From an uncultured delta proteobacterium (GTDB lineage: Bacteria > Desulfobacterota > BSN033 > UBA1163), in contig CAVPSJ010000004.1 in NCBI GenBank assembly GCA_963708295.1, positions 672,001 through 736,000 on the forward strand: a stretch of DNA of 64,000 nucleotides, read 5' to 3'. This document shows positions 1 through 64,000 of this stretch, in pieces. The stretch's first letter is position 1. Each line of letters opens with the position of its first letter. The notes beneath the pieces were generated by a model, which was given only the letters and a program-made list of their open reading frames with translations, did not search any database and was not told the DNA's origin. The position numbers and the translations under genes are program-made.

Positions 1-318
1 CTCGCCACCAAGGAGGCCTTTACTCACTTTGAGGAGTTAGGAGTGAAAGGAGGAGCCATCCTGATCAATGGAAAAGTGGAGGCCTTTACTCTGGGAGATC
101 CACTTAATCCGGAAACGATCGTCATTCACATTGAAAAGGCAAATCCCGCTTATGATGGACTCTATCCTACGATCAATCAGGCTTTCTTGAAACACGAAGG
201 GTCAGGGTTTACTTATGTCAATCGAGAACAGGACTTGGGGGAAGAAGGCTTGAGGAAGGCAAAGGAATCTTATTTCCCCCTTCACATGATCAATAAGTAT
301 ACGATTTCGTTTGAATAA
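1..318 (+). CDS. DUF2156 / phosphatidylglycerol lysyltransferase-like GNAT protein, C-terminal part (5' outside window)
   Basis: Frame is open from base 1; motifs HIEKA, GLYPTINQ and VNREQDLGEEGLRKAKESY. Confidence 0.85.
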   Translation, partial: LATKEAFTHFEELGVKGGAILINGKVEAFTLGDPLNPETIVIHIEKANPAYDGLYPTINQAFLKHEGSGFTYVNREQDLGEEGLRKAKESYFPLHMINKYTISFE

Positions 319-334
319 AAGAAAGGAGAAGGAT

Positions 335-682
335 ATGCCGGAAAAAGAATTCTTACCGTATTCTTACAAACGTTTTAAGAAAGAATTTCCAGGGTTAGAA
401 AGGGAATATGATCGTCTTGCCAAGAAATGCCACGCCTCCGGGCCCCTGAATGAAAAGACGCGGAGGTTGATCAAGCTGGGAATTGCCATCGGTTCGGAAT
501 CCGAGGGGGCCATCAAATCCCATGCCCGAAGAGCCATGGCCATCGGTATTACTCCAAAAGAGATTCGCCATGCCGCCCTTTTGGGGTTGACCACCATTGG
601 ATTTCCGAAAATGATCGCTGCATTGAATTGGATTCATCAGGCTTTTGAAGAAGGTCCCCTGAAGCACAGAAGGGGCGACTAG
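335..682 (+). CDS. carboxymuconolactone decarboxylase / AhpD-like protein (no CxxC)
   Basis: GPLNEKTRRLIKLGIAIG...SHARRA..GITPKEIRHA; SD GGAGAAGG before ATG 335. Confidence 0.8.
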   Translation: MPEKEFLPYSYKRFKKEFPGLEREYDRLAKKCHASGPLNEKTRRLIKLGIAIGSESEGAIKSHARRAMAIGITPKEIRHAALLGLTTIGFPKMIAALNWIHQAFEEGPLKHRRGD

Positions 683-734
683 AGAAGCCCTGCCGAGATA
701 GGTTATTATTCTGGAGAGAGAAAGGATTCCAAGA

Positions 735-947
735 ATGGGAGAGAGAAAAGGCTGGAGAGTCAAAACCTTTACGACCGAGATAAAAATTTTTCAGACGATA
801 AAGGAGTTGGAGACCCTGGATGAAAAGGTAAATCGTTTCATCGCAGACAACAAGGTGAAAAAAGTTGTCTCGGTCAATGACACGACCACCGCAGACAATA
901 CTGGCGCGACGATTGGATTGATCCGTGTTTTGACTTACGAAATATAG
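735..947 (+). CDS. small hypothetical protein
   Basis: 70-aa ORF (VKTF...LDEKVNRFI...VVSVND) co-oriented with its neighbours. Confidence 0.65.
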   Translation: MGERKGWRVKTFTTEIKIFQTIKELETLDEKVNRFIADNKVKKVVSVNDTTTADNTGATIGLIRVLTYEI

Positions 948-1021
948 AAAAGAGACGGTGTTGTCAGCGCTCAAGAGAAACAGCCTGTCAAGATTTGAAG
1001 TCTTCATTTGGAGAAAAACCT

Positions 1022-1276
1022 ATGATCCAATGGGAATACCACATTACCGTTCATGAGCTGCCGGAAAGACAAGCCTCCATGCAGAAACCTACGATTGAAT
1101 GCGATCAGGACGGTCTCTGTTTTGTCCACGATGTCTTTCTGGGAGGCGTTGAATGGCTGGAGAATCTCTTTCGTGAGAAAGGGAAAGAAGGCTGGGAATT
1201 GGTCCAATCGGGATACCATAACAGGGAACTTCTTTGTATATGGAAGAAGAAAAAAGAAGCCGGAAAGAAGGGCTGA
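1022..1276 (+). CDS. DUF4177-like small protein
   Basis: QWEY...GKEGWELVQ...CIWKK pattern; SD GGAG before ATG 1022. Confidence 0.65.
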   Translation: MIQWEYHITVHELPERQASMQKPTIECDQDGLCFVHDVFLGGVEWLENLFREKGKEGWELVQSGYHNRELLCIWKKKKEAGKKG

Positions 1277-2406
1277 GAAGATTTATCCTCTCTCAAATTG
1301 AAGAGAGAGGTCCGATCCCCTTCTCTCAATTTATGGAATGGTGTCTCTACCATCCCGAGGAGGGTTATTACCAGACAGAAAGGACGAGGATCGGAAGGGA
1401 CGGCGATTTTTATACCAGCCCAAGTGTTCATCCCCTATTTGGAGGCTTGATCGCTAAGCAACTCTCTCAGATGTCAGAGCAATTGGACGGGGGACATTTT
1501 GATGTCGTCGAGCAAGGGGGGGGCAAAGGGTTTCTCTGTGAGGATATCCTCCAATGGGCGAAGAAGAAAGCCCCCGCCTTCTACCAGCGGCTCCGCTATC
1601 ATCTCATCGAAAGGTCTCCCCACTTATTAAAGGAGCAGAAAGAAAGACTCGGAGAACACGAAAAGGAAGGAAAGGTCTTCTGGACAGACCCGGAGGGCTT
1701 CGAGCGAGGAGAAGTGGTCATAGACGGTTGCTTTCTTTCCAACGAGCTGGTGGATGCCTTTCCTGTGCACCAGGTCATTTTCGATCGCGGTATTCTAAAA
1801 GAGGTCTACGTCACACAAGACCACGGCCAACTGAAAGAAATATGGGGAGAACTCTCGGATCCAAGGATCGCTTCTTATTTCCAATCCAATGACGTTGCTC
1901 TCCAGGAAGGCCAGCGGGCGGAGGTGAACCTGAAGGCCTTGGACTGGGTCGAAAAGGTGGCCCGGTGTTTGAAGAAAGGGTTTGTCCTGACCATTGATTA
2001 CGGCTATCTCGCGAAAGAACTCTATGCTTCTTATCGAAGGGAGGGAACGCTTCTCTGTTATTATCAGCATCGAACTTCAGAAAACCCCTATGAGAGACTG
2101 GGAGAACAGGACATGACCTCGCATGTCAACTTCTCCAGCCTGATACAAAAGGGAGAGGAGGTCGGCCTCCATCTGACCGGCCTCGTCCCCCAATATCAAT
2201 TCCTCCTCGCGCTGGGCCTCCTCCAGGAAATAGAGTCCCTGGAAAAAGGGTTGTCTGAAATGGATGCACTTCGAATGAGACTCTCCGTGAAGCATTTGAT
2301 TGAGCCGGAGATCGGGATGGGCGAAGTTTTCAAAGTACTGATCCAAAACAAGGGGACGGATTATTTTCAATTGGATGGGTTAAGAGATCTTGGCTCAATT
2401 CCTTAG
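1240..2406 (+). CDS. SAM-dependent methyltransferase, MidA/NDUFAF7 family
   Basis: FMEWCLYHPEEGYY, GDFYTSP, SNELVDAFP, IDYG, GEQDMTSHVNF, MGEVFKVL. Confidence 0.9.
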   Translation: MEEEKRSRKEGLRRFILSQIEERGPIPFSQFMEWCLYHPEEGYYQTERTRIGRDGDFYTSPSVHPLFGGLIAKQLSQMSEQLDGGHFDVVEQGGGKGFLCEDILQWAKKKAPAFYQRLRYHLIERSPHLLKEQKERLGEHEKEGKVFWTDPEGFERGEVVIDGCFLSNELVDAFPVHQVIFDRGILKEVYVTQDHGQLKEIWGELSDPRIASYFQSNDVALQEGQRAEVNLKALDWVEKVARCLKKGFVLTIDYGYLAKELYASYRREGTLLCYYQHRTSENPYERLGEQDMTSHVNFSSLIQKGEEVGLHLTGLVPQYQFLLALGLLQEIESLEKGLSEMDALRMRLSVKHLIEPEIGMGEVFKVLIQNKGTDYFQLDGLRDLGSIP

Positions 2407-2438
2407 CGTACTTCGCCTCACCCCTCCCTCTCTCTATT

Positions 2439-2575
2439 GAGATTGTTTCGTAATGATAATGGAGGGTGGACATGGGTGGTACAGGCAGTCAGGTTCCTCA
2501 GCTCTAGAATGCGGTCCGACCGCCTGCACCGTTTTAGAACGGAAGTGGTTTTTCGTTAATTTATGAAACAGTTCC
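2439..2575 (-). mobile_element. MITE family A, internally deleted copy, inserted in a GC-rich palindrome
   Basis: Imperfect 15-bp TIRs (GAGATTGTTTCGTAA / TTATGAAACAGTTCC); reverse complement matches both ends of 16894-17130. Confidence 0.7.
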
Positions 2576-2613
2576 CTGGGACGGCAGGAGAGCGGAGGGG
2601 ATCAGGAGGCTCA

Positions 2614-3201
2614 ATGAAGGTTCTAGGAATTTTCGGCAGCCCACGAAGGGGAGGCAACACAGAGATTCTCTTGGAAGAGGCCCTTAAGGGCGCCGAGAAA
2701 GAAGGAGCCCAGGTAGAGCGCCTTTATCTCAGCGACGTCACCATCGCTCCCTGCAAAGAATGCCACGGATGTGACGCCACTGGAAACTGTGTCATTCTGG
2801 ACGATATGCAGAAAATCTATCCCAAACTGCTGGAGGCAGACGTTGTGATTTTCGCCTCACCGATCTTTTTCTACGGCGTCACCGCCTGGGCCAAGGCCCT
2901 GATTGATCGAACTCAACCCCTCTGGGTAAGAAAATATCTTCTCAAAGATCCTTCCTTGGGAAAAGGAGGAAAAAGACGGATCGGGTTCTTTATCTCTGTC
3001 GGAGCGACAAAAGGACCGAAAGTTTTCGACGGGGCCGTTCTCACGGTAAAGTATTTCTTCGATGTGCTCAACGCGGAATATGTGGGCGACCTGGTTTTTC
3101 GGGGCGTGGAAGCAAAGGGAGATATCCTCAAACACCCGGAGGCACTTCAACAGGCCCTTGAGGCCGGAAAGAGGCTGGTTTCGGACCTGAAGAAGAGGTG
3201 A
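2614..3201 (+). CDS. iron-sulfur flavoprotein / flavodoxin family (NAD(P)H-dependent FMN reductase)
   Basis: GSPRRGGNT, CKECHGC-x5-C, ASPIFF, KALIDR. Confidence 0.88.
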   Translation: MKVLGIFGSPRRGGNTEILLEEALKGAEKEGAQVERLYLSDVTIAPCKECHGCDATGNCVILDDMQKIYPKLLEADVVIFASPIFFYGVTAWAKALIDRTQPLWVRKYLLKDPSLGKGGKRRIGFFISVGATKGPKVFDGAVLTVKYFFDVLNAEYVGDLVFRGVEAKGDILKHPEALQQALEAGKRLVSDLKKR

Positions 3202-3227
3202 GGAGATGAATAGAGGGGGTGAGACTC

Positions 3228-3413
3228 ATGACACAATGGAAATGCGCAAACTGCGGTTACACCTTTGGGGCCGATACCGTGCCCGAACAATGCCCTTCCT
3301 GCAAACAGACCTGTACGTTTAGTGATGTGACGTGCTACATTCCGGATTGTGGGGGACCGGGCAATATCGACCCGAGACTCGCGGGGAAGAAGGACAAGCC
3401 TGCCAATGAATAA
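3228..3413 (+). CDS. rubredoxin-like small Cys-rich protein
   Basis: WKCANCGY...CPSCK..C...DVTCYIPDCGG; SD GAGGGGG. Confidence 0.8.
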   Translation: MTQWKCANCGYTFGADTVPEQCPSCKQTCTFSDVTCYIPDCGGPGNIDPRLAGKKDKPANE

Positions 3414-3492
3414 CGGTTTCGCGAAGGCTGAAAAACGCATGAATGATTTGCCTTATCATATTTGAAGAGAGAGAAAGTAGGAGGTGAAAGAA

Positions 3493-4014
3493 ATGCGCCT
3501 GAAAGGAAAGAAAATACTTCTCCTTGCGGAGAATAACTATGAGGATTTGGAACTGTGGGTTCCTTATTATCGATTGAAAGAGGAAGGGGCAGAGGTCACG
3601 ATCGTGGGGACGGGAAGCAGCCAGACCTACACCAGCAAACATGGCTATCCCGTGCAAGTAAATAAAGAGGCGAAAGAGATCGATACAACTAAATATGACG
3701 GCGTCGTGATCCCGGGGGGGTACGCCCCGGACCTGATGAGGCGTTATCCGGAGATGGTCCGGATTGTCAGGGAGGCCAACCAGAAGGGAAAGGTGATCGC
3801 TGCCATCTGTCATGCGGGGTGGATGCTGGCTTCTGCTGGAATTTTGAAAGGAAAGAAAGCGACGGGTTTTTTCGCCATCAAAGATGACCTGGTCAATGCC
3901 GGAGCCAATTATGTGGATCAGGAGGTTGTCCGAGACGGAAACCTGATCACTTCAAGGAAGCCCGACGATTTGCCCGCGTTCTGCAGAGAGATCATCGAGG
4001 CTTTCGCAAAATAG
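3493..4014 (+). CDS. pfpI: PfpI/DJ-1 family (type 1 glutamine amidotransferase-like) protein
   Basis: YEDLEL, IPGGYAPD, AAICHAG, DGNLITSRKPDDL. Confidence 0.9.
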   Translation: MRLKGKKILLLAENNYEDLELWVPYYRLKEEGAEVTIVGTGSSQTYTSKHGYPVQVNKEAKEIDTTKYDGVVIPGGYAPDLMRRYPEMVRIVREANQKGKVIAAICHAGWMLASAGILKGKKATGFFAIKDDLVNAGANYVDQEVVRDGNLITSRKPDDLPAFCREIIEAFAK

Positions 4015-4038
4015 CATTGGGAATGAAAGGAGACCGGA

Positions 4039-4665
4039 ATGGAGAGTGGCAAAAAAGAAACCCTGACGTGCCAGCATTGCGGTGCAGAGGCAGACATGAC
4101 GCTCCAGGGCCTTGAGAGTGTGGCGGAGGTGATCCAAAGGGAGAAGAAACTTCTCTGCAAAACCTGTGGGAAGGAGGTTCCGTGGACAAAGAGGGAGGAT
4201 ATTGAAATAGTTAAAACAGCCATGGGAGCAGAAAAGGACGCCTACCAGGCCTATTCGAAAGCGGCGAAGCAGACAAGAAATCCAAAGGGGAGGGATATGT
4301 TTCAACAGCTTTCTGAATTCGAAATGAATCATTACCAGAAGCTGAAAGAACTCCTCAAATCGCTTCAGGAGAAAGGAGAGTGGATCCTCTACGAAGGAAC
4401 CTCTCTCAAGAAGAAAACCATTTCCCTGAAGACGCAGAAGTCCAAAGGCCAGGAGCAATTGACGGATATGGACGCTTTGAAAATAGCCCTTCGAGAAGAG
4501 AAAAAAGCTCAGGCCCACTATCGAGCCATGGCTGAGTTGACGAAGGATCCCCGGGGAAGGGATATGTATAAACGATTGGCCAACGAAGAGGCTCTCCACG
4601 AGAAGTTGTTGAATGATCAATTTTATAGCCTTCACAACACAGGGATATGGAGCTGGGGAGACTAG
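4039..4665 (+). CDS. rubrerythrin/ferritin-like protein with N-terminal zinc ribbon
   Basis: CQHC...CKTC, then two E..ExxH units (EFEMNH, EEALH). Confidence 0.8.
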   Translation: MESGKKETLTCQHCGAEADMTLQGLESVAEVIQREKKLLCKTCGKEVPWTKREDIEIVKTAMGAEKDAYQAYSKAAKQTRNPKGRDMFQQLSEFEMNHYQKLKELLKSLQEKGEWILYEGTSLKKKTISLKTQKSKGQEQLTDMDALKIALREEKKAQAHYRAMAELTKDPRGRDMYKRLANEEALHEKLLNDQFYSLHNTGIWSWGD

Positions 4666-4780
4666 ATCGAATGCGGATTGCGCAATGCGGAATTTCGAGT
4701 GGGGACGCAGACTGAAGAATCCCTGAATAGATTATTTGGCTATGCGCTAGGCGCTCTGCGCTTTGCGGTCTGGGTGAAAG

Positions 4781-6889
4781 ATGGAAGAGAAAGAGAAGAA
4801 GTTCGAAGGCAAATCAAAGATCATTGTCAACATCGATAACATCCACTGCGGCGATTGTGCCCTGAATATCGAACGCTCGGTGGAACATGTCCCCGGCGTC
4901 CTCTCGGCAGAGGTCAGTTATGTCCTTTCCGCGGCCACCATCTATTATGACCCTCACCGGGTAGAAGAAGACCGGATCAAAAAGGCGATTACCAAGCCCG
5001 GTTATGCGGTCAAAGAGACTCTTGCAGAAAGAACCCGGTCTTTCTGGAGGGCAAGAAGATCTTTCATCTTCCTGAGCCTCTCCGGAATGACCCTTGGCCT
5101 CTCCTGGATTTTCCAGTGGATCGGCCTGGGGGGCCCTTCGCTCCCAATTGTTTTTGCCATCGCCTCCCTTATCCTCGGAGGTTATCCCATCCTGAAGAGT
5201 GCCATCCAGACACTCCTTATTCCGGATTTAAACGTGGACACCCTCGTCTCCATCGCCGCCATTTCAGCCACGGCCGTGGGTGCCTATCAAGAAGCGGCAA
5301 CCGTCATCTTCATTATGCTCCTGGGTGAGTTCCTGGAAGGGTTCACGGTGGGAAAAACTCGCAAGGCCATTGCTTCCCTCATTCAGCTCTCTCCGAAAAA
5401 GGCATGGGTAAGGCGGGGAGAGGAAGAAATACAAGTCCCCATTGAGGACGTAAAACCAAACGAGGTGGTGATTGTGAAGCCGGGGGAGAGGATCCCTGTG
5501 GACGGGAAAATTGTCTCCGGTTGTGGCTCTGTCAATCAGTCCACCCTGACGGGAGAATCGATTCCCGTCGAAAAAGAGGTCGGGGATAAGGTTTACTGCG
5601 GCACCTTCAATGAAACCGGCTCTTGCGAAATAGAGGCGACACAGGTGGCTGAGGATACAAAACTGGCGCAGATTAAACGTTTGATCTTGGAAGCCCAGGC
5701 AGAAAAATCCCCTACCCAGAGGATTATGGACCGCTTCTCGCGATATTTTATCCCGGCGATCATCCTGATTGCTTTGGCCACGTTCATGATCACAGGGGAG
5801 ATCATTCGGGCGATCACCATCCTCATCGTGGCCTGCCCGTGTGCACTCGTCTTGGGAACCCCGACCGCTGTGGTCGCGGCCATTGGAAATGCAGCCCGGC
5901 AGGGGATCTTGATCAAAGGAGGAGTCTATCTGGAACAGATGGGGAAATTAAAGACCCTTCTCATGGACAAAACCGGAACCTTGACATACGGAAGGCCAAA
6001 AGTGGTAGAGATAAGTCCTTTAAATGGAACGGAGGAGAAGGAAGTCCTTTATTGGGCTGCGATTGCGGAGAAACGTTCTGAACATCCTTTAGCGAGAGCC
6101 ATCACAGAGAAAGCAGAAGAGTTGGGTCTGAGCGTCCCTCATCCCCAGTCCTTCGAAGATTTTAGAGGGAAAGGCGTGAAGGTCCAGTGGAACTCCAAGA
6201 CCGTGATCGTGGGTAGTTCCGAAATGCTGGAAAGCGAAGGGGTTGAAATTCCGGAATCGGCAAAAGGGTTGTTGGAGTTGAAGCAATCAGAAGGGATGAC
6301 GTCCCTCCTCATCACGTTGGATCGTCGTCTTCTGGGAATCATTTCCATTGCCGATACATTGAGGGAAGGAGCCAGGGACGCTATCGATAAGATCCGGGAG
6401 CAAGGGGTATCGGAAATCTGGATGCTTACGGGTGACAGTGTCCTCGTCGCTGACCGCATTGGAAAAGAGTTGGGGATAAGGTATGAAGCGAAACTTCTTC
6501 CCGAAGAGAAGGTGCTGAGGGTGAAGGAGTGGAAGAAGCAAGGTCAAGTGGTGGCTATGGTCGGTGACGGGGTGAATGACGCCCCGGCCCTCGCCGCTGC
6601 CGACATCGGTATCGCCATGGGAGCAGTGGGAACGGATGTGGCCATTGAAACAGCCGACATTGCTTTGATGGCTGATGATCTCGGGAAGATTCCCACTGTC
6701 GTTCGACTCTCCCGGAAAGCCCTCCGGGTGATCAAAGAAAATCTTGTTTTTGCGCTTGTATTTAATTCCATCATGGTCATTCTCTCGGCCGAGGGATGGG
6801 TGACCATGATCCTGGGAGCGGTCATGCACCAGGCCAGTTCCCTCCTTGTCATCCTCAGCTCGATGCGCTTGCTAAGAAGAAATCTCTGA
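4781..6889 (+). CDS. heavy-metal translocating P1B-type ATPase
   Basis: HMA motif [31 protein letters not shown]. Confidence 0.95.
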
Positions 6890-6989
6890 TCTCCACGAGA
6901 TGAAGAGTCTCAGGGTTAAAGCCTCAAAGCCAGGGACCCTAGGAACAAAGGATGGTGTCGAAAAAATACGTCTTTAAAGGGGGAAAACA

Positions 6990-7607
6990 ATGGAGAAGGA
7001 TATAACCGCCGATAAGCTGGCGATCCGGGAGACCGTAGAGAACTGGGCAGTGTGGCGAGACGCCGGCGATTGGGAGCGCTTTGCGACTGTCTGGCATTCG
7101 GACGGGTGGATGACAGCCACCTGGTTTCAGGGGCCGGCAGAGAAATTCATCGAAGTGAGCCGCGAAGGGTTCAACAAGGGGGTCAACATCCTGCACTTCC
7201 TGGGCGGCTGGACGTGCGAGATTGTTGGAAACCGTGCGATCTCGCAGACCAAGATGACGATCAACCAGCGCGCGCCTGTGGAGGGTGTTCTGGTCGACGT
7301 CGTCTGCACCGGACGCTTTTACGACTTTTTCGAGAAGCGTAAAGGGCGCTGGGGCATTGTCCGGCGGCAGCCGATCTATGAAAAAGACCGGCTTGACCCG
7401 GTCGACCCGTCCGCCGTTCTGAAGCTCGACGCGGATTTGCTCGCACGCTTTCCCGAAGGGTATTGTCACCTCGCCTATCTGCAGTCGAAGAACGGATTCA
7501 AGGTCAAAACCGGTCTCCCCGGCTTGCGGGGCCCCGTCGTGGAGAAGGTTTACGCCGAAGGCAAGGCCTGGCTTGAGGGCTCGACTCGACCCGGCGAGCC
7601 GGTGTAA
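6990..7607 (+). CDS. SnoaL/NTF2-like protein (PEP2-like)
   Basis: WAVWRDAGDW, CTGRFYDFFE, QPIYEKDR, YCHLAYLQ; visibly GC-richer than neighbours. Confidence 0.75.
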   Translation: MEKDITADKLAIRETVENWAVWRDAGDWERFATVWHSDGWMTATWFQGPAEKFIEVSREGFNKGVNILHFLGGWTCEIVGNRAISQTKMTINQRAPVEGVLVDVVCTGRFYDFFEKRKGRWGIVRRQPIYEKDRLDPVDPSAVLKLDADLLARFPEGYCHLAYLQSKNGFKVKTGLPGLRGPVVEKVYAEGKAWLEGSTRPGEPV

Positions 7608-7702
7608 GTGTTTTATTCCCAGGCCTGGCCTTCTAAAGCCTGGGAGAGGGTTTGCTCAGACCTTTTTGAGAACCGGGGGACCGGTCCAATACGAAAATTG
7701 CC

Positions 7703-7731
7703 TTGACCAGATGGATACCATTTCGTAAAAT
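7703..7731 (+). promoter_or_regulatory. sigma70-type promoter
   Basis: TTGACC-N17-TAAAAT upstream of the ferritin-like gene. Confidence 0.55.
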
Positions 7732-7783
7732 TGCACGGAGTGCGGGAAGAAGAAGGGAAAGAGGGTAAAGAGGAGGAGCGTTG

Positions 7784-8230
7784 ATGGACAAGAAACAATT
7801 TGAAGAGATGATTAGCTTTGCCATTCACAGAGAGATCGAATCGATGGATTTTTATAAGAAAGCAAGCGCCATGGTAAAACACTCAGGAACCAGGGATCTC
7901 TTTTTGGATTTCGTGAAGCAGGAAGAGGGACACAAGACAAAGCTCGAACAGGTGCTGGCAGGAAAAATCGTATTGGGAAAGATCGAGAAGATTCCTAACC
8001 TCAAGATCAGTGATTATACCGTTGAGGCAGAATTAAAACCTGATATCTCTTATGGCGATATCCTCCGAATCGCCATGAAGAGAGAAGAACGTTCGGTGAA
8101 ACTCTACACCGATTTAAATGAGAAGAACGAGGACCAGGCTTTAAAAACCCTCTTCAGCTTTCTGATTCAGGAGGAGAGCAAACACAAATATTACATTGAA
8201 AAGATTTACGATGACGAAATATTGAAATAG
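7784..8230 (+). CDS. rubrerythrin/ferritin-like protein
   Basis: AIHREIES..FY, EEGH, AMKREE, EESKH; SD GAGGAGG. Confidence 0.85.
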   Translation: MDKKQFEEMISFAIHREIESMDFYKKASAMVKHSGTRDLFLDFVKQEEGHKTKLEQVLAGKIVLGKIEKIPNLKISDYTVEAELKPDISYGDILRIAMKREERSVKLYTDLNEKNEDQALKTLFSFLIQEESKHKYYIEKIYDDEILK

Positions 8231-8306
8231 TGGAAATAGATCTTAAACCCTATGCGCTGAGCCCCATGCCGCCTTCTTTGATTTCAAGGGACCATAGGAG
8301 AGAGAG

Positions 8307-8465
8307 ATGGAAAAATGGAAATGCAAGGTTTGCGGTTATATTTACGATCCCGAGGAGGGCGATCCTGACGGGGATATCCCTCCGGGCACACCCTTTAGTA
8401 AACTCCCCGACACTTGGGTCTGCCCAATGTGCGGCGCTCCCAAGGATATGTTTGAAAAAGAATAA
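8307..8465 (+). CDS. rubredoxin (52 aa; below the ORF-track cutoff)
   Basis: [52 protein letters not shown]; SD AGGAG. Confidence 0.95.
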
Positions 8466-8652
8466 CCTTAAGCTCTGTTTCAGGCGATTTCCTCTCTGGT
8501 GTCTGATCTCGTCCCGATTCGCAGAGTCTTCCTGCATTCATTCCAGACGGAGAAGTTCTGTCGGAGCCTTGATCCCGTATACCCCAACGCGGGCCCTATG
8601 AAACCTCGGAGGGGATTCACCCGGGTGGCGAACAAGAAAAAACGGAAGGTGG

Positions 8653-9592
8653 TTAGAAGAAGTTATGAAAGAGCCTCCACTCGTGAGCATAGAGGTCATT
8701 GAGGAGAGGGACAACGTTAGGATCATCTAAGCGTTGGTAGCCGAGCCACTGGCGGACGTGGGTCCAGTTTTTTTGTTCGACATGAGCGTTGTCGTCTTTG
8801 TGGTAGGCTCGGGAGCGAGTAAACTGGACGGGGCGTTTTCTTTGTGCGAAATGTTTGAGGAGGTGATAATTGAGGAACTCGCCGCCGTTATCGGAATCGA
8901 AGCCGAGTAAGGGGAAGGGCAAAGCGCTTGTTCGATCTGTTTGATCTGCTCGAGGACATCGGTTTCTCCTTTTCCCCAGACGGCTCGTTGTTCAGACCAG
9001 CCGGTGGCAATATCGACGCAATCGATGGTATAGGCGAACATCCCGGAGAGGGACTCTGGCCGCAATGGGCGACGGTGTCGGCTTCGAGAAACCCGGGGCG
9101 AGATTCGTCCCATTGGTTGGTTTTGATGGGGATATGTTTTCTAATCAGGGTTCCAGGTTTGGTGGTGGATCTGCCTCGTTTTTTATATTGGATCCGAGTA
9201 GGAAGAAGGAGGCGGTCGATCGTGGAGGCAGAGATTTTCAGGAGGGCCTCAGAGGCCTCTGAAGGCAGAGGTCCAAAGGATTGGACATAACCGGGGAGCC
9301 AGAGAGGGAGAATGACTTTGAGGCGTTTTGAGCAGGGGAGATTGGCAGCGAGCCAGATTTTTTTTAGGGGTTTGAGGACGATGTTTCGGTGATAAACCGG
9401 AGATCTGCCTCGCTTTCTCACTTTGGGTTTTACAAAGCGTCTAAATCTTCGGAGTAATCGGATCGCATGCTTTCGGTGATATCCGCAAGTCGCACAGAAT
9501 TCGTCGAGGATGAGGGTTCTTTCCTTACAAGACGCTTTTTTGTACCGTAAAAAAATGGCTTCGACATATTCTTTTTTTGATCGTGGACTCAT
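8653..9592 (-). pseudogene. transposase, frameshifted twice and 3'-truncated
   Basis: Frameshifts near 9058 and 8922; stops abruptly at FHNFF. Confidence 0.8.
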
Positions 9593-9620
9593 AAGCAGCT
9601 CTCCTTTGGGGCCCCTTTAT

Positions 9621-9690
9621 CGGGTAACATCCATTATGAGTCAACGATCCCTTTTCAATCATGCTTCGGGTAACATTTTTTATGAGGCAA
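9621..9690. repeat. two 24-bp direct repeats at the IS left end
   Basis: CGGGTAACATCCATTATGAGTCAA and CGGGTAACATTTTTTATGAGGCAA, 46 bp apart. Confidence 0.8.
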
Positions 9691-9745
9691 TTCGCGGAGT
9701 CCCCACGCTCTTGATTTTCATAGAATCTCATTTCATAATAAGTCG

Positions 9746-10651
9746 ATGTGTACCATCAAGAGAATCCTTTTTTTTCTTTTCGTTCCCTTCTTTTTTCTTA
9801 TCAGCTCTTCCCTGCATGCCGAAACACCCGTCACGATTCCGGCTGAATATGGCGAAATTATCTACCGATTCAACGAAAAAAGCCCGAATCAGATATTCAT
9901 CATTGGTATCAGCCATCGGGACGCGTTAACCTGCCTCAATGGCGCCAAGACATCGAGAGTTCAGGCAGAAATCTATAAAATTGCCGACGGGTTAATCCAT
10001 CAGCAAGGGCTGGAACTTCTCTTGCCCGAAGGCTTTTTTAAGAGCCCGTCAACCGGGGTTGAAAAAAAGGATAACAAGGTACGCAGTTGTGCATCTCTGG
10101 ATATGGATGCCTTGGAGAAGAGACTTTCCGACAACGATGTTTATGTCAACGCGGAGATGCTTCTCAAAGAGACCCACCCTCTGAGGTTGGCGCAGATAGA
10201 GGATAAAGAACTCTATGACGCGGTGAGGATCAACATTGTTAAACTGGTAAACAGCCATGGAAACCCATCCGATTATTCCTTATTGAGTGCAAAACTCGGT
10301 TACCTGCAGGAAAAGAGGAGTGCCGCCATGCTTCAGAAAATACCCGAGGTCGTGGGCGCCGAGTTTAAGCAGGGGAATATCAAAAGCAAGAGGGCCATTT
10401 TTACCGTTGGGATGTATCACCTTCACGAAATAATCAGGTTCTTGAGTCAAAACCGAATTACAATTCCTGCCCCTGCCTCTGTCTCTGATCCGATCAAGAA
10501 CGACAACAGCGAACTGAATCTGTTGAAAGAGAATTTTGGTGTTTCGGTGATCATTCCAAGGACGTTAGCCGGCGATCAGAAGACTTTGGAGATCAACCAA
10601 TTGGATGAAATCGTTAGAAAATGTCAGAGTGACTCCCTGACCTCTCGCTGA
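9746..10651 (+). CDS. exported protein, probable TraB/Tiki/ChaN/EreA-fold member
   Basis: Signal peptide ending SLHA; IGISH, LLPEGF, RSAAM, VGMYHL in the order typical of the fold. Confidence 0.55.
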   Translation: MCTIKRILFFLFVPFFFLISSSLHAETPVTIPAEYGEIIYRFNEKSPNQIFIIGISHRDALTCLNGAKTSRVQAEIYKIADGLIHQQGLELLLPEGFFKSPSTGVEKKDNKVRSCASLDMDALEKRLSDNDVYVNAEMLLKETHPLRLAQIEDKELYDAVRINIVKLVNSHGNPSDYSLLSAKLGYLQEKRSAAMLQKIPEVVGAEFKQGNIKSKRAIFTVGMYHLHEIIRFLSQNRITIPAPASVSDPIKNDNSELNLLKENFGVSVIIPRTLAGDQKTLEINQLDEIVRKCQSDSLTSR

Positions 10652-10827
10652 GATTTACCCCGGACCCATCGGAGATACAGCATTTCCGCAAGTAAAATAC
10701 ACAAATTACCCCATTTTATTGCCCGCGATATTATAAGACAATCCTAAACAAGCCGTTTTCCATTTTCCTGGCAAGCAAACTCCCGGTTGGAGCTGTATCT
10801 TCTGGGCGGTACCGAAAGGAGGGGGGT

Positions 10828-12099
10828 ATGAAAAATAACCGTGGCCGAAGGATACAGTCCTTGGCCTTCCTCTGCTTCGGTCTGATCGGAGGCGCCATAC
10901 TGGGATGCCACCTGCTGATCGCCTTCGCTCCGGATACGGTTCCTCCTGACGCAGAAGCCAACTTTCGGCTAATGGCAGAGGCATGGAACACGGTCCAGCG
11001 GGTTTACGTGGATCGTAATTCAATAAAACCGAAACGAATGACTTATGGCGCCATCAGTGGCATGGTCGATTCTCTTGGTGACACGGGACATAGCCGCTTT
11101 CTCACTCCTGAGATGCTGAAACAGGAGCGCAATCTCACCAAAGGTGAACTCGAAGGCATCGGTGCCGAAGTCCAGATGAAGGACGGCCAACTTGTCATTG
11201 TCGCGCCCATAGACGGATCTCCGGCACAGAAGGCAAAACTTAAACCCGGGGACGTCATCCAAAAGGTGGATGGGAAGGAGGTGAGCGGCCTCCCCCTGGA
11301 CCAGGCCGTAGACCTCATTTTAGGACCTGCAGGAAGCGCGGTGAGGCTGACCGTTCTTGATTCTCGCACCAGACAGACCAGGGACATCACCCTCATTCGG
11401 GCACGCGTCACCCTTCATAACGTGACCTGGAATCCGTTGCCGGGTACGACAGTGGCCCACTTGCGTATCTCGACCTTCAGCAAGAGAGTCGCCAAGGAGC
11501 TTCGGGAGGCACTCATCGGTATCCAAAGAGAGAAGCTGACCGCGCTTATTCTGGACTTAAGAAATAATCCGGGGGGGCTCTATGACGAGGCCGTTTCCGC
11601 AGCCAGCCAGTTTCTCCGGAGCGGCAACGTGCTCCTCGAAAAGAATGCCCTCGACAAAATCCGCCCGGTACCGGTTCAGCCGGGAGGGGTCGCCACGGAC
11701 GTACCGATGGTGGCGTTGGTCAATGGCGGAACGAGTAGCGGAGCCGAAATCGTTGCAGGGGCATTGCAGGATGGGCACCGCGCAATGCTCGTGGGTGAAA
11801 AAACCTTCGGGACGGGCACGGTCCTTCAAACATTTCCCCTGTCTGACGGCTCAGCCCTGATGTTGGCCATCGAAGAATGGCTCACCCCCGATGGGCACGT
11901 GATTTGGCACCACGGCATCACGCCGGATATCGCCGTCTCCCTCCCTCCGGAAGCGACACCACTTTTTCCACTCACCGAGAAGGAATGGACCGCAGAGAAG
12001 CTGAGGGAAAGTGGAGATGTCCAGCTCTTGCGCGCCCTGGATCTGCTCCACCAGGAGAAAGGAAATCGCACGGTGCTGATGGAAAGGGTTCTTCTATGA
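10828..12099 (+). CDS. ctpA: S41 family C-terminal processing peptidase
   Basis: PDZ, LDLRNNPGG, TSSGAEI, GEKTFGTG, GITPD. Confidence 0.9.
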   Translation: MKNNRGRRIQSLAFLCFGLIGGAILGCHLLIAFAPDTVPPDAEANFRLMAEAWNTVQRVYVDRNSIKPKRMTYGAISGMVDSLGDTGHSRFLTPEMLKQERNLTKGELEGIGAEVQMKDGQLVIVAPIDGSPAQKAKLKPGDVIQKVDGKEVSGLPLDQAVDLILGPAGSAVRLTVLDSRTRQTRDITLIRARVTLHNVTWNPLPGTTVAHLRISTFSKRVAKELREALIGIQREKLTALILDLRNNPGGLYDEAVSAASQFLRSGNVLLEKNALDKIRPVPVQPGGVATDVPMVALVNGGTSSGAEIVAGALQDGHRAMLVGEKTFGTGTVLQTFPLSDGSALMLAIEEWLTPDGHVIWHHGITPDIAVSLPPEATPLFPLTEKEWTAEKLRESGDVQLLRALDLLHQEKGNRTVLMERVLL

Positions 12100-13404
12100 T
12101 TTCTCCCCGTTATTTCCTTGGTCGCCGATTTCTTTTCGTCACCTTCTTTGTCCTGTGGGGTGTTGGATCCCCTGGGCTCCATGCGAATGAGTGCGTGATT
12201 GACGACGGCCTTGAAGTCACATTCAACATCCAAGCCCCAAGAATAACCGGTATTGCCACAATTCTGACCAGGGAAGGAGAAGCGATAAATTTTAAGAAAG
12301 GAAGAGGGAACATCCTCTACACAGCGCGAACGGATGAGATTTCTCGTGGAGTGAAGGAAGAATTTCTCAAGACTCCGGTGGCTGTAGAGATTTCCACCTT
12401 GAAGATCTTCGCCGACGTGATGGAGCGTGTAGCGGGCAAGAAAATCATCTACGTCGGTGAAAGTCATGACCAGTTTTCGCACCATGTGATGGAGTTGGAA
12501 GTCGTCAAGGATCTGCACAGGAGAGGAAAGAAAATAGCCATCGGAATGGAGATGTTCCAGAGACCTTTTCAAGAAGCCCTGGATGATTATATTGAAGGGA
12601 AGATCGATGAAAGAGAAGTTACTGAAAAACACTCAATACTTCAAGCGATGGGGCTTTGATTATAACCTTTACAGACCCATTCTGCAGTTCGCAAGGTCAG
12701 AGAGGATACCCCTGGTGGCGCTCAATATGAGCCAGGAGATTGTGGACAAGGTCTTCCGAGGGGGGCTCGATTCGCTGTCTGAAGAAGAGAAGAAATGGGT
12801 TCCATCCGGGATGGACTTTTCTGACGAGGCCTATAAAGAGAGACTCAAAAAGGTCTTTCAGGCGCACGAGAACTTCGGGGCAGGAAATTTCGATCTTTTT
12901 TACCAGGCTCAGATCCTGTGGGATGAGACCATGTCAGCGTCGGTCGATGAATTTCTAAAAACCTCTCCGACCGATCAGATGGTCGTTCTTGCGGGGAATG
13001 GCCACCTGGCTTACGGCTCCGGCATTCCTCAGAGAACAGCCAGAAGAAATGGATACCCCTACGCCGTTATCTTGAACGATGCGGACCTCGAAAAGGATAT
13101 TGCTGACTACGTCCTTTTCCCGAAAGGCATACCGGGCGTCACTTCTCCGAAGCTGATGGTATTGCTCAAAGAGAAGAAAGGAAAACTGGAGATCGAAGGG
13201 TTTCCCCCGGAAAGCAACTCCGAAAAGGCAGGGGTGAAGGCAGGGGACGTCCTTATCTCCATCGATGGTGCTCCCGTCCGCACGATTGACGATTTGAAGA
13301 TCGATCTCTTATTCAAAAAAAAAGGGGAGAAGGCGAAGGTAAGAATTTTGAGGAAAGGCCTTTTCGGTTCGCAAAAAATCGATTTTGAAGTCGTACTCCA
13401 GTAA
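12096..13404 (+). CDS. ChaN-family protein with C-terminal PDZ (one frameshift near 12620)
   Basis: YVGESHD, GMEMFQ, QILWDETM, LAGNGH, PDZ GDVL; ATGA overlap with ctpA. Confidence 0.8.
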
Positions 13405-13467
13405 GAAGGGGAAGACCCATTTGAGCAGGATGAAACGACCCCGCCATGACTTGATGCCGCTTCTATC

Positions 13468-15468
13468 CTAGGTGTCGGCGTATTTCAGGGCGATCTGACG
13501 GAAAGCCTCTTTCACTTCCAAGAAAGCATCCACGACCTCCGGATCGAAATGGGATCCTTTCTCTTCGATAATGATTTCCACGGCTTTTTCATGAGGGATT
13601 TGAGGTTTATAGACGCGCTTACTTGTCAAGGCGTCATAGGAGTCCGCCAAAGCCATGAGTCTACCCGGTACTGGAATCTGTTCCCCCTTGAGGCCTTCTG
13701 GATATCCGGATCCATCCCATCGTTCATGATGCGTGTACGCGATTTCTCGGGCAATACGCAAAAAGGAGGCATTGCCAAGGTTTCTTTCAGCCGCACGGAT
13801 GGTATCGCGACCATACACGGTATGTCGTTTCATTTCCTCAAATTCTTGATCGGACAGTCTCCCGGGCTTCAGAAGGATTCTGTCCGAAACTCCCACCTTG
13901 CCGATATCGTGGAGCGGAGCGGACTTGCATAAGAGGTCGATGGTTTCATCATCCAGAAACGGACTGAATCTGGGTTGATTCTTCAAATATTCGGCGAGGA
14001 GCCGAATATAGTTCTGGGTGCGCCGGATATGCTCACCTGTGCGCGGGTCTCGCGTTTCGGTCAGCGAAGACATGCTTTCAATCGTTGCCTCTTGAACCAT
14101 GGCAAGCTCAAGTGTGCGTTGTTTAACTCTTTGCTCCTCCTGCCAGAATCTGAAAAACGTCAGGATGGAAAAGTTACACACCAGGACGATCAACGGTAGA
14201 ACCGGTGAAATGAAAATGCCTTGGCTTCGAAACGTCCACACCGAAGCCTGCCAAACGCCCACCCCGATGATTCCAAGGAGGAGTGAACTCCAACCGGCTC
14301 CAATCCAGGCCAGGATCCATGCTGAAATCAATCCTAGAACCAGCACTCCCAAGGACTCCATCCCCGCGGCCCATTTCGGTCGAGAAATGAAATCTTTTTT
14401 GAGGATATTATCAACAACGGTTGCGTGAACCTCTACCCCCGGAAAGACGGGGTCGAAAGGAGTGGGCTTGAGCTCCTTCAATCCCGATGCTGAGGTTCCA
14501 ACGAAAACTATTTTCCCTCTCATCTTTCCCTCTGGGATACGATCGGACAGGACGTCGGCAGCGGAAACGTAGCCAAAGGTTCGACCCTTCCCACGAAAGC
14601 GAATGAGAAGCCCCCCTGAGGTAATCGGGATCGGGGTTTGATTCAGATATAACGAGTCCACACCCTTTCTGTCTGTCCTCAAGACGATATCGTTTACACC
14701 CCAAGCCTTCATCAGTGTTCCCAACGCGAGGCTCGGGTACAATTTGCCTTTGTGCTCCATGATCAGGGGCACACGTCGAAGGATACCATCTGCTTCCGGG
14801 GAAATATTGAAAAACCCGGATGCAGCCGCAGCCTCGGAAAACATCTTCAGGTTACAGGATACACTGCGGGCACGAATGAAAAGCGACGAGTCCCTTTCAG
14901 TGTCCTCTTGTCTCAGTTCATTGACATGGATGGGGTGGAGCAGACAGTTTTCTGAATCAGAACCTTCCTCAAACAGGAATTGATAGCCTAATACCACCGA
15001 ACCTCCTGAAAGGGCCTTTGCCAGCCGCCGGTCATTATCCCTGAGATCCCCGGGAACTTCGCTAAAATCGAGTTTGACTCCAAAGTCACGGGAAAGCTCC
15101 TTCTTGATGGAGTGAATGGAAGCTCTATCCTCTTCTGCGAATAGCATATCAAGACCGATGCTTAACGCTCCAAGATTTCTCAGTTTGTTTATCAGGGTAG
15201 CGATTCGATAACGGGGCCAGGGCCATTGCCCGTATTGCTTGAGGCTCTTTTCATCGATATCAACGATCACAGGGAGAGAGGAGGATTCCCCCCTGTTTGC
15301 AGACAATAAGAGGTCGTAATATCGATAATGAAGAAAGTTGGTCAAGGTGGGTTTGAAAAGGTTTAGAAAAAAAAGAAGAAGTGAGAAAAGGATGCCGTAG
15401 AGGAGGACGCGCGACTTGTTTTTTCGGTCTCCCCTAAGGATTGGTTTCCTGCTTTCTGGGTCTGCCAT
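13468..15468 (-). CDS. CHASE2-domain HD-GYP phosphodiesterase
   Basis: IDEKSL..YGQWPWPR, DGILRR, PGVEVHA, three TMs, LHDIGK, HHERWDGSGYP. Confidence 0.92.
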   Translation of the reverse strand: MADPESRKPILRGDRKNKSRVLLYGILFSLLLFFLNLFKPTLTNFLHYRYYDLLLSANRGESSSLPVIVDIDEKSLKQYGQWPWPRYRIATLINKLRNLGALSIGLDMLFAEEDRASIHSIKKELSRDFGVKLDFSEVPGDLRDNDRRLAKALSGGSVVLGYQFLFEEGSDSENCLLHPIHVNELRQEDTERDSSLFIRARSVSCNLKMFSEAAAASGFFNISPEADGILRRVPLIMEHKGKLYPSLALGTLMKAWGVNDIVLRTDRKGVDSLYLNQTPIPITSGGLLIRFRGKGRTFGYVSAADVLSDRIPEGKMRGKIVFVGTSASGLKELKPTPFDPVFPGVEVHATVVDNILKKDFISRPKWAAGMESLGVLVLGLISAWILAWIGAGWSSLLLGIIGVGVWQASVWTFRSQGIFISPVLPLIVLVCNFSILTFFRFWQEEQRVKQRTLELAMVQEATIESMSSLTETRDPRTGEHIRRTQNYIRLLAEYLKNQPRFSPFLDDETIDLLCKSAPLHDIGKVGVSDRILLKPGRLSDQEFEEMKRHTVYGRDTIRAAERNLGNASFLRIAREIAYTHHERWDGSGYPEGLKGEQIPVPGRLMALADSYDALTSKRVYKPQIPHEKAVEIIIEEKGSHFDPEVVDAFLEVKEAFRQIALKYADT

Positions 15469-15565
15469 GCATTTAGATTACTTAGGAGCACCAGGATAAC
15501 GTCTTGCCCGGGACGGGCCTCCCAGTGGACAGCTATCCACAGGGCCAGAAGGTGCTTCACTTCAA

Positions 15566-16198
15566 CTACCGGACAATGATTTCGACCCTCCTGTTACGGG
15601 GCTCGGGAACTTCGTCTTGAGTTGGCACCAAAGGTCTTGCTTTGCCGTAAAATGAAACAAACAGCGTATTCGGTTTGACCCCGCTTGAGACGAGCAGATC
15701 TCGGACATAGCTTGCGCGTCTTTGGGAGAGTCCAGTGTTATAAGCCTCTTTTCCCACAAGATCGGTATGACCCACGAGGTAGACCTCGTTTGATTGACGC
15801 CTTTTGATCGTCCTCAGGATCTCCGCCAGCAAGTCTTTGGATTCATGGGTGAGTTTGGTTGTATCGCGTTCAAAGTACAAAATGATTAAGATAAACCGGC
15901 TCGCGGGATCTGGCAGCGTGGAGAGAGCGGGTCCAAAGATATCCGCGATTTCTTTTTCGTCAATGGGTTGGGGAGCGATCTGCGGGCGATCGAGATCTTC
16001 AACCACGATGGCGTATCCAGGCTTGTCAAGTAGCTGAGTGCCTCCTCGGTTGGTCACCGTGATGGCCCCTTTACCCCCCGGATCAGGTAAGAGGACGATC
16101 AGATCTCGTTTTGCTCGATGTGCGCCGCATCCGCTTAGAAAGCAAAGAAGGACCCAGAAAAAAAGAATATTTCTCCAGCGTCTCATTTGTTTCCCCAA
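15566..16198 (-). CDS. OmpA-family lipoprotein
   Basis: Lipobox LSGC; GHTDLVG, LSQRRA, NRRVEI. Confidence 0.9.
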   Translation of the reverse strand: MGKQMRRWRNILFFWVLLCFLSGCGAHRAKRDLIVLLPDPGGKGAITVTNRGGTQLLDKPGYAIVVEDLDRPQIAPQPIDEKEIADIFGPALSTLPDPASRFILIILYFERDTTKLTHESKDLLAEILRTIKRRQSNEVYLVGHTDLVGKEAYNTGLSQRRASYVRDLLVSSGVKPNTLFVSFYGKARPLVPTQDEVPEPRNRRVEIIVR

Positions 16199-16213
16199 TT
16201 CCCCGTCTTTTTT

Positions 16214-16702
16214 CTACTCCCCTTCGACCCTCGCGACGAATTTCGTTCCACGAATGCCTATCGAAGCAGTGGGGGTCTCAAAATGTGCCGAATCGGGTGA
16301 AAGTTTGCTGATAAGTCCCGAAAGATAGGCAACCGTTCCTTTTACCATTCTGATGGCAATAGAGAAATTTCCTTGCCTGGGAGCGAAAACAAACTCATCA
16401 ATGACGACCACGCTCTCCGGCCCCAGTGACAATAATGTATCATCGTTAAAAACCACGCCAATCGATCCGCCCGGACCGGTGCGAAGCGTATCATTCTGAT
16501 GAATTTCCAGGCCGATCGCGGCCGACATCGACCGCCCCTGTCTGACAACCGTCGCCGTTCCACTTACCTTTTGAACGGTAGCGACGGTGGAAGAGGCATC
16601 GGCAGATACAGCTTCCCCGCTGATAGATAGTAAGAAGAAAATTGTGGCCAGAGGGAGAATCAATCTTCTTAAACTGTTATGATTTAAAGTATTATGGTTC
16701 AT
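16214..16702 (-). CDS. FecR-domain exported protein
   Basis: DTLRTG, FNDDT..SLGPES, TPTASIGIRGT. Confidence 0.85.
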   Translation of the reverse strand: MNHNTLNHNSLRRLILPLATIFFLLSISGEAVSADASSTVATVQKVSGTATVVRQGRSMSAAIGLEIHQNDTLRTGPGGSIGVVFNDDTLLSLGPESVVVIDEFVFAPRQGNFSIAIRMVKGTVAYLSGLISKLSPDSAHFETPTASIGIRGTKFVARVEGE

Positions 16703-16744
16703 CTCTCATGCCCTCCAAGGATTTTTATCTTCCGCTTATTTTGT

Positions 16745-16760
16745 TGCATAAATCAAGCCA
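16745..16760 (-). promoter_or_regulatory. sigma54 (-24/-12) promoter
   Basis: TGGCTTGATTTATGCA, with GG and GC at consensus spacing, about 42 bp upstream of the fecR ATG. Confidence 0.6.
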
Positions 16761-16893
16761 CGACATGTACCTGAAGGGTGTAATAATATCGGCCAGTTAA
16801 GATAAATGCTCGAATTTCTTTTCTAACAAAATTTGTCAGGAGAAGACAATTTGTTGGGGTATTGGTCAGGAAGGGATTTGCCTTCTCGGAATC

Positions 16894-17130
16894 GAGACTG
16901 CGTCGTAATTTACGAAAAACTACTTCCGTTCAAAGACTGAATAGGCGGTCAGGTGACAATGCTTCAGGCAGCGAAACCGGTTATCAGTCAGCTGGTTGGC
17001 TCCAAGTCCTTGAAAAGATTGCATTGGCAGCAGACTTGATGACCCGGAATTCTAGAATGACCTCATTCCAAAGTTGAGGAGTCTGAATGTCGTCCCGTCC
17101 ATATCAACATCATGATTACGACACAGTTTC
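16894..17130 (+). mobile_element. MITE family A, longer copy
   Basis: TIRs GAGACTGCGTCGTAA / TTACGACACAGTTTC; ends homologous to 2439-2575 and 48931-48963; no convincing ORF. Confidence 0.7.
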
Positions 17131-17292
17131 ATATAGGAGGGGGTGCGATCAGAGCCTGCTTAGAGCTTGTCTCAACATGTTGTCTTGGAGGTGATCGAAA
17201 GCAGGATGGTCGAGCACACGATGTGCGCCGTACTCTAAATGGAGACGTCGGGATCTATCTGTTTCAGCAATCTCTTTTCCATGGCTTTGGAC

Positions 17293-20200
17293 TTAGACCT
17301 TGTCGTTCCTATCTTTCGAAGGCGACGTATCCGCCCCGGACTTGGAGCGAGGTTTAACTTTCCGGAGACGTTCACCCACCCGCTGTGTGACCACGTAAAA
17401 CACGGGCACAAAAGGGATGGCCAAAAGTGTTGAAGAGAGCATGCCACCGAAAACCACGGTGCCGATGGCTCGCTGGCTCGCAGCACCCGGCCCGACCGCA
17501 ATCAGAAGCGGAACCACCCCCAGGATGAAGGCAAAGGATGTCATCACGATGGGCCTGAATCGGCGGCGGGTCGCCTCGACAGCCGCCTCGGTTATGGACA
17601 TGCCTTCTCTGTGCAGGTCACGTGCAAATTCAACAATAAGAATTGCATTCTTGCTCGCCAGGGCAATCATCAGCACCAGACCCACCTGAGTGTAGAGGTC
17701 GTTCTCGTAGCTTCGGATGATGAGGGATAGGAGGACGCCCACCAAGGCCACGGGGACAACCAGCATCACCGCCCCAGGAGAAGTCCAGCTCTCATAAAGA
17801 GCGGCCAGCACCATGTATACCAGAATAATGGCGAGGGCATAGACGAAGTAAGCCTGGTTCCCAACCTTTTTTTCCTGATAGCTCGTCGACGTCCAGTCAT
17901 AGGCTATGCCTTCCGGCAATGTCTTGGCGGCCAGTCTGCTCCATCTGGCTGATGGCCTGGCCGGAGCTGAATCCTGGAGCGGCGGAGCCGAAAATGGCTG
18001 CCGCAGGATAGAGGTTGTAGCGGGTGATGAGCTCGGAGCCCTGCGTAGGCTTGACATCGAGGAAGGTACTCAAGGGCACCATCTCGCCTTTCTGGTTGCG
18101 GACATACAGATTCTTTACGTCCCTGGGTTGCAGGCGATAGCGGTTGTCCGCCTGGATATAGACCTGAAACACCTGATTGAATTTGTTGAACAGATTGACA
18201 AACGAAGAGCCCAGATAAGCCTGCAGGGTATCAAACACATTCGACAGAGGGACCTGCAGGGACTCGGCCTTGGTCCGATCGATGTTCAGATAGAGTTGGG
18301 GGCTGCGGACGCTGAAGGTAGTGGCAAGGCCCTGAAGGCTGGATTGAGAACTTGCCGCCTGGACGAGGTCGTTTGTGGCTTGCTGGAGTTGAGCCATACC
18401 GAGGCTTCCGCGGTCTTCAACCATCATCTGGAAACCGCCCGTCTGGCCCAGGCCCCGGATCGGCGGCGGGATCACCACAAAAGCCTGCGCTTCCTGAATC
18501 CGCAGCAAGCTCACGGTTGATGTTGGAGACGATCCTGTTCTGGTCTAAAGCCGAGCCCCTTTCCTTCCAGTCCTTATAAACGACAAAGGTCGTCGAAATA
18601 TTGGGGACGTTGGCACCGTCCAGGATCGAAAACCCCCCTATGACGACCCAGAACGCAACTCCAGGGGTTTTCCTGAGAATGGCATTGATTTTCTCAGCCA
18701 CCTCCTCTGACCGGGGCTGTGATGCACCTTCCGGCAAGCGGCACACCAGGATGCCATACCCTTGGTCCTCCGTAGGGAGAAACCCCGTGGGCTGGCGCAG
18801 AAACTCCAAGAATGACGCAGTGATAATGATGCCAAAAACGATCAACCATCAGCACCGGCTGTTTCACCATGCGAGTGACGATTCCCATATAGCCATCGGT
18901 CATGGTCTGAAAGGCCTTGTTGAATCCGCGATAGAACCAATTCAGAGGTTTTTCTTTCCGAGGCCGCAACCAGAAAGCACATTGAACCGGCTTCAAGGTG
19001 AGGGCATTAATGGCGCTGATCACGGCAGTTGAAGCGATGACGAGGGCAAATTGGCGGAAAATCTGACCGCTGATCCCGCTGAAGAAGGCTGCCGGCAGAA
19101 AGACGGAAACGAGGGCAAGCGTGATCCCCATCACCGGCCCGGTCAGTTCCTGCATTGCTTTAATGGTGGCTTCCTTGGGTGGCACTCCCCTCTCAATGTA
19201 GTAGGAGCTGTTCTCCACAATGACAATGGCATCGTCCACCACAATGCCTACGGCCAGAATCAACGCAAACAAGGTCATCAGGTTCACAGTAAAACCGAGG
19301 GCCGCCATGGCGATGAAGGCGCCGATGATGGTGACCGGGACCGTCGTGGCCGGAACCAGCATGGCCCTGAAGCTCTGCAAGAACAGAAGGATCACGATGA
19401 GTACGAGGATGCCGGCGATGATTAGGGTTTCATATACCTTTGAGATGGCCTCTCGCACAAATAAGGTGGTATCGTACCGGATGCCATATTTCAGACCTTC
19501 TGGAAATTGCTTGCTCATCTCAGCCATGGCCTTATAGACACCATCGGCGACAGCGATGGCATTGGCGTCCGGCAGGGCGAAAATAGGGATCAAGGCTGCC
19601 TTGTGCCCGGTAAATCTTGAAAAATTACTAAAGCTCTGCTGGCTCAAATCGACTCGGGCTATATCTCGCAGGCGTACGATCTGCGGGGCCTGGCCGGCTG
19701 CGGTCCTGATGATGATGTCTTGGAACTCGCTCGCTTCGGATAGCCTGCTTGGCGCGCTGATCGTAAACTGAAAGGACTGATCTTTTGGCACCGGTGGAGC
19801 ACCGAGTTGCCCTGCTACGACCTGGACATTCTGGCTTTGGATGGCGGCCAGGACGTCCGCCGTTGTAATCCCAAATGTCTGAAGCCTCTTTGGATCCAGC
19901 CAGACCCTCATACTGTAGGAACCTGCACCTCTGACCACCACCTGGCCAACACCCGGGAGCCGGGCTAAAGGGTTTTGGAGATTAATCACGGCATAATTGG
20001 AGAGGAAAATCTCTTCAAACCGGTCATCTTCGGAATAGAGGCTGACCACAAGTAAAATGTTAGGAGAAACCTTTCTGACCGTGACTCCCTGCTGTTGAAC
20101 GCCACCGGGGAGCTGAGCCAGGGCGCTGTTTACAAGGTTCTGGACCAGCGCCAGCGAGGTATTGAGGTCGGTCCCGATGTCAAAGGTGATCGTTAGGGAG

Positions 20201-20466
20201 TAGGAGCCGTCACTGCTGCTGGTCGATGACATGTAGATGGAATCCTCGACGCCATTGACCGCCTGTTCGATGGGTACTCCGATGGTTGCCGCCACGACAT
20301 CGGCGCTCGCTCCCGGATAACGTGTGGTGACCTGGATGGTCGGTGGCACGATCTGCGGGTATTGGGCTACCGGCAAACGATAGAGGAAGACCAGCCCGAT
20401 GATGACCGTAACAAGCGCGATCACGTTTGCGAAAATAGGTCGTTCGATAAAGAACCGGGAGATCAC
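17293..20466 (-). CDS. RND (HAE1) efflux permease, split by three frameshifts
   Basis: FFIERPIFA, VAQYPQI, GIVVDDAIV, KNAILIVEF, RFRPIVMT in four successive frames. Confidence 0.9.
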
Positions 20467-21666
20467 GGCTGTCGCCTTCCTTTGATCTGAGGATTGAGGA
20501 GAGCCTATGCCAGGCGTTTGGACTCCTTCCTGCTCAGGGGTGACCTGTCGTCCGGGAACGGCCTTTTGAAGGCCCTTGATAACGACCCATTCTTTTCCCG
20601 TTAGACCTTCTTCGACGACCTGCAGATGGTCGACCAGCGTGCCTGTTCTGACACTCACCCGTTGGACCACGTTCTGTTCATTCACGATCAGCACGTATGA
20701 GCCCCGCTGATCGTATCCGATAGCCTCCTGAGGCACGAGCAGAGCAGGCCCTTTCTTGACAGGCACACGTACCCGGGCATAAAGTCCCGGCAAAATCTTC
20801 CCGTCCGGGTTTGAGAAGATCCCTCGTAGCAGCAAGGTTCCCGTTGTCGGGGTAAGGCTGATAGACGCAAAATCCAGGCGCCCCTGATGAGGATAACCTT
20901 CTTCACTGGTCAGACCCGCAAAGACCGGCCATTTTTTGGCGTCGGCTTGCCCCGGGGTCCAATGGGCCTCCCGCATCAGGCGGGCCAGATCCAAATCACT
21001 GATCGTGAAGTAAACATAGATGGGATCAATCTGGTTGACTTCAGCGAGAACGGTATTTTGGCCTGAACCCACCAGGTTGCCCGGGTCTTGCAGCCTTCGA
21101 TCAATCCTGCCATCGAAAGGAGCAGTGATCTCCGTATAGCTCAGATTGAGCTTGCTCAGGTCTCGGGCCGCTTCTGCCGCCTGCAGGTTAGCCTGGGCCG
21201 AATCCCGCTGGTAGCGCCAGTTGTCTACGTTTTCCTGGGAGGTAGCCTTCTGCTCCAAAAGGTTGGAGTACCGGATCAGTTGTTTTTCGGCATAGTCCAA
21301 CTGGGCTCTTTTGCAGTAATATCTGCGCTTCATTTTGCCGAAGTGTGTCCTGGTAAGTGTTTTGTTGAATGAGAAAGAGGAGCTGCCCTTTTTTGACGAT
21401 TTGGCCGTCCTGAAAGAAGACTTTTTCCAGGTAACCCGAGACCCGGGCAACCAGTTGCACCGTCTTAATGGCTTGTGTATTGCCTGTCAGCTCCAGATAG
21501 TCCGTCACTGTCCGCTGGACGGGCTGAGCCACCGTAACGGTGGGCGGAGGAGGGGGAGGGGAGGTTTTTCTTTGCACGCCGTCACATAAACAGCGAGCAT
21601 CGGACATATGATCCAAGCTAAAACTTGTCGAATCGGGCGGAGCTTCTCTCTTTTTCGGCAAGCCAT
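20463..21666 (-). CDS. RND periplasmic adaptor (MFP) lipoprotein, frameshifted
   Basis: ATG 21666 MACRK...VTACKEKP; ARVSGY, APFDGRI, LPGLYAR; frameshifts near 21565 and 21312. Confidence 0.85.
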
Positions 21667-21723
21667 TACGGTGTCTCCATATCTTCTGTCACGTTAAAGA
21701 CTTCCATCCAGACTCTTAGGCGG

Positions 21724-23343
21724 CTACCAGTCAGGAAGCCGGATGGTGGACTTGGGTTCTTCGGAGGCAGGCGGATGATACGAGGCCGGGGCAAGTAATT
21801 TTCCCCAGTGAGTGCGTTTTCTCATCTCCTCCTTAATCTCAGGAGGCACCACGTCCTTTCCTTCTCGAATCTCCCAGCCACCGCCCAGGGCCCGGTAAAC
21901 TCCCACCAGACTGCTCGATATGTTGCCAAGCGTGCTCGCCAGATTGTCCTGCTCGTTCAAAAGAGCCTGCTGAGCGATCAGGACAGTTGTAAAATCAATG
22001 GTGCCTTCTCGATACTGGAGGACTGCGAGATCGAGGGATTTCTTGGCTGCTTCTACGCTTTGAGCCAGAAATCCGGCCCGATCCTGAGCTCTCAGGAAGG
22101 CTGTCAGATTGTCCTCCACCTCCTGCTGGGCTTCGAGGACGGCGTTTTGATAGGCAATGAGCAACTCCTGAAAGCGGGCATCCTGGACCCGGACATTGTT
22201 CGTGATCCGACCATAGTTGAGGATATTCCACTGGAACGAAGGTCCTGTCTGGGCAGTGCGACTCCTCCACTGAAACATGTCGCTGAGCTTGAAATTTCCT
22301 ACATCACTCGAGAGAAACCCGAAATTCCCTGTGAGAGAGAAAGCGGGATAGAGGTCTGCCTTGGCCACCCCGATTTGGGCGCACTGGGCTGCTGCCTGTT
22401 GCTCGGCACTTCGAATGTCTGGCCGCCGTCGAAGGAGGTCGGCAGGGATACCCACCACAACTTGGGCCGGAGAGACAGGAATCTCCGAGGAGCCTTTCAG
22501 GAGATCGGCCAAGTCGGTTGGCGGCAGGCCCAGCAAGACGCTGAGGGCGTCCTTGGCCTGTTGCAATTGGGTTTCAAGGACAGGGATGGAAGCCAGGGTA
22601 TTATAGAGCACCGTCTTGGCCTGCTCCACGTCCAACTGAGACGCGGTGCCGTACCGAAACCGGGCCTCGGCGATTTTCAGATTCTCTTTTTGGGTTTCGA
22701 CATTTTGACGGGCAATTTCCAAGCGTTTCTCAAGGGTCCTTATCAGAATATAGGAATTCGCAACACTGGCCGTAAGGCTTACCAGGGCATTGTCGTAGTT
22801 CGCGATCGAGGCCAGCCAACTGGCATTGGCTGACTCGATCGCCCGCCTGAATTTCCCCCAGAAAGTCGAGCTCCCAACTGGCCGAAGCCCGATCTCAGAT
22901 TGCCGATAGTTCAAGGGGCTGCTGGTTGAGACAGGGCCTGAGGAGCCCTCTCAGACTGTTCACTCGTCCGGTTGTACTGCAGGGAACCAAAGGCCTGCTG
23001 AGTCTGAGGGTAAAGCCCTCCGGCGGCGATGCCGAGCTGGGCCCGGGCCTCCAGGACTCGCACCCCGGCAATCTTCAGGGATAGGTTCTCCTGGTATGCC
23101 CGGGCAATGAGCTGGTCCAGGACCGGATCATCAAATACCCGCCACCAGTTGCGGTATTCTGGCGGCTCTGTTTTCACCCGCTCGATCACTCGCCTCCAGC
23201 CAGATTTGCGAAACTTTCGCCGGAGGACGAGTGAAATCCGGTCCTACCATGCACCCTGATAAGAGAAGAACAAACACAACTAAGGCTTGCCAATGGGTGC
23301 CCAGATACCTATTGCTTCGACATACTTGTGAACCTTTAAACAA
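21724..23343 (-). CDS. outer-membrane efflux lipoprotein (NodT/OprM-like), frameshifted
   Basis: LSGCMVGPDF, WWRVFDDP, LLRRRPDIR, YRALGGGW. Confidence 0.88.
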
Positions 23344-23497
23344 AGATCGATCGACCTTGGGGTCTTATAGTAATATTCTCGCACGACTGCCGGATGAGGA
23401 GTAAATACGGTAAAGCATGTATTTTTTGCGTGAAAAGGCAGTATCTCAGGAGGATAGAGGAACATCCGCTCTCGGCAATGACCTTGCATTGAAGTCT

Positions 23498-24182
23498 TTA
23501 AGGTTTTCCCAGCGACATCAGAGCATGTAAATCATAGTTGACCAGGTCGCCAATGTGATCAATCGCCAAGTCGGCTGACGGATACATGGCCGTGGCTTTG
23601 GAATCAAGGGCGTAATGCCCCTGGCGCGGCCACACCGTGGTGACCCGATCTCCCCAGATCTTTTTCATCGCAGCCAGAATTCGCAGTTTGTCATCTACCA
23701 TGACGTAATGCCGGGCTGGGTAGTGGTGCTCTACATCATTCAACATCTCCTCTTTGTGGATGTAGATCAACACCCGGCCGTTGACCGCTTCCCAGAGCCC
23801 TGAACGTTGAACTTTTCGCGGCTGGAAGACCACATCGCCATCGGACAGGATGACGGGGGATCCCAAATTTTGAACGTGCTCAAGGGTGTCGAGCGAACCG
23901 GGGTAGAGACGGTTCGCGAACGGGTAATCGACGAGAAAGGATGACATCATCAGCAACCGTACATCGCACAAGTTCTTCCAGCCGGTAGCGCTGCAAGGCG
24001 CCCAGATAGTCCGCATAGCCGAGCTCAGCGCGCAACCCTTCGAAGATGGCAAAGTATCGGTCCCGGGCCTCAGCCCCAAACTCGCTTTCAAGGTGGCGCC
24101 GGAGATCTTTTTCTATCCGGTCGTTATCGAGCAGGGTGTTGTCCACATCAAATAGAAACACAACTTCGCTGGGGGGTCTCAT
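23498..24182 (-). CDS. HAD-superfamily hydrolase (one frameshift near 23965)
   Basis: FDVDNTL, SDGD, MVDDK. Confidence 0.8.
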
Positions 24183-24197
24183 CCAATGCTTCCGAAC

Positions 24198-25113
24198 CTA
24201 TATTTTCTTTTGTTTGATGAACGTGCCGTTCTGGTATTCTTCAAAGGCAATCTTAAGTTCTTCTTGTGTATTCATGACAATGGGACCATACCAGGCAACC
24301 GGTTCGCCGATAGGTTTTCCGGAAACGAGAAGAAAACGAACTCCATCCTTTTCGGCAGTCACAGCCACCTCCTCACCATCGCCATAGAGGACAATCGTCT
24401 CGTTTCCGCACAGACAGCTCCTCTTGAGATCGAAGTAGTTGGCGCCGATCACCTCATGAGCATACGCATCCCGGTTTGGGTCGAAGTACCCTTCCCCCTC
24501 AATCACATAGGCAAAGGCATTTTGCCCTCGGCCTGATAGGGTGAGTGAACGTGGTTCCCGCCGGAACCGTTACATCCAAGTACTCAGGGTCGGTGACAAT
24601 GTCGCGGACGGGCCCCTGCACACCGTTTACCTTCCCGCAGATGATCTTCACCTTTACCCCATCCTTGAGGGAAATCTCGGGAATCTGGCTGCTCTTCACG
24701 TCCCGGTAGCGCGGATCCATCATCTTATGCGAGGCGGGAAGGTTCGCCCAGAGCTGAAATCCCAACATGACCTTCTTCTTGTCGCCCTTCGGCATCTCCT
24801 GATGGATGATGCCGCTGCCCGCGGTCATCCACTGCACGTCCCCCGAATGGATGACCCCGCTGTTCCCCATGCTGTCTCCATGTTCCACCTCACCGCGAAG
24901 GACATAGGTAATCGTTTCGATGCCTCGATGTGGATGCCACGGAAAGCCCTTGAGGTAGTGTTTGGGGTTGTCCGAACGAAAATCGTCGAGAAGGAGGAAC
25001 GGGTCAAGCTGGGGGACCTGATCGTTACCGAAAGCTCGTTTGAGGTGCACCCCCGCTCCTTCGATGGTCGGCTGACTCTTCCAGATCTTCTTGATTCTTC
25101 TATAACTGCTCAT
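24198..25113 (-). CDS. pirin family protein (one frameshift near 24530)
   Basis: EGAGV, DPFLLLD, HPHRGIE, WMTAGSGIIHQE, YGPIVMNT. Confidence 0.9.
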
Positions 25114-25271
25114 CGCTCTCTCCTTTCTCAAGGCTCTTTCTGGCCTTCAGCGGCAACTTGCCTGTTGAACCTTGAAAAAAATTTTCTTCATCTTGTATCT
25201 ACATTGTCGAACGACGATGGGAATGGAGTAAATCCGTTGAAGAATGTATTTTTTCGGCGAGAAGATAGTAT

Positions 25272-25829
25272 TTAGAGTTTCATTCTCCGTGTCCAAGCAA
25301 CCAGGCTTTGGAGCAACTCCTTTATCTTTTTCCGGGTTTTTTCGTCCGTTACCCTGCCGTTGCTATCAACCTTATCTTGTGCAAGAGGGACCATCACTTC
25401 CGGCTGATTTAAGGGAAGCATGTTCAAAAAAACGAAGCTTCGCCTCAGATCATACTGCGCCCTGGCTGTTCCCAACGTCCCTATGGATGCACCCATTATG
25501 GCAACAGGTTTACCATCAAAGGCATTGTCCCCGTAAGGTCTCGAAGCCCAGTCAATGGCATTCTTCAACACCCCCGGGATGGAATAGTTGTATTCCGGGG
25601 TGGCAATCAAGATGGCATCGGAAGCTCTGATTTTTGATTTGAACTCTTTGACCTTATCCGGCGGCTGACGCTCTAAGTCCTGGTTGAAGGGCGGGATTCC
25701 TTCAAGATCGAAAATCTCGAGGGTTGCATTTTCAGGAACCATCTCAAGAGCTACGGCTAAGATCGCCTTGTTGTACGATTGTTTTCTCAGGCTGCCTGCA
25801 AATCCAAGAACGTGAACATTCTTATTCAT
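25272..25829 (-). CDS. NADPH-dependent FMN reductase (ChrR-like)
   Basis: GSLRKQSYN, TPEYNYSIPGVLKNAIDW. Confidence 0.9.
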   Translation of the reverse strand: MNKNVHVLGFAGSLRKQSYNKAILAVALEMVPENATLEIFDLEGIPPFNQDLERQPPDKVKEFKSKIRASDAILIATPEYNYSIPGVLKNAIDWASRPYGDNAFDGKPVAIMGASIGTLGTARAQYDLRRSFVFLNMLPLNQPEVMVPLAQDKVDSNGRVTDEKTRKKIKELLQSLVAWTRRMKL

Positions 25830-26148
25830 CACTCTTCCTCCTTTTTATCCAACATCATCTTTTCACATTTTATTTAATCATCTCAGCCCAAAAGTGCCAT
25901 GAGAAACCGCCCATCGTCCAGTTTTGCACAATGTCTTCGGTACCTACTCTTTCTATTAGGATCATCATAACAAAGGTTGCCGGAAGGGCTCCCCTATGAA
26001 AGCGACTTAAAATACAGTGCGTCGGCCTGAAAAATACTTGATACATCCCATTTACTTCTTCAAATTCTTAGGGAAACATGAATGTATCCCATTGTCATTT
26101 CTATACGAGTGCGTACAGCGCGTTAAATAAAAAGCAGGAGGAAAATTA

Positions 26149-26721
26149 ATGACACCACAAAAAAAGCAGAAACAAACTAAACCCGGATCTTTTCCTGAAC
26201 CTAAGGGACAAAATAGCGAGGAAACGAGTCCTCTGGCCAAAGCATGGGTCGCCGACCTTGCCAGCCACAACGATGCAATCCGTGTGAAGGCACGTCACTC
26301 CCTTGTAGCGATGGGTAAGGCCGCAGTACCGTTGCTGACCAAAGCACTGAAAAGTGAGAACAGCCTAACAAAGTGGGAAGCGGCTAAAGCATTGGGCGAG
26401 ATCGGAGATCCGAGTACAGCCTCCACCCTGGTGGACGCTCTGGAAGATGAAGATTTTGACGTCCGTTGGCTTGCTGCCGAAGGGCTAACTAAAATGAACA
26501 TTAATGCGTTAAAGCCGTTGCTCCAGGCGTTAGAAAAACGTGGAGATTCTTTTTTCCTTCAAGAAGGCGCTCATCATGTATTTCATGACCTCGCAAAAGG
26601 AGCGCTCAGGAAATTTCTCGGTCCGGTGTTAGCCGCCCTGGAGAGGTTGGAACCAGGGGAAGAAGTCCCATGGGCAGCACGCCATGCCCTTGAAATGCTG
26701 GAAAAGGCTAAGACCCTTTAA
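26149..26721 (+). CDS. HEAT-repeat protein
   Basis: WEAAKALGEIGD and VRWLAAEGL repeats; SD GGAGG. Confidence 0.8.
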   Translation: MTPQKKQKQTKPGSFPEPKGQNSEETSPLAKAWVADLASHNDAIRVKARHSLVAMGKAAVPLLTKALKSENSLTKWEAAKALGEIGDPSTASTLVDALEDEDFDVRWLAAEGLTKMNINALKPLLQALEKRGDSFFLQEGAHHVFHDLAKGALRKFLGPVLAALERLEPGEEVPWAARHALEMLEKAKTL

Positions 26722-26946
26722 GCTCTATACTCCGTGCCTCCGATGCCTACATTCATATGGACAAACCAGTACCAATAAACCTTTGGGGTGAGGTAAGCGA
26801 AAGGGGAAGGGCTTGCGAAGCGTCTAGGATGATGGTACGTATCAACTGGGCCTTTATCCACAGGAGGTCAAGTACCAGCCTTCGATTGAAAATCTCCCCG
26901 TCCCAAGATTTGAGGGGCCAGCCCATAAGTCATAGGAACCGATGAC

Positions 26947-27774
26947 ATGTCATTTCATGTCCTTTTTTTAGTCTCCATCGTTGCCGGGTTCGTGGGCGCC
27001 ATGAGCGGAATGGGAGGTGGTATAATTCTCATTCCAGTGCTCACGCTGTTTGGGATGGACATCAAATATGCCATTGCCGTCAGCATCGTTTCCGTTATCG
27101 CGACATCGAGTGGTTCAGCTTCAGCCTATGTGAGAGATCGTATCACCAACCTCAAAGTAGGCATGTTTTTGGAAATGTTTACGATTGTCGGAGCGCTGGC
27201 CGGCGCTGCAATCACATTAGTCTCTGGTAGAAGAATCCTCTTCATCCTTTTTGGTATTGTCCTCTTATCTTCATGGGTCCTCCTGTTCCGGCAGAGAAAT
27301 GAAGGTTGGCGGCAGGCGGTTCATCAAGATGTCTTCTCTCGCTGGCTCGAATTGGAAGGCAGTTATTATGACCGGTCTGTTCGCCAAACGATCGTGTATC
27401 AGGGTGCACGAGCCTATCTCGGCGGTCCCTTGATGTTCGGCGCGGGATTGATTGCCGGGCTTTTGGGCATCGGTGCTGGAGCTCTTAAAGTATTGATCCA
27501 CGATCTTGTGATGGGACTCCCGCCCAAGGTATCCACCACCACCAGTAACTTGATCATCGGTGTGACGGCCCTGGCGGGCACCAGTGTATATCTCGCGGCG
27601 GGAATGATCGATCCGGGACTGGCTGCCCCGGTCATTCTTGGTGTTGTCTCCGGTGCCTTCATGGGCACACGCCTGCTCGTCCGGTTGACCAATCAGTCGG
27701 TACGTCGCATCTTTTTAGGGGTGTTGCTCGTTTTGGGAGTCGAGATGATCTTCCGCGGTATCTGGGGAGCTTGA
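26947..27774 (+). CDS. sulfite exporter TauE/SafE (TSUP) family
   Basis: GMGGGII, SVIATSSG, GLLGIGAG, KVSTTTSN. Confidence 0.9.
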   Translation: MSFHVLFLVSIVAGFVGAMSGMGGGIILIPVLTLFGMDIKYAIAVSIVSVIATSSGSASAYVRDRITNLKVGMFLEMFTIVGALAGAAITLVSGRRILFILFGIVLLSSWVLLFRQRNEGWRQAVHQDVFSRWLELEGSYYDRSVRQTIVYQGARAYLGGPLMFGAGLIAGLLGIGAGALKVLIHDLVMGLPPKVSTTTSNLIIGVTALAGTSVYLAAGMIDPGLAAPVILGVVSGAFMGTRLLVRLTNQSVRRIFLGVLLVLGVEMIFRGIWGA

Positions 27775-27783
27775 AGGCCGAAA

Positions 27784-28188
27784 ATGCACGTATCAAACCA
27801 TTCACCTGAGACAGCACAGCGTATCCATCGTTTCGATATGGAAAGCCTGGTCGGGTATATCCTCTTGATCGGTGTTCTGCTGAGTGTGGCTCTGCTCGTG
27901 GTTGGTTTTGTCTGGCGTTGGGTGAGGGTAGGCAATCTGCGATTCGAACATTCGATTGTCGGAATGAATTTTTCCGAATTCATCGGTTCCACGCTTCGGC
28001 AGATGACTTCTCAGACTCTTCGCCCTCGTCTCTTCCTCAACATGGGGATCGGGATTTTGATGTTAACCCCTTTTGTGCGTGTGCTGGCTTCTGTCTTCTA
28101 CTTCGCTTTCGTGGAGCACAACTGGAAGTACACTCTCTTCACGGGCTTTGTCCTGGGCGTGCTCACCTATAGCCTCTTCCTGCGATAA
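27784..28188 (+). CDS. DUF1634 membrane protein
   Basis: GILMLTPFVRV; typical partner downstream of TauE. Confidence 0.8.
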   Translation: MHVSNHSPETAQRIHRFDMESLVGYILLIGVLLSVALLVVGFVWRWVRVGNLRFEHSIVGMNFSEFIGSTLRQMTSQTLRPRLFLNMGIGILMLTPFVRVLASVFYFAFVEHNWKYTLFTGFVLGVLTYSLFLR

Positions 28189-28340
28189 CCTATGGCACCG
28201 ACTTGGAGGATGATGAGAGGGACAGGATTCCTCAAAATACTGCCCGCCTGCTCGTAAAATACAAAGTTCACCTTATTTCCTTCCTAAGACCGATCTATTT
28301 TAATATAAGTTGGATGGCCGGTTTAAAAGGAGGAAGAAAG

Positions 28341-28888
28341 ATGGAGAAACGTTATCGATTTCCGTCGGACAAGGCCTTATTGGTTTTGGCCCTCCTTCTT
28401 TTGATTCTTCCTCGCAGGCTGTGCTCCCATCTCAAAAGATTTGAGAGCCCAGGCAGACCGAACACTCAGCTTCCACCAGGTTTTCAAAAATCCGGATGCG
28501 GTTAAAAATAGAATCGTGATCTGGGGTAGGGAGATCGTTGAAACCATCAATCTGAAAGACGGAACGACCCTGATCGTCGTCTTACAGCGCCCTCTGGATT
28601 GGCTGGAAGAACCTAAGATCCAACGCTCGGAAGGAAGATTCATCATCCTCGTCGGAGGCTATGTCGACCCATACGTCTTCGGAAGGGGGAGGAGAATCAC
28701 CGTCGCAGGAGAAATCCTGGGAAAGAAAAGTCATGCGCCTTGGCGAATTGGAATATCCCTATCCTCTTCTTGAAAGCAAACAAATTTACCTCTGGGGAGA
28801 ATATTGCTACTCCCCTTCTCCATATCCATATTATCCTTGGGGGTTTCATGGATCCTATGGCCCGAGGTGGGGCTATCCGTATTGGTAG
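28341..28888 (+). CDS. Slp-family outer-membrane lipoprotein (frameshifted twice)
   Basis: LAGCAP lipobox after a shift; WGREI, GRFI, VDP..F..GR.ITVAG, YPYP. Confidence 0.75.
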
Positions 28889-28981
28889 AATGTTTCTTTT
28901 CTCAAGAACGCTTTTGTTCATAAGAATCGACGGCCATCGACCTCCTGAACATGTTGTGCTAACTGGAGGAGAGGGGTAAAA

Positions 28982-29266
28982 ATGAAAAAGATGGGGTGGC
29001 TGGTAAGCCTTGCGATCGTCCTTCTTCCAACTTTCGTCTCGGCAGACTGTGCGGATCTCGGAAGGTACACCCAGTGGATTCTCGAAACTTCACATGCCCT
29101 CGTCTTCTACGCAGGACCCAAACCCCTCGCCCGCATTGAAATACCAAATTGTGAGATCACCCCATCGTCGACGATCCGCCTGCGCACGAGTTACGTATGT
29201 GAACTGGACGAAATTGAGATCGACGGTGTCGCGTGTCAAATTCTAACCGTAGAAATATTAAATTAG
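28982..29266 (+). CDS. small exported Cys-containing hypothetical protein
   Basis: Signal peptide, four Cys; SD GAGGGG. Confidence 0.65.
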   Translation: MKKMGWLVSLAIVLLPTFVSADCADLGRYTQWILETSHALVFYAGPKPLARIEIPNCEITPSSTIRLRTSYVCELDEIEIDGVACQILTVEILN

Positions 29267-29360
29267 GAGACGATGCTGGCAGCTTGGATGGTTTTAATGA
29301 GAAAGCACTCAAGTGGCTCGAAGCCTGGATGATATCTCATTTTCCCTGGAGGTAACAAAG

Positions 29361-29648
29361 ATGCTCTCAAAAATACCGATCGACCTTGGAAGAATAAAAA
29401 AGGATGACCTGGATAAAGAAGTTCTCCGGGCCGCGATCATTGCTGAATTGGACGCGATCAATCTTTATGAGCAAATGGCGGATATGACGCGGAATGCGAA
29501 TATTAGAAAAGTGCTCCTGGATATCGCAAGAGAAGAGAAAACCCACGTGGGAGAGTTCCAGACCCTTCTCCTGATTGAAGATACGGAACAGGTTCACGAG
29601 CTGGAAGAAGGAAAAAAAGAAGTCCGAGAATTATTGGTCCGAAAATAA
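29361..29648 (+). CDS. short ferritin-like protein (encapsulin-cargo Flp/EncFtn type)
   Basis: LRAAIIAELDAINLYEQ...REEKTHVGEF; SD GGAGG. Confidence 0.8.
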   Translation: MLSKIPIDLGRIKKDDLDKEVLRAAIIAELDAINLYEQMADMTRNANIRKVLLDIAREEKTHVGEFQTLLLIEDTEQVHELEEGKKEVRELLVRK

Positions 29649-29727
29649 TCTTAGGTGTCCCCGTCCCGCAAGTAGGGCCATCTTCCGCCATCTCACCGTC
29701 TCATGGGGAATGGATAGGAGAAACTGG

Positions 29728-29823
29728 TTATTTTCCCCTGGATGATCCAATCCTGCTATAGAATTCCTGCTGCTTGGAGCTGAGCTTAACCTTCTTTGGT
29801 TTTTCTGCTCTTCTCTGTGCCAT
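29728..29823 (-). CDS. 31-aa basic peptide with a KGG-like stress motif
   Basis: SD GGAGGT; MAQRRAEKPKKVKLSSKQQEFYSRIGSSRGK. Confidence 0.4.
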   Translation of the reverse strand: MAQRRAEKPKKVKLSSKQQEFYSRIGSSRGK

Positions 29824-30045
29824 GGTTTGACACCTCCGTTTGCTCACATTTTTAAGATAATCACGGTCAAATAAGATCGCAAGGGCGAGGAGCAGGCCCG
29901 TCCAGCGCTCAACATCCATAGATTTCCAAAGAATACGGCATCTCCGCACGTAAAATACGGAAGACACTGTATTCATTCGGCTGGATGATCGTGAGAGAAT
30001 AATCCTTGGTAAGAGGAATTTCACGGATCTAAACGGAGAGAAGGA

Positions 30046-30483
30046 ATGATAAGTATGTTGCGTTCCATTCGTTACCGTCGGCTATTTTTGATGGTTCTTA
30101 GCCTTCTCATGTCAGGAATAATCTTAATCTCCCTCCAGTCTATATTCGCCCGGGCTGCGGAGAGAACCAAACCTGTCGACCTAAGCACAGCCAATATCCA
30201 GGTGGCAAAGCAGAACCTCCCTGTAGCCGTCTACATCGAGGTGACGGAAAGCCGGGAAGTCACCAATCCCTTTTTGCCCTATCAAAATGATCCATTCTTT
30301 AGACGGTTCTTTGGTGTTCCCAAAATGCCCAAGAAGTTCAAACAGGAGCTGAAGGGGTTGGGATCGGGAATGATTATCGACCCTCAGGGCCACATCCTCA
30401 CCAATGTTCATGTCGCTGGTATCGATATCAATCTTTTTAATTCGCTCGAAATGGGAGATGACCGAGATCGGCGGCGGGAGTAG
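30046..30483 (+). pseudogene. truncated DegP/HtrA fragment
   Basis: DPFFRRFF, GLGSG, ILTNVHV, then homology is lost; no catalytic Asp/Ser, no PDZ. Confidence 0.75.
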
Positions 30484-30656
30484 CCGTTTGCATAACCCGG
30501 ATCTGGGAAGGGTCGGAATCGCAGAGCCGGGCCGAAGGATTCAGCCTTAGAACGGAGAAACTCCGATCCCTGAATCCATTTCCCTGATCTCCAGAATACC
30601 CGAGGATGCCGGTGATGACTCCAACGTAGCCAAAGAATGAATCTGATGAGCTTTTC

Positions 30657-31946
30657 ATGGATGATCCAAAAGGGTTAAAGCTGATTTTCCGAGCCCTCTA
30701 TTCGAGAAACTATCGCCTCTTCTTCGGTGGTCAGGGTGTCTCTTTGATCGGCACCTGGATGCAGCAGATCGCCATGAGCTGGCTGGTTTATCGATTGACC
30801 AATTCAGCCTTCCTCCTGGGGCTCATTGGGTTTTCAAGTCAAATTTCGAGCCTGTTCTTTTCTCCCTTTGCCGGCGTCGTCTCTGACCGATGGAACCGTC
30901 ATCGCATCCTGGTGGTCACTCAATCCCTGGCCATGATCCAGGCCTTTTTTTTGGCCTTTCTCACTCTGACGGGTGTCATCGCTGTTTCTCACCTGATCAT
31001 CCTGTCTATTTTCCTCGGCCTTGTGAATGCCTTTGATATGCCCACGCGCCAGGCATTTGTCGTGGAGATATTAGAAAAGAGAGAGCACCTGGGGAATGCC
31101 ATCGCCCTGAACTCATTTCTTTTTAACGGGGCGAGACTCGTGGGACCCTCCGTCGCTGGCATCCTCATCTCCATCTTGGGGGAAGGAATGTGTTTTCTAC
31201 TCAACGGGTTCAGCTTTCTTGCAGTCATCATGGCTCTTTTGGCAATGAAAATGCCCCCAAATACAAAAGATTCCCAGAAGCCCCAGGTCTGGCCAGAACT
31301 CAAAGAAGGGTTTATCTATGCCTTCAGCTTTCCTCCTATCCGGTCAATTCTTCTCTTTATCGGGTGGATCAGTTTTGTCGGAATGGCGAACACAACCCTC
31401 ATGCCTGTTTTTGCCAGAGACATCCTTCACGGCGACTCCAAGACTTATGGTCTTCTCATGGCAGCGATTGGCGTGGGCGCCATCATTGCAGCCATTTTCC
31501 TTGCTTCCCGGAAAAGCGTGCTTGGGCTGGGAAGAATCATTGTGATCGGTTCCGGTATCTTTGGAATTGGATTGATCTTGTTCTCCTTATCGCATATCCT
31601 ATGGCTCTCATTTTTTCTTCTGTTGCTCGCAGGATTTGGCATGATGGTGCACATGGCATCGAGTAATACGATCCTCCAGACCATTGTGGATGATGATAAG
31701 AGGGGCCGGGTGATGAGCCTCTATGCAATGGCATTTATGGGGATGGCTCCTCTCGGGAGTCTCGTGGGAGGAAGTCTGGCAGGCTGGATTGGGGCACCCC
31801 TGACCTTAATCCTGATCGGAACCTCATGTATGATCGGGTCCTTTCTGTTTAGAAAGATACTTCCTACGCTGAGAATGATGATTCGCCCAATCTATGTAAG
31901 AAAAGGGATCCTCTCAGAAAGATCAGAAATACAAGGCAAAAGTTGA
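30657..31946 (+). CDS. MFS transporter (MFS_3 / H+ antiporter-like)
   Basis: GTWMQ, GVVSDR, DMPTRQ, RGRVMS; about 12 TMs. Confidence 0.9.
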   Translation: MDDPKGLKLIFRALYSRNYRLFFGGQGVSLIGTWMQQIAMSWLVYRLTNSAFLLGLIGFSSQISSLFFSPFAGVVSDRWNRHRILVVTQSLAMIQAFFLAFLTLTGVIAVSHLIILSIFLGLVNAFDMPTRQAFVVEILEKREHLGNAIALNSFLFNGARLVGPSVAGILISILGEGMCFLLNGFSFLAVIMALLAMKMPPNTKDSQKPQVWPELKEGFIYAFSFPPIRSILLFIGWISFVGMANTTLMPVFARDILHGDSKTYGLLMAAIGVGAIIAAIFLASRKSVLGLGRIIVIGSGIFGIGLILFSLSHILWLSFFLLLLAGFGMMVHMASSNTILQTIVDDDKRGRVMSLYAMAFMGMAPLGSLVGGSLAGWIGAPLTLILIGTSCMIGSFLFRKILPTLRMMIRPIYVRKGILSERSEIQGKS

Positions 31947-31960
31947 AAATTATCTTTCCG

Positions 31961-32001
31961 ATACAGTAAATACTGTATTCTTGAAAAAGGCCTGGTATAA
32001 T
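31961..32001 (+). promoter_or_regulatory. palindromic operator plus extended -10 promoter (probable leaderless dedA)
   Basis: ATACAGTA-AA-TACTGTAT; TGGTATAAT ends 7 nt before ATG 32009; no SD. Confidence 0.45.
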
Positions 32002-32008
32002 TTGTGTA

Positions 32009-32602
32009 ATGCTGGAAGCCACCGCTCTCGTCGAACATTCTCCCTATGCCGGGATACTTATTCTCTTGATCCTCGGAGAAATTGGATTGCCTTTCCCAGA
32101 GGATGCTACGCTGATATTAAGTGGATTTTTGATGTCCCAAAGAGTGACGAAGCCGCTGCCCACGCTCATCGTCGTCTACTGTGGCCTCCTCCTCACGGAC
32201 TTTTCCCTCTATTGGGTCGGCAAGAAATACGGGCGAAAGGTGGTTGAGCATAAGAGATTCCGGCGAATCCTGTCCGCCGAGAGGTTCTTGACATTAGAAG
32301 AGAAGTTTAAGAAATGGGGCATCTACGTCGTCTTCGTCGGAAGACATTTCTTGGGAATAAGGGCTCAGATCTTCCTCGTCGCCGGGGTCATGAGAATGTC
32401 CGCCCTCAAGTTCATCCTGGCCGATGCCGCTTCAGCGATCCTCACCATGACTTTAATGATCGGACTAGGCTTTTTGGGAGGGAACAGCATCCAGGTTTTG
32501 CACAAGAACCTGAATAGAATTGAGCATATCGGAATTCTTATTCTAGTCATTCTGCTCACCGCCTGGATCCTTTATAACTACTTCAGGAATAGAAAAATGT
32601 GA
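32009..32602 (+). CDS. DedA family membrane protein
   Basis: GLPFPED, YWVGKKYG, GRHFLGIR, AGVMRM. Confidence 0.9.
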   Translation: MLEATALVEHSPYAGILILLILGEIGLPFPEDATLILSGFLMSQRVTKPLPTLIVVYCGLLLTDFSLYWVGKKYGRKVVEHKRFRRILSAERFLTLEEKFKKWGIYVVFVGRHFLGIRAQIFLVAGVMRMSALKFILADAASAILTMTLMIGLGFLGGNSIQVLHKNLNRIEHIGILILVILLTAWILYNYFRNRKM

Positions 32603-32732
32603 GGGAAGATCCTTCGTGGAATTCACAGCAGGGCGTGAAAATAAGGTCCTTTCTCCCTTAAAATACAGAATTTAACCTATTTATATTTCTTAACATATTG
32701 GCGATTTTTATATGGGAATGGAGGTGTACATA

Positions 32733-34148
32733 ATGAGAAAAGGAGAAAGTTTTCGAAGAAAGGGCTTCTTACTATCTCTCATGATTCTGATCCTCGTGTT
32801 TCCGGCATACAGTCTGAACGCTGCCGAGAGAACCACGGAAAAGGACTGGAGAAAAGGCTTTGTGGAGGTAGCGAAGAAAGTGAAGCCGTCTGTGGTCGCC
32901 ATTCGATCCGAACGGACAGTGACGGTCGGACCGGGAGCCGGAGAAGACTTCTTCAAAGGGACACCTTTTGAAGACTTTTTTAAAGAGCATGGGGGACCTC
33001 CCTCGAAACGAAAGCAGATGGGCGAAGGTTCCGGAGTTATTGTGGATGCACAAGGCAATATCCTCACAAACAATCACGTCGTTGCAGGGGCGGAAAAGAT
33101 TTCCATCCATCTTTTTGATGGCCGGGAGTTGAAGGGAACGGTTCGAGGAACCGATCCCAGGACCGATCTTGCAGTCGTGCATGTGGAGGCTGCCGATCTT
33201 CCCGTCGCCATGCTCGGCGATTCGGACAAGCTCCAGGTGGGGGAATGGGCCATTGCCGTTGGTTCACCCTTCGGCCTTGAAGAGACCGTCACCGTAGGTG
33301 TAATTAGCGCAAAGGGTCGATCAGGGCTGGGGACGGGGAATTATGAAGATTTTATTCAAACCGATGCCTCCATCAATCCTGGGAATAGTGGCGGTCCCCT
33401 TGTGAACATCGATGGCGATGTGATTGGAATCAATGCGATGATTATCCAGCCGGGCCAGGGAATCGGCTTTGCCATTCCCATCAACCTTGCCAAGACGATT
33501 ATGGTGGAGTTAATCAAGACCGGGAAGGTCGTTCGTCCGTGGGTGGGAATTGGCCTTCAGGATATTACCTCGGACCTGATGAAATTCTTTAATCTCAAGG
33601 AGAAGGCAGGAGCGTTGATCAGCCAGGTCTATGCAGGAAGTCCCGCGGAAACGGTCGGTCTGAAGGTGGGAGACGTCGTGATCGAAGTCGATCGGGTGAA
33701 GGTTACAAATAGTCAGGATGTCGTCCGTGAGGTTTTGAAGAAGAAAGTGGGCCAGCAGGTCGGTTTTGTGGTCCTCCGCGAGGGAAAACGAACTGAAATT
33801 TCAGTGACGACTGCCCAGATGCCAGAGAAAACAGGGGAGCCAGGACCCGCTCAGCCCGCAAGAGAATGGTTTGGCCTTCGGGTATCCAATGTCACGCCGG
33901 ATCTTGCCAAACAGCTGGGTCTCAAAAAAACAGAGGGAGTTGTCATTGTAGGAGTGGAGCCCAGCTCCATTGCCCAGCGGTCGGGTTTGAGGGCTGGAGA
34001 TGTTATCTCGGAGGTGAACCGCCAGAAGGTCTCCAGCGAAAATGACTACCGCAGCGTTATGGAAAAATCAAAACCGGACCAGGGGGTCCTGTTCCTGATC
34101 GATCGGGCAGGTTCAACGTTCTTTGCCACCCTGACCGAAGAGAAATAA
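32733..34148 (+). CDS. degP: DegP/HtrA serine protease with two PDZ domains
   Basis: TNNHV, TDLAV, INPGNSGG; SD GGAGG. Confidence 0.92.
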   Translation: MRKGESFRRKGFLLSLMILILVFPAYSLNAAERTTEKDWRKGFVEVAKKVKPSVVAIRSERTVTVGPGAGEDFFKGTPFEDFFKEHGGPPSKRKQMGEGSGVIVDAQGNILTNNHVVAGAEKISIHLFDGRELKGTVRGTDPRTDLAVVHVEAADLPVAMLGDSDKLQVGEWAIAVGSPFGLEETVTVGVISAKGRSGLGTGNYEDFIQTDASINPGNSGGPLVNIDGDVIGINAMIIQPGQGIGFAIPINLAKTIMVELIKTGKVVRPWVGIGLQDITSDLMKFFNLKEKAGALISQVYAGSPAETVGLKVGDVVIEVDRVKVTNSQDVVREVLKKKVGQQVGFVVLREGKRTEISVTTAQMPEKTGEPGPAQPAREWFGLRVSNVTPDLAKQLGLKKTEGVVIVGVEPSSIAQRSGLRAGDVISEVNRQKVSSENDYRSVMEKSKPDQGVLFLIDRAGSTFFATLTEEK

Positions 34149-34164
34149 GAACGGAGGCTAAAAT

Positions 34165-35555
34165 TTGAGACGTCTCTTGCTGAACCAGAACAATTTTTCT
34201 TTCCCTGCTTCTCTCTCTTCTGCTCACAACGATCTCAGAAGCAGAATTGAAGGAGAATGTCTTTGAAACCGTTTTGCCCAACGGCTTGAAGGTGATCCTC
34301 CTTGAAAATCACAAGAGCCCCCCTTGTCACCTTTCAGGTCTGGTACCGCGTGGGATCTCGAAACGAAGCCTGGGGCAAGACGGGACTCTCTCATATGCTC
34401 GAGCACATGATGTTCAAAGGGACAGAAAGAGTCGGTCCCGAGGAGTTTTCCAGGATCATCCAGGAGAATGGCGGAAATGACAACGCCTTCACTTCCCACG
34501 ACTATACGGCCTATTTCGAAAATCTCAGTGCGGATCGAGTCCAGGTGGCGATCGATTTGGAATCGGACCGAATGCAGAACCTCCTCCTTCGGAAGCAGGA
34601 CTTCCGGACCGAGCGAATGGTGGTGATGGAAGAGCGGAGGCTTCGCACCGAGGACAACCCGCAAGCCGTTTTGGCAGAGCAAGTCATGGCCACTGCGTTT
34701 CAGATCCACCCCTACCACTGGCCCATTATCGGCTGGATGGAGGATATCGCCCGTTTCACCCTCGAGGACTTGAAGGCGTACTATAAAACTTACTACAACC
34801 CTATCAATGCCATCCTCGTTGTCGTGGGAGATTTTAGAAAAGGTGATCTTCTTCCCAAAATTGAAAAGGCCTTTGGTTCGTTCCCGAAAGGGAGCGCCCC
34901 CTACGCAGGAGAGGGATATCGATCCTCCACAGATCGGGGAGCGCAGAATCTTTGTGAAGAAGGAGGCTCAACTCCCCTTTCTGGTCATGGGGTATCATGT
35001 CCCGAACCTCCGAGAGCCGGATAGCTATGTGCTGGAAGTAATCGCCACGATCCTCTCCGGCGGGAAAAGCTCGAGACTCTACCAAAGCCTCGTGCGGGAA
35101 AAACGACTTGTCCTGAGTGTGGATGCTGACCACTCCCTGACCTCCCGAGATCCAAGCCTCTTCACCCTCTCGGCAGAATTGCTTCCCGGAAAAGAGGTGG
35201 CCGAAGTGGAGAAGGCATTCGATCAGGAAGTCGAGCGACTCCAGAAAGAGACCGGTGGGGAAGCAGGAACTGGAAAAGGCAAAAAATCAACTCGAAGCCT
35301 CTTTTATCTTCGCCCAGGATTCTCTCTTCTACCAGGCCATGCTCCTGGCCCGGCATGAGATTGCCCTCAGTTGGAAAAGCGATCGATGACTACCTTCCCT
35401 CCATTCGAAAAGTCTCGCCTGAAGATATTCAGCGAGTTGCGAAAAAATATCTGACTCCGGACAATCGAACGGTGGGCATTCTTATCCCGCTCCCGCCCAA
35501 AGAAGGGAAACCTGGGCCGGCGGCGGGACCTGTCAAAGAACATGTGGTGAGATAA
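34165..35555 (+). CDS. M16B zinc peptidase, catalytic subunit (several frameshifts)
   Basis: HMLEH, NAFT, EERRLR and SRLY across shifted frames. Confidence 0.85.
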
Positions 35556-35632
35556 GAGTGGCGATCACGAGCCTTTTACGGGAAAGGAGCGGTCAGGTGT
35601 TATTTCTTCAGATAGGAGAAAGGTACACAAAC

Positions 35633-36999
35633 ATGCTTTTCATTCCGCCAGTTCGTCGCAGTCCGCATTCCGAAATTGAAATACCTGATCGTCCTCGTTT
35701 CCTTACTGTTCTGCCTGGGTCGTGCCAGCGGGCAGCCTCCGTGCCATGCCTCCAGTCCAGAGGACTGGTTCTCCCCAACCATCTTGTCCTTCTTGCTTCC
35801 GAAGACCACTCCCTACCGTTTGTGACTCTACAACTCCTCATCGATTCAGGATCCTGGAGAGATCCTCCGGGGAGGAAGGTCTGGCCTACCTGACAGCCAG
35901 AGGGCTTCTTCTGGGAACATCAAAGCGCACGGTCAATCAGGTCAATGAGGAGCTCGATTTTATGGGTGCCTCTCTCAATTCTTCATCCGGAAGGGACTAT
36001 GCGACGCTGACCCTCCGGGTTTTGAAGAAGGATCTGGACAAGGGACTCGATCTCTTCATGGAAGTACTGACCCAACCCACCTTCCCTGAAGAGGAAGTCA
36101 AGAGGGAGATCGAAAAGACCCTGGCGGCCATTCAATCGGAGGAAGATCAACCCGATGAGGTTGCAGAAAAGGCATTCCAGAAGACCCTCTTCCTCAGCAG
36201 CCCTTACGGTCACCCTGTGGAAGGAACAAAGGAATCCGTTCCCAAGCTCACGCGGGAAGGGATCGTCCGTTTTTATCGTTCCTATTACCATCCCAATAAT
36301 GCCATCCTAACGGTGGTCGGGGATATGACGGAGGAAGAATTGAAGAGGAAACTCATCCCCCGTCTCGAAAAATGGCCTATGGGCGAGATTCCAAAACTGC
36401 CTTTCAATTCCAAGTTTGAAAAGGAGCAGAAGACGGTGAAGATGAACCGACCGATCACCCAGGCCAACATCATTCTTGGCCATGCCGGAGTCAGCCGCGA
36501 AAACCCTGATTTCTACGCCATCACCGTCATGAACTATATTCTCGGAGGGGGAGGCTTCGCTTCTCGATTAATGGCGGAGATTCGAAACAAGAGGGGACTG
36601 GCCTATTCGGTGGCAAGCTTTTTTGATCCGGGAAAATACCCCGGTTCTTTCCAGATCGTTCTTCAGACAAAAAATCCCTCTGCCCGTGATGCCATCTCCC
36701 TCTCACTCCAACAGATGGAGCGGATTCAAAAGGAACTCGTTTCGGAAAAAGAACTGGAAGGAGCAAAAAAATATCTCATTGGAAGTTTCCCGATGCGGCT
36801 CGATACCCAGGGAAAACTGGCCAATTTTCTCACCCAGGTGGAGTACTACGGATTAGGTCTCGATTATCCTGAGAAGTACCCTTCCCTCATTCGGTCCATC
36901 ACCAGGGAAGAAGTGCTCCGGGTCGCAAAAAAATACCTTCATCCGAAAAAATATGTCCTGGTCATCGTCGCCAATCTGAAAGAAGCAGGCATGGAATGA
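35633..36999 (+). CDS. M16B peptidase partner subunit (5' frameshifts)
   Basis: GLAYLT (no HxxEH), GGGGFASRL, RNKRGLAY. Confidence 0.85.
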
Positions 37000-37143
37000 T
37001 TCTTTCGTCTATCTGCCTCTCCGTCAAGAGCGAAGCATCCCCCCAGAGACTTCTTGATAGATCGAAAGGACTGGGATATTATAAGAGCACCTATACGCAG
37101 AATTCGGGGTTATGTAAACGGATCCTTGGAAGGGAGGAAAACC

Positions 37144-37668
37144 ATGAACGAAAAAGATCGTCTGAATGCCTTAGAGGTGGCTCTCAATAACGAGACGAGG
37201 GAGCGAGAATTCTATCTAAAGAATGCAAAAAGAACGAAGAACGCCCTGGGCAAAAAAATGTTCCAGCAAATCGGGGATGATGAACTGGAGCACTACGAGC
37301 GCCTGAAACAGCTCCATCAGAAGTGGGTCAAACAGGAAAAATGGCCTGAGACCGTTCCCCTTAAAGTAAAGGATACGATCGTAAAGGACATCCTCCTTGA
37401 GTTCATCAAAAAGGTCGATAAAACTGCTAAAGGAGATTCGGATGACCTCGAGGCCGTCCGAACGGCCATTGACTTCGAGGCCAAGGGAGCAAAGTTTTAT
37501 GCTGAACTGCGGGATAGCGTGACGAACCCGACAGAAAAGCAATTCTTTGACCTCCTGTCAAATATGGAAAATGAGCACTATCTATCCCTCAAGGATACGG
37601 AGGAATATTTCATCGATCCTGCTTCCTGGTATCGGATGAAGGAACACCATACTCTGGATGGAGAGTGA
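37144..37668 (+). CDS. rubrerythrin/ferritin-like protein
   Basis: ALNNE..EREFY, DELEH, AIDFE, MENEH; SD GGAGG. Confidence 0.85.
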   Translation: MNEKDRLNALEVALNNETREREFYLKNAKRTKNALGKKMFQQIGDDELEHYERLKQLHQKWVKQEKWPETVPLKVKDTIVKDILLEFIKKVDKTAKGDSDDLEAVRTAIDFEAKGAKFYAELRDSVTNPTEKQFFDLLSNMENEHYLSLKDTEEYFIDPASWYRMKEHHTLDGE

Positions 37669-37816
37669 GGTCATTTTCACCTGAGAGAATGGATCGGGGA
37701 GGGGAGGACCGGAGGTCATGACCGCGTGAGAGACGCGGCTGTTTGCCATCGATCTTTTTGGGAGAGAGTCGAAGAGTATATATTCCCGGCTTGATCTCGG
37801 GGGAACCGAGACCCTT

Positions 37817-38158
37817 TTAAGAAGGTAGAAACCTGGACAATATCCAGCTCACGACGCTGATCAGAATTGACCCCAGGACCGCACCCCAGAATCCACTGAC
37901 ATAAAATCCCTTGACCAGGGCTGACACCAGCCAGAGCATCAGTCCGTTGATGATCAGCAAGAAGAGTCCCAGAGTCAGCAGCGTGATGGGAAAGGTGAGG
38001 AAGACCAGGACGGGTCGGAGGATGGTATTCACGATCCCCAGGAGAAATGCAGCCACCAATGCCGCTAGGAAACCATCCACCCGGATCATCTTTGGAAAGA
38101 GATAAGAGACAATGAGAATAGCGACCATATTGATGATTAAGCGAACGACGAAGAACAT
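37817..38158 (-). CDS. YvlD / 4-TM phage-holin-like membrane protein
   Basis: LGIVNTILRP, LTLGLF, GFWGA. Confidence 0.85.
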   Translation of the reverse strand: MFFVVRLIINMVAILIVSYLFPKMIRVDGFLAALVAAFLLGIVNTILRPVLVFLTFPITLLTLGLFLLIINGLMLWLVSALVKGFYVSGFWGAVLGSILISVVSWILSRFLPS

Positions 38159-38170
38159 GGTTTTCTCCTT

Positions 38171-39169
38171 TTAGTGATGATAATAACCCTCTTTCCCAAC
38201 CTTACCTCTAAAAACCATGTAGTTATAGACGGTATATCCCAGGACCAAAGGTAAAACGATGATCACTCCCCATAGGGTGAAGCGGAGGGTTTCTTGTTGT
38301 GCCGCCGCTTCCCGAAAAGTAATGCTGGGCGGAATGGCATAGGGGTAGATGGAAGCAATGAGACCCAGGTATCCTGCAAAGAAAAAGATCACACTGAAAA
38401 CAAAGGGCAGAATCTCCCGCCGGGCTCTTAGGCTCTTCATCAGTCCATAGAAGGCCAGCAGGCCCACCAGAGGAAAGGCCCAAATAAAATAGATTCGGGG
38501 TGGATGGATCCAGTTTGTCAGGGCCGAAGGGTAATGGAAAGGCGTCCAGAAGGTGACCAGGATTTGAAAGAGCAAAACCACCCATGCCGCCCAGAAGGCT
38601 TTGTGGTAAGCGCGTTCCTGTACCGCTCCTTCGGTCTTAATGAGAAGATAAGTGGATCCAAGAAGAATATAGCCTGCGATGAGTGCAAGGCCTACGGTCA
38701 CCGAAAAAGGGGTTAGCCAGTCGAAGGGGCCGCCCGCGAATTGACCTTCAGCCACCTTTGTTCCAGAAAGAATGCCACCCAGGGTCAACCCCTGAGCGAT
38801 CACAGCGACCAAACTCCCCAAAAAGAAAGTCGTGTTCCAAAATCCCTTTCGCGTCGCATTCGCCCGGAACTCGAACGTCACGCCACGGAAGATCAGACCG
38901 AAGATGAACGTGAGAAGAGGGATGTAGAGCCCGCTGAAGACCACGCCATAGATCATGGGAAAGGCAACAAAAAGGGCTCCTCCGCCAAATACCAACCACG
39001 TCTGATTCGCATCCCAAACCGGGGCGATACTGTTCATCATTGTATCTCGCTCTTCTTCGTTCCGGGTGGTGGGAAACATCAGGGCTATCCCCAGGCTGAA
39101 ACCATCGAGAACCACATAGAGGAGAATGGCAAGGGCCAATAAGCAAGCCCAGAGAGTGATGAGATCCAA
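38171..39169 (-). CDS. cydB: cytochrome bd oxidase subunit II
   Basis: YVVLDGF, APVWDANQTW, FRGVTFEFR; TTG start after GGGGGG SD. Confidence 0.92.
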   Translation of the reverse strand: MDLITLWACLLALAILLYVVLDGFSLGIALMFPTTRNEEERDTMMNSIAPVWDANQTWLVFGGGALFVAFPMIYGVVFSGLYIPLLTFIFGLIFRGVTFEFRANATRKGFWNTTFFLGSLVAVIAQGLTLGGILSGTKVAEGQFAGGPFDWLTPFSVTVGLALIAGYILLGSTYLLIKTEGAVQERAYHKAFWAAWVVLLFQILVTFWTPFHYPSALTNWIHPPRIYFIWAFPLVGLLAFYGLMKSLRARREILPFVFSVIFFFAGYLGLIASIYPYAIPPSITFREAAAQQETLRFTLWGVIIVLPLVLGYTVYNYMVFRGKVGKEGYYHH

Positions 39170-39189
39170 TGGTTTACCCCCCTTAAAAA

Positions 39190-39345
39190 CAATGTCGAAA
39201 CCCGAAGCACGAAATTCGAAACAAGCACGAATTCTCAAAATAAAAATGACCAAAACAAAAGCGGTTTCGAAATTTGGATTTTCGATTTGTTTCGAGTTGG
39301 TCCGTAACGGACGCTTCGCCCGATATCCGAATTTCGGATTTAGGA
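39190..39345. repeat. palindromic intergenic element built from (T)TCGAAA/TTCGGA-type short repeats
   Basis: cgaaacccgaagcacgaaattcgaaacaa ... ttgtttcgag ... ccgaatttcgg between cydA and cydB. Confidence 0.6.
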
Positions 39346-39377
39346 AGAACTCGTCTACCGATCATCATGAGGATGCT

Positions 39378-40766
39378 TCATCCTGTCTGCGCTGTGCCCC
39401 TGCTTTCTTGAAGGGTCTGCATCCCGGCCAGCCGCTGAATCGGCGGGATAGGGCTCGCCATGTCCGGGCCGGTCTTTAATGTCTTCAGAATATAATAAAA
39501 GTAGCTCGTCCCGACCACGATGAAGATGACCAGAAAAAGGCTCAGAGACCAGATGACATTCCCGGCCGGGATGGGAGAAACACCTTCGCTCGTCCGCATC
39601 AGATTGTAGACGAGCCATGGTTGCCGGCCCACCTCATTGGTCACCCAGCCCAGTTCCGTTGCAAAAAAACCCAGGGGATGCAGAACCAGCAGGGTTCGCA
39701 AGAATGGACGGTGGCTAAAAAGGCGTCCCTGTCGCCAAAGAACTGCAGCCCACACCATGATCAATAGAAGAACAAACCCGATGGCAACCATCAGCCTGAA
39801 GCTCCAGAAGAGGATGAAAACATTGGGGCGATCTCTCTTCGGAAATTCCTTAAGCCCCCGGACTCGACCCTCAAAGGAATGGGTCACCAGCAGGCTGAGG
39901 CCATCGGGGACGTCGATTGAAAGAAGATTGTTTTCAGCCTCCATGTTCGGGAGAGCGATGACTGCAAAGGGAGCCCCTCCTTTGATGTTGGTTTCCCAAT
40001 GAGCCTCCATGGCGGCCAGTTTTGCCGGCTGGTGATGGAAGACCTGCCGACCGCTCACATCCCCTTGGTAGACTTGAAGGGGTGCGAAAAGGGCAGCCAT
40101 CACCAGGGCAATCCCCAAGGACCGTCGGAAAATATCCACGTACCTTCCTTTGAGAAGATAGTAAGCACTGATTCCGGCGACGACGAAAGCAGATGTCTCA
40201 AAAGAAGCCAACGTCATGTGACCCATTCGGGCGAACAGAGAGGAGTTGAAGATCGCTGCTGAGAAATCAGTGACCATGAACTTTCCGTTGACCAGTTTGT
40301 AGCCCGCCGGCGTTTGCATCCAGGAATTTGCGGCCAGAATCCAAAACGCCGAGAGGATGGCCCCGAAGGATACCAGGCAGGTAGCTAGAAAATGGATGCT
40401 TCGCCGGACTCTCTCCCAGCCGAAGAGCATGATGCCCAAAAACCCACCTTCCAAAAAGAAGGCCGTCAACACCTCGAAACCCAAAAGAGGGGAAAAGACG
40501 TTGCCCACTTTTTGGGAAAAGTGAGAAAAGTTTGTACCGAATTCAAACTCCAATACGACTCCTGAGACCACCCCTATTCCAAAATTGATGGCGAAGATCT
40601 TGACCCAGAAACGGTACAGGCGATAATAAATCTCCTGTTTCGTGATTAACCAGAGGGACTCCACGACCACCAGATAAAGGGCAAGACCGATCGTCAACAC
40701 TGGAAACAGAATGTGAAACATGGTGGTTACGGCAAACTGAATTCGAGAAAGAAAAACGGCGTCCAT
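39378..40766 (-). CDS. cydA: cytochrome bd oxidase subunit I
   Basis: RIQF..FHILF, EFGTN, NSWMQTP, QPAKLAAME, EVGRQPW. Confidence 0.95.
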   Translation of the reverse strand: MDAVFLSRIQFAVTTMFHILFPVLTIGLALYLVVVESLWLITKQEIYYRLYRFWVKIFAINFGIGVVSGVVLEFEFGTNFSHFSQKVGNVFSPLLGFEVLTAFFLEGGFLGIMLFGWERVRRSIHFLATCLVSFGAILSAFWILAANSWMQTPAGYKLVNGKFMVTDFSAAIFNSSLFARMGHMTLASFETSAFVVAGISAYYLLKGRYVDIFRRSLGIALVMAALFAPLQVYQGDVSGRQVFHHQPAKLAAMEAHWETNIKGGAPFAVIALPNMEAENNLLSIDVPDGLSLLVTHSFEGRVRGLKEFPKRDRPNVFILFWSFRLMVAIGFVLLLIMVWAAVLWRQGRLFSHRPFLRTLLVLHPLGFFATELGWVTNEVGRQPWLVYNLMRTSEGVSPIPAGNVIWSLSLFLVIFIVVGTSYFYYILKTLKTGPDMASPIPPIQRLAGMQTLQESRGTAQTG

Positions 40767-41042
40767 CGCCCGCCCCTTCGAAATGACCCTTCTTTTACCT
40801 CATGCTTCTCTCAAGGATTGAGTAGTTTCCTCAGGAAAGGAAACATTGATATAGATGCCAGACCCCATTTCCAACCCTGCGGGTGGGGTCAGTCGCGGAA
40901 TAGTAGCTGGATCCCGTCTCAGTTGAGACATGGGAATCTCCGTTTCATGAGGAATGCGGATTGCAGAACGAAGTACCACGTAAGGTACCCTTTTTTGGTC
41001 TATCCGAAGTCGGCAATCCAAAATCGTCAATTATGTAAGAAC

Positions 41043-41195
41043 CTGTTGAGAGACTCATTTTCTCGGGCTGATCAAAAATGCCCAAATGCAAGGCCCCCGA
41101 AATCCTGAGAGTGGCGTTGGGACGAATGAGGAGCGACTCATTGCCACGCCCCCGAAGGGGGCCGGATAACGCCGCAGATGGGTGTTTTTCAACAG
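41043..41195. mobile_element. MITE family B (CTGTTGA...TCAACAG termini)
   Basis: Short TIRs; internal aatgcccaaatgc/gcagatgggtgtt and gtggc/gccac inverted repeats. Confidence 0.6.
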
Positions 41196-41207
41196 CATGA
41201 AAAGGCC

Positions 41208-41369
41208 TTAACCTAAGGCCACGAGTAACCCCACAAAGGCCCCCAGAGGAGTGGAGATGTAAGGGTTACACGTGAAAGCTCAGGAACTTCCGATGCCTCG
41301 GGTAAGATAAGTCAGAGCAAAGCCAGCAGCCCCGCCCAAGAGCATACCGATGAGGATCTTTGGGATCAT
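41208..41369 (-). CDS. putative small membrane selenoprotein, DUF6132-like (Sec at codon 30)
   Basis: SD AGGAGG; MIPKILIGMLLGGAAGFALTYLTRGIGSS-UGA-AFTCNPYISTPLGAFVGLLVALG-TAA; two hydrophobic segments flank the UGA. Confidence 0.7.
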
Positions 41370-41467
41370 ACCTTCCTCCTTTTTATAAAAATACCATTCC
41401 GTAATGGCTAAATCAATAACAAGATGAGTCGATCATTATTTTCGATGCTTCCTCGATGGATATTCAC

Positions 41468-41496
41468 TTGACAGATTGACGTGCGACATCTAGACT
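41468..41496 (+). promoter_or_regulatory. sigma70-type promoter
   Basis: TTGACA-N17-TAGACT upstream of the cytochrome b5 fusion gene. Confidence 0.6.
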
Positions 41497-41544
41497 AATT
41501 GTCATGAACTGAAATCGAGGGATTTATCAATTGGACTCGCGGAA

Positions 41545-42243
41545 ATGATCAAAGAATTTACCCAGGAAGAATTGTCGTCTTTTAACGGAAAAGAAGGGAG
41601 GCCCGTCTATATCGCCCTTCAAGAAAAAGTCTACGATGTCTCCAAGAGTCCCTTATGGTCGAAAGGCCTCCATATGAACAGACATGCCCCAGGCAGGGAT
41701 CTTGCCGGAGAGATCTCTGCGGCCCCCCACGGGACAGAAGTGCTTGAAAGATATCCCCAGGTAGGGGTTTTGAAGAAAGGGGGACCCGAGGAGTTGAAGC
41801 ATCTTCCTCCCGGTCTCCGGACCCTCCTCGAAAAATTCCCGATGGCAAGACGCCATCCTCACCCGATGATTGTTCATTTTCCTATTGCCCTTCTGATGGC
41901 TTCCTCTCTCTTCGTCCTTCTCTACCTCATCTTCAAAGATCCTTCCTTTGACCGTACCAGTTTCTACCTTTTCGTTTTGGGAGCAATCGCTTCTCCCTTT
42001 GCCATGGCCACGGGGCTCGTTACCTGGTGGGTAAATTATCGATTAAAGCTCTCTCTTTTTGTGAAGAGAAAAATGCAGTTTTCGATGCTCCTCCTTATCT
42101 TTGAGATCATCCTCATCCTTTGGCGCAGTTCTCCATCCCCAATATCCAGCCCCATTTATTTCATCATGGTGGTCATCCTCACCCCCATCGTCTCGATCCT
42201 GGGCTACTATGGGGGCCAGATGACTTTTCCGGCAGAACGATGA
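41545..42243 (+). CDS. cytochrome b5-like heme-binding domain fused to DUF2231 membrane domain
   Basis: FTQEEL..FNG, VYDVS, H..RH.PG.DL, APHG; HPMIVHFPIA; GYYGG. Confidence 0.85.
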   Translation: MIKEFTQEELSSFNGKEGRPVYIALQEKVYDVSKSPLWSKGLHMNRHAPGRDLAGEISAAPHGTEVLERYPQVGVLKKGGPEELKHLPPGLRTLLEKFPMARRHPHPMIVHFPIALLMASSLFVLLYLIFKDPSFDRTSFYLFVLGAIASPFAMATGLVTWWVNYRLKLSLFVKRKMQFSMLLLIFEIILILWRSSPSPISSPIYFIMVVILTPIVSILGYYGGQMTFPAER

Positions 42244-42320
42244 AGAAATAGGGCTGAGATGCCCTCCCCCAGTTTTTCCTCCCTTCGCCAAGCGTCTGGG
42301 CAAACCCTTCTCCAAGGATC

Positions 42321-42563
42321 GGTAGTGGGTCAGTTTGGGTCGCGAATGCCCATACGGAGCCGAGGGTGGTCTGGTCCCCCCGGAGCGGTTCAGGGGCGCT
42401 TCCTTCTTTGTTGAAAGACTTCTCACATCCTAAGTCATGAGATCGTCAGTGGAATGCACGAAGGACCATCCCCCGGACCTATGAATACAACCGCCCTTCT
42501 GAAACGCGAGGAGGAATAGGCCACCCTCGGCTCGTTCCTGCGGGCGGAAACTGACCCATTACC
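42321..42563. mobile_element. MITE family C, copy 1
   Basis: 16-bp TIRs GGTAGTGGGTCAGTTT / AAACTGACCCATTACC; 8-bp TSD CAAGGATC/CAAGGCTC; near-identical to 57634-57874. Confidence 0.85.
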
Positions 42564-42578
42564 CAAGGCTCGTGGACA

Positions 42579-42629
42579 TTGACAGAGGTAGGATTATTTG
42601 TTAACCTTATTTTTCGATTTGGTTGACAA
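42579..42629 (+). promoter_or_regulatory. bioY promoter overlapped by a BirA operator
   Basis: TTGACA-N17-TAACCT; TTGTTAACC-N14-GGTTGACAA at 42598-42629. Confidence 0.8.
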
Positions 42630-42645
42630 TAAACACACGCTCCCT

Positions 42646-43200
42646 ATGCCGATTGAAAAACTGAGACGGATTGTCTTCGCCTCCCTTATGGCTGCTTTGA
42701 CTGCGGTCGGAGCTTATATCTATGTTCCCATCGGGCCGGTGCCCATTGTTCTCTCCACCCTCTTCGCGATTCTCAGCGGCCTTCTCCTGGGCAGTCGATG
42801 GGGCCTCACCAGCATGGCTCTTTACCTCCTGGTAGGAGCGATCGGAATCCCCGTTTTCGCGGGAGGCAAAGGAGGATTTGCTCACTTCTTAGGCCCAACG
42901 GGCGGTTACCTTTTTGGTTACCTTTGGGCTTCCTGGATTACTGGTTTCATTTCGGAACACTCACGTGGCCGGATGACCCTGGATATTCTTGCCGTCGTCG
43001 TAGGATCGCTTACGATCTACGCCTTTGGGGTCCCCTGGCTTAAAATGGTTACCCAAATGTCCTGGCAAAAGGCATGGATAGCGGGCGCGCTGCCCTTTCT
43101 CATCGGTGACGCAATCAAGGCTTGCGTTGTTGTCATCTTGGCCCGTTCTGTTCGACCAATGTTAAACCGCCTCTTCCAATCTCCCTCTCCTGATTCCTAG
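42646..43200 (+). CDS. bioY: biotin ECF transporter S component
   Basis: GPVPI, GIPVFAGG, GPTGGYL, PFLIGD. Confidence 0.93.
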   Translation: MPIEKLRRIVFASLMAALTAVGAYIYVPIGPVPIVLSTLFAILSGLLLGSRWGLTSMALYLLVGAIGIPVFAGGKGGFAHFLGPTGGYLFGYLWASWITGFISEHSRGRMTLDILAVVVGSLTIYAFGVPWLKMVTQMSWQKAWIAGALPFLIGDAIKACVVVILARSVRPMLNRLFQSPSPDS

Positions 43201-43210
43201 AGAAAGTACG

Positions 43211-43954
43211 ATGATCGAGATCCGAAACCTCCATTATCAATATCCTGACGGGACCCATGCGTTGAAAGATATCAATCTCACGATTTCAGAAGGCGAATTT
43301 CTTCTCGTCTGCGGTCCCAACGGGAGCGGTAAAACGACCCTCATCCGGCTTATCAGCAGTCTATTAAAACCTACTGCGGGCTCGGTTCATATCAAGGGTC
43401 AGGACATTCTCCATCCTACCAAGGAAAGGCGTACGCTGGTGGGCATGGTATTTCAAGATCCTGATAGTCAAATCGTCGGAGAAACAGTAAGGGAAGATGT
43501 TGCGTTCGGCCCTGAGAATATGGGGCTCCCGGTCGAGGAAATAATGAAACGGGTAGATTGGGCGCTGGGTGTTATGGGCCTTAAGAATCTTTCAGAAAAA
43601 CCTTGTTATCTTCTTTCGGGTGGGGAAAAAAGACGACTTGCCATTGCCGGGGTGCTTGCGATGAGACCCCAGGTGATTCTCTTTGACGAGCCTTTTTCTT
43701 TCTTAGACTATCCTGGGATTCGAGAAGTGCTGAAACACATGGTTCGCTTAAATCGAGAAGGACATACGATAGTGATCACCACCCATGATGTGGAGAAGGT
43801 GATCGCCCACGTGGATCGCATTGCCGTTATCCATGGCGGAGAACTCAAAATAGCAGGACCTCCAGAGGAGCTTCTTACAAAACTGCCCAATTTCGGAATC
43901 CGGCCTCCCTGCTATGCCCTTCTCGGGAGGGAAAAAATTTCATGGCTCGAATAG
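43211..43954 (+). CDS. bioM: ECF transporter ATPase (BioM/EcfA)
   Basis: GPNGSGKT, FQDPDSQ, LSGGE, FDEP. Confidence 0.85.
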   Translation: MIEIRNLHYQYPDGTHALKDINLTISEGEFLLVCGPNGSGKTTLIRLISSLLKPTAGSVHIKGQDILHPTKERRTLVGMVFQDPDSQIVGETVREDVAFGPENMGLPVEEIMKRVDWALGVMGLKNLSEKPCYLLSGGEKRRLAIAGVLAMRPQVILFDEPFSFLDYPGIREVLKHMVRLNREGHTIVITTHDVEKVIAHVDRIAVIHGGELKIAGPPEELLTKLPNFGIRPPCYALLGREKISWLE

Positions 43955-44697
43955 CCCTACACTATTTTCCCGGGCATTCTCCTCTTCATCGCTGGGATGG
44001 CCGATGCAAATTCCTCGGACTCCTGATGATCACTTTCACCCTGCTCCGATCCGACGTCCGTTGGCTTACTTTTGATTCGGTTCTCCTTATCGGCCTTCTC
44101 ATTGTATCCGGATTACCGCTCAGGCAATTTCTTCGTGACTTTCGGACTTGGATGGTCCTTCTGTTTGCTCTCTTTCTTTTTCAAGCTTTTTTCACTCCGG
44201 GGCTGCCGCTTTCTTTTTCCCCACGGCTTCCCGTGAGTCAGGAAGGGGTCCGTCTCGGAGGCTTTACCTGCTGGCGTCTCACCCTGATTCTCGGTTATGC
44301 GGTCCTCTTTACGGCAGTCACCCGTCCTCGTGAGGTTCAAGACACGTTGATCTGGGTCCTGAAGCCTTTTCCTTTTTTTCGTGGACGCCGTATTGGGCTC
44401 ATGGTTTCCCTCACCATCCGCTTCTTCTCAATCATTTTGGATCAGGCGGAAGAGGTTCGTCTCGCCCACAACGCGCGACTGGGAGACTTGAAGAAGAATC
44501 CTGTTCGCAAAGCCAAATTTCTCGCGCTTCCTCTTCTTCGGCGCTCTTTTTCCCGGGCCGAGGACGTCACGCTTGCCCTTGCGGCAAGAGGTTTTCGTGA
44601 TGATTTGCCCCTCCAGCTTCCAAAATTGCCATTCTCCCATTTGGTTCCACTTTTCTTTCTCCTTGGGTCCTTCGTCGCGCTATGGCAGCTCCATTAG
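43942..44697 (+). CDS. bioN: ECF transporter T component (BioN/EcfT)
   Basis: SPLHRWD.R.K, ARLG, AARGF. Confidence 0.85.
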   Translation: MARIALHYFPGHSPLHRWDGRCKFLGLLMITFTLLRSDVRWLTFDSVLLIGLLIVSGLPLRQFLRDFRTWMVLLFALFLFQAFFTPGLPLSFSPRLPVSQEGVRLGGFTCWRLTLILGYAVLFTAVTRPREVQDTLIWVLKPFPFFRGRRIGLMVSLTIRFFSIILDQAEEVRLAHNARLGDLKKNPVRKAKFLALPLLRRSFSRAEDVTLALAARGFRDDLPLQLPKLPFSHLVPLFFLLGSFVALWQLH

Positions 44698-44906
44698 GAG
44701 GGAAAAGACCGCGCAGGCGGACTCATCTCAGCGGTAAACTCTTCCTTCAGAAAAATGAACCCCGCCTTTTGAACAAGAGCTTCTACGGTGGAAAGCGAAG
44801 AAGAATACGGTTTTTTTCCCAAGCAAATACGATGTTTGCCTTATTCCCTTTTTTCGAGCCTTTTATATAATGGAACTCAAGTTTCAAAAATCTTGAGGAG
44901 GCTCAA

Positions 44907-45047
44907 ATGAACTGTCCTAGATGCAAGGGTGTCATGGCCTTTGAGAAATTTTACGGCCCCCATGAATGCTTTTTTGGCTGGCGATGCATCTATTGCGGAG
45001 AGATTGTGGACCAGGTCATCCTGAATAATCGAGGCTGGGAAAAATAA
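44907..45047 (+). CDS. 46-aa zinc-ribbon protein (below the ORF-track cutoff)
   Basis: SD GAGGAGG; MNCPRCKGVM...WRCIYCGEIVDQVILNNR. Confidence 0.8.
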   Translation: MNCPRCKGVMAFEKFYGPHECFFGWRCIYCGEIVDQVILNNRGWEK

Positions 45048-45081
45048 TCCTCCCAGGATCCGTACTTCTCTATTCAAAGGG

Positions 45082-45270
45082 ATGAGAATGATGAAACTCT
45101 CATGCGGACAATGGTGTCATATTCAGGAAATGCTGGCCAATTTGAAATGTCCCAGCTGTTTCAGCGCAAAGGTGAAGCTCTGCGAGGAGGAAAAGAAAGA
45201 GAACGCTCTTTGCACGGAATGTAATTGTCGATTTGAATTCAATCCAGAGCCGGCAGAAAGGTGGGATTAG
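45082..45270 (+). CDS. small Cys-rich zinc-ribbon protein
   Basis: C..WCH, CPSC, CTECNC. Confidence 0.65.
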   Translation: MRMMKLSCGQWCHIQEMLANLKCPSCFSAKVKLCEEEKKENALCTECNCRFEFNPEPAERWD

Positions 45271-45506
45271 CGAATTCAACAAAATCGAAGAATACAGTTT
45301 CTTTCCTAATAAAGCAACATCCTCAATTTCCGCTTCTTAAACCATCTCGGATCGCACTTCTTAACGAAATCATTGAACCGGATGACTTCTATTACTAAAG
45401 AGAGCCTCATCTTGTTTGTAGTTAACCAACCCTTTTGCTAAGTGAACAAATTTATTGAAGTCTATCTTCCAGAAGGCTTTTCAGACGAGCCTTGTTTTTT
45501 GCATGC

Positions 45507-45935
45507 TTAGGCCGGAACCATCTCCGGAGTGAGAAAGGAAAAGAAACCCTCTTTGAGATTCTCCCGCTCGATCTTCTGAAAGGCGCATTCTACCGCGGAC
45601 TTGACCTCTGTCAAATCAACGGGCTTCATCGCCTGATAAAAAATCCCAGCCCCCCGAAGGCGCTTTGCCAATCCGATCGATTCTTCTGACGAGATGACAA
45701 TAACCTGAATCTTCGCGTTGATATTCTTCAACAACGGGACGACATCGCAGGCTTTCACTCCTTCGATCTCATCCTCGATGAGAATGACATGAATATTCCC
45801 TTTTCGAACCCTTCGAATCATTTCGCTTATCGCTCTGGCTCTCTCAACCTTATATCCCACGCTATGGAATAAAGTAATGAGGGAGCGGTTCCAAAGATCA
45901 TCCTGATAGGCTATGAGTATGGTCTTCGATTTCAT
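45507..45935 (-). CDS. stand-alone, atypical response-regulator receiver domain
   Basis: KTILIAYQD, ILIED, IVISS, MKP; SD GGGGAGG. Confidence 0.75.
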   Translation of the reverse strand: MKSKTILIAYQDDLWNRSLITLFHSVGYKVERARAISEMIRRVRKGNIHVILIEDEIEGVKACDVVPLLKNINAKIQVIVISSEESIGLAKRLRGAGIFYQAMKPVDLTEVKSAVECAFQKIERENLKEGFFSFLTPEMVPA

Positions 45936-45959
45936 GATTACCTCCCCTACTCCGTCCTC

Positions 45960-46223
45960 TTATGCCACAGGGATGGGAATCTCAGACTTTCTTGTACGTG
46001 ATGCAGCGGCTCCGATAAGAGCGGAAATGAGAATGCCCGCCGGAATCAATTGAGCCAATACCACAACGATTCCAAAAGTAAAGAAGAACATAACTCCTAC
46101 GAGTCCTATCCCCCTGACCCCTCCCTTATAAGCAATCCCAAGAGAGAACAGGGTGACTGACATGATTAGGACCAGGCTCAAGATGGCTAAAATCTTTTTC
46201 ATTTTCAAAGACATGGCGATCAT
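45960..46223 (-). CDS. small membrane protein (QLIPA motif)
   Basis: VVLAQLIPAGIL; similar to 46243-46527. Confidence 0.7.
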   Translation of the reverse strand: MIAMSLKMKKILAILSLVLIMSVTLFSLGIAYKGGVRGIGLVGVMFFFTFGIVVVLAQLIPAGILISALIGAAASRTRKSEIPIPVA

Positions 46224-46242
46224 CTCCTTTTCTACAGTTTTC

Positions 46243-46527
46243 CTACTTTTTCACCGTTACCGCCTCGGCACCTGGAAGAATCACTTCTTCTTCGACCCTC
46301 TTCTCTTTCTTGAAAGCCATGGTGGTTGCAGTACCTACAAAGCTGAAGAAGAGAATAGCTGCCGGGATCAACTGCAGAAGAACGATAATCGATCCGATGA
46401 TGATGAAGATCCAAAGAGCTGTTCCACCTTCCTTCAGGCTGATAGACCTTGCAAAAGCTGGAGAAGCCATTAAAGCAATCAACACTGCCGTTAACCCTAC
46501 CTTTAGTCCTTTCATTGTTTTTTTCAT
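46243..46527 (-). CDS. small membrane protein with signal peptide (QLIPA motif)
   Basis: SPAFA signal; IIVLLQLIPAAILF; SD GGGAGG. Confidence 0.75.
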   Translation of the reverse strand: MKKTMKGLKVGLTAVLIALMASPAFARSISLKEGGTALWIFIIIGSIIVLLQLIPAAILFFSFVGTATTMAFKKEKRVEEEVILPGAEAVTVKK

Positions 46528-46565
46528 TTTTGATTCCTCCCTTCTTTGACGTTCAACCTGAATAA

Positions 46566-46581
46566 TGCATTTGGTATGCCA
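46566..46581 (-). promoter_or_regulatory. sigma54 (-24/-12) promoter
   Basis: TGGCATACCAAATGCA, with a very AT-rich upstream region of about 250 bp. Confidence 0.7.
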
Positions 46582-46903
46582 AGAAATGATAAATTTTATA
46601 AATATTTGATATTATTTAGTTTTTATAAATGATGAGGCATAAGAATTGACTGTTTTAGGGGCAAGATGAATATTTTGAATATTTATATTTGAGGGCTTGT
46701 CGTTTGTACTTTCTATAAGTATTTAAAATAATTAAGTTTTATATAATATAAGAAAGTTATACATATAATCTCCTAAAATATAAAAAAAACATACATCCTA
46801 TAATTGAGGTTGTCTCAGCATAAAAGTCTTTCATTTTTAAATAGTTGGCAACGGTCATTTGTTACGGGCCTATAGTTCAGAGAGGATAGCTCTCTCGCGA
46901 AAG

Positions 46904-47896
46904 TTATCCTCTCTTCAATATTTCTTCAATATCTTCCTTATAGCCCTGACTGTTTTTATCGGCGGGGATCAGATCGATCTCAGAAGGAGAAGATGCCCCT
47001 AAACCAAGCTCGACAGCCCTTGAGATCTGCTCTTGTTCAAATATCCTTGGTTTCATGATTCCTTCATTGCTTCCAAGAAATTTCAAAGTGGCTACTCCGA
47101 CGGCATCGATGGCAACCCGATCCGCAGAGGCAAGAAAAATCTCTGCCTTTACACGCTTTCCAGCCATGGGACCACCGTCCACAAAGGCATCGATCCCGTC
47201 CAGGACAACAAGAGCAGGTCTGAAGGACTCGTTTATTTCAGCGATCATCTTCCGTTGATGGGGAGAAGCATGAAGCTCTCTCATGTAATTGTACCCGTGA
47301 CGGGATGTAGGAACAACTCCAACATGAAGCTTTAGTGATAGTGTAAAGATTCCTCCATACTGGTGGGTCTTCAGGCAACAGGTGGAGACGAGGCACTCCG
47401 CATCAAGGACCGGCCGGGCAATCCGAAACCCATTGGGCCAATGACTCGTTTTAGGTTTGATGAACACCCAATCCTCATCTGCAAGATTGTCAAAGTCAAT
47501 AACCTCAACATTCAATTTATCCAGAATCGGCAAGATGCCTTTTTTCTCCATCACCTCACGGGTGGGCGGATAGCTTCTTTCTCCAAGGCTAACGGATTTT
47601 GCGCCCATGGCCCAGATCTCTTCCACCAATGCTATTAACGTATCGTTATGCGTGGAGCCGGGCGGGATATCCGCGGTGTTGAAATTGGGTTTGATCAATA
47701 CATTCTTCCCTTTGACAGGGTTAATATGGAGTGCCTTCAAAGAAGTCTTTACTCCATTTTTTCGATTGTCTGTTTTTACCAGAGCAACACGGCTTTTTAT
47801 TCTGGGCATTGCTATTCCTCCGTCCGCACTTAAAAATAAGGCTCCTCCAGCGACTCCCGTATACTTTAAGAAACCTCTTCGATTGACTTTCTTCAT
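46904..47896 (-). CDS. DUF362 domain protein with Tat signal
   Basis: NRRGFLK; IKPN, CLKTH, LSLK, DRVAID. Confidence 0.85.
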   Translation of the reverse strand: MKKVNRRGFLKYTGVAGGALFLSADGGIAMPRIKSRVALVKTDNRKNGVKTSLKALHINPVKGKNVLIKPNFNTADIPPGSTHNDTLIALVEEIWAMGAKSVSLGERSYPPTREVMEKKGILPILDKLNVEVIDFDNLADEDWVFIKPKTSHWPNGFRIARPVLDAECLVSTCCLKTHQYGGIFTLSLKLHVGVVPTSRHGYNYMRELHASPHQRKMIAEINESFRPALVVLDGIDAFVDGGPMAGKRVKAEIFLASADRVAIDAVGVATLKFLGSNEGIMKPRIFEQEQISRAVELGLGASSPSEIDLIPADKNSQGYKEDIEEILKRG

Positions 47897-47982
47897 CGCT
47901 TAAGTCTCGGGCCAAACCCTTGGACCTTCGCTCCGCCCCCAAGATGCGTTATATTAGCAACCTGCTGAAAAAGTAATTTTTG

Positions 47983-48669
47983 TCAGAGCTGTAATAAATG
48001 TCCGTTCTCTCTTAACCAGTGCCTGTGTTTTTTGTAGCCGGGGAAGACGGACTCTAAATAATTCCAGAAATTCCTGGAATGATTTTTTTCTCTAATATGG
48101 ACAAGTTCATGAATCAGGACATAGTCGATGACGGACAAAGAGCCCATGATAATTCTCCAGCTAAAAGATAACCGATTATCTCGGGAGCAAGAGCCCCATC
48201 GGAACCTGGCGCTCGTGATCTTTATCCCTTCCGGAATCAGTTGAAACCGACAGCTGTAATAATCGACCCTCTCCTTTATCCTCTCTTTCGCCTCCTTTTT
48301 GTACCAGTCACAAAAAAGATCCCTTGCTTCCGGAAGATAATCGTGATGAAGGATAAATTTGCCGAAAGCTAATCTTAGAGGAGGTCCTTGACTACCAGGC
48401 TCCTGCATTTCTAACGGATACCATTCGCCTAAATACAAGAACTTCTCTCCTGTTAGAAATTTTCTTTCTGCTTCCTTCGTCCGTTTTTCTTTTTCTGATA
48501 CTTTTTCAACGATCCATGACTGCTTTTCCTGAATGAATTTCTCTATCTCCCATTTCGGCGTGCGATGAGGAGCATAAATCACTATTTTCCCGTCCTCTTT
48601 AATATGGAGGGAAATCGTCCTTCTTCTTTTCTTGCTTTTTATCAAAGAATAACTTAGACGAGTGGCCAT
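47983..48669 (-). CDS. YgjP/DUF45 (SprT-like M48) metallopeptidase
   Basis: RWGSCS, YVLIHELVH, NHS..FW. Confidence 0.9.
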   Translation of the reverse strand: MATRLSYSLIKSKKRRRTISLHIKEDGKIVIYAPHRTPKWEIEKFIQEKQSWIVEKVSEKEKRTKEAERKFLTGEKFLYLGEWYPLEMQEPGSQGPPLRLAFGKFILHHDYLPEARDLFCDWYKKEAKERIKERVDYYSCRFQLIPEGIKITSARFRWGSCSRDNRLSFSWRIIMGSLSVIDYVLIHELVHIREKNHSRNFWNYLESVFPGYKKHRHWLRENGHLLQL

Positions 48670-48673
48670 CCTT

Positions 48674-48877
48674 TTAGGGTCCGGTGCTGTCTTGACCGTG
48701 TTTTCCTTGTCTAAGGCAGAGGCTGCATCGCGAATCGGAACACCATTGACAGAATTTACAGTCCAGGCAGTGGTGCTTCTTATCCTTATCTTCCTTTAAA
48801 CAGCAGACAAGCCCATAGGGTGTTATCTCAAACCGCACCCCGTCTTCATAGATGAATTTTTTCTTGCTTTTCTCCAT
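48674..48877 (-). CDS. small Cys-rich hypothetical protein
   Basis: HCLDCKFCQWCSDSRCSLC. Confidence 0.65.
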   Translation of the reverse strand: MEKSKKKFIYEDGVRFEITPYGLVCCLKEDKDKKHHCLDCKFCQWCSDSRCSLCLRQGKHGQDSTGP

Positions 48878-48930
48878 AGGTCAAATCAACCGTCACTTCC
48901 GTCGATGCCAAAAGAGATCCCCACCGACCG

Positions 48931-48963
48931 GAGACTGTGCCGTAATTAACGAAAAACTACTTC
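48931..48963 (+). mobile_element. MITE family A, solitary end fragment
   Basis: GAGACTGTGCCGTAATTAACGAAAAACTACTTC matches the left end of the 16894 element. Confidence 0.65.
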
Positions 48964-48980
48964 TCGTGCCCTTTCACCCC

Positions 48981-49008
48981 GCCTCTTCCCGCCCTGGCGG
49001 GAAGAGGC
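48981..49008. terminator. perfect GC-rich hairpin after the MFS gene
   Basis: GCCTCTTCCCGCC-CT-GGCGGGAAGAGGC; no clear U-tract. Confidence 0.45.
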
Positions 49009-49016
49009 ACGTTCCG

Positions 49017-50228
49017 TCAAAAGGATTGGGGCTGTCCATTCGTAGACTTTTCGATCTTCACGAGAAAGAAGGCCGTGAAGATCAGGAGCAGGACGCTACT
49101 GCTCAACCCCAAGAATACCCATCTTAACCCGAAACTCTCGGCGATGAAGCCGCAAAAGCTTGAAGCCAGTGAGCCGAAAACAAAAGATAGAAAAAAATAG
49201 ATCCCAAAGGCCGTCCCCCTCATCTCCACGGCCGTGTACTGGGCTAAGAGCGCGTTATTCATGGGCTGGAGGAAGAAGTTGAAGAAGAAAAAGAGTAAGG
49301 CAATGATCAGGAGCAGAAGATCTGTGGTGAATGACATGGCTAAGATAAACGGAAAAGAGAGGATGGGCATCAAAAGCAATTTTCTTTCCACGCGGGACTG
49401 CTGTGCCAATATTCCCCCCCCATATTGGCCAAGGACTCCCACTGCAAGCACGATGGCTGAAAGCATCCCCCCCAGGGCGACGCTATCCAGAGAAAAGAAG
49501 TGAAAGGAGGTACGCTTGGCCATATAGGCCGGGAGAAAAATAAGCGAGCCACTAAAGGAGAAGCCCTGAAACATGTTTGTCAGGTAGAGTAAAACAAGCG
49601 GCAGGGAGAAATAGGCTTTGAGGCGTCTCGGTGGGGTCTGCTGTGTTGGGACGGGTCCAGCGGTTTTCATCTCTTCCTTGGGAGACATGTCAACGAATAA
49701 GGCCCACAGGGAGAGAATGACCCCTGGAAGAGCAGACCAAAGGAAAGCCTGTCGCCATCCCAGATAAGAACCGATAAGACCCATGATAAATGGGGTTAAT
49801 GCCAATCCTATATTCCCGGCTGCTCCGTGAATCCCCAGCGCCTGTCCGTATCCTCTGACTTTCGAGGTGATCAGAGAGTTCGCCAGCGGGTGATAAATGC
49901 TTCCGAGAACACCCAGGAGGGCGAGCCCGGCGGTGAAGAGGAAAAGTCCGGACGAGATGGCCACCAGGATGACCGTGATGGCAGAACCAAGAAAGCAGAT
50001 GAGATAAAGCTTCCTGGGGCCGAGATAATTATAGATCATCCCTCCGGGAAGAGCTCCGAGCCCGTAGGTGAAGTTCATGATATTGCCGATCACTCCCAGC
50101 TCGAGGTATCCGATGGAGAACTCTTTCTGCAGGAGAAGGAGCACTGCCGGGAAGATGAGAAGATACCCGTGGCTGAGGGCATGTGAACAGCCTGTAAGGG
50201 CAACAATTATCTTTTCGTCACGCTGCAT
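49017..50228 (-). CDS. MFS transporter (Fsr-like)
   Basis: HALSH, GSIYHP, GIHGAAGN, MRGTAFG. Confidence 0.85.
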   Translation of the reverse strand: MQRDEKIIVALTGCSHALSHGYLLIFPAVLLLLQKEFSIGYLELGVIGNIMNFTYGLGALPGGMIYNYLGPRKLYLICFLGSAITVILVAISSGLFLFTAGLALLGVLGSIYHPLANSLITSKVRGYGQALGIHGAAGNIGLALTPFIMGLIGSYLGWRQAFLWSALPGVILSLWALFVDMSPKEEMKTAGPVPTQQTPPRRLKAYFSLPLVLLYLTNMFQGFSFSGSLIFLPAYMAKRTSFHFFSLDSVALGGMLSAIVLAVGVLGQYGGGILAQQSRVERKLLLMPILSFPFILAMSFTTDLLLLIIALLFFFFNFFLQPMNNALLAQYTAVEMRGTAFGIYFFLSFVFGSLASSFCGFIAESFGLRWVFLGLSSSVLLLIFTAFFLVKIEKSTNGQPQSF

Positions 50229-50302
50229 AAAACATTGGAGTAGAAATCCACCAGCAATCGTTAGTTATTCAATCAGTCCATAGTTGAATGGACGTTGAAT
50301 CG

Positions 50303-50376
50303 AAATCTCCCCTGCCCTTCCTTTTACAAAAGGGAGAGATTTCCCCTCTTTGGAAAAGAGGGGTTAGGGGAGATTT
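50303..50376. repeat. REP-like cruciform palindrome
   Basis: AAATCTCCCCT...AGGGGAGATTT enclosing two hairpins. Confidence 0.7.
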
Positions 50377-50487
50377 TCACAACAATATGTCTTTTCTATT
50401 ATAGACTCCTTAGCGAGAAGGTAAGAACCAGTGAAATAATCTCTAACTATTAGATAATTATATATATTTTTGCTGAAAAACTCGGGC

Positions 50488-50718
50488 CTACTGTTTCCCG
50501 GAGGTAGATAATTTCCTGGCAGCGAATAATGTGGCCGCGCCCAGTATAACCGCTGTCAATGCGATCATCCCGAGAAACTCGACATCAGCGAACAACAAGC
50601 CTGGCCCGTGCTGTACACGTTCAAGCAATGAGAGAATCGATGCGCCACCAGAAACAAAAGCGATCAGAAGCAGGAGACCGCCCCCAATCCATAGCCCAAT
50701 CGATATCGTTCTCTTCAT
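50488..50718 (-). CDS. small 2-TM hypothetical protein
   Basis: Hydrophobic ORF downstream of higA. Confidence 0.5.
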   Translation of the reverse strand: MKRTISIGLWIGGGLLLLIAFVSGGASILSLLERVQHGPGLLFADVEFLGMIALTAVILGAATLFAARKLSTSGKQ

Positions 50719-50758
50719 GATCACGTTCCCTACGTTCACAGCCTCTTCTAATCCAAGA

Positions 50759-51061
50759 TTATACGGCCGCCATCATTGGACGTACCTCGTGCGACACCCG
50801 TTCGGAGAGAGCATCTTCGGCTACATCCATATCATACCGGCTCTGCAAGTTAATCCAATAACGGGGATTGTGCCAAAAATAGCGCCCAAGGCGTAAAGCA
50901 AGCTCAGCTGTCACCGGACGTTTACCATTTACTACGTGGTTGATCCGCATTGCAGGCACGCCCAACTCCTGTGCGAGCCGGTATTGGGATAATTTTAACT
51001 CGCAAAGCAATTCCTTTAAATACACTCCCGGATGCACCGGTGCAATTCGATGTTTAGCCAT
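50759..51061 (-). CDS. higA: HigA antitoxin (Xre HTH)
   Basis: PVHPG..LKE, GKRPVTAELALRL, WINLQ..YD; SD AAGGAG. Confidence 0.9.
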   Translation of the reverse strand: MAKHRIAPVHPGVYLKELLCELKLSQYRLAQELGVPAMRINHVVNGKRPVTAELALRLGRYFWHNPRYWINLQSRYDMDVAEDALSERVSHEVRPMMAAV

Positions 51062-51071
51062 GATGATCTCC

Positions 51072-51190
51072 TTAGTGATAATCGACAACTTCCACCCGCT
51101 CTGCGTTTTCGTTCCGCCAAACAAAACAAATCCGCCACCGGTTGTTGATGCGGATGCTATATTGTCCTTTACGTTCCCCCTTCAAATCGA
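51072..51190 (-). pseudogene. higB: HigB toxin, 3' remnant only
   Basis: LKGERKGQYSIRINNRWRICF.W...VEVVDYH; N-terminal half absent. Confidence 0.8.
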
Positions 51191-51243
51191 TCCGTCTTAA
51201 ATCAACCCAATAGGCAGAAAAATTGACCTCTTGAAGCGATGGG

Positions 51244-52407
51244 TCATCGAATAATCGCTCCTTCCCATAACATGGAAAGAAAGTTACGCCACGGAAGAAT
51301 ATGGATGCTTTCATGTATTCGCGGAGTGCGTTCATTACAGACAAGCAGTGCTTTCTCAGGATGATGCTCTTGTACGAAAGCCCTGAGGTGTCTGAGGTCT
51401 GAATTATCCACGCGACGAGTTCCCTTTACCTCAACTGCAACATGACCATGCCCCAAAATAAAATCCACTTCCTGTCCTGTCTTGGTGCGCCAGAAGTTCA
51501 CCTCATAATTAAGCTCCCTGTACGAACGATGCGCCAGGATCTCCAAGAGAATGAAATGTTCGAGGGCCTTTCCAAACTGCTCTCCCCTTTCTTCGGGAAT
51601 ATGACGCTGCGTGATGGCGCCTGCAACACCCACATCAAATAGGTAGAACTTTCCCGCTTTCGTGATCACCTGTCGCTCTTGCCTTTTCTTATAGGGCTCG
51701 ACTAAGACACCGAGCAGAGTGTCAATGAGAATCTGATAGTACTCCTTGACTGTCTTAGCATCCACTCCACACTCCCTGGCGATATTCGCATAATTCGTCA
51801 GTTCCCCATGGGAGTAGCCCATCGCATCAAAGAACCGGGAAAAGGCAGGAATGTTTCGAGTCAGGCCTTCGTCGAACACCTCCTCTTTGAGATAGTCCCG
51901 GACGTAAGCTTGGAGCGACTTGCCGTATCCCGTCTGGAGATAGTGATCAGGGATCATGCCCCGATTGAGTGACCTAAGAAGGTCCAGGTCTTCAATTTCC
52001 GCGGAGACAAGCGGATGCATTTCATAGCGCCATGCTCGCCCCCCAAGCAGGTTTGCTTTGCCTCGCTTCAGTTTCCTCGCGCTGGAACCGCTGAGAATAA
52101 ACCGTAGACCCTTGTTCTCAATAAGCCAGTGGATCTCGTCGAGCAACTGGGGTGTCTTCTGAACTTCATCGATGATAATCGGCTCTTTCAATTGTTCAGG
52201 CTTTGCCGCCATGAGCTGTTCCCGCAATAGAAAGGGCCGCTTCACAAGCTCGAGAAAAAGGTCGGTTTGCAGCATATCGAAGATCAGACTATTGGGGAAA
52301 GCAGATTTGAGGTACGTTGTCTTTCCCGTTTTCCTCGGCCCCCACAGGAAGGCGGACCGCCCCTTCGGCAAGTCGATTTTCAGCAGTCGGTCGATGATTT
52401 TTCCCAT
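51244..52407 (-). CDS. AAA_14 ATPase with DUF4143 / PD-(D/E)xK C-terminus
   Basis: GPRKTGKT, IDEVQK, LLGGRA, KFYLFDVG, EVDF..VEVK. Confidence 0.9.
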   Translation of the reverse strand: MGKIIDRLLKIDLPKGRSAFLWGPRKTGKTTYLKSAFPNSLIFDMLQTDLFLELVKRPFLLREQLMAAKPEQLKEPIIIDEVQKTPQLLDEIHWLIENKGLRFILSGSSARKLKRGKANLLGGRAWRYEMHPLVSAEIEDLDLLRSLNRGMIPDHYLQTGYGKSLQAYVRDYLKEEVFDEGLTRNIPAFSRFFDAMGYSHGELTNYANIARECGVDAKTVKEYYQILIDTLLGVLVEPYKKRQERQVITKAGKFYLFDVGVAGAITQRHIPEERGEQFGKALEHFILLEILAHRSYRELNYEVNFWRTKTGQEVDFILGHGHVAVEVKGTRRVDNSDLRHLRAFVQEHHPEKALLVCNERTPRIHESIHILPWRNFLSMLWEGAIIR

Positions 52408-52416
52408 GGATTGGAC

Positions 52417-52441
52417 TCCATTTTAGTTTTACTAAAATGGA
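52417..52441. promoter_or_regulatory. perfect 11-bp inverted repeat just upstream of the ATPase start
   Basis: TCCATTTTAGT-TTT-ACTAAAATGGA. Confidence 0.5.
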
Positions 52442-52640
52442 ATAATATCCATTTTGGATCATTTCGTCAACTAGAAAAATCACCGAAAAACCCACCCTTA
52501 TTTTTCTCATTGGAATGAGTTCCCGGAACGATGGAATCCAGATTAAAAACTTAGTTTCCTGGAGTAGGCATCAATGAGGTACAGGGGGTCTTAGGAAGGT
52601 TACAAAAAGTGGGCGGAGGAAAGGAAATGAGAGCCCGAGC

Positions 52641-53315
52641 TCAATTAACAAATTCAGCTTGTCGACAAGGCTTGACAAATCTTCCTACAATCCTCTCTTT
52701 CTTTGAAGCACCTTTCATGCTTCCCTTCGGTCTGTGTCCTTTTTTCTCCTTTAGATAAAACTGTTCTTTCTTAAATTCGCGTTTCTCCCTTTGGAGTTGG
52801 ACTTCCAGCTTGAATTGATTCTCTTTTTGCTTTCCTTTCTTTTCCATGAGTTTTTTCCAGGATTCAAAGCGATCCTTCTTAAATTCGAACCATTCTCGCC
52901 GTAACCTGAGTCTTTCTGCCTTGAGTTCGATATCTTTTCTTTTTAGTTCAAGATTCTCATTCTTTTGTTTAAGGTACTCTCCGATGAGGAAATCCACTAT
53001 TTTCCTATAAAGACCGTTGTCCCCGTTCTCGTTTTCTTTGGTATCCTCATTCTCAGGGCTTGCCAGTATTGATTCGAGGGTAAATTGTTCATCCCCGTCC
53101 TTTCCAATAGGTTTGTACAAGCTCTCCTCTCTGTATTTCTTATTCATATACTGTTTGATAGCCTTGCTTCTAACCCGTCTAACAATGGGAGTAATTTCTT
53201 CTACTGTTTGAGGATTAGATTCAAGAATATCGACCCAGACATCCTGAAAACTATCTTCGTACCGCTCCATGAAAGGCTTCAGATAATTATTGACTTCGGT
53301 TTCATTTAAATTCAT
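52641..53315 (-). CDS. hypothetical protein with sigma-factor-like N-terminus and charged coiled coil
   Basis: EDSFQDVWVDIL, RSKAI, SLYKPIGKDGDEQFTLESIL; E/K/R-rich C-terminus. Confidence 0.55.
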   Translation of the reverse strand: MNLNETEVNNYLKPFMERYEDSFQDVWVDILESNPQTVEEITPIVRRVRSKAIKQYMNKKYREESLYKPIGKDGDEQFTLESILASPENEDTKENENGDNGLYRKIVDFLIGEYLKQKNENLELKRKDIELKAERLRLRREWFEFKKDRFESWKKLMEKKGKQKENQFKLEVQLQREKREFKKEQFYLKEKKGHRPKGSMKGASKKERIVGRFVKPCRQAEFVN

Positions 53316-53510
53316 ACCGGTCACCTTATAGCTTTGGTTTAGACCCTGCATTCGGTTCTCAGCGATGGGTATTATTATAATGGAGATATATCTGAATCAG
53401 GGCTTTCGAAAAAGCTCTCGAAATTCTTGTGAATTGTAATTCCTTCTTTAAGGGTTGACTTCCCGACGAGATGTTTAAACGTCATACGGATATATCACCC
53501 GAGTCTATTC

Positions 53511-53738
53511 TCAAGGTAATTTCAAAAACTCTTCCTCTGTTGACGCTGATTTTCTTATCTAATCCCTTATAAGGCCGCTCTTTAGTGGCTTTCCCTTATG
53601 AACTGGAATCGAAAGTATATTCGAGTTTCCAGTTTTGATAAGTTTCACATGGCTTCCTCTTTGTCCCCTATTAACCCACCCTGCTCTTTCAAGCGCTCTC
53701 ACTACCTTCTCAGGTTTGAGATTATGAAGAGTTGCCAT
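53511..53738 (-). pseudogene. hicA: HicA toxin with in-frame TAG at codon 60
   Basis: MATLHNLKPEKVVRALERAGW...RGSHVKL...SIPVHKGKPLKSGLIRD*IRKSASTEEEFLKLP. Confidence 0.8.
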
Positions 53739-54389
53739 CTAGGCAGCTCTCTTTTTTGGGGTGGTCTCTTTCCTTACCGCTTCTTGGACCTCGAGATGCC
53801 CCTTAATGGCATCTTTTATCATATCCAAAGTCTCCTCAACGCTATCCCCTTGGGTAGAACACCCGGGAAGCTCCGGACATTCCACCCAATAACCCTTGTC
53901 TTCAAGATCCGGATGAAGAATGACCTTAAACGGTCTTTTTGAAACATGAACGATATAAGCTCTGTCCGTTGTCATCTTAGACGTTTTCCCTTTTAAATCG
54001 TTTACCAATTCCCCGATTGCAATGGCAAAGACATACTGTCCCTTTTTCAGGGTATCAATAATTTCCCTATCCTTGTTTGTTAGAACAAAGATCGTCTCCC
54101 CATCTGTTAGGAATCTTAACTGGACCAGAGGTTTTTCTATCTCGGGAAGATGCTTTCTCAGATAATTAAGGCTTTTTCGTATTTTCTGTAATGATAGCCC
54201 CTGATCTCTTAGAAATTTTGCTACTTTAAATTGGATGAGATCCGTAAATGAGTACAGCCTCATCGAACCATAGCCAGAGGCCTCATGAACTGAAGGCTTA
54301 ATGAAATTCGTCCGGTCCCAATAATCAACGACCCTTGGCGGAATCCCTAAGATTTTTGAAACAGTCTTGGAATTGAAGGAGTTGTTCAT
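53739..54389 (-). CDS. MerR-type HTH fused to HicB-like antitoxin domain
   Basis: VDYWDR..FIKPS...RLYS..D, GLSLQKIR; C-terminal YWVECPELPGCSTQGDSVEE. Confidence 0.8.
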   Translation of the reverse strand: MNNSFNSKTVSKILGIPPRVVDYWDRTNFIKPSVHEASGYGSMRLYSFTDLIQFKVAKFLRDQGLSLQKIRKSLNYLRKHLPEIEKPLVQLRFLTDGETIFVLTNKDREIIDTLKKGQYVFAIAIGELVNDLKGKTSKMTTDRAYIVHVSKRPFKVILHPDLEDKGYWVECPELPGCSTQGDSVEETLDMIKDAIKGHLEVQEAVRKETTPKKRAA

Positions 54390-54483
54390 TTAATTCCCTC
54401 CAATGATTTTTAAATTCATCAATGTATTTATAAACCTAATAAAAGTAGGTGTCAAGAAATTTTTAGGCTGGGATAACTGGAGG

Positions 54484-55536
54484 TTATTCCTGAATTCTCT
54501 TGAGGATTGTTTGGGTTGTCTTGTGGTGAAGCTTGGCGATCTTCTTGAGTTCGTCAATTCCCCTTTTCTTAATGATGTCCACCGCAGGCTGAATAACCCT
54601 ATCAGACGCTCCCTTTGGCAAGAGGATTCCATATTCTCGACTCAATTTTTCCATACGCGACAAGAATCGGTCACGAGCCAAGATAGAGGCTCCTGCTACG
54701 GCCGTATAACGTTCAGCTTTGGGGGTTTGGATAAGTCGTAGTTTCCTACCCTTCTCCATAAGCTTGGAAAGGATATACCTCTCGTTGCCAAACTGGTCAG
54801 CGACAGCATAGGAACAAGGATTTTTTTCAAGGAGACTCTCAATGGCCCTTGCATGACCCCAGGCCAAAAGATGATTGAGATTCTTCCTCTCTTTCTTGAA
54901 TTGATCGTATAAATCATTATAGCGTTCCGGCGGTATCTCAACTTCAACAAATTTCCCGTTGCATACGATTCGAATTTCTCCAGCCAGCTCTTGACAACGT
55001 TGATCAGACAAGAGTTTGGAGTCTCGAACTCCCATCGTTTCAAGTCTGGCCGCGGCGGATTCATCTAACCAGACACCCGCAACCACCATAGGACCAAAAT
55101 AATCTCCCTTCCCTGATTCATCTGTTCCAACATGCGGCAACGGGATCTTTTCTTGTGATTCCCCAAAAGATTCTTTTCTAGAATCAAGGCCTACTTCAGG
55201 TTCATATCTTACGTAGTCGTCAACCGAGAGCTTAATGCTGGGGTGCTTTGAATTGTACAAAGTAATAACAGCGTCAAGGATGTTCTTATACAGATTTCCT
55301 CCGACACCCTGGAATTGAAGTTTTCCTTTTGTATACTGTTTTATGATTATTTTTTCTTCCCCGTCTTCAAATCGGTAAGAGTAGTCGCAGTACTGCTCTT
55401 CGCGGCTGCCCGCCGGCTTCAACTCTTTCAACTTTTCCCTTATCCTGAGCCTAAGTTCAGGATCTTTGATCAAAAGAGGTTTTAGTTTAATTTCTTGAAT
55501 CGGGATTTTTGGCATATCCAATCCTTGCCGTTTCAT
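54484..55536 (-). CDS. rnhC: ribonuclease HIII
   Basis: N-terminal YTKGKLQFQG; GTDESGKGDYFGP, DSK, ADQF, ASILAR, AKLH. Confidence 0.88.
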   Translation of the reverse strand: MKRQGLDMPKIPIQEIKLKPLLIKDPELRLRIREKLKELKPAGSREEQYCDYSYRFEDGEEKIIIKQYTKGKLQFQGVGGNLYKNILDAVITLYNSKHPSIKLSVDDYVRYEPEVGLDSRKESFGESQEKIPLPHVGTDESGKGDYFGPMVVAGVWLDESAAARLETMGVRDSKLLSDQRCQELAGEIRIVCNGKFVEVEIPPERYNDLYDQFKKERKNLNHLLAWGHARAIESLLEKNPCSYAVADQFGNERYILSKLMEKGRKLRLIQTPKAERYTAVAGASILARDRFLSRMEKLSREYGILLPKGASDRVIQPAVDIIKKRGIDELKKIAKLHHKTTQTILKRIQE

Positions 55537-55571
55537 AGCGAATTTTCCCTCGAATACCTGATCCCTTGGTG

Positions 55572-56255
55572 TTACTCAACCCCGTATTGTCGACGGCAGG
55601 AGAGAATATAGTTTCTTACATCTTTCTTCGTCTTGTAGATTCCGAAATGGCCTTCACACAGAATATCTGCGTCCAACTCCAGCAACTTTTTCGTTGACCG
55701 GCCATAATCTTCAAGATTCGATCCAAATTCCTTAAGAATTGGACCATGGAGATCCTGAGCAAAGAGGATTCTTTTTCCGTCTTTATCCAGATAGATGCAT
55801 ATTGATCCTGGAGTATGGCCCGGTGTGTGAACACAGATGACTTTCTGATCCCCAATGTCCAGTATTTCTTCCTTGAGACTAAATTTCACATCGACGGGCG
55901 TTGGTGGAAAGCTTGTCTGATACCAGTTGGCGGCTGTCAGAATCGAATCTCCATTCTCTAGTGGCAGGGCATCCAGTTGATGGATGTAGATCTTCGAGCC
56001 AAATCTCCTTCTCATCTCCGGAGCGCCTCCAATATGATCAATGTGACAGTGAGTTAAGAGAATCTTATTCAGGTTCCCGTAGTTAATACCTAACCCATTG
56101 ATATTATTTATAATATATTCTACGCTCCACCCTGCTCCGGTGTCGATCAATATTAATTCATCAAGACTCATGAGATAGACGCATCCATCTCGCCCGTCTG
56201 TAATGTCCGGGCCCCCTACAATGAAAACATCATTCACAATTTCTGATGGTCTCAT
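55572..56255 (-). CDS. MBL-fold metallo-hydrolase
   Basis: THCHIDH, PGHTPG, EGH. Confidence 0.88.
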   Translation of the reverse strand: MRPSEIVNDVFIVGGPDITDGRDGCVYLMSLDELILIDTGAGWSVEYIINNINGLGINYGNLNKILLTHCHIDHIGGAPEMRRRFGSKIYIHQLDALPLENGDSILTAANWYQTSFPPTPVDVKFSLKEEILDIGDQKVICVHTPGHTPGSICIYLDKDGKRILFAQDLHGPILKEFGSNLEDYGRSTKKLLELDADILCEGHFGIYKTKKDVRNYILSCRRQYGVE

Positions 56256-57617
56256 CTACTTTCTCCTCAGACCCTCCTTCAGCCTTCGATAGTCTGCCAT
56301 TGTGAGCCCTTCCCATTGACAGGGTAAAATGGAATTGTTGTGAAACAAGGGTTCATTTTCGATGTCAAATCGTGATGCCTTTATTGCCTTTTCGAATAAC
56401 GGCGTATGGGGAACAGGTGAATATTCTACAAGCATCGGGTTGGCGCCAGACTCTTTCACGAAGGCAATTCCTTCTTCCACTTCCCCTACCCTCTGGCCTG
56501 GCAGCCCAACCATTAAATATACTCCGATTTCTTCGCCTGAGTACCCTACCCTCATTAAATTCTTAACCGCCTTCCGAAATTCCTGATTATCCACCTTACC
56601 GCCGGTTTCAATTTGTGTAGTCTCACTCGATGTTTCAAAGCCTAGACGAATAGTTTTGAACCCACCTCGAAACAGGAGGGAAGCTATTTCTTCATCAATT
56701 TCCCTAATATGGATTGCGTTGGGGACGTGAAAATTGCAAGGGATTCCCCTTTTGATCACTTCTGTCATCATCGGAATGAAATGTTTCGCTGGCTCGATGA
56801 GAAGCGCATCATCATAGAAAGCAATATTATTGACCCCGTGCTTCTTTGTCCAATACTCAATTTCATCAACTGCCCTGAGAGGGTCCCTTGTTGAAAAGCC
56901 CTGTCCTAAGAATGAAGAGGCACAATACGTACACTTAAGCGGGCAACCTTTCGAAGTAGAGATACAGACATAATCTAGTTTAGGATAAAGGTCGAAGGCG
57001 GGATACTGCAAGTTACTGGTTCGGATTGCGCCTGCCTGCGCCGAGGCTTCGGCAGGCAGGGAGTTCGGAGCAGCCTCAAAGCCAGTTAAATCACAAATAA
57101 GTTTTAAAACCTCGAACTCGCCGCGTCCATTCAAGACGATATCCACACCTGAATGCTTTTTTGCATGCTCGTAACAGAGGGTGGCATAGATTCCACCTAA
57201 TATTATGGGGGCATTTACAAAAACTTTCTTTGTTATTTCAATAATTTTAAATACACCTGGGTACCAGTAGGTCATCCCTGAAGTGATGCCGATGATATCT
57301 GGCTTTTCCTCAAGCATTGAGAATCTTTTCAACAGCATTTCCTCAGAGATTCCATATTGGCTGTAATTTCTTGGGATGGGTTTGAGAGGAGGGGGTTTAT
57401 CAATTTTCGTCTTAATAAACTTTCCATCCTGATATTCTTTTCTTTTTATCGAGCAATCGAGGCAGTCCACAAGGGTAACGCGAAACCCCTTGTTTCTTAA
57501 TGAACTGGCGATTCGGAGAAGACCAAGTGGTTTTATCCAGAAATTATATGCCGAGAAATCCGTAATCCATGGATTGATCAAAAGGATGTGGGGGGCTAAA
57601 TGTTTCACGTGAAACAT
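56256..57617 (-). CDS. B12-binding-domain radical SAM protein
   Basis: LINPWITDF, MTYWYPG, GGIYAT, GCPLKCTYC; ATG 57617 (longer ORF-track start runs through the MITE). Confidence 0.85.
   Translation of the reverse strand: MFHVKHLAPHILLINPWITDFSAYNFWIKPLGLLRIASSLRNKGFRVTLVDCLDCSIKRKEYQDGKFIKTKIDKPPPLKPIPRNYSQYGISEEMLLKRFSMLEEKPDIIGITSGMTYWYPGVFKIIEITKKVFVNAPIILGGIYATLCYEHAKKHSGVDIVLNGRGEFEVLKLICDLTGFEAAPNSLPAEASAQAGAIRTSNLQYPAFDLYPKLDYVCISTSKGCPLKCTYCASSFLGQGFSTRDPLRAVDEIEYWTKKHGVNNIAFYDDALLIEPAKHFIPMMTEVIKRGIPCNFHVPNAIHIREIDEEIASLLFRGGFKTIRLGFETSSETTQIETGGKVDNQEFRKAVKNLMRVGYSGEEIGVYLMVGLPGQRVGEVEEGIAFVKESGANPMLVEYSPVPHTPLFEKAIKASRFDIENEPLFHNNSILPCQWEGLTMADYRRLKEGLRRK
57031..57060. repeat. 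30-bp REP-like palindrome inside the radical SAM CDS, in frame
   Basis: CCTGCCTGCGCCGAGGCTTCGGCAGGCAGG, read as LPAEASAQAG. Confidence 0.7.
57601..57616. promoter_or_regulatory. parS: parS centromere-like site
   Basis: Perfect TGTTTCACGTGAAACA next to mnmE. Confidence 0.88.
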
Positions 57618-57633
57618 ATCCAGTTCGGATTTC

Positions 57634-57874
57634 GGTAGTGGGTCAGTTTGGGTCGAGATGTCCATACGGAGCCGAGGGTGGTCTGGTCCCCCGGAGCGGT
57701 TCAGGGGCGCTTCCTTCTTTGTTAAAAGACTTCTCACATCCTCAGTGATGAGGTGATCAGTGGAATGCACGAAGGACCATCCACCGGATCTATGAATACA
57801 ACCGCCCTCCTGAAACGCGAGGAGGAGTAGGCCACCCTCGGCACTCTCCTGCCCGCGGAAACTGACCCACTGCC
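57634..57874. mobile_element. MITE family C, copy 2
   Basis: TIRs GGTAGTGGGTCAGTTT / AAACTGACCCACTGCC; perfect 8-bp TSD CGGATTTC. Confidence 0.9.
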
Positions 57875-57940
57875 CGGATTTCGCCTGCCCTCGCGCCTTC
57901 GCAGGGAAAGCGGAATACGCACAGCTTAGTTTTAACGTAC

Positions 57941-59365
57941 TTATTTCCCAATACAGAACTGGTCGAAAATTCGATTTAAGATCTCTTCGCTGGTTGTCTC
58001 TCCAACTACCTCTCCGAGGGCTTCCAATGCAGAACGAATCTCAAAGGCAATAAACTCAATAGACGTTCCTTCCTCCATTCCCTTTACTGCATTTAAAAGA
58101 TTATCCCTTATTCGAACAAGAGCATCCCTGTGACGGATATTTGCCACGATCGGGTATTCCGGGGTTGACCTGAAATCTCGCTGGATTAAACACGAATAAA
58201 TGGTTTTCTTAAGAGTATCGATTCCATCGCCCTTCAACGCAGAGATTGAGACCATGCTGTCATTCATGAACCGACTTTTCACTTCACCGACGGATACTTC
58301 CTGAGGAAGATCATTCTTATTCAGAATTACCACCTTCCTTTTTCCTTTGACTTCATAAAAGATTTCCTCGTCATCCTCATCGAGAGCTCGACTACCGTCG
58401 AGCATTAACAGGACGAAATCGGACCCCACCAACCGCTCCCTTGCTCTCTTCACCCCTTCTTGCTCAATGGAATCCCTCGCTTTTCTCAAACCTGCAGTAT
58501 CCATCAACCTCACCGGAATTCCGCATATGTTCAGCACTTCTTCAATCACATCCCGGGTTGTTCCCGGGATCGGGGTGACGATTGCTCTTTCCTCTCTCAA
58601 GAGAATATTGAGGAGACTCGACTTACCAACATTGGGCTTTCCGATGATTGCGCACGAGATCCCCTCGCGAAATATTCTCCCCTCCTCGTAGGACGCAATC
58701 CAACCCTCTAGCCTCTGAATCATCCCCTCGATTTCCAGTTCCATTTCTTTTAGCGGGGCGGCGGCGATCTCTTCCTCCGGAAAATCGATATGGGCTTCGA
58801 TCAAGGCCAAATTCTGAACCAAGCTGCTCTTGAGTTGCGCCATCTCTTTGTAAAGCCATCCCTTGAGTTGATGGCTGGCGATTTCCAGACCAGCCATGGT
58901 TTTGGCTTTGATCATATCGATCACCGCTTCGGCTTGCGTGAGATCGATCCGGCCATTAACGAACGCTCGCTTTGTAAACTCCCCTGGAAGGGCCAACCTG
59001 GCCCCATGCATTAATGCCAGCTCCAAAACCTTCTGCAAAACAAAGTAGCCCCCATGGCAATGGATCTCAACAATATCTTCCCTTGTATAGGTTTTCGGAG
59101 ATTTCATCAACACAATCAACACTTCATCAACAACTTTTCCACTCCGATTATCTATGATTTCCCCATAGTGGAAGTGATGAGAAACAAAGCAAGATTGGTT
59201 CCCTTTTGGCCTAAATAACCTCATGGCAATGGCTTCAGCAGATGAACCACTCATGCGTACAATGCCAATACCACTTTCACCAAATGGAGTTGAAATGGCT
59301 GCAATCGTCTCTTCTTCCGTTAAGGGGGTTCTTTTTGAAGAGCTGGGGGCGGGGTCTTTGATCAC
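57941..59365 (-). CDS. mnmE: tRNA modification GTPase MnmE
   Basis: ETIAAIST, GEFTKRAF, GKPNVGKSS, GTTRD, FCIGK. Confidence 0.97.
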   Translation of the reverse strand: MIKDPAPSSSKRTPLTEEETIAAISTPFGESGIGIVRMSGSSAEAIAMRLFRPKGNQSCFVSHHFHYGEIIDNRSGKVVDEVLIVLMKSPKTYTREDIVEIHCHGGYFVLQKVLELALMHGARLALPGEFTKRAFVNGRIDLTQAEAVIDMIKAKTMAGLEIASHQLKGWLYKEMAQLKSSLVQNLALIEAHIDFPEEEIAAAPLKEMELEIEGMIQRLEGWIASYEEGRIFREGISCAIIGKPNVGKSSLLNILLREERAIVTPIPGTTRDVIEEVLNICGIPVRLMDTAGLRKARDSIEQEGVKRARERLVGSDFVLLMLDGSRALDEDDEEIFYEVKGKRKVVILNKNDLPQEVSVGEVKSRFMNDSMVSISALKGDGIDTLKKTIYSCLIQRDFRSTPEYPIVANIRHRDALVRIRDNLLNAVKGMEEGTSIEFIAFEIRSALEALGEVVGETTSEEILNRIFDQFCIGK

Positions 59366-59390
59366 TTTTCTTGAAAACAGATTGAGGAGT

Positions 59391-59849
59391 TTATCCCTCT
59401 TTCTTGACTGGGGTAATCTTTACTCTCTTTAGCTCCCCTTCCCCAAGGCTCTCTGTCTTGAGGAATGGGTCTTCTCCGAGTGTAAGGTGAATGATTCTCC
59501 TGTCATGCGAATTGAAAGGGCCAACGGTCAACGAATATCCGGTCTTCTTGGCTTTTTCACCCATTCGGTGGGCGATGTCAGACACGGTGTCAACCCGTTT
59601 TTTGCGGTAATCGTCGATATCTAGAACTACCCTCATGGCGTTTTTCAATCTTTTGTTCACCATTCGGTTGATGAGCATCTGAAGCGATTCCAGGGTCCGA
59701 CCCTGTTTTCCAATGAGGATTCCCTCGTGATCTCCTCTGATTTCCAAGCAAAGATTCCCTTCTTTTAGGGACCCTTCTACCTCCGTCTTGACCCCCATCC
59801 GCTCGAGCAATCCCATTGTAAGTTCTTTCGCAATCTCGATTTCTTCCAA
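59391..59849 (-). CDS. jag: Jag/EloR/KhpB RNA-binding protein (KH + R3H only)
   Basis: LIGKQGRTLESLQ, DRRIIH, SLGEG; located between yidC and mnmE. Confidence 0.88.
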   Translation of the reverse strand: MEEIEIAKELTMGLLERMGVKTEVEGSLKEGNLCLEIRGDHEGILIGKQGRTLESLQMLINRMVNKRLKNAMRVVLDIDDYRKKRVDTVSDIAHRMGEKAKKTGYSLTVGPFNSHDRRIIHLTLGEDPFLKTESLGEGELKRVKITPVKKEG

Positions 59850-59859
59850 GATTTAATCC

Positions 59860-61602
59860 TCACATCTTCTTATTCAAATAGTATTGATGGGCAATGGATA
59901 AAACATTATTGATCAACCAATACAAAACCAGACCCGAAGGAAAGCTGAGAAAGAGAAAGGTGAACATCACCGGCATCAGCAAGAACATCTTGGCCTGCGC
60001 CGGATCACCCGCCGTAGGGGTCATCTTTTGCTGGATGAACATGGTCGCACCCATGATGATTGGTGTGACATAGATAGGATCTTTTGCCGAAAGATCCAAA
60101 ATCCAAAGAAAGAAGGGAGCGTGCCTCATTTCAATCCCATTCTGAAGGGCGTTATAAAGGGCAATAAATACAGGAATTTGGATGAGCATGGGCAGACAGC
60201 CGCTCATGGGGTTGATCTTTCTCCTTTTGTAAAGGAGCATGATCTCTTGCTGCAACCTCGCCTTATCGTTCTTGTACTGCTCCTTGAGCCGATTCATCTC
60301 CGGCTGCACCCTCTGCATTTCCTTCATGGACTTGAAGCTGATCTGTGTCAGGGGCAAAAAGATGATCTTGATAAGAATGCTGATAACGATGATATCAATC
60401 CCATAATTTCCCGTAACCTTATGGGTAAACCTGATGAACCAAAGGAGAGGTTTGGCAACGATCGTAAAGTACCCAAAATCTACCAACTTTTCCGCGCCAA
60501 CGCCCAATGCTTTCAGCCGGTCCTCATCCTTGGGGCCCAAGTAGACCTGGTAAGCAATGTTCGCTTTCTCTCTGGGTGAAACGGAAAAACGGGGAACAAG
60601 GACCTCTGCCTTCAGCGGGTCCTTTTCAGACCCTTTTACTGACAGGGTGATCTCTTTTGACTGCGAAGGGGCTAAGAGGGCGGCAAAATACTCCCCTTCA
60701 AAAGAAAACCATTTGATATCACCTTTCTCCGTAACTTCGAAAGGCTCGACGCTTGTCTTCTGGGTTCCGCAACTCGGGACGCAGCCCGAGGAGGATGCTC
60801 CCCCGAAGACCTTGTTCTCCACCTTCTGATTCCTCAGGAAGGCATATTTCAAACCAAAGTCCTTGTTATCCTCTTTCGCCAGTTTTGCTAATTCAATTTC
60901 TCCAATCCATTCAAGCCCCAACTGACCGGTGATTTCCTTCGAGGAGTTATTTTGAACCTCCACCTCCACATTGATGGTGTATTGATCAGACGTAAACTTC
61001 AAACGCTTCAATATTCTCAACCCGTTCTCAAGCTGTTTCGAAAAAACGATTTCACCTTTTTCGCTATCCTGCACCAAACGGAGTTGGTCTTTATCAACCT
61101 CCCAATTCTCTTCGACAGGTAAGCTGGCGCCGTTAAGGGTTAGCCCTAACGGAAGGTTCTTATTCTCCCTGGTATTGACGAGGTCGAGAGGTTCCGGCTT
61201 CTTGGCTTGTTCAACTTTCTTACCAAGAACCTCGTCAACAAGTTGGGTCAACTTTATTGCCAGGGCAGATTGATTCACTCTGTCTTGGTATTTCTTAAGC
61301 CTGAAATGCTTTAATCTCGCATCCCCGGACGTGAAGACTGCCCAATAATTCTGGGTCTCAACGGAAACTTCCTTAGGGGGAACCACCTTTGGCTTTATGG
61401 AAGTCTTTCCTTCCTTTAAAGGCTTTGGTTCTATTATTTCTGCTTTCTTTTCAGATACCTTTTCCTGAGAGGATCCCTGTTCTTTCTGTACTTCCTGCGG
61501 TTGCGTCTTGGTCGGTTGGGGAAAGAACGTTGATTGGATAAGGCTCCAAGCGATAATTACTAAAAATGTCAATAATATTGCATAAATAGCTCTTTTTTCC
61601 AT
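59860..61602 (-). CDS. yidC: membrane protein insertase YidC
   Basis: VDFG, GNYG, GCLPMLIQIP, PSGLVLYW. Confidence 0.96.
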   Translation of the reverse strand: MEKRAIYAILLTFLVIIAWSLIQSTFFPQPTKTQPQEVQKEQGSSQEKVSEKKAEIIEPKPLKEGKTSIKPKVVPPKEVSVETQNYWAVFTSGDARLKHFRLKKYQDRVNQSALAIKLTQLVDEVLGKKVEQAKKPEPLDLVNTRENKNLPLGLTLNGASLPVEENWEVDKDQLRLVQDSEKGEIVFSKQLENGLRILKRLKFTSDQYTINVEVEVQNNSSKEITGQLGLEWIGEIELAKLAKEDNKDFGLKYAFLRNQKVENKVFGGASSSGCVPSCGTQKTSVEPFEVTEKGDIKWFSFEGEYFAALLAPSQSKEITLSVKGSEKDPLKAEVLVPRFSVSPREKANIAYQVYLGPKDEDRLKALGVGAEKLVDFGYFTIVAKPLLWFIRFTHKVTGNYGIDIIVISILIKIIFLPLTQISFKSMKEMQRVQPEMNRLKEQYKNDKARLQQEIMLLYKRRKINPMSGCLPMLIQIPVFIALYNALQNGIEMRHAPFFLWILDLSAKDPIYVTPIIMGATMFIQQKMTPTAGDPAQAKMFLLMPVMFTFLFLSFPSGLVLYWLINNVLSIAHQYYLNKKM

Positions 61603-61623
61603 GTAATCCTTATCCTAAAACTC

Positions 61624-61878
61624 CTAGTATTTTTCGATTATTTCGGGGACCGGATCGTGTCCGCCTGGATGGAAGGGGTGGCACTTGATAAGTCTTCTGA
61701 ATGCAAGCCGGGTTCCCTCTGCGATTCCGAAGCGCTGGATTGCCGCCACGGCATAAGAAGAACAGGAAGGAGTGAAACGACAGCAAGGACCAAGGAGGAG
61801 CGAAGCCGAATGCTGATAGAGATGGATCAGAATTATAATCGTTTCTTTGATCCACCCGTGGATTGTTCTCCTTTTCAT
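61624..61878 (-). CDS. yidD: membrane protein insertion efficiency factor
   Basis: CRFTPSCSSY, KCHPFHPGGHDPVP; ATGA overlap with rnpA. Confidence 0.92.
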   Translation of the reverse strand: MKRRTIHGWIKETIIILIHLYQHSASLLLGPCCRFTPSCSSYAVAAIQRFGIAEGTRLAFRRLIKCHPFHPGGHDPVPEIIEKY

Positions 61879-62225
61879 AAAATAAAGAGTCCTCTTAATT
61901 CTTTTTCTGCCTCCTGATATCGATCGAATGAACATCCCCTTTTAATCATCAGAATAACATCATAAGAGCCTTTCATTTCATGCTTATGTAGCCGAAAAAA
62001 CTCCCGGATGTAACGTTTCATTCGATTCCGAAATGCTGCCGGCCCGATCTCCTTTTTTACCACAATCCCTAAACGGTGAAACGTCTTCTCACTCTCTTGG
62101 ATAAAAAGCTTAAAGTTACGAGAGGACCGTCTCCTCCCCGATCTCATTACCTTCCTGAAGTCCTGGGGTTCCGTAATCCGCTCTTTTTTCCTAAGCCTAA
62201 AGGACCCTTTCACAGCGATCCTCAT
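61875..62225 (-). CDS. rnpA: RNase P protein component
   Basis: RLGIVVKKEIG.A.FRNRMKR.IREFFR. Confidence 0.92.
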   Translation of the reverse strand: MRIAVKGSFRLRKKERITEPQDFRKVMRSGRRRSSRNFKLFIQESEKTFHRLGIVVKKEIGPAAFRNRMKRYIREFFRLHKHEMKGSYDVILMIKRGCSFDRYQEAEKELRGLFIL

Positions 62226-62276
62226 CGTTACCTGACTACTGAAGGCATTTCCTTCCGGCACCCTCGAACCCAGTCT

Positions 62277-62411
62277 CTAAACGGTCAGCCTCTTCCTCCC
62301 CTTCATTCGCCTCCGTTTTAGAACATTTCGGCCGCTCTTGGTGCTCATCCTCTCCAGGAACCCATGCGTCCTTTTCCGTCTGACATTGCTGGGTTGATAT
62401 GTTCTCTTCAT
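62277..62411 (-). CDS. rpmH: 50S ribosomal protein L34 (below the ORF-track cutoff)
   Basis: [44 protein letters not shown]. Confidence 0.97.
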
Positions 62412-62577
62412 CGAATCCCTCTCTATTTAGGGTGGCTTGTTTTTTGAAATGATTAAACTTTTAATTTAAACCATATTTATGACCTATTGTCAAGATGAAC
62501 GCTTAATTTTGTTGACAGAAGAGGGCCTTTTATATTAAGTTTTTCAATAAAATTGAAGCATTGTTTTGGGAGCCTCC

Positions 62578-64000
62578 ATGAGCGTTCTTCAAGAGAACAT
62601 TCCTGTCAACATCGAAGATGAGATGAAAAAGTCCTACATGGACTATGCCATGAGCGTCATCATCGGCCGCGCTCTTCCCGATGTCAGGGATGGTCTTAAA
62701 CCCGTTCATCGCCGTGTTCTTTACGCCATGAATGAGCTCAGCAACGATTGGGACAAACCCTATAAGAAATCCGCCAGAATCGTCGGGGATGTCATGGGTA
62801 AATATCATCCCCATGGGGATATGGCAATCTATGATGCTATTGTCAGAATGGCGCAGGATTTCTCTCTCCGTTATCCGCTGATCGATGGTCAAGGGAATTT
62901 TGGCTCCATTGATGGAGATCCACCTGCGGCCATGAGATATACCGAGATCAGAATGGCCAAGATTGCCGCCGAGCTGCTGGCGGATATCGATAAGGAAACC
63001 GTTGATTTTGTCCCGAATTACGACGACACTTCCGTCGAACCTTCGGTGCTTCCATCCAAATTCCCGAACCTCATCGTCAATGGTTCTTCTGGAATTGCTG
63101 TGGGGATGGCAACCAACATCCCCCCCCACAATCTGGCGGAAACCATTAATGCTCTGATTGCCCTGATCGAAACCCCCGAGATCTCACTCGCGGAATTGAT
63201 GGATCACCTTCCCGGACCTGACTTCCCCACAGGGGCTTTCATCTACGGCAGAGAGGGAATTCGCCAGGCTTATGAAACCGGGAAGGGCGTGATCCAACTT
63301 CGAGCCAGAGCGCTCATCGAGAGAGATCGGAAAGGAGAACGTGAAAACATTGTTATCACCGAACTTCCCTATCAAACCAATAAGGCCAAGCTCATCGAAA
63401 AAATCGCTGAATTGGTTCGAGAGAAGGTGATCGAGGGGATTGCCACTATTCGGGACGAATCGGATAGGGAAGGGATGAGGGTGGTCGTCGAGCTGAAACG
63501 CAACGAGGTGGCCGAGGTTATCCTCAATCAACTTTATAAACATACTCAGATGCAGACCTCTTTCGGCATCATCCTCCTTGCCATCCATCAGAATCAGCCA
63601 AAACTTCTCCCCCTCAAAGAGATGCTCCGTCTCTTTATTCAACATCGTCAAGAAGTCGTCATCAGACGGTCCCGTTTTGATTTAAATAAAGCAGAGGCGA
63701 GGGCTCATATCCTGGAAGGCTTAAAGAAGGCCATTGAACACATCGACGCCATCATCGCCACAATTAAAGCCTCCAAAACTCCCAAGGAGGCGAAGGACCG
63801 CTTGATAGAAAAGTTCGCCTTTTCGGATGTGCAGGCCCAGGCGATCTTAGAGATGAGGCTCCAACGACTCACCAACCTCGAACAACGCAAAATTGTGGAC
63901 GAGTATGAAGAGACCATCAAGTTGATTAATCGGCTGAAGGCCCTCCTTGCCAGCGAACGATTGATTCTCAATGTAATCAGGGAGGAACTTATCTCTATTC
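62578..64000 (+). CDS. gyrA: DNA gyrase subunit A (runs off the window)
   Basis: [55 protein letters not shown]. Confidence 0.96.

Follow-up and report, generated by a model that had tools for sequence, protein, structure and literature searches.

The locus and its neighbours

The window is the whole stretch of DNA that was analysed, 64,000 nucleotides in length. Its minus strand carries a small candidate selenoprotein gene, and the features at and around this gene are as follows.

41208..41369, minus strand: candidate selenoprotein gene, 53 codons plus TAA; translated with TGA as U it reads helix 1, a loop with Sec30, Cys34 and helix 2
41375..41380, minus strand: Shine-Dalgarno sequence AGGAGG, with the ATG 5 nt further on (direct reading)
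41369-41367, minus strand: start codon ATG (direct reading)
41280..41282, minus strand: UGA, the putative Sec codon, codon 30; invariant in 30/30 loci
41268..41270, minus strand: codon of Cys34 (TGT), which presumably acts as the resolving Cys for Sec30 (UxxxC); invariant in 30/30 loci
41210-41208, minus strand: stop codon TAA (direct reading)
40766..39378, minus strand: cydA, cytochrome bd oxidase (Pfam PF01654)
39253..38171, minus strand: cydB, cytochrome bd oxidase (Pfam PF02322)
41545..42243, plus strand: cytochrome b5-like plus DUF2231 membrane protein, the divergent upstream neighbour (Pfam PF00173, PF09990)
40806-40967, minus strand: remnant of a galT-like (HIT/GalT family) gene in the ORF 40800..41030, about 11 N-terminal residues joined in frame to the last 32
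about 41040-41200: dispersed repeat of about 160 nt, directly 3' of the candidate gene, with 65 blastn matches in the same genome
37054-37668, plus strand: rubrerythrin-domain gene, flanking the end of cydB
37817-38158, minus strand: holin_4_2-family membrane gene, flanking the end of cydB

The minus strand reads MIPKILIGMLLGGAAGFALTYLTRGIGSS-TGA(41282-41280)-AFTCNPYISTPLGAFVGLLVALG-TAA. The gene thus consists of an ATG start, 29 codons, TGA, 23 codons and TAA (41369..41208). Direct reading bears out the earlier note on this DNA, which had described a strong Shine-Dalgarno sequence (AGGAGG) with an ATG and a frame that stays protein-like past the TGA. By eye, purine-rich boxes were also seen upstream of the ATG in the majority of the family's 30 loci. 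The gene had been called unannotated, and public protein sets indeed hold only forms ended at the TGA; all five matches of a word-indexed protein search span just the N-terminal 55%. A separate downstream ORF was considered and ruled out, since no in-frame start lies between the TGA and codon 46.

Gene layout and Pfam agree with the arrangement described before, cydAB being co-oriented downstream and the b5/DUF2231 gene divergent upstream. The cydAB genes (38171..40766) follow at a distance of 441 nt, and BioY/ECF transporter genes lie past the b5/DUF2231 gene. Among the 30 loci of this one family, the b5/DUF2231 gene stands upstream in 15, a galT-like gene stands directly downstream, before cydA, in 20, and cydA is found within 1.5 kb in 8; the loci are kin, and these synteny counts are non-independent. 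The full galT-like gene of the relatives (20/30) encodes about 335 residues, and two full paralogues are present elsewhere in the genome of the window. The dispersed repeat reaches a depth of up to 7,821 in metagenome contigs, shows loose ends near 41066 and 41196, and has no Rfam match in a scan of 40700-41600. Because the galT-like gene survives only as a remnant and the dispersed repeat has been inserted, the adjacency to cydAB is, as judged from the sequence, recent.

A Sec-dependent O2/redox module that includes cydAB had been proposed. The cydAB genes are not a conserved part of such a unit, cydA being close in only 8/30 loci, but the general O2/redox theme does recur in the neighbourhoods of relatives (see below). 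Neither cydAB nor the b5/DUF2231 gene is conserved as a neighbour outside one family. In the relative L027, orthologues of the rubrerythrin and holin_4_2 genes directly follow the candidate gene, with no cydAB between them.

Conservation across the TGA and kinship with DUF6132

A six-frame search covered 60 related genomes and the window's own genome, 61 in all. The full-length sequence is present in 34 of the 61, including 32 of 36 same-family relatives. Exactly one in-frame TGA occurs in 34 of the 35 matches, at 55–98% identity; the 35th match is weak, with 31 residues that cover helix 1 only. A profile of short sequences only (A4) was then run against 251 genomes of the phylum with completeness of at least 90%. 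It gave 36 matches in 33 genomes, with an in-frame TGA in 36/36. These matches span at least ten families, f1 (8/8), f39, f59, f13, f14, f12, f27, f52, f41 and f62, and no Cys form is among the 36. The search of related genomes with the read-through peptide, suggested earlier, accordingly finds the in-frame TGA recurring in about 70 genome matches.

Thirty loci, the present one and 29 relatives, were aligned in detail. All 30 keep register through ATG, TGA, 23 codons and TAA without indels, well beyond what chance would give, and 29 codons precede the TGA in all but L037, which has 32 and a longer N-terminus. Downstream of the TGA, variability at the first, second and third codon positions is 0.171, 0.042 and 0.310, highest at the third. 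The invariant Thr33, Pro36 and Gly43 are each written with four codons, and Cys34 with two. Mean pairwise pN/pS is 0.34 upstream of the TGA and 0.27 downstream. The third-position variability and the low downstream ratio therefore indicate that the part past the TGA is translated. That the TGA is conserved and coding continues beyond it is thereby upheld by 34/35 and 36/36 matches together with the pN/pS of 0.27.

Sequencing error or a pseudogene can be ruled out. The TGA stands in about 70 genome matches, and metagenome contigs from four runs of four studies over 40600-41700 show no difference at 41280-41282 among the rows listed. Two of the contigs (X2 record 16, X3 record 24), which come from two other studies, run across the TGA and extend more than 31 nt to either side of it; they are independent and without a listed difference. 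Within the gene, the contig rows listed vary at 16 places, of which, by our own reading, 10 are synonymous and 6 are substitutions that occur in relatives too. No RNA run is listed among the sequencing runs that contain the stretch.

The protein itself scores 13.9 bits against DUF6132 (PF19628; E = 0.043) and does not reach the gathering cut-off of 23.2 bits. Twenty-six of the 30 family members match PF19628 at E <= 1, the best at 8.3e-5. When 1.84 billion protein representatives were searched with a profile built from the 30 sequences, 96 matched, and 40 of these were retrieved. Twenty-one of the 96 stop at profile position 28-29, the site of the TGA, and many others are full-length Cys proteins. 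One public gene call, P0007 (48 aa, ending at a contig end), carries W at the Sec position, the TGA having been translated as Trp.

The Cys proteins show two loop types, G-G-x-C-P-L-T-C-N-P-Y and C-x-S-G-x-C-P-L-T-S-N-P-Y, and it is the Cys common to both that falls on the TGA when they are aligned. The TGA column of alignment A4, whose 24 rows write U as C, is an invariant Cys. Comparison of the Sec family (A1) with DUF6132-type proteins (A8) by hhalign gives 99.4% probability and E = 2.8e-21 over 55 columns. A8 holds nine rows collected with the A1 profile, and P0010, P0036 and P0057, which were checked, score 49.8, 38.3 and 39.2 bits in Pfam. In a Pfam scan of ten homologues against DUF6132, four lie above the cut-off, four just below, and two have no match. 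The natural Cys homologue P0012 is placed in DUF6132 clusters of the ESM Atlas at 0.91 and 0.90.

Set against C-x-S-G-x-C-P-L-T-S-N-P, the present loop has Sec as the second Cys, keeps N-P, lacks the first Cys, and has Ser changed to Cys at +4. The earlier note had placed the TGA on the second conserved Cys of the DUF6132 motif, with the first Cys lost and a new one at +4, and both the alignment and hhalign agree. Sec is found at the same column in a C-x-x-x-x-U subtype too, in other families (L081, L085, L088, L091).

DUF6132 comprises uncharacterised small bacterial membrane proteins of about 55–60 residues. The present protein shares with them its length, the two-helix hairpin, glycine-zipper-like helices, the loop motif ...C-P-L-T-x-N-P-Y... 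and a profile-profile match over the full length. It differs in having Sec for the second Cys, no first Cys, and a Cys at +4 (U-x-x-x-C). These comparisons make the protein a divergent offshoot of the DUF6132 superfamily, in which Sec would replace the sole Cys kept superfamily-wide.

The literature on DUF6132 yielded neither a function nor a selenium form, and one unrelated paper only. Table 1 of PMC13188914 (119 selenoprotein families; 2026) contains neither PF19628 nor U-x-x-x-C; the supplementary tables of the selenoproteome papers might list a candidate. No such protein is described in the parts of the deep-Sep paper (PMC12013277) that were consulted. NCBIfam has no model for the present protein, and there are two chance matches among the 24 rows of A4. 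The family has apparently been undescribed until now, and ours would be the first selenium form seen for DUF6132.

Redox context and proposed role

An AlphaFold2 model built on alignment A4 (mean pLDDT 85.4, pTM 0.65) has a helix at 2-23, a loop at 24-31 with Sec30, a turn at 32-34 and a helix at 36-52. The product is most likely a 53-residue helical hairpin embedded in the membrane. Sec30 would lie in the short loop and Cys34 one helical turn later, and the two could form a selenylsulfide redox pair.

The surroundings of relatives bear on what such a pair may do. Seventeen Cys-homologue loci were examined, from Elusimicrobia, Zixibacteria, Lentisphaerota, Planctomycetes, Clostridia and Verrucomicrobiota MAGs. 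A thioredoxin is fused to the hairpin in eight of the 17, two of these eight being fused to a thiol peroxidase as well, and a thioredoxin-like gene lies beside or near the hairpin gene in three more. Other neighbours at the 17 loci are ferritin-like proteins (5), ArsP_1+HMA permeases (5), rubrerythrin (4), flavodiiron proteins (4), a 4Fe-4S protein (4) and Hcp (3).

Sec loci of other families have comparable neighbours. In f39, each of the six loci with upstream sequence has a co-oriented WCGPC thioredoxin gene, which lies upstream at a distance of about 16 nt. In f14 (L090, L092, L094), the order is an ECF-type sigma-70 gene, the Sec hairpin gene and a thioredoxin-reductase-like gene in 3/3, and the adjacency of the sigma factor suggests stress-regulated expression. 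The f14 Sec hairpin proteins have a longer C-terminal tail. At L118 the hairpin gene is located between a gene for a cytoplasmic-type WCGPC thioredoxin and one for an exported, lipoprotein-like thioredoxin, and at L112 and L113 a gene for an exported thioredoxin-like protein is found downstream, some 0.5 kb away; signal peptides were recognised by eye. No thioredoxin gene stands beside the candidate selenoprotein gene in its own genome; close to it in the window are the rubrerythrin-domain gene and cydAB. Complex prediction for the L118 thioredoxin and the neighbouring Cys hairpin gave a score of 0.02. In f59 (L082, L083, L084, L086, L087), an O-methyltransferase gene (PF00891) adjoins the Sec hairpin gene in 5/5, in varying orientation.

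From these neighbourhoods a thioredoxin-linked redox role is quite probable, and the protein seems to act together with the thioredoxin system in defence against oxygen stress. Electrons would pass from NADPH through thioredoxin reductase and thioredoxin to the hairpin and keep the pair reduced. The hairpin would in turn hand reducing power to an oxidant or a partner at the membrane, in the O2/ROS defence of an anaerobe. The reading as a whole, a selenoprotein hairpin whose thioredoxin-serviced Sec/Cys pair contributes to O2/ROS defence of an anaerobe, is in our judgement fairly probable.

Membrane thiol-disulfide relays of the CcdA/DsbD kind have proline-flanked cysteines inside membrane helices and are serviced by cytoplasmic thioredoxin. 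The hairpin can be compared with them in possible mechanism only, by its proline-flanked cysteines and by the thioredoxin genes on both sides of the hairpin gene in L118. It differs in having two helices in the model instead of six or more, and any relay would require an oligomer. No DsbD/CcdA Pfam match was found for the protein or for 30 relatives. As a minimal relay, a hairpin oligomer might draw electrons from cytoplasmic thioredoxin and deliver them to targets at the membrane or outside the cytoplasm, perhaps lipid hydroperoxides or thioredoxin-like lipoproteins that are exported. It would then be a selenium-based miniature counterpart of CcdA/DsbD.

Among described systems, the bacterial UxxC/CxxU thioredoxin-fold selenoproteins (PMC13188914, Table 1) are also similar. 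They likewise have an in-frame UGA at a redox Cys, Cys homologues, a nearby partner Cys, a stem-loop downstream within the gene, and a link to the thioredoxin system. Here, however, the protein is a bare 53-residue membrane hairpin without a thioredoxin fold, the spacing is U-x-x-x-C, and a 45-nt hairpin stands between the UGA and the G-first hairpin, whose loop starts 66 nt away.

The same selenoprotein could instead use its Sec/Cys pair to bind soft metals or metalloids (Hg, Cu, As, Se) or pass them on, in the manner of MerT/MerF-type or CPx-type sites, with no redox cycling. Permease genes of the ArsP_1 type with a heavy-metal-associated domain do adjoin five of the 17 Cys homologues. The motif C-P-x-x-C-N-P, with prolines beside cysteines, resembles metal sites of membrane helices, and by analogy this likeness would favour metal binding. 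Several of the membrane selenoproteins catalogued in PMC13188914 are metal transporters (MerT-like, SO_0444, E1-E2 ATPase). However, fusion or adjacency to thioredoxin, thioredoxin-reductase-like or thiol peroxidase genes is more frequent and extends over more lineages. The partner Cys shifts between -5 and +4, which is usual for a resolving Cys and less so for a fixed metal site, and the window holds no mer, cop or ars operon. We regard metal handling as improbable, and the thioredoxin-linked redox role is preferred.

RNA hairpins past the UGA and probable selenocysteine insertion

Two hairpins can form in the RNA downstream of the UGA.

41225..41269, minus strand: hairpin H1, 45 nt, with a pyrimidine-rich apical loop (RNAfold, -17.5 kcal/mol alone)
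41204..41220, minus strand: hairpin H2, GGCCUUA-GGU-UAAGGCC, which holds the TAA stop; candidate SelB-binding hairpin (-8.4 kcal/mol alone)

H1 begins 10 nt past the UGA. A stem at 41227-41267 had been noticed earlier, with an apical loop that does not clearly fit the G-first bacterial SECIS model. The stem is real, RNAfold giving the hairpin 41269-41225, and its loop is indeed without G in this family. The second hairpin (41220-41204) is absent from that account. A covariance search for a bacterial SECIS, also suggested there, matched no Rfam family: the scan of 40700-41600 at E <= 10 gave no SECIS family and only a chance lncRNA match.

The 83 nt from the UGA fold with -32.1 kcal/mol (z = -3.06), and one of 200 shuffles equals the fold. 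An RNA alignment of 48 U-x-x-x-C-type sequences from several families is gapless. In these 48 sequences, 88.2% of the cells are paired, compared with 25–54% when the partners are slid. Both sides change in 10 of 16 pairs, a value attained by none of 500 shuffles. The lower stem of H1 is 85% paired, with changes on both sides in 6 of 10 pairs; H2 is 93% paired, with such changes in 4 of 6. The third base of the Cys34 codon co-varies with its hairpin partner (columns 15-57).

The loop of H2 starts with G in 48/48, and its second base is G or U in 47/48. The loops are GGU (24), GGC (8), GGG (8), GGA (5), GUG (1), GUA (1) and GAC (1). The stop inside H2 falls at the same codon in 45 of the 48 sequences, as TAA in 40 and TGA in 5. 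The present H2 passes a simple terminator scan. A T-rich tail follows in few of the sequences (7 of 48), so that as a rule H2 is no terminator.

These hairpins occupy most of the 3' part of the gene, and their conservation and co-variation would also suit a reading in which translation truly ends at the TGA. The product would then be a peptide of just 29 residues, and the conserved 3' sequence would be a non-coding RNA element, such as an attenuator, terminator or stabiliser. The terminator-like H2 of the present locus and the public gene calls that stop at the TGA would fit as well. Against this, the 23 codons past the TGA vary mainly at third positions with the pN/pS of 0.27 given above, no indel occurs across the 48 sequences of several families, and the stop stays at one codon in 45 of them. 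Cys homologues align over the full 53 residues, and the rarity of T-rich tails past H2 (just 7/48) speaks against a terminator. A true stop is very improbable, and translation through the UGA is favoured.

The genome is equipped for selenocysteine insertion. It encodes tRNA-Sec (81.4 bits; ARAGORN anticodon tca), SelA (532 bits), a SelB winged-helix domain (73 bits) and two selD genes (381 and 375 bits), so that the check for selA, selB, selC and selD called for earlier has a positive outcome. The selD genes lie outside the window.

G000 C17:66608-67531: selD gene; an in-frame TGA occupies the known Sec position
G000 C4:371872-372792: selD gene; the known Sec position is likewise an in-frame TGA

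FdhA, a second Fdh-like gene and MvhD in the same genome also have TGA at known Sec positions. A reading of the UGA that needs no selenium, through near-cognate insertion of Cys or Trp or a reassigned code, would give a 53-residue Cys or Trp protein. It agrees with the W of the public gene call P0007 but is scarcely credible, given that TGA ends 17 of the 31 long frames in the window, that the genome has the complete Sec machinery and further TGAs at Sec positions, and that a stop codon at a catalytic Cys would hardly be kept in all of about 70 genome matches if Cys were wanted. Taken together, the sequence evidence makes this very probably a real selenoprotein gene.

Insertion of Sec would then be directed by the two conserved hairpins past the UGA. 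The bacterial SECIS model, as quoted in PMC13188914, has a loop of 3-9 nt with G within the first two positions, a stem of 4-16 bp, a distance of 16-37 nt from the UGA and an MFE <= -7.5. H2 fits in loop (GGU), stem (7 bp) and energy (-8.4), but its distance of 66 nt exceeds 16-37 nt. H1 fits in spacing, but its loop is without G in this family; some H1 loops of f39 begin with G or AG by our own reading. Neither hairpin satisfies the published model in full.

The hairpins past the TGAs of the other selenoprotein genes of the genome (selD, FdhA, Fdh-like and MvhD) have, by our own reading, the G-first loops GGUCU, GGUCU, GAUC, GGA and GUUU. These loops lie roughly 18-27 nt past the TGA. In members of the N-P-W/S-P-W type (L088, L091, L093) the hairpin is short and ordinary, and its GGUC or GGU loop lies about 19-20 nt past the UGA. 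The H2 loop starts 66 nt past the UGA, a distance that becomes 21 nt when H1 is counted as a closed insert.

We lean slightly towards H2 as the place where SelB binds; H1 would then serve as a folded spacer (10 + 4 + 7 = 21 nt). In such a split SECIS, H1 would be at the mRNA entrance of the ribosome when the UGA is in the A site, and would bring H2 within the usual reach. The joint proposal, a split SECIS with a SelB-binding H2 and H1 as folded spacer, together with the smallest known membrane thiol/selenol relay, is tentative and rather unlikely to be right in both parts.

With this gene, the bacterial selenoproteome would come to include a very small and widespread membrane protein. The gene escapes automatic annotation, with TGA-truncated calls alone in two large protein collections, and SECIS-based gene finders with a 16-37 nt window would reject it. 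DUF6132 would gain a first functional handle, one conserved Cys being important enough for replacement by Sec, and its relatives are tied to genes for thioredoxin, thioredoxin-reductase-like proteins, thiol peroxidase and the O2/ROS defence of anaerobes. The two-hairpin arrangement offers a clean test of the reach and the structure through which a bacterial SECIS acts. In five loci (L077, L082, L083, L084 and L087), the stop 23 codons past the Sec-UGA is a UGA too, and it lies within H2 (A5 columns 73-75).
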